Virus record (IMG/VR): IMGVR_UViG_3300017469_000055
Location: 1-7,612 of that record
DNA length: 7,612 nucleotides
Reading direction: 5' to 3' (one strand)
The notes beneath the pieces were generated by a model that was not told the origin of the DNA, searched no databases, and worked only from the letters and a program-made list of their open reading frames with translations. Position numbers and translations under genes: made by a program. Shown one piece after another: positions 1 through 7,612 of the stretch (positions are counted from its first letter, which is position 1; each line of letters starts with the position of its first letter).

Positions 1-1
1 A

Positions 2-244
2 GAGATTTTTCTAGGAAATTTCTCAGTTAATGAACTAGATGATACTTGTTTTACTGAAGAAGATGATGATATAAAATTCAAGTATGCTAATGTATATCTG
101 CTTTACGATAAAATGTACAAATTAAAGATAATTTTTGATGGCAATCAGGAAAATGCGATGTATATTACTGAAGATGATGTAGGCGGATTAGATGTATTTA
201 AGAAATTGCTTAGTCTATATTTTAATTTAAAAAATCAAAGGTGA
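2..244 (+). CDS. 5'-truncated acidic hypothetical protein (C-terminal 80 aa: EIFLGNFSVNELDDTCFTEEDDDIKFKYANVYLLYDKMYKLKIIFDGNQENAMYITEDDVGGLDVFKKLLSLYFNLKNQR)
   Basis: Frame 2 is open from the window edge to TGA at 242-244. Codon usage is viral-like. The stop overlaps an AGGTGA Shine-Dalgarno (SD) for the next gene. Not in the ORF track. Confidence 0.75.
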   Translation, partial: EIFLGNFSVNELDDTCFTEEDDDIKFKYANVYLLYDKMYKLKIIFDGNQENAMYITEDDVGGLDVFKKLLSLYFNLKNQR

Positions 245-248
245 AAGT

Positions 249-419
249 ATGAGTTTTAATAGTATAACAGATATAGAAATACTTTTAATTTATACAGACG
301 TTCTTTTCTTTTCATTATTTCTGTATTTCATCTTACAATTAAGACAATTAATGAAAAAAATTGAGGAAGAAGAAATGTTAAAAATGTTAAAGAAAAAATA
401 TGAAAAAAGTGATAGATGA
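249..419 (+). CDS. 56-aa single-pass membrane protein (MSFNSITDIEILLIYTDVLFFSLFLYFILQLRQLMKKIEEEEMLKMLKKKYEKSDR)
   Basis: Manual translation. AGGTGA SD at 239-244 precedes the ATG at 249. Hydrophobic stretch at about aa 11-29, then a charged helical tail. Confidence 0.7.
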   Translation: MSFNSITDIEILLIYTDVLFFSLFLYFILQLRQLMKKIEEEEMLKMLKKKYEKSDR

Positions 420-539
420 ATGAAACGGGAAACATGGAGAGATATTAGAGATTTAATATGTGTTATTTCTGTTGATTTTACAATAAGTTTTCTTTTATAT
501 GTGATTCTAGAATATATTATAAATCACAAATTAATTTAA
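420..539 (+). CDS. 39-aa hydrophobic peptide (MKRETWRDIRDLICVISVDFTISFLLYVILEYIINHKLI)
   Basis: ATG directly follows the upstream TGA (translational coupling). One TM-length hydrophobic segment. The stop is followed at once by a T-tract. Confidence 0.55.
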   Translation: MKRETWRDIRDLICVISVDFTISFLLYVILEYIINHKLI

Positions 540-546
540 TTTTTTT
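540..546 (+). terminator. oligo-T archaeal terminator
   Basis: T7 run directly after the TAA of 420..539. Confidence 0.55.
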
Positions 547-580
547 ATAGAAACGATAAATCGATACGTAAAAGTTTATC

Positions 581-620
581 GAAAAATTTATAAATGTAAA
601 CTGACATAAATATAATTGAT
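581..620 (+). promoter_or_regulatory. BRE-TATA promoter of ORF 625..849
   Basis: GAAAAA then TTTATAAA (587-594). ATTGAT initiator-like element at 615-620, whose G is 24 nt after the TATA box. Confidence 0.65.
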
Positions 621-624
621 AAAA

Positions 625-849
625 ATGAGGTTCCAAGTTGTAAATGTTACATATCACAACTTTGTACAAGTAAAACAAAATGGAAATGTTGTTTACGCTA
701 AATGTACATGTTGCCAGAAACAAAGAATTGCTGTATATATACAGACAGAATCAAAAAGAATATTTTTCTTTTCAGGATATGATGAAAATATAGCAAACAT
801 GCATTTTTTAAGTTTGATTAAAAAACAAAGTTCACAAAATCAAGATTGA
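625..849 (+). CDS. 74-aa hypothetical protein with a CTCC cysteine cluster
   Basis: ORF track 616..849. The ATG at 625 is preferred over the TTG at 616, which lies in the predicted initiator. Has its own promoter and a T-tract terminator at 854-860. Confidence 0.7.
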   Translation: MRFQVVNVTYHNFVQVKQNGNVVYAKCTCCQKQRIAVYIQTESKRIFFFSGYDENIANMHFLSLIKKQSSQNQD

Positions 850-853
850 ACAC

Positions 854-860
854 TTTTTTT
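854..860 (+). terminator. oligo-T terminator
   Basis: T7 run 5 nt after the stop of 625..849, followed by a pyrimidine-rich tract. Confidence 0.55.
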
Positions 861-941
861 CCTACTCAATTTTTCTGATTTGGGTTACCCCTTTTCTCTT
901 CTATTTTTTTGGACTATTTTTCTCCTGTTTGTAATATTATT

Positions 942-962
942 TCTAAATTTGCGAAATTTAGA
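942..962. repeat. inverted repeat TCTAAATTT-GCG-AAATTTAGA (operator candidate)
   Basis: Perfect 9-bp arms with a 3-nt spacer, about 36 nt upstream of the TATA box of the wHTH gene. Confidence 0.6.
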
Positions 963-990
963 TAGCGTAAGATGTTAATGTAAACCTATA

Positions 991-1032
991 AAGAAAATTT
1001 TATATATAAAAGCTTACATATTATATATTGAT
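991..1032 (+). promoter_or_regulatory. BRE-TATA promoter of the wHTH gene
   Basis: AAGAAAA then TTTATATA (999-1006). ATTGAT at 1027-1032, with the same spacing as the 625 promoter. Confidence 0.6.
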
Positions 1033-1038
1033 GGCAAT

Positions 1039-1263
1039 ATGAGAGTAGGAAGAAAGGAACAAGAAATCTTAAATTATTTATCTACATTTCCTTGCGGAGT
1101 ATGGAAAGAAGATTTGATAAATAATTTTAGCTTTGCAAAACGTTATAACATGATATTAAATAAAAGATTGCAAAATATGGAAAAGAAAGGATTGATAATT
1201 ATAAAAACAGAAATAAATCCAGAAACTGGGAGACAGAAAAAACGTGTTTATTTAAGACAATAA
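1039..1263 (+). CDS. winged helix-turn-helix DNA-binding protein (74 aa)
   Basis: wHTH pattern: EQEILNYL ... EDLINNF ... LNKRLQNMEKKGLIII, plus wing TEINPETGRQKKRVYL. Confidence 0.75.
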   Translation: MRVGRKEQEILNYLSTFPCGVWKEDLINNFSFAKRYNMILNKRLQNMEKKGLIIIKTEINPETGRQKKRVYLRQ

Positions 1264-1271
1264 TTTTTTTT
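1264..1271 (+). terminator. oligo-T terminator between convergent genes
   Basis: T-run immediately after the TAA at 1261-1263. Confidence 0.5.
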
Positions 1272-1281
1272 CTTTTATAAA

Positions 1282-1614
1282 TTATTTTTTACTTTCCCAT
1301 AAAATTTCTAGTCCTTGAATTCTATCCCATGTTATTCTTACTTTCTTTAATGTTATTTTATCATGATTATGTAAATCTCCAACATCAAATTCTACATCTA
1401 AACTTGTTTTTAAGATATGTAAAAATTTAAAATCAATATTGTTTATCAGAAAATTCATTTCTACAAGATTATCAAAATCAGAAAATGATAAATCAATTAA
1501 TGTCAAATTAGTAATATGTATATCGTATAGATTGTTCTTATATTCATAATATCTAAATTGTAGATTATTCCTCCTTAGAAAATCAAAAAGAATTTTTGCA
1601 TCTTTTACTTTCAA
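1282..1614 (-). CDS. hypothetical protein (110 aa), coupled to thyX
   Basis: TTG start overlaps the thyX stop (TTGA). AGGTGA SD lies just upstream, inside the thyX 3' end. Confidence 0.75.
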
Positions 1615-2372
1615 AATTCTTCACCTTTTTTTGAATTTTGTATACATTTATAAATTCCTTCTTTTGGAACTCCTTCTATACATCTTTTCGATATAAACTC
1701 CGTCTTCTCGTTTATTGAGTCAAGAGTTATCGGCGTGACACGTATAAAGTTCTCATGAATTATACAATTAGGTCCAGCATAACGGAATAGTCTAGGATGT
1801 ACTTTCTTCACTTCTTCGAGCATCTTCCATGCTAATTGTCGAAGTTCCCACTGAGTTCTAGAACATAAACGTAAGGCAAAGAAGTTATAAAGTTCTCTAG
1901 CATTCATGGTAACGACAATATTTGTATTTATGCCGTTTGGTAGGACGTAACGAGCATCTTCTTCTGGTACACCGGCTTCTAGGAGTTCATAATAACGTTT
2001 ATATGAATCGCTATAAGCTTTTTCTACAATTTCTTTAGCTCTTTTTTCTGTAGATGACGGTATAATTGGCTGATAATATTCTTCAATTGGTTTAGCAAAT
2101 CTATGACTCATTTGAGTATATGATGCAATTCTATGTCTTACAAGTTGATGTGAAACAACTCTAGAAATTCCTTCAATTGAGAAAGTGTATACGCTGTGTT
2201 CAAGTACAGACCAATATCCATGAATTATAGCATCAGATATCCATAGTTCTATTTCATCATCTGTCATTTTTTCTTTATGATATTCCCATCCTTTTCTTGA
2301 CCTACTCATTTTTGATGCAATAGCAATAACTTTTTCTCCGTCTGGAGTATATGAAACTAAAGTAACTTTCAT
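1611..2372 (-). CDS. thyX: FAD-dependent thymidylate synthase ThyX (253 aa)
   Basis: ThyX signature [13 protein letters not shown], plus [17 protein letters not shown] and [13 protein letters not shown]. The ATG at 2372 has an AGGAG SD upstream; the ORF-track start at 2381 is a GTG overlapping that SD. Confidence 0.95.
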
Positions 2373-2384
2373 TTTTAACACTCC

Positions 2385-2588
2385 TTATCTCCTCAATTTA
2401 GGACCTTTTTCTACCTTAATTTGTAAATTTTCCTCATTTTTCTTTTCTTCGTCGAAAAGTTTGTTTAACGCTAGTCTAATAACTTCGCCTTTTGACATTC
2501 TATGTTTTAGTCTATAGGCTTCTAGTTGTTCATACATATCTTCATCTATCTTAAACGTTACTACAATATTGCAAACTTTAGCACACAT
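2385..2588 (-). CDS. ribbon-helix-helix (CopG/aCcr1-like) transcription regulator (67 aa)
   Basis: VVTFKIDEDMYEQLEAYRLKHRMSKGEVIRLALNKL fits an RHH fold. C-terminal KVEK tail. Confidence 0.85.
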   Translation of the reverse strand: MCAKVCNIVVTFKIDEDMYEQLEAYRLKHRMSKGEVIRLALNKLFDEEKKNEENLQIKVEKGPKLRR

Positions 2589-2867
2589 TTAAACCACCAC
2601 ATCAAACTTCTTTACAATTACCATTTTTCCTATTGTCACGCTAACAGTATATTGTTTTTCATTTGTCAATTTGTTTATTCTAATTTCAAAATAGAAAGTT
2701 TTATTTCTTATTTCTAAATATCCCTTAATAATGTTATCTTTTTTTGTATAAAATAATATTTCAAATTTTTCTAAAAAATTCACAGTTTTGTGTAATAAAA
2801 TTTCTATATCTTCTTTTTCTATTTCTTGTACTATATTTACTATTTCTTGAAATGTATTTTGTGCCAT
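2589..2867 (-). CDS. rudivirus-type hypothetical protein (92 aa)
   Basis: ORF track 2589..2876. The ATG at 2867 is preferred over the TTG at 2876. The stop abuts the RHH start. Own TATA+GTC promoter at about 2890-2905. Confidence 0.75.
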   Translation of the reverse strand: MAQNTFQEIVNIVQEIEKEDIEILLHKTVNFLEKFEILFYTKKDNIIKGYLEIRNKTFYFEIRINKLTNEKQYTVSVTIGKMVIVKKFDVVV

Positions 2868-2962
2868 ATTTCTCAATAAAAATGTTGTGTTATGACAAAT
2901 AAAAAGGTTTTTAAATTTGCATTTTCCATGACGAATATGTCATATTAATAATATAAGGAATA

Positions 2963-3604
2963 TTACTTTTTGTCAGTTGATTGTAAATAATCCAAAACAG
3001 AACCAGAACATTTAGATTTAAAATCACAATTTTTACATAAATAATTGTTAGCTCCTGGAATGTTTTTATAATCTGTTAGTTTCAAATATTCTTTAAATTT
3101 CTTAATCCAATCTATAGCTTTTTGAATATATTCTTCTAATACATTTTTCTCAATTTGAAATTGTTTAACTTCTCTATTTATTCTATTTAAATATATGATA
3201 TAAACATTATCAATTTTGTAATTTTGTTGTTGTAAAAGATGATAATATATTGCAATTTGGTATAAATGATATTCTTTGATATTAAAATAATTGTTGGAAA
3301 TTGTTTTTATTTCTAGTAAATCGTTTCCACAAATCAAGTCTATTCTACCAGAAATTTTTAGACCTTCTATTTCTCCTTTTACCTCTATCTCTGATTTACA
3401 TCCTAATTTCTCAGTAAAATAGTTCTCTATTCTCAAATGATGTTGTTCTCCAAGCTCCAAAGTAAGTTCATTTATTCCTTTTTCAAATTCAAATTTCCTA
3501 GAGAAATATGACTTTCTGAAACATATTCCAACTTCAGAAGGAAAAACTAAGTCTTCTGGATATTTTATTTTGAAACTTTGTCTAACTAAATCTTCGTAAT
3601 TCAT
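2963..3604 (-). CDS. cas4: Cas4-like RecB-family nuclease with four Fe-S cysteines (SIRV2 gp19-like, 213 aa)
   Basis: N-terminal PSEVGIC, RecB motifs GRIDL / LEIKT / QIAIY and C-terminal [10 protein letters not shown]. The ATG at 3604 has a GGTGA SD. No CRISPR context, so this is a solo viral Cas4. Confidence 0.92.
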
Positions 3605-3606
3605 TC

Positions 3607-4914
3607 TCACTCACCTAAATTTGAAAATCTCATGAAATTGATGATTTGACTACAAATTTCTTCCTTCGTTCTCTGTCCAATTTGTATATCTATGTCAAGA
3701 GCCTGTAAGAGTATTTGTATATCTATTGCCTGTTCTTGTCTTCTAGATTCTAAGTTATCACAAATTACATAGTTATTTATACTGTTTATCTTCTGCTGAA
3801 TTAGTTCTACTAGAGCTTTCAGAATTGACGGATATAGAACTCTGGAATTTACAATTTTTTCATAAGTCTTTTTAATTGCTAATTGTATAATATGAATTCT
3901 GTCGAGAATTGCAGAAGTAAAAATTTGATAGTTTACAAGATAATCTTCTACATCTGGAGTTCTTAATCTGTTTAGAGTCATAGAATATGGATTTCCAGCG
4001 TAAATAATCGGTATACATTTCTGAATAGTTGAGGATTTTGATTCTGTTCCAGCTCCTCTGGTCCAGACACAATTTTCCAGACCAGTTGAAAGAGTGGCAT
4101 TTATTGCTCCTAATTCTTTTATGGAATATCCATCTTTCCAATTCTGAATTTCATCAAATATCAAACCATTTGACAAAAACACTGCACCATACATATTATT
4201 TCTGGCGTCATATACTAGATTTGCATATGTTGGAGTTTCTGTATAATAACGGAAATTAAATACTTCTTGTAGTATCATGAAAGTTGTAGTTTTTCCAGTT
4301 CCACGATTAGAAATTTCTATATAATTTATTTGTCTTTTCGTAATTGGGGATTTAAATAATGGGAATAATCTAGGAAGATATAGAAAGATATCTTGGATTT
4401 CCATTTTAGATGGGTCGTATCCGAAAGCTTGGAGTAGAAGAGCATATGTTTGATGTTCTTGATTAGCTAGGTCAAAAAGTTCTTTAGCAATTTCATAATT
4501 ATTCGGTGGTTCTATAGAATAAATATCGTTAATATACCATCCGTTAGACCCTTTTCTTATTTTCACAAACATAAAAGAAGTTATTAAATTATAGAAATCA
4601 TCAGGATTATCTGCTATATAATGTGGGTCAAAACTTGCTATAAACCCATTTTGAAATCTAGCAATTATTTTGTCATTTTTTACTTTAAAATTTGTTATTT
4701 TAGAGATAAATTTTATATCATCATAATATGGCAAAGTTGCTGAAAAATATTGTTGGTCTATTCCGCGTTTATAAGCTTTAAGAATTTCAATCTTTTTCTT
4801 ATCATCAATTTGTTTACCAGAAAGAATTATATTGAGAACTCTTTCTGTATCTCTCGGATTATAAAAAAAAGAATGTTCTTTAACTTTTTCAAGGAATTGG
4901 AAATTCCCATCCAT
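3607..4914 (-). CDS. AAA+ ATPase / putative helicase (SIRV2 gp18/ORF436-like; Lon/BrxL-type ATPase domain)
   Basis: Walker [10 protein letters not shown], Walker B LIFDE, sensor IIYAGN, Arg finger AILDRIH. Lies between SSB and Cas4, as in rudiviruses. Confidence 0.88.
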
Positions 4915-4939
4915 AAAAAAAATGGTATCTTATGACATT

Positions 4940-5353
4940 TTAAAATTCATCTTCAACATTCTTCTTACTTTGTTTCTTTTGTGATTTCTCTTGTTTTTGT
5001 TCATCTTGTTCTTCTTCTTCTGTATTTTCAAGTTCTAATTCTTCCTCTCTTACATTATTTCCATTTCTAGGAGAAAATTTTACATATTCGTTAAGTAAAT
5101 CTGCATATTTAGATAGGAATTCACTGATTAATCTCAAATCTTCTGCATCATTTGCTGTAATTCCTATCTGTTTCCTATAGTTTGCTTGTGAATGAATTGT
5201 CATGGAATATCTTACTTTTCCATTCTCTGGTATAGCGTTTAATTGTACTACAATTCTTTTTATACCTTTTATCTTTAGAATTCTTGAAACAATTTTGTTT
5301 TGTTCTTTAGCTTGTTTACCTAACTCATCTATTATTTCTTTTAGGGACGCCAT
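4940..5353 (-). CDS. rudiviral single-stranded DNA-binding protein (SIRV2 gp17/ORF131-like)
   Basis: MASLKEIIDELGKQAKEQNKIVSRILKIKGIKRIVVQLNA N-terminus. Disordered acidic tail ending EDEF. Conserved position upstream of the ATPase and Cas4. Confidence 0.85.
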   Translation of the reverse strand: MASLKEIIDELGKQAKEQNKIVSRILKIKGIKRIVVQLNAIPENGKVRYSMTIHSQANYRKQIGITANDAEDLRLISEFLSKYADLLNEYVKFSPRNGNNVREEELELENTEEEEQDEQKQEKSQKKQSKKNVEDEF

Positions 5354-5513
5354 TTACATCCCCTAATTAAAATATTATATTATGACAAATTTAAATATTA
5401 ACAAACTTATAAGTTAGCATATTTTTCAATATTTTTATTATAAACACAAAAATCAATATACATTATATTTTGAATATTTGAGTTGAGAATTGAGAGATAA
5501 AAGAAAAAAAGAT

Positions 5514-5786
5514 TTAGAGTAACTTAAAGAATAGAGACCTTATCAGCCTTGGTATTTTTGTATTATATTTTCTAGCTAATTGTTCTAATTTGTCGTAGTA
5601 TAATTCGTCTACTGTAAAAAACGCTCTGCCGTCATAAACTTCTTGTTTTTCAATTAGACTGAATTCAGTTTGTTGAGAAAATATTTTATCTATTTCTTGT
5701 TTGATTTGTTCTCTTTTTTCATAAAAAATAGATTGATATTTATGTGGAATTCTTACCTCAATATATTTATTTCTTTGTCTTCTCAT
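5514..5786 (-). CDS. putative tandem RHH DNA-binding protein (90 aa)
   Basis: C-terminal half RAFFTVDELYYDKLEQLARKYNTKIPRLIRSLF is RHH-like. N-terminal half YIEVRIPHKYQ has a similar beta-strand pattern. AGGAG SD upstream, A-run (T on minus strand) at 5504-5510 downstream. Confidence 0.65.
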   Translation of the reverse strand: MRRQRNKYIEVRIPHKYQSIFYEKREQIKQEIDKIFSQQTEFSLIEKQEVYDGRAFFTVDELYYDKLEQLARKYNTKIPRLIRSLFFKLL

Positions 5787-5857
5787 ATTTTTTTATACTC
5801 CTAACCTTGATATAAACGTGACATATACATTTAAATGTCAGATTTTCATTTACATTC

Positions 5858-6205
5858 ATGGACTGTAAAAAAGTTTTTAACTATCACTTTCTTTACAGTT
5901 ATACTTATTTTATTACAATTTCTACGAATTATCGATATGGAGATACAACAAAAATCTATAAAAAATTTCGGCAATATGTCTATAATCATGACTCAGATTC
6001 ACATGTTTTTTCTGTGAAAGAATATACAACAAAATTCCATGGGCTACATTATCATGTTCTCGTTTTTACGAATAAGAAACTTGATTATTCCAGAGTTCAT
6101 AAACATATGCCTTCTCATAGTGACATAAATATACAATTGGTTCCAAAAACAAAAAAAGATATAAAAAAAGTTTTAACTTATATGTTAAAAAATCAAAATG
6201 TCTAG
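5858..6205 (+). CDS. rep: HUH-endonuclease replication initiator Rep (SIRV1 ORF119-like)
   Basis: Motif I FITIST, motif II GLHYHVLV, motif III TYMLK with the catalytic Tyr. 115 aa, with no helicase domain. Confidence 0.92.
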   Translation: MDCKKVFNYHFLYSYTYFITISTNYRYGDTTKIYKKFRQYVYNHDSDSHVFSVKEYTTKFHGLHYHVLVFTNKKLDYSRVHKHMPSHSDINIQLVPKTKKDIKKVLTYMLKNQNV

Positions 6206-6206
6206 A

Positions 6207-6503
6207 TTATTTAGATGCTGAAGTTTGTGAATTTGTATTTTGTTCTGCTTTCTTTTGTGCTAATGAATTTACATCTCTAAGCGTATCCATATTCAGAAGT
6301 GAATTTATTCCAAGTGTAGTGGTATCTTTTAAACTTTCTGCAGTTACAATTGTAGATTTTGTCATTTGGTCGATAGCAGTTCTGAATGCCTCGTTTGTTT
6401 GTTTTTCGTTATAAAGATGTATTACTTCTCCGATTATATAACTCGTTACTAATGCTCCCATCAATACTAGAAATCCTTCATACGCATATGTTATTACAGT
6501 CAT
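6207..6503 (-). CDS. pvap: virus-associated pyramid protein PVAP (SIRV2 P98 / STIV C92 family), 98 aa
   Basis: From the ATG at 6503: N-terminal TM segment (FLVLMGALVTSYIIGEVI), then HLYNEKQ..AIDQMTKST..KDTT.GIN.LLNMDTLRDVNSLA, closely matching P98 as recalled. The ORF-track extension to 6629 is spurious. Confidence 0.92.
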   Translation of the reverse strand: MTVITYAYEGFLVLMGALVTSYIIGEVIHLYNEKQTNEAFRTAIDQMTKSTIVTAESLKDTTTLGINSLLNMDTLRDVNSLAQKKAEQNTNSQTSASK

Positions 6504-6601
6504 TTCAATTTTATATTGAACAAATTGCTTAGTAATAAATTTTCCGCAAAAATTCGAAACATATAAATATGTCATAATAAATATACATAAATTGATAAAA
6601 A
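6504..6601. promoter_or_regulatory. divergent promoter region pvap / svtR
   Basis: Minus strand: GGAAAA+TTTATTA (TATA at 6533-6539) and ATTGAA just before the pvap ATG. Plus strand: TATAAATA (6562-6569), TGTCATAA (6570-6577) and ATTGAT (6591-6596). Confidence 0.65.
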
Positions 6602-6775
6602 ATGACGGAAAAAATAAAATCTGAACCAAAATCAGAAAAAGTGGTTTTTGGAATAAATATGGACAGAAATCTCAAAATCAAACTAAAGAAATATTGTGCT
6701 GAACAAGATATAACAATTACAGAAGCTATAGAAACAGCAATTAAAGAATATCTAGAAAAGAGAGGAGTAAAATGA
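6602..6775 (+). CDS. svtR: SvtR-like RHH transcriptional repressor (57 aa: MTEKIKSEPKSEKVVFGINMDRNLKIKLKKYCAEQDITITEAIETAIKEYLEKRGVK)
   Basis: Manual translation, below the ORF-track cutoff. The VFGIxMD..LK..LK.YCA......AIE.AIKEYL.KR pattern matches SIRV1 SvtR (ORF56b) as recalled. Confidence 0.88.
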   Translation: MTEKIKSEPKSEKVVFGINMDRNLKIKLKKYCAEQDITITEAIETAIKEYLEKRGVK

Positions 6776-6948
6776 GAGTTATAACTGTGAAACTTGAAGA
6801 AGACCTTCTTAATAAACTTGACAGTTATGCTGAAAATCATAATCTTTATAGATCAGATGTTGTTAGGAATGCAATTATAGAATATCTAATGAAACATTTA
6901 GAAAATAAAGAAAATCAAGAATTAAAAGTTGAGAAAAAAGGTCTATAA
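6772..6948 (+). CDS. RHH (CopG/aCcr1-like) regulator (58 aa: MRVITVKLEEDLLNKLDSYAENHNLYRSDVVRNAIIEYLMKHLENKENQELKVEKKGL)
   Basis: Manual translation. ATGA overlap with the svtR stop, GAGGAG SD at 6762-6767, classic RHH pattern, T-tract at 6964-6970 downstream. Confidence 0.85.
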   Translation: MRVITVKLEEDLLNKLDSYAENHNLYRSDVVRNAIIEYLMKHLENKENQELKVEKKGL

Positions 6949-6963
6949 TCTTAAGTTATTAAC

Positions 6964-6970
6964 TTTTTTT
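6964..6970 (+). terminator. oligo-T terminator of the svtR-RHH operon
   Basis: T7 run 16 nt after the stop, between convergent genes. Confidence 0.5.
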
Positions 6971-6973
6971 CTT

Positions 6974-7516
6974 TTAACTTATATAATTCTTAATTTTATA
7001 TGTTTCAAATTTTGGAAGAGTCACATTATTTTGTTTTTGATATTTTCCGTGATACGGTTTCTCAACTGGAGATAATGTTTTAGCGAAAATTAGATGTAAA
7101 AATCTCTGTCCAGATTCAAGTTTTACTGGGAATTCTGACCCTACAATTTCTATCGTAAGTTGTCCTTTGAATCCCGCATCCACGATAGTTGGAGGTATAG
7201 AAATTCCTAATCTAGCATATGTAGAACGTAAATTTACAAACGCCATAATGTCATTTGGCAATTCTATATATTCGTCAGTTGTCATTAAGAGATGTTCATG
7301 TGGTTGAACTATAATGTCATTTTTATTTATAATTTCGTAAAAATCTTCTATATTATCGCCTGGTTCAAAAACTTTGTTTGTCTTTTTTAGTCTGGCAAAT
7401 TGATTTCCAATTCTTAAGTCTACACCGTTTTCTCTAACTATTTCTTCATCAAATGGTACTATTTTTATCCATTCTTTTTCTAGATAATATTTTAAATCTC
7501 TATCGCTTAAAATCAT
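6974..7516 (-). CDS. dcd: dCTP deaminase / dUTPase (trimeric dUTPase-fold, Sulfolobales Dcd-like; 180 aa)
   Basis: [39 protein letters not shown] (putative catalytic Glu present) and [15 protein letters not shown]. Confidence 0.9.
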
Positions 7517-7521
7517 ATTTG

Positions 7522-7560
7522 ATCAATCTAAAAAAACGTTTTATGACAAATATATTTCAA
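7522..7560 (-). promoter_or_regulatory. TATA+GTC rudiviral promoter of dcd
   Basis: Minus strand reads GAAATATATTTGTCATAA ... ATTGATCAAAT-ATG. Confidence 0.65.
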
Positions 7561-7612
7561 ACTTTATTTGTTTAATTGTTATCTGTAGATTTATATGTAT
7601 TTATTTCTATAA

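What the first reader, a model, noticed from the sequence alone, without database searches (positions are those of the whole stretch)
1611..7516. Virus encodes both ThyX and a Dcd/dUTPase: a possible self-contained dCTP to dUMP to dTMP route
Seen: intact thyX and an intact dcd/dut-family gene within 6 kb, flanking the replication module. Known, from recall: classical rudiviruses carry either a dUTPase (SIRV1/2) or ThyX (ARV1), and some archaeal Dcd enzymes are bifunctional deaminase/dUTPases that yield dUMP, the ThyX substrate. Inference: the pair would divert dCTP into dTTP, which suits a very AT-rich genome.
Basis: partly seen in the sequence, partly recalled or inferred. Interest (0 to 1): 0.65.

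Follow-up and report, generated by a model that had tools for sequence, protein, structure and literature searches.

The report
Rudivirus carrying host-derived dcd and thyX
This fragment of an uncultivated Sulfolobales rod-shaped virus carries intact copies of its host's dCTP deaminase and flavin-dependent thymidylate synthase, which could together turn dCTP into dTMP, but the pairing is already known in other archaeal viruses and is common among this virus's relatives.

Summary
thyX (1611-2381, minus strand) and a 180-aa dcd/dut-family gene (6974-7516, minus strand) are intact. They flank the conserved rudiviral SSB/ATPase/Cas4-nuclease cassette.

The window is a complete 7.6-kb IMG/VR contig of a Usarudivirus-like rudivirus, about 78% nucleotide identity to SIRV5-7.

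The 180-aa protein is of the dCTP-deaminase type, not the archaeal monofunctional dUTPase type:
- It scores 180 bits against TIGR02274 (cut-off 92.8).
- It is 60-70% identical to chromosomal Sulfolobales Dcd.
- It keeps Ser98, Arg102, Asp113 and Glu123.
- The hosts' separate Dut paralogue has Ala at the Glu position.

A dCTP to dUMP to dTMP route is therefore plausible, but bifunctionality is untested.

The novelty premise fails:
- Stygiolobus rod-shaped virus was annotated with both genes by its authors.
- STSV1 and STSV2 also have both.
- At least 12 contigs, the window included, carry both in the same arrangement.
- All four presence/absence states occur in the family.

The AT-richness argument is not supported, because relatives lacking both genes are slightly more AT-rich. 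No thymidylate kinase was found in five relatives. The folate and NADPH requirements are textbook knowledge, not tested here.

Both genes are host-derived, fitted to viral codon usage and under purifying selection. Verdict: ordinary accessory nucleotide-metabolism genes, of low interest.

The parts
1611..2381 (-). thyX, flavin-dependent thymidylate synthase. 256 aa from the GTG at 2381; the likelier start is the ATG at 2372, giving 253 aa.
   Evidence: Pfam Thy1 2e-65 and TIGR02170 205.7 bits. RHR-x7-S motif at R82 H83 R84 ... S92. The substrate-binding Arg columns aligned to T. maritima ThyX are kept. All 15 checked active-site columns are identical to cellular Sulfolobales ThyX. 75-81% identical to chromosomal Sulfolobales ThyX.
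6974..7516 (-). dcd, a dCTP-deaminase-type enzyme of the trimeric dUTPase superfamily. 180 aa; probably a bifunctional dCTP deaminase/dUTPase.
   Evidence: TIGR02274 180.2 bits (cut-off 92.8). Archaeal dUTPase model NF002598 only 56 bits (cut-off 130). R97 S98 R102 T110 D113 E123 Y155 K158 Y159 Q162 are conserved with E. coli Dcd and host Dcd. 60-70% identical to Sulfolobales Dcd.
4940..5353 (-). PHA01746-like protein, 137 aa, at the SSB position of the rudiviral SSB/ATPase/nuclease cassette.
   Evidence: PF21017 1.5e-54. Syntenic in all relatives. Cassette described in 10.1101/2020.01.16.907410.
3607..4914 (-). Cassette ATPase, 435 aa (annotated as ssDNA-annealing ATPase or helicase in relatives).
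   Evidence: BrxL_ATPase domain 4.5e-14. 81-98% identical in relatives and 68% in SRV ORF440.
2963..3610 (-). Cas4-like PD-(D/E)XK nuclease of the cassette, 215 aa.
   Evidence: PF12705 1.1e-8; a PF01930 (Cas4) match at 22.2 bits lies just under its 22.7-bit cut-off. Syntenic.
2385..2588 (-). Ribbon-helix-helix (CopG-like) protein, 67 aa, directly upstream of thyX. Its stop lies 3 nt from the thyX GTG.
   Evidence: phrog_876 1e-11. Found next to thyX in relatives that carry thyX. Only weak hits to other RHH genes in SIRV4/5/11.
1282..1614 (-). orf110, an unknown 110-aa protein whose TTG start overlaps the thyX stop. It travels with thyX.
   Evidence: No Pfam or PHROG hit. Atlas hits are all hypothetical proteins at low score. 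A homologue directly follows thyX in L002, L005, L006, L011, L012, L022, L103, L119 and L139, and is absent from relatives without thyX.
2589..2876 (-). orf95, a conserved small rudiviral protein between the nuclease gene and the RHH-thyX block.
   Evidence: phrog_8868 1.9e-17. Homologues in all relatives.
6207..6629 (-). ORF containing the P98-type pyramid (egress) protein homologue. The homologous part is about 6207-6503.
   Evidence: phrog_8367 'pyramid forming protein' 3.8e-46 over residues 43-136 of the 140-aa ORF. The SIRV5 ORF12 annotation agrees.

Best explanation
The window is the left-arm region of an uncultivated Usarudivirus-like rudivirus of Sulfolobales. It carries two accessory nucleotide-metabolism genes captured from Sulfolobales hosts: a Dcd-type dCTP deaminase and a ThyX thymidylate synthase. 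They sit on either side of the core SSB/ATPase/nuclease cassette.

Shown:
- Both genes are intact.
- They keep all catalytic residues of their cellular counterparts.
- Their codon usage matches the virus.
- They are under purifying selection.
- They recur together at the same positions in many related contigs.

Inferred:
- The Dcd-type enzyme deaminates dCTP and hydrolyses the product to dUMP, as a bifunctional DCD-DUT like M. jannaschii MJ0430 or mycobacterial Dcd:dut.
- ThyX methylates dUMP to dTMP using host methylene-folate, NADPH and FAD.
- Host kinases complete dTTP synthesis.
- The net effect is a higher dTTP:dCTP ratio with low dUTP during replication of a 73% A+T genome.

The pair is a dispensable booster of a pathway the host already has, not a self-contained pathway. 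It is a known gene combination.
For: Gene identity:
- Dcd type rather than Dut type: TIGR02274 180 bits against a cut-off of 92.8; NF002598 56 bits against a cut-off of 130.

Catalytic residues:
- Ser98, Arg102, Asp113 and Glu123 align with MJ0430 Ser118, Arg122, Asp135 and Glu145. They also align with E. coli Ser111, Arg115, Asp128 and Glu138.
- Sulfolobales genomes hold two paralogues. The Glu-bearing Dcd is 60-65% identical to the window protein. An Ala-bearing Dut type, like PDB 2yzj, is 38% identical.
- The SIRV1 protein annotated dUTPase (ORF158a) is 61-63% identical. It is also Dcd type and keeps the Glu.
- The best solved relatives include the dUMP-forming MJ0430 (74.7 bits), ahead of monofunctional E. 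coli Dcd (42 bits).
- ThyX has the RHR-x7-S motif, and its active-site columns are identical to host ThyX.

Evolution:
- Host origin: Dcd is 60-70% and ThyX 75-81% identical to chromosomal Sulfolobales proteins.
- GC3 is 0.18-0.20, like neighbouring viral genes.
- dN/dS is 0.08-0.21.
- Recurrent synteny is shown.

Physiological precedent:
- In mycobacteria, inactivating Dcd:dut raises dCTP about 6-fold and halves dTTP, while Dut handles dUTP (PMC5519681).
Against: - No assay exists for this protein or, to my knowledge, for any Sulfolobales Dcd.
- The residues that carry out the dUTPase half-reaction (Asp113 and the C-terminal lid) are also conserved in monofunctional E. coli Dcd. Sequence therefore cannot separate mono- from bifunctionality.
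- The host keeps a separate Dut, which fits either model.
- Closely related viruses manage with one gene or neither, at equal or greater AT-richness. The benefit must therefore be conditional.
- The apparent association of the two genes (Fisher p = 0.01-0.02 on raw counts) rests on only 1-2 phylogenetically independent contrasts.
- That the SIRV1 enzyme has measured dUTPase activity comes from my recall of Prangishvili et al. 1998 and from the record's annotation. The paper could not be read here.
Confidence: 0.6

Rival explanations
1. The enzyme is a monofunctional dCTP deaminase, as in E. coli. It releases dUTP, and the host's separate Dut-type paralogue must make the dUMP that ThyX uses. 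The route then depends on the host at its middle step.
For: All deaminase residues are present. Sulfolobales genomes do carry a dedicated Dut-type paralogue with Ala at the Glu position, which is the E. coli-style division of labour. No sequence feature found here proves dUTPase activity.
Against: The SIRV1 homologue (61-63% identical, same type) is annotated dUTPase by its authors. By my recall it was shown to hydrolyse dUTP. The window protein scores higher against the dUMP-forming MJ0430 (1ogh, so named in the PDB) than against E. coli Dcd. The top hit, 4xjc, is bifunctional only by my recall. A virus that floods the cell with dUTP would risk uracil incorporation. M. jannaschii (my recall) and mycobacteria (PMC5519681) also keep a Dut beside a bifunctional enzyme.
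Confidence: 0.2
2. In practice the protein works only as a dUTPase that keeps uracil out of viral DNA at high temperature, as the older 'dUTPase' annotation says. ThyX is an unrelated accessory gene, and the two do not form a route.
For: It is annotated as dUTPase in SIRV1, SIRV3, STSV1/2 and SRV. The two genes are 4.6 kb apart, in separate gene blocks, and each occurs without the other in some relatives.
Against: The catalytic Glu, Ser and Arg for deamination are strictly conserved under purifying selection. The cells' true monofunctional Dut paralogue has lost the Glu. The window protein fails both dUTPase models: NF002598 56 against 130 bits and TIGR00576 36.7 against 102.55 bits. Even as a dUTPase it would still supply dUMP to ThyX.
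Confidence: 0.15
3. The genes are near-neutral host passengers, or they serve to deplete dCTP against the host or competing viruses rather than to feed thymidylate synthesis.
For: They lie in the variable terminal arm where rudiviruses swap genes (PMC5454432). They are missing from all cultured Usarudivirus isolates except for dcd in SIRV5-7. thyX has been captured from hosts more than once in the family: the AU test rejects a single rudiviral clade, p = 0.004.
Against: dN/dS of 0.08-0.21, viral GC3 and positional conservation across diverged contigs argue for selected function. Nothing in the data points to a depletion role.
Confidence: 0.05

Closest known systems
Stygiolobus rod-shaped virus (SRV, Azorudivirus; NC_025375/FM164764), ORF257 thymidylate synthase plus ORF168 dUTPase
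   Same: A rudivirus with both genes in the left arm, near the same ATPase/nuclease cassette. ThyX is 83% identical and groups with the window clade (93/93).
   Different: The order is different: thyX lies upstream and dcd downstream of the cassette. Its Dcd is only 52% identical and branches apart from the window clade. The cassette ATPase is 68% identical.
Usarudivirus isolates SIRV5, SIRV6 and SIRV7 (Yellowstone)
   Same: About 78% nucleotide identity over 2999-7557. The gene order is the same. dcd is at the same position and 86% identical.
   Different: They have no thyX, no RHH67 and no orf110. SIRV4 and SIRV8-11 lack dcd as well.
Large spindle-shaped viruses STSV1 and STSV2 of Sulfolobus tengchongensis
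   Same: They carry both thyX (77% identical) and a Dcd-type 'dUTPase' (69% identical).
   Different: They belong to an unrelated virus family with circular 75-kb genomes. The two genes are 12-14 kb apart. STSV1 ThyX groups with Saccharolobus/S. tengchongensis host sequences.
SIRV1 dUTPase (ORF158a, CAC93972)
   Same: Same Dcd-type clade, 61-63% identical, with all catalytic residues including the Glu.
   Different: It is about 22 residues shorter, through an internal deletion. SIRV1 has no thyX. Only its dUTPase activity has been reported, as far as I recall.
Bifunctional dCTP deaminase-dUTPase: M. jannaschii MJ0430 (PDB 1ogh, 1pkh) and M. tuberculosis Dcd:dut (2qlp)
   Same: Same family, with the Ser/Arg/Asp/Glu constellation. 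Mycobacteria likewise pair Dcd:dut with ThyX, and Dcd:dut sets the dTTP/dCTP balance (PMC5519681).
   Different: Only partial similarity: 74.7 and about 52-58 bits. The Sulfolobales and viral proteins lack two residues in the loop before Asp113. Activity is untested.
Chromosomal Dcd and ThyX of Sulfolobales (for example Acidianus sulfidivorans, S. acidocaldarius, Saccharolobus)
   Same: 60-70% (Dcd) and 75-81% (ThyX) identity, with identical catalytic columns.
   Different: The viral copies use viral codon composition (GC3 about 0.18-0.20). The window-clade Dcd forms its own 100/100 clade.

Membership tests
ThyX, flavin-dependent thymidylate synthase (PF02511 / TIGR02170) | Profile score above the curated cut-off | tested here: met
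   Pfam 220.5 bits (cut-off 24.8); TIGR02170 205.7 bits (cut-off 87.9).
ThyX, flavin-dependent thymidylate synthase (PF02511 / TIGR02170) | ThyX motif RHR-x7-S and the dUMP-binding arginines | tested here: met
   R82 H83 R84 ... S92 R94, plus R144 and R171, align with T. maritima R78 H79 R80, S88, R90, R147 and R174. They are identical in host ThyX. The T. maritima H53, E86 and Y91 positions are Y, Q and F, as in all cellular Sulfolobales ThyX.
ThyX, flavin-dependent thymidylate synthase (PF02511 / TIGR02170) | FAD- and NADPH-dependent dUMP methylation; complementation of a thymidylate synthase defect | not testable with these tools
   Needs an enzyme assay or a genetic complementation test.
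dCTP deaminase family (TIGR02274; both dUTP- and dUMP-forming enzymes) | Profile score above the curated cut-off | tested here: met
   180.2 bits against a cut-off of 92.8.
dCTP deaminase family (TIGR02274; both dUTP- and dUMP-forming enzymes) | Metal-free deaminase triad: Ser, Arg and the catalytic Glu (E. coli S111, R115, E138) | tested here: met
   S98, R102 and E123 are invariant in alignment A1 and in the host alignment.
dCTP deaminase family (TIGR02274; both dUTP- and dUMP-forming enzymes) | C-terminal nucleotide-binding lid (P-Y ... G-K-Y-x-x-Q) | tested here: met
   P154 Y155 ... K158 Y159 Q162 are conserved with E. coli Dcd. The functional roles are from my recall of the E. coli structure papers.
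Bifunctional dCTP deaminase-dUTPase (dUMP-forming, EC 3.5.4.30) | dUMP and PPi as products of dCTP | not testable with these tools
   Needs an assay. The only indirect support is the dUTPase annotation of the SIRV1 homologue and the higher similarity to the dUMP-forming MJ0430 than to E. coli Dcd.
Bifunctional dCTP deaminase-dUTPase (dUMP-forming, EC 3.5.4.30) | A sequence determinant that separates bifunctional from monofunctional enzymes | tested here: inconclusive
   Asp113 (MJ0430 Asp135) is present but is also conserved in monofunctional E. coli Dcd. I found no discriminating residue.
Archaeal monofunctional dUTPase (NF002598 / PDB 2yzj type) | Profile score above the cut-off, and loss of the deaminase Glu | tested here: not met
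   56 bits against a cut-off of 130. The window protein has Glu where S. tokodaii 2yzj and three Sulfolobales-type Dut paralogues have Ala.
Classical trimeric dUTPase (PF00692 / TIGR00576) | Family score above the cut-off (five-motif enzyme with C-terminal motif V) | tested here: not met
   TIGR00576 36.7 bits against 102.55; NF001862 28.2 against 103. The Pfam dUTPase domain matches only at superfamily level (34.6 bits).
Rudiviridae (Usarudivirus-like) | Core SSB/ATPase/Cas4-nuclease cassette, P98 pyramid protein and synteny with SIRVs | tested here: met
   The ATPase is 82-85% identical to SIRV4-11.
Rudiviridae (Usarudivirus-like) | Major capsid protein, linear genome with terminal inverted repeats | not testable with these tools
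   The contig is 7.6 kb, 23% complete by CheckV. These features lie outside it.

The most novel reading that the evidence does not exclude
The whole clade of 'dUTPases' in Sulfolobales viruses (SIRV1-3, SIRV5-7, SRV, STSV1/2 and this virus), together with the cellular Sulfolobales Dcd, are really bifunctional dUMP-forming dCTP deaminases. In the many uncultivated rudiviruses that also carry thyX, the two genes would then act as a selected two-enzyme shunt that resets the infected cell's dTTP:dCTP ratio, with gain and loss of the two genes coupled.
Probability: 0.45. Interest if true: 0.35.

Novelty: new member of a known kind. Interest (0 to 1): 0.2.

Why it matters
Little changes if the explanation is true. 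Viruses of bacteria, archaea and eukaryotes often carry thymidylate-synthesis genes, and this pairing is already on record for SRV and STSV1/2. There are three modest points of value:
1. The rudiviral 'dUTPase' is of the host Dcd type, with an intact deaminase site. The long-standing annotation may therefore describe only half of its activity, and one enzyme assay would settle it.
2. The both-genes genotype dominates in uncultivated Yellowstone-type rudiviruses but is missing from the cultured isolates. Laboratory SIRVs therefore under-represent the natural accessory gene set.
3. thyX has been taken from hosts repeatedly, and ARV1 and STSV1 ThyX group with sequences from their own host genera.

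Tried and rejected
- **Primary papers not held.** Three could not be read: Prangishvili 1998 JBC on the SIRV dUTPase, Vestergaard 2008 on SRV, and Hogrefe 2002 on the P. furiosus dUTPase. Statements about them are marked as recall or taken from record annotations.
- **Literature searches.** Searches combining rudivirus, dUTPase and thymidylate synthase, or SIRV and dCTP, or B. halodurans, found nothing useful. That PDB 4xjc is the bifunctional B. halodurans enzyme is therefore only my recall.
- **Genome scan.** The search for related loci in genome contigs with Dcd returned no named Sulfolobales genome, only Desulfurococcales, Thermofilaceae and bacterial MAGs. I reached Sulfolobales-type genomes indirectly. 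One was identified as Acidianus brierleyi only by its matching contig length of 2,947,244.
- **Coupled gain and loss.** A phylogenetic test was underpowered: 1-2 independent pairs, sign test p = 1. The raw Fisher p of 0.01-0.02 is not independent evidence.
- In one search I scored L023 as lacking dcd. Its contig does not reach the dcd position of its twin L022, so it should be unscored.
- **Single origin of thyX.** A single origin of the Usarudivirus-like thyX was not rejected (AU p = 0.14). I therefore make no claim of repeated capture within that group.
- **Sequencing runs.** The look-up of sequencing runs gave one hot-springs metagenome holding 5% of the words and no RNA run. Read laying was not used, so there is no expression evidence.
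- **orf110.** No Pfam, PHROG or atlas lead, and no similarity to SRV ORF116a.
- **Not run.** No structure prediction or complex prediction was run, because neither can separate mono- from bifunctional enzymes.

Full report
**What is in the window**

The window is an entire IMG/VR contig of 7,612 nt, 26.7% G+C, rated 23% complete. Megablast places it among the Sulfolobus islandicus rod-shaped viruses. It has 77.7-77.8% nucleotide identity to SIRV5, SIRV6 and SIRV7 over 2999-7557. SIRV5 is classified in Usarudivirus and comes from Yellowstone.

On the minus strand, the ORFs of interest are:
- dcd (7516-6974)
- a P98-type pyramid protein
- a PHA01746-like protein at the SSB position (5353-4940)
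- an ATPase (4914-3607)
- a Cas4-like PD-(D/E)XK nuclease (3610-2963)
- orf95
- a 67-aa ribbon-helix-helix protein
- thyX (2381-1611)
- orf110

The three middle genes are the conserved rudiviral cassette for an ssDNA-binding protein, an ssDNA-annealing ATPase and a Cas4-like exonuclease (10.1101/2020.01.16.907410).

**ThyX**

The 256-aa ORF scores 220.5 bits on Pfam Thy1 and 205.7 bits on TIGR02170. The likely start is the ATG at 2372, shortly downstream of a GGAG. All homologues align from there.

Aligned to T. maritima ThyX structures, it keeps the RHR-x7-S motif (R82 H83 R84 ... S92), R94, and the two further arginines R144 and R171. Fifteen checked active-site columns are identical to those of seven cellular Sulfolobales ThyX proteins and five viral ones.

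It is 75-81% identical to chromosomal ThyX of Sulfurisphaera, Saccharolobus, Acidianus and Sulfolobus. Among viruses it is 83% identical to SRV and SMV3, 78% to ARV1 and 77% to STSV1/2.

**The 180-aa protein**

It belongs to the dCTP-deaminase branch of the trimeric dUTPase superfamily:
- TIGR02274: 180.2 bits against a cut-off of 92.8.
- Archaeal dUTPase model NF002598: 56 bits against 130.
- Classical dUTPase model TIGR00576: 36.7 bits against 102.55.

The best solved relatives are a 177-aa dCTP deaminase (4xjc, 88.5 bits), the S. tokodaii 'hypothetical dUTPase' (2yzj, 78 bits) and the dUMP-forming M. jannaschii enzyme (1ogh, 74.7 bits). Monofunctional E. coli Dcd scores 42 bits.

Counting along the printed alignment, Ser98, Arg102, Asp113 and Glu123 match MJ0430 Ser118, Arg122, Asp135 and Glu145. 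They also match E. coli Ser111, Arg115, Asp128 and Glu138. The C-terminal P-Y...G-K-Y-x-x-Q segment is conserved as well.

The protein is 60-70% identical to the chromosomal 'dCTP deaminase' of Sulfolobales. That is more than its identity to the SIRV1 dUTPase (61-63%) or the SRV protein (52%).

Sulfolobales-type genomes carry two paralogues. One has the Glu and is 60-65% identical to the window protein. The other has Ala at that position and is 38% identical, like 2yzj. The viral gene is thus a copy of the host's dcd, not of its dut.

The SIRV1 protein that its authors annotated as dUTPase is of the same Dcd type and keeps the Glu. By my recall that protein hydrolyses dUTP in vitro. If so, the simplest reading is that the clade is bifunctional. 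This remains an inference. The dUTPase-side residues are also conserved in monofunctional E. coli Dcd, and I found no residue that tells the two kinds apart.

**Is the co-occurrence unusual?**

It is not.

Reference genomes (tblastn of both proteins against 50,697 virus records; rudiviruses listed through the cassette ATPase):

| State | Viruses |
|---|---|
| Both genes | SRV |
| thyX only | ARV1 |
| dcd only | SIRV1, SIRV1-XX, SIRV2, SIRV3, SIRV5, SIRV6, SIRV7, SBRV1 |
| Neither listed | SIRV4, SIRV8-11, three OM4017xx SIRVs, ARV2, ARV3, MRV1, SSRV1, SMRV1 |

SRV's own annotation reads 'ORF257 putative thymidylate synthase' and 'ORF168 putative dUTPase'. STSV1 and STSV2 also carry both.

Thirty IMG/VR records were found through the ATPase. 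Profile searches of the whole records found ThyX in 11 and the DCD domain in 12, with both in six. One of the six is a 40.7-kb record rated 100% complete. A metagenome scan added further contigs.

Counting distinct contigs, at least 12 carry both genes in the window's arrangement: the window, L002, L003, L004, L005, L008, L017/L118, L022, L100, L103, L104 and L119. Two contigs that cover both positions have thyX only (L012, L105). SIRV5-7 have dcd only. Eight records have neither: SIRV4, 8, 9, 10 and 11, G030, L020 and L024.

On an ATPase tree, the state lacking thyX is confined to the clade that holds the cultured isolates, L010 being the one exception.

**Are the two genes functionally coupled?**

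Raw counts show an association (Fisher p = 0.01-0.02). The tree offers only one or two independent contrasts, so this cannot be taken as evidence. The genes lie 4.6 kb apart in separate blocks, and each occurs alone in some relatives.

**Origin and selection**

- GC3 of thyX (0.195) and dcd (0.177) matches neighbouring viral genes (0.12-0.25). Neither is a recent arrival.
- Against relatives, dN/dS is 0.09-0.21 for dcd and 0.08-0.20 for thyX, compared with 0.05-0.10 for the ATPase. dS is partly saturated.
- The window-clade Dcd proteins form one clade (100/100) among Sulfolobales sequences. SIRV1, STSV1 and SRV branch elsewhere.
- Viral ThyX sequences are scattered among host sequences. ARV1 groups with Acidianus brierleyi (96/95). 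STSV1 groups with Saccharolobus/S. tengchongensis. L022 groups with Sulfuracidifex. The window clade groups with L012 and SRV (93/93).
- A single clade of all rudiviral ThyX is rejected (AU p = 0.004, a post hoc grouping). A single clade of the Usarudivirus-like ones is not rejected (p = 0.14).

**Mechanism**

The best-supported reading is an accessory booster of thymidylate supply. The Dcd-type enzyme takes dCTP to dUMP, either directly or through host Dut. ThyX makes dTMP, and host kinases finish the job.

The mycobacterial precedent shows that a Dcd:dut enzyme sets the dTTP/dCTP balance while Dut sanitises dUTP (PMC5519681).

- AT-richness does not predict the genotype. Relatives with neither gene are 24.4-25.0% G+C, against 25.6-27.7% for those with both.
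- The route is not self-contained. No thymidylate kinase was found in the complete relative or in four others. ThyX also needs host folate and reductant (established knowledge).

**Comparison and novelty**

This is a new, uncultivated member of a known virus group, carrying a known pair of host-derived genes. The one open point is biochemical: whether the Sulfolobales and viral Dcd clade forms dUMP directly.

**Limits**

- Three key primary papers were not available.
- Only one weak holder was found among public sequencing runs, with no RNA run.

Noticed in passing
window 1282-1614 (-): orf110 is a 110-aa ORF with very low G+C (21%). Its TTG start overlaps the thyX stop codon. A homologue directly follows thyX in nine related contigs and is absent from relatives without thyX. 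No family, fold lead or function was found.
   Followed up: partly
window 2385-2588 (-): A 67-aa ribbon-helix-helix (CopG-like) gene sits directly upstream of thyX. It is found with thyX in most relatives, while SIRV5 has an unrelated small ORF at this position. It may be a regulator that arrived with the thyX block.
   Followed up: partly
L091 (ARV1), L092 (STSV1) and L022, against host ThyX proteins P0137, P0174 and P0185: Viral ThyX sequences sit next to those of plausible host genera: ARV1 with Acidianus brierleyi (96/95), STSV1 with Saccharolobus/S. tengchongensis, and L022 with Sulfuracidifex metallicus. This suggests repeated capture or replacement from hosts. The AU test rejects one rudiviral clade (p = 0.004).
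   Followed up: yes
ATPase tree of loci L002-L031: All cultured Usarudivirus isolates (SIRV4-11) lack thyX, and most lack dcd. Nearly all uncultivated relatives from metagenomes carry thyX, usually with dcd. Laboratory isolates seem to under-represent the natural accessory gene content.
   Followed up: partly
KP282677 / NC_029103 (SMV3), 45994-46738: The SMV3 thyX is 81% identical in nucleotides to the window's gene. It matches in two pieces and is annotated as two thyX features, so it looks split by a frameshift or stop.
   Followed up: no
L060 (JAJYVZ010000011.1); proteins P0145 and P0235: MAG contigs labelled Micrarchaeota, Nanopusillus and Micrarchaeaceae encode a Dcd 61% identical and ThyX proteins 73-80% identical to the viral ones, which is Sulfolobales-like. 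This points either to mis-binned Sulfolobales or viral DNA, or to transfer into DPANN symbionts.
   Followed up: no
window 6207-6629 (-): The 140-aa ORF called from a TTG start contains the P98 pyramid-protein homologue only in residues 43-136. The real gene is probably about 98 aa (about 6207-6503), as in SIRV5 ORF12.
   Followed up: partly
L056 (SIRV1 ORF158a) against window 6974-7516: The SIRV1 enzyme lacks about 22 residues, corresponding to window residues 46-66. That segment is present in the host Dcd and in all Usarudivirus-like copies. The structural consequence was not examined.
   Followed up: no
window 1-1263 (+): Three small plus-strand ORFs (phrog_15508, phrog_13082, phrog_9113) of unknown function lie on the terminal side of thyX. 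They are conserved, with variable identity, in relatives both with and without thyX.
   Followed up: no

What the first reader, a model, noticed from the sequence alone, without database searches (positions are those of the whole stretch)
6207..6948. Pyramid egress gene head-to-head with an svtR + second-RHH operon: candidate compact lysis-timing switch
Seen: pvap (6207-6503, minus) and an unannotated svtR-RHH bicistron (6602-6948, plus) share a 98-bp spacer. Their back-to-back TATA boxes are about 22 bp apart, with an imperfect palindrome AATTTTCCGCAAAAATT (6538-6554) between them. Known, from recall: PVAP alone builds the seven-sided pyramids that rupture the host. SvtR is an autorepressing RHH reported to repress late genes, and in SIRV1/2 these two genes are far apart. 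Inference: one operator could couple SvtR autoregulation to the timing of egress, possibly through an SvtR/RHH2 heterodimer, since the two genes are translationally coupled.
Basis: partly seen in the sequence, partly recalled or inferred. Interest (0 to 1): 0.75.

Follow-up and report, generated by a model that had tools for sequence, protein, structure and literature searches.

The report
Rudivirus pvap / svtR–aCcr1 divergent promoters
The pyramid-egress gene does sit back-to-back with an svtR plus second-regulator operon, but this layout is standard in Yellowstone-type rudiviruses, the second regulator belongs to the aCcr1 cell-cycle regulator family, and nothing yet shows a shared lysis-timing operator.

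Summary

It is not new. The same order and the same 98-bp spacer occur in all eight Usarudivirus genomes (SIRV4-11), in three further SIRV records and in about 20 IMG/VR contigs.

The second RHH is the positional orthologue of SIRV9 gp19. A 2023 study assigned that protein to the aCcr1 cell-cycle regulator clade, so it is not an unknown SvtR partner. It is missing from four related loci.

The most conserved part of the spacer (6561-6578, 99% identity) is the canonical rudiviral promoter, a TATA box followed by TGTCATAA. It is homologous to SIRV1 "promoter 56", the svtR promoter. Reviews report that SvtR represses this promoter, and host Sta1 bound it in pull-downs.

The proposed palindrome (6538-6554) is real, but equally good ones occur in 65% of shuffles. 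Its left arm varies among relatives, and it probably straddles the junction of two promoter modules.

A 14-bp locus-specific block (6547-6560, 90% identity) and the invariant spacing leave cross-talk between the promoters possible but untested.

Verdict: a new member of a known arrangement. The switch hypothesis remains open, and the heterodimer idea is unlikely.

The parts
5858..6205 (+). 117-like protein gene, the orthologue of SIRV1 gp09. In SIRV1/2 this gene lies directly upstream of svtR on the same strand.
   Evidence: Pfam 117-like_vir E=2.4e-48. 72% identity to SIRV1 gp09. SIRV1 gene map.
6207..6503 (-). pvap, the protein that forms virus-associated pyramids (98 aa).
   Evidence: phrog_8367 E=1.4e-46. 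58-74% identity to SIRV and STIV PVAPs. Falls in the Usarudivirus clade of the PVAP tree.
6504..6601 (.). 98-bp divergent intergenic region. Its length is invariant in the 18 canonical related loci examined (17 distinct spacers).
6533..6546 (-). Predicted pvap core promoter on the minus strand: TATA TTTATTA (6533-6539) preceded by a BRE-like GGAAAA (6540-6545).
   Evidence: AATAAA columns invariant. 82% mean pairwise identity. Resembles the pvap upstream region of SIRV1/2. The start site is not mapped, so this is an inference.
6538..6554 (.).
   Evidence: Present. Not above chance. Left arm not conserved.
6547..6560 (.). Locus-specific conserved block (consensus CAAAAAWTCRAAAY) between the two TATA boxes. 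Function unknown. It is a candidate BRE or upstream element, or a regulator site.
   Evidence: 90% mean pairwise identity against 70% for the spacer flanks. No close second copy in the window, SIRV4 or SIRV2. Duplicated on both sides of the cassette in L019.
6561..6578 (+). svtR core promoter: a TATA box followed by the rudiviral GTC element (TGTCATAA).
   Evidence: 98.8% identity across 17 distinct spacers. Conserved in SIRV1/2. The same TATA+TGTCATAA lies in front of four other genes in the window. The GTC element is described by Kessler 2004 as cited in PMC5569661.
6602..6775 (+). svtR (57 aa), an RHH transcription repressor.
   Evidence: Pfam 56B_RHH. PDB 2KEL E=1.1e-14. 54-65% identity to SIRV1/2/9 SvtR.
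6772..6948 (+). RHH2 (58 aa), an aCcr1-family RHH regulator and the positional orthologue of SIRV9 gp19. Its start overlaps the svtR stop (ATGA).
   Evidence: RHH_1 and DUF6290. 69% identity to SIRV9 gp19 over 39 of 58 residues, and 40-44% to SIRV2 gp21 and STIV A61. SIRV9 map. PMC9976892.

Best explanation
This is the standard Usarudivirus-type left-arm locus, in a new and divergent relative (about 75% nucleotide identity to SIRV4-11). Two separate core promoters lie back to back.

The + strand promoter (6561-6578) is the canonical rudiviral TATA+GTC promoter and is homologous to SIRV1 'promoter 56'. It drives a bicistronic svtR-aCcr1 message. SvtR most likely represses this promoter as a homodimer, as reviews report for SIRV1. 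The translationally coupled RHH2 would then be held to the same autoregulated level. RHH2 most likely acts on host cell-division promoters, not on the spacer.

The - strand promoter (6533-6546) has no GTC element and resembles the pvap promoter of SIRV1/2. It drives pvap on its own.

The spacer looks like a fusion of these two modules. It would have arisen when pvap, with its promoter, came to lie between the 117-like gene and svtR.

Shown: gene identities, synteny, conservation profile and promoter homology. Inferred: start sites, SvtR autorepression in this virus, RHH2 function by orthology, the fusion scenario (its direction is not determined), and the independence of pvap from SvtR.
For: Identities.

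The same gene order and 98-bp spacer occur in SIRV4-11, in OM401712-14 and in about 20 IMG/VR loci.

In SIRV1/2 the order is 117-like then svtR, with the svtR TATA+GTC promoter overlapping the end of the 117-like gene. The Usarudivirus type differs by having pvap in between.

TGTCATAA lies just after a TATA-like sequence at five promoters in the window and at most of its 11-12 occurrences in each of SIRV2 and SIRV4. The pvap promoter lacks it.

The pvap BRE/TATA resembles that of SIRV1/2.

SIRV1 promoter 56 (5547-5679) is the svtR promoter. It is weak with purified factors and is stimulated by whole-cell extract. Host Sta1 was purified by its binding to it. Reviews report that SvtR represses it.

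SIRV9 gp19 is placed in the aCcr1 branch, and its construct was among those reported to reduce transformation efficiency and slow growth.

The window contains no AGTATTA aCcr1 box.

PVAP transcripts rise steadily and the trigger for pyramid opening is unknown, so pvap transcription is not known to time lysis.

pvap is separated from svtR in Icerudivirus, SSRV1, STIV, L010 and L019.
Against: The core 6533-6578 is more conserved (91%) than either flanking coding sequence. The 98-bp length never varies. This is more constraint than two independent promoters strictly need.

The 14-bp block between the TATA boxes is locus-specific and unexplained.

The predicted footprints of the two initiation complexes would abut at about 6550, so some interference or sharing is physically plausible.

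SvtR is proposed to spread about 80 nt along DNA at gp30. That distance would reach the pvap TATA box.

No start-site, binding or expression data exist for any Usarudivirus.
Confidence: 0.6

Rival explanations
1. Shared-operator switch. SvtR binds in or near the central block, or spreads from its own promoter, and co-represses pvap and svtR. Egress gene expression would then follow SvtR level.
For: TATA boxes 22 bp apart. A 46-bp core at 91% identity and an invariant spacer length. SvtR is reported to nucleate and spread along DNA. The analogous RHH regulator AvtR protects about 100 nt between the divergent gp29 and gp30 promoters.
Against: The palindrome is not significant and not conserved. 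The published SvtR consensus is not enriched, and its best match in the spacer has 3 mismatches. No motif is shared with the upstream region of the ORF1070 orthologue, the strongest reported SvtR target. pvap works far from svtR in other viruses. The reviews read name the svtR promoter and structural-gene promoters as SvtR targets and do not mention ORF98.
Confidence: 0.2
2. Promoter-competition toggle. The two initiation complexes cannot assemble together. The svtR-aCcr1 promoter would win early. SvtR autorepression would then free the site, so pvap would rise later.
For: The predicted TBP/TFB footprints abut (an inference from the TATA positions). The spacing is invariant. SIRV2 gp21 (aCcr1) peaks early, while PVAP mRNA rises throughout infection.
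Against: This is geometry only. There are no start sites and no expression data for this virus group. In SIRV2 PVAP rises steadily without any such neighbour.
Confidence: 0.1
3. The conserved block 6547-6560 is a site for a host factor such as the Lrs14-type activator Sta1. It would serve one or both promoters and would not be a viral operator.
For: Sta1 was purified by its binding to SIRV1 promoter 56, the svtR promoter. A putative Sta1 site lies in that promoter region, and the mapped site at promoter 134 lies next to the BRE/TATA. In L019 the block is kept in front of both svtR and the pvap-side cassette.
Against: The Sta1 consensus (ATNT-N8-WNAT) is too degenerate to score in 83% A+T DNA. 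The block is not alignable with SIRV1/2 upstream of the TATA box.
Confidence: 0.15
4. SvtR and RHH2 form a heterodimer with a new DNA specificity that acts on the spacer.
For: The genes are translationally coupled by an ATGA overlap, which is conserved in 16 of 18 canonical loci. Both proteins are RHH proteins.
Against: RHH2 belongs to the aCcr1 family, whose members are predicted to homodimerise. SvtR is described as a homodimer. RHH2 is absent from L010, L018, L019 and L020. RHH2 and SvtR types assort independently. SvtR and RHH2 share only about 30% identity.
Confidence: 0.03

Closest known systems
Usarudivirus left-arm locus (for example SIRV5 gp11-gp15, SIRV9 gp16-gp19, SIRV4 gp11-gp14)
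   Same: Identical gene order and strands: 117-like (+), pvap (-), 98-bp spacer, svtR (+), overlapping RHH (+), and where present dUTPase (-). The same conserved core is present.
   Different: About 75% nucleotide identity. RHH2 here carries the long tail containing KVEK, which SIRV9 gp19 and SIRV5 gp14 lack. The variable bases of the central block differ.
SIRV1 SvtR (gp08, ORF56b, PDB 2KEL) and its 'promoter 56'
   Same: The protein is an orthologue (E=1e-14). The core promoter is homologous, with a TATA box followed by ATGTCATAAT. The upstream neighbour is the 117-like gene.
   Different: In SIRV1/2 no pvap gene lies upstream and no RHH gene lies downstream of svtR. pvap is 23-24 kb away. 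The beta-strand residue Tyr is Asn here.
aCcr1 clade (SiL_0190, SIRV2 gp21, STIV A61, SIRV9 gp19; PMC9976892)
   Same: RHH2 is a small RHH protein. It is 69% identical to SIRV9 gp19 over the aligned 39 of 58 residues and 40-44% identical to SIRV2 gp21 and STIV A61. It has chromosomal homologues in Sulfolobaceae.
   Different: Neither binding to AGTATTA nor the cell-enlargement phenotype has been tested for this protein. The window also carries a second family member (2385-2588) at the position of SIRV2 gp21.
AvtR of AFV6 and the divergent gp29/gp30 promoters
   Same: An RHH autorepressor sits next to a divergent promoter pair, and the neighbouring gene is also an RHH gene. The regulator protects the whole intergenic region of about 100 nt.
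   Different: It is a different virus family and a tandem-RHH monomer. Binding was shown for AvtR and has not been shown here. The divergent partner there is a regulator gene, not an egress gene.
STIV C92-A61 neighbourhood
   Same: The PVAP gene lies next to an aCcr1-family RHH gene.
   Different: The two genes are on the same strand with a 265-bp gap, and there is no svtR. The PVAP tree gives no support for a specific STIV-Usarudivirus exchange.

Membership tests
PVAP (SIRV2 P98 / STIV C92) | Sequence homology over the full length of about 92-98 aa | tested here: met
   phrog_8367 E=1.4e-46 over residues 1-94. 58-74% identity to known PVAPs. Clusters inside the Usarudivirus PVAP clade.
PVAP (SIRV2 P98 / STIV C92) | Hydrophobic N-terminal membrane segment followed by a conserved C-terminal domain | tested here: met
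   The N-terminal hydrophobic stretch and the conserved NMDTLRDVN block are visible in the sequences listed.
PVAP (SIRV2 P98 / STIV C92) | Self-assembles into seven-sided pyramids in membranes | not testable with these tools
   Needs expression and electron microscopy. Known for SIRV2 and STIV.
SvtR (SIRV1 gp08) | RHH fold with homology to 56B (PDB 2KEL) | tested here: met
   Pfam 56B_RHH 39.1 bits against a cut-off of 27.2. 2KEL E=1.1e-14 over residues 5-55.
SvtR (SIRV1 gp08) | Own promoter homologous to SIRV1 promoter 56 | tested here: met
   A TATA box followed by ATGTCATAAT is conserved between the window, SIRV4/9 and SIRV1/2.
SvtR (SIRV1 gp08) | Binds and represses its own promoter and structural-gene promoters | not testable with these tools
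   Reported for SIRV1 only. The published consensus does not discriminate in silico.
aCcr1 (SiL_0190 / SIRV2 gp21 clade) | Small RHH protein that clusters with SIRV2 gp21, STIV A61 and SIRV9 gp19 | tested here: met
   69% identity to SIRV9 gp19 over 39 of 58 residues, 40% to SIRV2 gp21 and 44% to STIV A61, against about 30-33% to SvtR. Positional orthologue of SIRV9 gp19. No tree was built here. The clade placement of gp19 is taken from PMC9976892.
aCcr1 (SiL_0190 / SIRV2 gp21 clade) | Cellular homologues in Sulfolobales chromosomes | tested here: met
   56-64% identity over residues 1-39 on large Sulfolobaceae, Metallosphaera and Stygiolobus contigs. Which of the five cellular branches these belong to was not resolved.
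aCcr1 (SiL_0190 / SIRV2 gp21 clade) | Binds the AGTATTA box and arrests cell division when overexpressed | not testable with these tools
   Shown for SIRV2 gp21 and SiL_0190. The SIRV9 gp19 construct was among those reported to reduce transformation efficiency and slow growth. The window contains no AGTATTA.
Shared-operator bidirectional switch | A repeat or palindromic operator between the promoters that is conserved among relatives | tested here: not met
   The palindrome 6538-6554 is at chance level, and its left arm varies. A conserved non-palindromic block (6547-6560) does exist.
Shared-operator bidirectional switch | The regulator binds the intergenic region and changes output of both promoters | not testable with these tools
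   Needs EMSA or footprinting and in vitro transcription.

The most novel reading that the evidence does not exclude
The invariant-length spacer with its highly conserved 46-bp core could be a real bidirectional control unit of Usarudiviruses. SvtR, by spreading, or competition between the two initiation complexes, would set the order of an early host cell-cycle-arrest operon (svtR-aCcr1) and the egress gene pvap. That would link cell enlargement to pyramid formation.
Probability: 0.2. Interest if true: 0.55.

Novelty: new member of a known kind. Interest (0 to 1): 0.3.

Why it matters
How archaeal lytic viruses time egress is unknown. PVAP mRNA rises gradually, and the signal that opens the pyramids has not been identified.

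If the pvap promoter in a whole genus were wired to the SvtR-autoregulated promoter that also drives a cell-cycle regulator, it would be the first defined transcriptional link between host cell-cycle takeover and egress in an archaeal virus. It could be tested in an existing laboratory system, SIRV8/9 on S. islandicus.

As it stands, the value of this work is in correcting the annotation. The 'second RHH' belongs to the aCcr1 family, the conserved sequence is mostly the ordinary rudiviral TATA+GTC promoter, and the arrangement is common rather than unique.

Tried and rejected
(1) I searched the published SvtR consensus (ATnnTTCAAnAnnnnnAAAATG, from the review PMC5569661) in SIRV1 and in the window. 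It is not enriched over shuffles. At up to 2 mismatches it finds neither the svtR nor the ORF1070 upstream region of SIRV1. It is therefore unusable as a predictor.

(2) I looked for a motif shared by the SIRV4 spacer and the 330-bp region upstream of the ORF1070 orthologue, the strongest reported SvtR target. Nothing exceeded the genome background.

(3) I looked for co-variation between SvtR beta-strand residues and the variable bases of the central block. The groups co-vary only as linked neighbours would, so the result is not informative.

(4) I treated ATGTCATAAT as a possible svtR-specific operator. This was rejected, because the same element follows the TATA box of many rudiviral genes and is the known GTC element.

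(5) I tested whether pvap and RHH2 came together from a turrivirus. The PVAP tree is an unresolved three-way split, so there is no support.

(6) The primary papers Guilliere 2009 and Kessler 2004 are not held in the library. SvtR targets and the GTC element are therefore cited second-hand from reviews.

(7) A word-indexed protein search with RHH2 returned only four close relatives and was uninformative.

(8) The heterodimer idea could not be tested by structure prediction, because only single native chains can be submitted.

Full report
**What is in the window.**
The window is IMG/VR contig UViG_3300017469_000055. It is a rudivirus fragment about 75% identical in nucleotide sequence to the Yellowstone viruses SIRV4-11.

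- ORF 6207-6503 (-) encodes a 98-aa PVAP (phrog_8367, E=1.4e-46; 58-74% identity to SIRV and STIV PVAPs).
- ORF 6602-6775 (+) is an SvtR orthologue (Pfam 56B_RHH above its cut-off; PDB 2KEL E=1.1e-14).
- ORF 6772-6948 (+) is a second RHH protein (RHH_1 and DUF6290 above cut-off). Its start overlaps the svtR stop as ATGA.
- The spacer 6504-6601 is 98 bp.

**The arrangement is common.**
RefSeq records of SIRV5, SIRV10, SIRV9 and SIRV4 show the same order: 117-like gene (+), 'pyramid forming protein' (-), a spacer of 98-101 bp as annotated, 'Arc-like repressor' (+), then a small gene overlapping it by 4 nt (+).
- BLAST places pvap and svtR side by side in all eight Usarudivirus genomes and in OM401712-14.
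- Of the 33 IMG/VR loci that encode a PVAP, 21 show pvap and svtR side by side, including the window's own contig and the three IMG/VR copies of SIRV4, SIRV5 and SIRV11. The nine SIRV1-3 and STIV-type loci show no svtR next to pvap, and one locus is truncated.
- The 18 canonical loci examined in detail have a spacer of exactly 98 bp, giving 17 distinct spacers.
- In SIRV1, SIRV2 and SIRV3, pvap lies 23-24 kb from svtR. In SSRV1 it lies beside structural genes.

That condition is met.

No paper found in the library comments on the adjacency. Bautista et al. 2017 note only that core genes are rearranged between Yellowstone and Icelandic SIRVs.

**The second RHH.**
SIRV9 gp19 (YP_009362571.1) is the gene that overlaps SIRV9 svtR by 4 nt. 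RHH2 is its positional orthologue.
- RHH2 is 69% identical to gp19 over the aligned 39 of 58 residues. It is 40-44% identical to SIRV2 gp21 and STIV A61, and about 30-33% to SvtR.
- PMC9976892 places SIRV9 gp19 in the SiL_0190/aCcr1 branch. It reports that all constructs of that branch, which included gp19, reduced transformation efficiency and slowed growth.
- For SIRV2 gp21 and SiL_0190 the same paper shows cell enlargement, extra genome copies and binding to AGTATTA in host promoters such as cdvA.
- RHH2 has 56-64% identical homologues on large Sulfolobaceae chromosomal contigs.
- The window contains no AGTATTA.
- RHH2 is missing from L018 and L020, where svtR is followed directly by the dUTPase gene, and from L010 and L019.
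- Its C-terminal tail comes in three forms that assort independently of the SvtR type.

These facts make an obligate SvtR/RHH2 heterodimer very unlikely.

**Anatomy of the spacer.**
Across the 17 distinct spacers the mean pairwise identities are as follows:

| Segment | Identity |
|---|---|
| 6504-6532 (spacer, left flank) | 70% |
| 6533-6578 (core) | 91% |
| 6579-6601 (spacer, right flank) | 71% |
| pvap coding sequence | 79% (68% in its fastest codon phase) |

Within the core:

| Sub-segment | Identity |
|---|---|
| 6561-6578 | 98.8% |
| 6547-6560 | 90% |
| 6533-6546 | 82% |

*The svtR promoter.* The near-invariant 6561-6578 is a TATA box followed by TGTCATAA.
- The same combination stands 21-34 nt upstream of four other start codons in the window (dut, the 137-aa gene, the 435-aa gene and the 95-aa gene). 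It also accounts for most of the 11-12 TGTCATAA occurrences in each of SIRV2 and SIRV4.
- This is the virus-specific GTC element that Kessler et al. 2004 described downstream of the TATA box (cited in PMC5569661).
- The element and the sequence down to the start codon align with the svtR upstream region of SIRV1 and SIRV2.
- That SIRV1 fragment (5547-5679) is 'promoter 56' of Kessler et al. 2006. It is weak with purified TBP, TFB and RNAP and is stimulated by cell extract. Host Sta1 was purified by its binding to it.
- Reviews state that SvtR represses this promoter.

*The pvap promoter.* It has no GTC element. On the minus strand, GGAAAA followed by TTTATTACTAAG resembles the pvap upstream sequence of SIRV1/2, AGAAAAC followed by TATATTATTTAG.

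*The gene-order difference.* In SIRV1/2 the order is 117-like then svtR, and the svtR promoter overlaps the end of the 117-like gene. The Usarudivirus type differs by having pvap in between.

*The likely origin of the spacer.* The simplest reading is that the spacer joins a pvap promoter module (to about 6546) to the svtR promoter module (from about 6547-6557). This junction is an inference.

**The palindrome.**
AATTTT-N5-AAAATT is present. However, 65% of dinucleotide shuffles of the spacer give an equal or better inverted repeat, and the spacer has two others of the same quality. In relatives, positions 6540-6547 read TTTTCCGC, GTTTGTGC or CTTTTCTC. The palindrome is not maintained. Only a T-tract and CAAAAA are kept.

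**What remains unexplained.**
- The block 6547-6560 (consensus CAAAAAWTCRAAAY) is conserved and has no close second copy in the window, SIRV4 or SIRV2.
- In L019 and L010, a cassette of two genes of unknown function (phrog_6678 and phrog_26913 families) separates pvap from svtR. In both loci the pvap side keeps the sequence through the old svtR TATA box. In L019 the block is repeated in front of the displaced svtR. The block therefore travels with both promoters.
- If TATA boxes sit about 26 bp upstream of start sites, the upstream edges of the two initiation complexes would meet near 6550. Interference is therefore physically possible.
- SvtR is proposed to spread about 80 nt at gp30. AvtR protects about 100 nt between divergent promoters.

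Against coupling:
- pvap functions far from svtR in other viruses.
- PVAP transcripts rise steadily, and lysis is triggered by an unknown opening signal rather than a transcriptional burst.
- None of my in-silico tests for an SvtR site was positive.

**Conclusion.**
The locus is an ordinary member of the Usarudivirus type. It has two abutting core promoters, an svtR-aCcr1 operon that is presumably autoregulated, and a separately promoted pvap.

I put 0.6 on this reading, about 0.2 on direct SvtR control of pvap, about 0.1 on a competition toggle, and 0.03 on a heterodimer. A host-factor site in the central block (0.15) is compatible with the main reading. Binding assays and start-site mapping in the SIRV8/9 - S. 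islandicus system would decide between them.

Noticed in passing
window 2890-2897, 4930-4937, 5380-5387, 6570-6577, 7541-7548: There are five exact copies of TGTCATAA. Each lies directly after a TATA-like sequence and 21-34 nt upstream of a start codon (95-aa gene, 435-aa gene, 137-aa gene, svtR, dUTPase). This is the rudiviral GTC promoter element. The pvap, 117-like and 90-aa genes lack the exact form.
   Followed up: yes
window 2385-2588 (-) and 6772-6948 (+): The window carries two aCcr1-family RHH genes. The 67-aa one sits at the position of SIRV2 gp21, after the Cas4-like nuclease and a 95-aa gene, and is 51% identical to gp21. In SIRV9 that position holds a non-RHH acidic protein (gp10).
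   Followed up: partly
L039 (STIV) 3888-4166 and 4432-4617: In STIV the PVAP gene C92 is followed on the same strand by A61, the aCcr1 homologue tested in PMC9976892. A PVAP gene and an aCcr1-type gene are therefore neighbours in two unrelated virus families. The PVAP tree does not show a specific exchange.
   Followed up: partly
L019 1175-2431 and L010 1436-3000: In two contigs a two-gene cassette of unknown function sits between pvap and svtR. It encodes a protein of about 232-240 aa (phrog_6678) plus a 64- or 188-aa membrane-like protein (phrog_26913). The junction lies right after the old svtR TATA box. In L019 the central block plus TATA+GTC is duplicated in front of the displaced svtR.
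   Followed up: partly
RHH2 orthologues in L004-L026: The C-terminal tail of RHH2 is mosaic. There is a 57-58-aa form ending in a KVEK-like motif, as in SIRV2 gp21 and STIV A61, a 52-aa form and a 48-aa form. The gene is absent from L018 and L020. The forms do not follow the SvtR type.
   Followed up: partly
window 6205-6207: The 117-like gene (+) and pvap (-) converge with a single base between their stop codons. There is no room for a terminator, so their transcripts probably overlap. The same is seen in SIRV5, SIRV9 and SIRV10.
   Followed up: no
window 5514-5786 (-); L003 (SIRV1) 6057-6302 (+): The 90-aa protein (phrog_11115) has a C-terminal end that looks RHH-like, and it corresponds in position to SIRV4 gp10, whose homologues PMC9976892 lists as a separate viral RHH cluster. 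tblastn finds a 44%-identical homologue in SIRV1 in a stretch with no annotated gene.
   Followed up: no
window 6504-6520 and 6559-6572: There are two further perfect 6-bp-arm inverted repeats in the spacer. One abuts the pvap start codon. The other spans the svtR TATA box (ACATAT-AA-ATATGT) and is largely conserved because it is the TATA box.
   Followed up: partly
window 1611-2381 (-): A ThyX-type thymidylate synthase gene (phrog_85, E=9e-62) lies downstream of the 67-aa RHH gene. Its presence in relatives was not checked.
   Followed up: no
window 6949-6973: The 25-bp gap between the converging RHH2 and dUTPase genes holds an oligo-T tract at about 6964-6975. It is a plausible archaeal terminator for the svtR-RHH2 transcript.
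   Followed up: no

What the first reader, a model, noticed from the sequence alone, without database searches (positions are those of the whole stretch)
6772..6948. Hidden aCcr1-like RHH, one of two paralogues with a KVEK tail: possible viral control of host cell division
Seen: this unannotated ORF (MRVITVKLEEDLLNKLDSYA..LYRSDVVRNAI..KVEK) and ORF 2385..2588 (VVTFKIDEDMYEQLEAY..KGEVIRLAL..KVEK) share the RHH core and a C-terminal KVEK. Known, from recall: the Sulfolobales cell-cycle regulator aCcr1 (MRVVTFKVEEDLL..LDRYA..LNRSEAIRKAI..KVEK) represses cdvA and has viral homologues. Inference: the virus has two divergent copies, with recognition strands VITVK versus VVTFK. They could block division or act as dominant-negative partners.
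Basis: partly seen in the sequence, partly recalled or inferred. Interest (0 to 1): 0.6.

Follow-up and report, generated by a model that had tools for sequence, protein, structure and literature searches.

The report
Two aCcr1-type repressor genes in a rudivirus
The ORF is a real gene for a small DNA-binding repressor of a known family that archaeal viruses use to stop their host dividing; the modest new point is that this virus lineage carries two diverged copies, one at each end of an inverted gene block.

Summary
6772..6948(+) encodes a 58-aa ribbon-helix-helix (RHH) protein (P0001). 2385..2588(-) encodes a 67-aa RHH protein (P0002). They are 34% identical, and both end in the [KR][VI]E[KRT] tail of cellular aCcr1.

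The window is a fragment of a usarudivirus-like rudivirus. P0001 sits where SIRV9 gp19 sits, and P0002 sits where SIRV2 gp21 sits. Li et al. 2023 placed both of those proteins in the aCcr1 (SiL_0190) branch. SIRV2 gp21 was shown to block division and to bind the cdvA promoter. So viral control of host division is a published idea, not a new one.

Three things are not in the papers read:
- A metagenomic, ThyX-carrying lineage (five contigs) keeps both copies, in inverted orientation, around a 4.2-kb block that is inverted relative to SIRV2.
- P0002-type proteins are under strong constraint (dN/dS about 0.08). They have a conserved 7-residue N-terminal extension and lack the R2 equivalent.
- P0001 is the most divergent gene between near-identical genomes.

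The VITVK/VVTFK difference lies at core-facing strand positions, so it does not point to different DNA specificity. The tree cannot place either protein inside the core aCcr1 clade. The cell-division function is inferred, not shown.

The parts
6772..6948 (+). P0001: 58-aa RHH protein of the aCcr1/gp21 family, positional orthologue of SIRV9 gp19. It has R2, K7 and R27 and a tail ending in KVEKKGL.
   Evidence: RHH_1 above cut-off. (74% identity to SIRV7 gp13 and 69% to SIRV9 gp19 over residues 1-39). (synteny). (dN/dS 0.28-0.49). (AF2: helices 10-22 and 27-43, tail at low confidence). (best structural matches are CopG-type RHH proteins).
2385..2588 (-). P0002: 67-aa RHH protein of the same family, positional orthologue of SIRV2 gp21 (ORF59b). 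It has a conserved 7-residue N-terminal extension, no R2 equivalent (I8), and a tail containing KVEK.
   Evidence: RHH_1, 27.4 bits. (51-55% identity to SIRV1/2/3 gp21). (order ORF436-ORF207-ORF84a-RHH). (dN/dS 0.07-0.09). (extension conserved across the 67-aa homologues).
6602..6775 (+). P0003: SvtR/56B-type RHH repressor, first gene of the two-gene operon. Its stop codon overlaps the P0001 start (ATGA).
   Evidence: 56B_RHH, 39.1 bits against a cut-off of 27.2. (PHROG 582, Arc-like repressor). (overlap conserved in six viruses).
6562..6569 (+). Putative archaeal TATA box (TATAAATA) of the SvtR-P0001 operon, inside an intergenic block that is invariant across six related viruses. It lies about 35 nt upstream of the SvtR start.
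   Evidence: alignment A3, invariant columns. Its role as a promoter is inferred and was not measured.
6760..6767 (+). Purine-rich Shine-Dalgarno-like stretch (GAGAGGAG) 4 nt upstream of the P0001 start codon, as expected for an internal gene of a Sulfolobales operon.
   Evidence: Inference.
6964..6975 (+). T-rich run in the 25-nt gap between the convergent P0001 and dCTP deaminase/dUTPase genes. Likely the transcript end.
   Evidence: Inference from the known use of oligo-T terminators in archaea.
2589..6771 (.). 4.2-kb block bracketed by the two inverted paralogues: ORF84a-like, Cas4-like nuclease, BrxL-like ATPase, PHA01746-like, SIRV4-gp10-type ORF90, 117-like protein, pyramid protein and SvtR. 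Apart from the pyramid gene, which was not found in the SIRV2 stretch compared, the genes keep the SIRV2 order but are inverted relative to the dUTPase gene.
   Evidence: SIRV2 order. (same layout in five contigs). (annotation).
1611..2381 (-). ThyX thymidylate synthase, 3 nt downstream of P0002. It follows P0002 in every contig that carries the P0002 type.
   Evidence: Thy1, 220 bits. (co-occurrence). (81% nt identity to SMV3 thyX).

Best explanation
Both ORFs are real genes for small dimeric RHH repressors of the aCcr1/SIRV2-gp21 family, carried by a usarudivirus-like rudivirus.

P0001 (6772..6948) is the second cistron of a conserved SvtR-RHH operon and is the positional orthologue of SIRV9 gp19. 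P0002 (2385..2588) closes the ATPase / Cas4-like nuclease / ORF84a gene string and is the positional orthologue of SIRV2 gp21.

[quoted passage not shown] This represses cytokinesis genes while DNA synthesis continues, so the infected cell becomes an enlarged, non-dividing virus factory.

What is shown here: gene reality, fold, family, synteny, conserved DNA-contact residues, and the selection regime.

What is inferred: DNA target, repression, and the cell-division phenotype.
For: Family and fold:
- Pfam RHH_1 above cut-off for both, and PHROG 876 for both.
- AF2 model with the two RHH helices.
- Structural matches at 0.8-1.4 A rmsd to CopG, CopA(SO) and StnY.

Orthology by position:
- SIRV9 gp19 directly follows the Arc-like/SvtR gene, as P0001 does.
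- SIRV2 gp21 follows ORF436-ORF207-ORF84a, as P0002 does.

Published function of relatives:
- SIRV2 gp21 and cellular SiL_0190 cause growth arrest, cell enlargement and polyploidy, and bind the cdvA and ESCRT-III-2 promoters.
- SIRV9 gp19 was placed in the same branch and tested by overexpression. The text read reports lower transformation efficiency and growth retardation for the constructs, but gives no cell-size data for SIRV9 gp19 itself.
- aCcr1 R2, K7 and R27 are needed for DNA binding.
- P0001 keeps all three. P0002 keeps K13 (= K7) and K33 (= R27).

Tail: the aCcr1-type VEK tail is present in both and absent from aCcr2-like proteins.

Identity to cellular aCcr1: 42-54% for P0001 and 40-42% for P0002, over about 53-55 residues.

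Selection and conservation:
- Purifying selection on both.
- Both copies are kept in five related contigs.
Against: - Neither protein lies inside the well-supported core aCcr1 clade (96/86), which holds cellular aCcr1, SIRV1/2 gp21 and SMV3 gp63.
- AU tests do not reject joining the P0001 group to the aCcr1 core (p 0.18), and equally do not reject joining it to aCcr2 (p 0.37).
- P0002 lacks the R2 equivalent, and R2A abolishes binding in aCcr1.
- No host genome is linked to this fragment, so no target promoter could be examined.
- The window shows no excess of aCcr1-box motifs: GTAWTAC occurs once against 0.86 expected, and AGTATTA occurs 0 times against 2.8 expected.
- SiL_0190 apparently could not replace gp21 in SIRV2. 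Viral copies may therefore do something beyond mimicking aCcr1.
Confidence: 0.6

Rival explanations
1. P0001, and perhaps P0002, mainly regulates viral promoters. It would act as a timing switch working with the co-transcribed SvtR repressor, and any effect on host division would be incidental.
For: - P0001 is translationally coupled to SvtR behind an invariant promoter block.
- SIRV2 gp21 was tested on viral promoters as well, including its own. The passage read does not say which viral promoters beyond gp01 and gp15 were bound or not.
- gp21 seems essential to SIRV2 and could not be replaced by the host protein.
Against: - No aCcr1-box enrichment in the 7.6 kb available.
- Li et al. found only non-specific binding of recombinant gp21 when they looked for its site in viral DNA, and concluded that the targets are host genes.
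Confidence: 0.2
2. The paralogues work through mixed dimers, either with each other or with host aCcr1/2/3. The mixed dimers would be dominant-negative or altered-specificity partners.
For: - RHH proteins are obligate dimers.
- P0002 keeps the host-type core-facing strand residues V and F.
- P0001-type proteins have I and V at those positions, a size swap that might insulate them from host partners. This is inference only.
Against: - No data.
- Overexpressing viral homologues copies the aCcr1 overexpression phenotype rather than reversing it. That fits a functional repressor better than a poison subunit.
- A complex prediction was not run. Its controls are unrelated proteins, so it would pass for any RHH pair.
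Confidence: 0.1
3. P0001 is an antitoxin-like or otherwise unrelated RHH protein. Its top Pfam hit is DUF6290, and antitoxin DNA-binding domains are among its structural matches.
For: - DUF6290 at 28.4 bits.
- CopA(SO), MazE and ParD antitoxin domains appear among the fold matches.
Against: - No toxin gene is adjacent. The upstream gene is SvtR and the downstream gene is a convergent dUTPase.
- The closest sequence relatives are all viral or cellular aCcr-type proteins of Sulfolobales.
Confidence: 0.03
4. The ORF at 6772..6948 is a chance open frame in AT-rich DNA.
For: The window holds many short spurious ORFs, including an antisense 103-aa frame at 6529..6840.
Against: - Conserved as an intact frame in all related viruses, with an overlapping start/stop junction and a Shine-Dalgarno-like stretch.
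- dN/dS below 0.5.
- Curated family matches.
Confidence: 0.01

Closest known systems
SIRV9 gp19 (YP_009362571.1) and the SIRV4-11 orthologues (Usarudivirus)
   Same: Same genomic position as P0001: directly after the SvtR/Arc-like gene with an overlapping start, and near the pyramid gene. RHH core identical in 27 of 39 residues (69%), or 74% for SIRV7 gp13. Same VITVK strand.
   Different: The SIRV4-11 proteins are 48-52 aa and lack the VEK tail (1 of 21 carry the motif). P0001 keeps a 58-aa aCcr1-like length and the tail.
SIRV2 gp21 / ORF59b (NP_666555.1), Icerudivirus
   Same: Same upstream synteny as P0002 (ORF436, ORF207, ORF84a, then the RHH gene). 51% identity over 53 residues. KVEK tail. 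VVTFK/IITFK-type strand. Shown experimentally to arrest division and bind the cdvA promoter.
   Different: P0002 has a conserved 7-residue N-terminal extension and an Ile where gp21 has Lys and aCcr1 has Arg (position 2). It branches with YNP1 gp61, outside the core clade that holds gp21.
Cellular aCcr1 (SiRe_0197 / SiL_0190 / Saci_0942)
   Same: 58 aa, single RHH domain, R2/K7/R27, C-terminal [KR]VEK tail. 42-54% identity to P0001 and 40-42% to P0002.
   Different: Cellular aCcr1 is nearly invariant across Sulfolobaceae. The two viral proteins lie on separate, longer branches. P0001 differs at the core-facing strand positions (I4, V6).
Cellular aCcr2 (SiRe_1157 / SiL_RS14755 / Saci_1391) and aCcr3
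   Same: The RHH core of P0001 is about as similar to aCcr2 (56% over 39 residues) as to aCcr1. aCcr2 and aCcr3 also bind the cdvA promoter and cause cell enlargement on overexpression.
   Different: The aCcr2-like proteins recovered are 41-49 aa and have no VEK tail (0 of 6).
AFV1 ORF59b plus ORF48 (Ungulaviridae)
   Same: Another virus with two family members about 250 nt apart. One is 59 aa with the RVEK tail and falls in the core clade. The other is 48 aa and has no tail.
   Different: Both AFV1 genes lie on the same strand in one gene string. They are not inverted copies bracketing a block.

Membership tests
aCcr1 / SIRV2-gp21 RHH family (broad sense: the cluster of Li et al. 2023, clades I-III of Yang et al. 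2023) | Single ribbon-helix-helix domain of about 45-65 aa | tested here: met
   Pfam RHH_1 above the curated cut-off for both. AF2 helices 10-22 and 27-43. CopG-type structural matches.
aCcr1 / SIRV2-gp21 RHH family (broad sense) | Significant sequence similarity to characterised members (SIRV2 gp21, SIRV9 gp19, SMV3 gp63) | tested here: met
   tblastn of both proteins hits the SIRV2 gp21 locus (E 2e-5 and 1e-8). P0001 also hits SIRV9 gp19 (3e-10) and SMV3 gp63 (7e-8). P0002 found neither of those two at E <= 1e-3. Both are in PHROG 876.
aCcr1 / SIRV2-gp21 RHH family (broad sense) | Positional orthology with a rudiviral member | tested here: met
   P0001 sits at the SIRV9 gp19 position. P0002 sits at the SIRV2 gp21 position.
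aCcr1 proper (clade with cellular SiRe_0197 / Saci_0942) | Phylogenetic placement inside the clade that holds cellular aCcr1 | tested here: inconclusive
   Both lie outside the 96/86 core clade on an unresolved backbone. AU tests: core + P0002 clade p 0.34; core + P0001 group p 0.18; aCcr2 + P0001 group p 0.37. Only 58 alignment columns were available.
aCcr1 proper | DNA-binding residues R2, K7 and R27 | tested here: met
   Met for P0001, which has R2, K7 and R27. Only partly met for P0002: K13 and K33 correspond to K7 and R27, but I8 replaces R2.
aCcr1 proper | C-terminal [KR][VI]E[KR] tail (a marker found here, not a published criterion) | tested here: met
   Core clade 20/21, P0001 type 8/8, P0002 type 14/14, aCcr2-like 0/6. 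Li et al. describe the C-terminus of gp21 as unstructured and not essential for SIRV2 replication.
aCcr1 proper | Specific binding to the aCcr1-box in the cdvA promoter, and cell enlargement with more than two genome copies on overexpression | not testable with these tools
   Needs EMSA or ChIP and expression in S. islandicus.
SvtR / 56B family | Match to the 56B_RHH model | tested here: not met
   Only the neighbouring P0003 matches 56B_RHH (39.1 bits). P0001 and P0002 do not.

The most novel reading that the evidence does not exclude
The two inverted paralogues mark the ends of a 4.2-kb invertible block and have split the ancestral gp21 role. P0002 would be the conserved copy, with a new N-terminal extension replacing R2. 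P0001 would be a fast-changing, recombining cassette whose alleles differ even at predicted DNA-reading strand positions (RVITVK, RVITVR, RPISVK, RVISIK). That variation would tune the virus to different host aCcr-box repertoires or host species.
Probability: 0.15. Interest if true: 0.55.

Novelty: new member of a known kind. Interest (0 to 1): 0.35.

Why it matters
Two 2023 papers already showed that Sulfolobales viruses control host division through aCcr1 mimics. This window therefore adds members, not a new principle. Three points are still useful.

- **Two loci, not one.** The 'core' rudiviral gp21 gene is really two loci. One sits at the ORF84a end (SIRV1/2) and one at the SvtR/dUTPase end (SIRV4-11). 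One uncultured lineage keeps both, which gives a natural system for asking why a virus would need two such repressors.
- **Contrasting evolution.** The two copies evolve very differently. P0002 is tightly constrained. P0001 is the most divergent gene between 95%-identical genomes.
- **A variant without R2.** The P0002 type lacks an arginine that is essential in aCcr1. That offers a test of how the beta-ribbon reads DNA.

Tried and rejected
- **Genome scan with P0001 alone.** It found only a 144-aa RHH-domain protein in a Hadesarchaea MAG, which is not useful.
- **P0039.** I first took it for a cellular aCcr1 of Acidianus sp. HS-5. It lies in an integrated fusellovirus-like element next to SSV1_D-63 and an integrase, so I relabelled it as a provirus copy.
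- **Cellular aCcr1 and aCcr2.** I identified G045 as S. acidocaldarius from its contig length of 2,225,959 bp (my own knowledge). The identification also rests on three of the four residue differences the paper names (T23, L38, T47); the fourth, at position 43, reads I rather than T.
- **aCcr1-box scans.** No enrichment in the window.
- **Supplementary files.** Those of both 2023 papers are not held.
- **Fast LG+G4 AU tests.** These gave p 0.039 for core + P0001 group and 0.023 for aCcr2 + P0001 group. The careful PMSF tests gave 0.18 and 0.37. I take the fast rejections to be artefacts of shallow constrained searches.
- **Not needed.** Read laying, the look-up of sequencing runs and the large representative search.

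Full report
**What the window is.** The 7612-nt window is an IMG/VR virus record, estimated 23% complete. Positions 2999-7557 match Yellowstone usarudiviruses SIRV5/6/7 at about 78% nucleotide identity. The thyX gene at 1636-2372 matches bicaudavirus SMV3 at 81%.

Gene content fits a rudivirus:

| Window position | Gene |
|---|---|
| 1611..2381 (-) | ThyX |
| 2963..3610 (-) | Cas4-like PD-(D/E)XK nuclease |
| 3607..4914 (-) | BrxL-like ATPase, the 'ORF436' of SIRV2 |
| 4940..5353 (-) | PHA01746-like protein |
| 5514..5786 (-) | ORF90, homologue of SIRV4 gp10 |
| 5858..6205 (+) | 117-like protein |
| probably 6207..6503 (-) | pyramid-forming protein |
| 6602..6775 (+) | SvtR/56B-type repressor |
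| 6974..7516 (-) | dCTP deaminase/dUTPase |

**The observation.** ORF 6772..6948(+) gives the 58-aa protein P0001, and ORF 2385..2588(-) gives the 67-aa protein P0002, exactly as quoted.
- Both exceed Pfam's curated RHH_1 threshold and fall in PHROG 876.
- P0001 finds P0002 in the window at E = 7e-9 with 34% identity.
- An AF2 model of P0001 (mean pLDDT 82.7) has helices at 10-22 and 27-43 and a low-confidence tail from about residue 44.
- Its best structural matches are CopG, the CopA(SO) DNA-binding domain, StnY, omega repressor and PutA, at 0.8-1.4 A rmsd over 42-46 residues.

**Both are real genes.**
- P0001 overlaps the stop of the SvtR-type gene (ATGA) and is preceded by a GAGAGGAG stretch.
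- The junction, and an upstream intergenic block containing TATAAATA, are conserved in six viruses.
- dN/dS among related contigs is 0.28-0.49 for the P0001 type, 0.07-0.09 for the P0002 type and 0.13-0.16 for SvtR.
- The seven-residue N-terminal extension of P0002 is conserved across the 67-aa homologues (pattern M-C-A/T-K-V/I-C/Y-N), so its start codon is genuine.

**What is already known.**
- Yang et al. 2023 (PMC9976878) defined aCcr1 as a 58-aa RHH repressor. It binds the aCcr1-box in the cdvA promoter, and R2, K7 and R27 are needed for binding. Homologues occur in Rudiviridae and other virus families.
- Li et al. 2023 (PMC9976892) showed that SIRV2 gp21 (ORF59b) and cellular SiL_0190 arrest growth, enlarge cells, raise DNA content and bind the cdvA and other promoters.
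- Li et al. call gp21 a core gene of all Rudiviridae. They placed usarudiviral SIRV9 gp19 in the same branch and tested it.
- A 2026 paper adds aCcr2 and aCcr3, which also bind the cdvA promoter.

**Orthology by position.** In SIRV9, gp19 directly follows the Arc-like (SvtR) gene gp18, which is exactly where P0001 sits. In SIRV2, gp21 follows ORF436, ORF207 and ORF84a. In the window, P0002 follows the homologues of the same three genes on the minus strand.

The gene orders compare as follows:
- **SIRV2:** SvtR(-), ORF115(-), ORF90(+), ORF131b(+), ORF436(+), ORF207(+), ORF84a(+), gp21(+), then dUTPase(-).
- **Window:** the same genes from SvtR to ORF84a, plus the pyramid gene between the 117-like gene and SvtR (its counterpart was not found in the SIRV2 stretch compared). 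The block is inverted relative to dUTPase, with P0002(-) at the ORF84a end and P0001(+) between SvtR and dUTPase.

Each paralogue therefore keeps one half of the SIRV2 gp21 neighbourhood, and the two are inverted copies bracketing a 4.2-kb block. In SIRV7 the P0002 position holds an unrelated acidic coiled-coil protein. SIRV2 has no aCcr1-type gene next to SvtR.

Either an ancestral inverted pair was reduced differently in different genera, or the window's lineage gained a second copy. My data do not decide between these.

**Distribution.** Five IMG/VR contigs carry the P0002 type, always followed by ThyX. All four that reach far enough also carry a P0001-position gene. With the window, that makes five records with both. 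No isolate genome in the phage collection has the P0002 type. AFV1 also has two family members, ORF59b and ORF48.

**Cellular references.** Using a genome handle obtained through an Acidianus locus, I searched 61 genomes of the same GTDB order.
- Seven full-length matches lay in six of these genomes. One is the provirus copy P0039. The other six give five distinct, highly similar 58-61-aa proteins that I take as cellular aCcr1. These end in RVEK or KVEK, or RVER in one, followed by [IV][KR][LF].
- One comes from a 2,225,959-bp contig, which is the size of S. acidocaldarius DSM 639 (my own knowledge). It shows T23, L38 and T47, three of the four differences the paper names for SacCcr1.
- Shorter tail-less proteins of 41-49 aa starting MRVITFK or MVRVITFK fit the description of aCcr2, with T5/T6 between R and K.

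**Phylogeny.** A careful tree (81 rows, 58 columns) gives these groups:

| Group | Support | Members |
|---|---|---|
| Core aCcr1 clade | 96/86 | cellular aCcr1, SIRV1/2 gp21, SMV3 gp63, SRV ORF58, ARV3, SBRV1, STIV2 B60, AFV1 ORF59b, ASV1 A59 |
| aCcr2 clade | 99/91 | aCcr2-like cellular proteins, SMV4, YNP2 |
| P0002 clade | 100/99 | 67-aa proteins; sister to YNP1 gp61 (96/85) |
| P0001 clade | 100/94 | lies within an 89/99 group with SIRV10 and isolate V60 |

The backbone is a polytomy. AU tests under the mixture model do not reject core + P0002 clade (p 0.34), core + P0001 group (p 0.18) or aCcr2 + P0001 group (p 0.37). So the tree neither confirms nor refutes strict aCcr1 membership.

The tail motif is more informative. 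It is present in 20 of 21 core members, all P0001- and P0002-type proteins, no aCcr2-like protein and no more distant cellular relative. Li et al. report this region of gp21 as unstructured, and the C-terminus as not essential for SIRV2 replication.

**The recognition strand.** Aligning CopG to P0001 through helix 1 puts the CopG base-contacting residues R4, T6 and T8 (my own knowledge of the CopG-DNA structure) opposite V3, T5 and K7.
- This agrees with the published roles of K7, and of T6 in aCcr2.
- These three positions are identical in P0001, P0002 and cellular aCcr1.
- The VITVK/VVTFK difference lies at positions 4 and 6, which face the dimer core. It gives no reason to expect different DNA specificity. 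It could affect which partners can pair, but that is speculation.
- P0002 has I8 where aCcr1 has R2, preceded by an extension with a conserved lysine.

**A divergence hot spot.** The window and contig L006 are 95% identical over 6.8 kb, with many 100% stretches.
- Across the P0001 gene, identity drops to 81%, 81% and 60% in successive 90-nt bins.
- P0001 is 65% identical at protein level, while the flanking dUTPase is 100% and P0002 is 100%.
- Among related contigs the P0001 position holds 58-aa tailed, 52-aa tail-less and 63-aa forms.
- Strand variants include RVITVR, RPISVK/RPISFK and RVISIK.

This looks like allele exchange by recombination combined with relaxed constraint. I did not map breakpoints.

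**Conclusion.** The finding is correct as an observation and as a family assignment, but the central idea is published. The likely function is aCcr1-type repression of host division genes, and that is inferred. The new elements are the paired, inverted arrangement in an uncultured ThyX-bearing lineage, the P0002 subtype without R2, and the unusual variability of P0001.

Noticed in passing
window 1611-2381 (-): The thyX gene is 81% identical in nucleotides to thyX of bicaudavirus SMV3, while the flanking DNA (1-2998) has no near match in SIRV4-11. In every related contig thyX directly follows the P0002-type gene. This suggests a P0002-ThyX(-ORF110) cassette, possibly exchanged between virus families.
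   Followed up: partly
window 5514-5786 (-): ORF90 (P0004) is the homologue of SIRV4 gp10, which Li et al. list as a separate cluster of viral RHH proteins. Its C-terminal 35 residues look RHH-like, but no Pfam family matches it. The window would then encode four RHH-type regulators (P0001-P0004).
   Followed up: partly
window 6207-6629 (-): The mechanical ORF for the pyramid-forming protein is 140 aa, but the PHROG match starts at residue 43 and the SIRV7 orthologue is 98 aa. The true start is probably at 6503. That leaves a 98-nt divergent promoter region shared with the SvtR-P0001 operon.
   Followed up: partly
window 6540-6580 (+): An intergenic stretch (AATAAA..CAAAAA.TC.AAA..TATAAATATGTCATAAT) is almost invariant across six viruses whose coding sequences differ by 20-25%. 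It is likely the promoter plus an operator of the SvtR operon.
   Followed up: no
window 772-7557 versus L006 1-6798: The two genomes show a mosaic of 100%-identical stretches and 80-90% stretches (for example 1042-1941 at 100%, 3382-3471 at 86%, 6352-6531 at 84-86%). This points to frequent recombination within this virus population.
   Followed up: partly
L028 4001-4177 (Acidianus sp. HS-5 chromosome): An aCcr1-type 58-aa gene with the RVEK tail lies inside an integrated fusellovirus-like element, next to an SSV1_D-63 homologue and a tyrosine integrase. The host's own aCcr1 copy is elsewhere in the chromosome.
   Followed up: no
window 2568-2588 (-), first seven codons of P0002: The N-terminal extension carries two cysteines (C2, C6). 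C2 is kept in most homologues and C6 alternates with tyrosine. No function is apparent.
   Followed up: no
window 249-539 (+): Two short back-to-back ORFs (56 and 39 aa) have hydrophobic segments typical of small membrane proteins. They were not examined.
   Followed up: no
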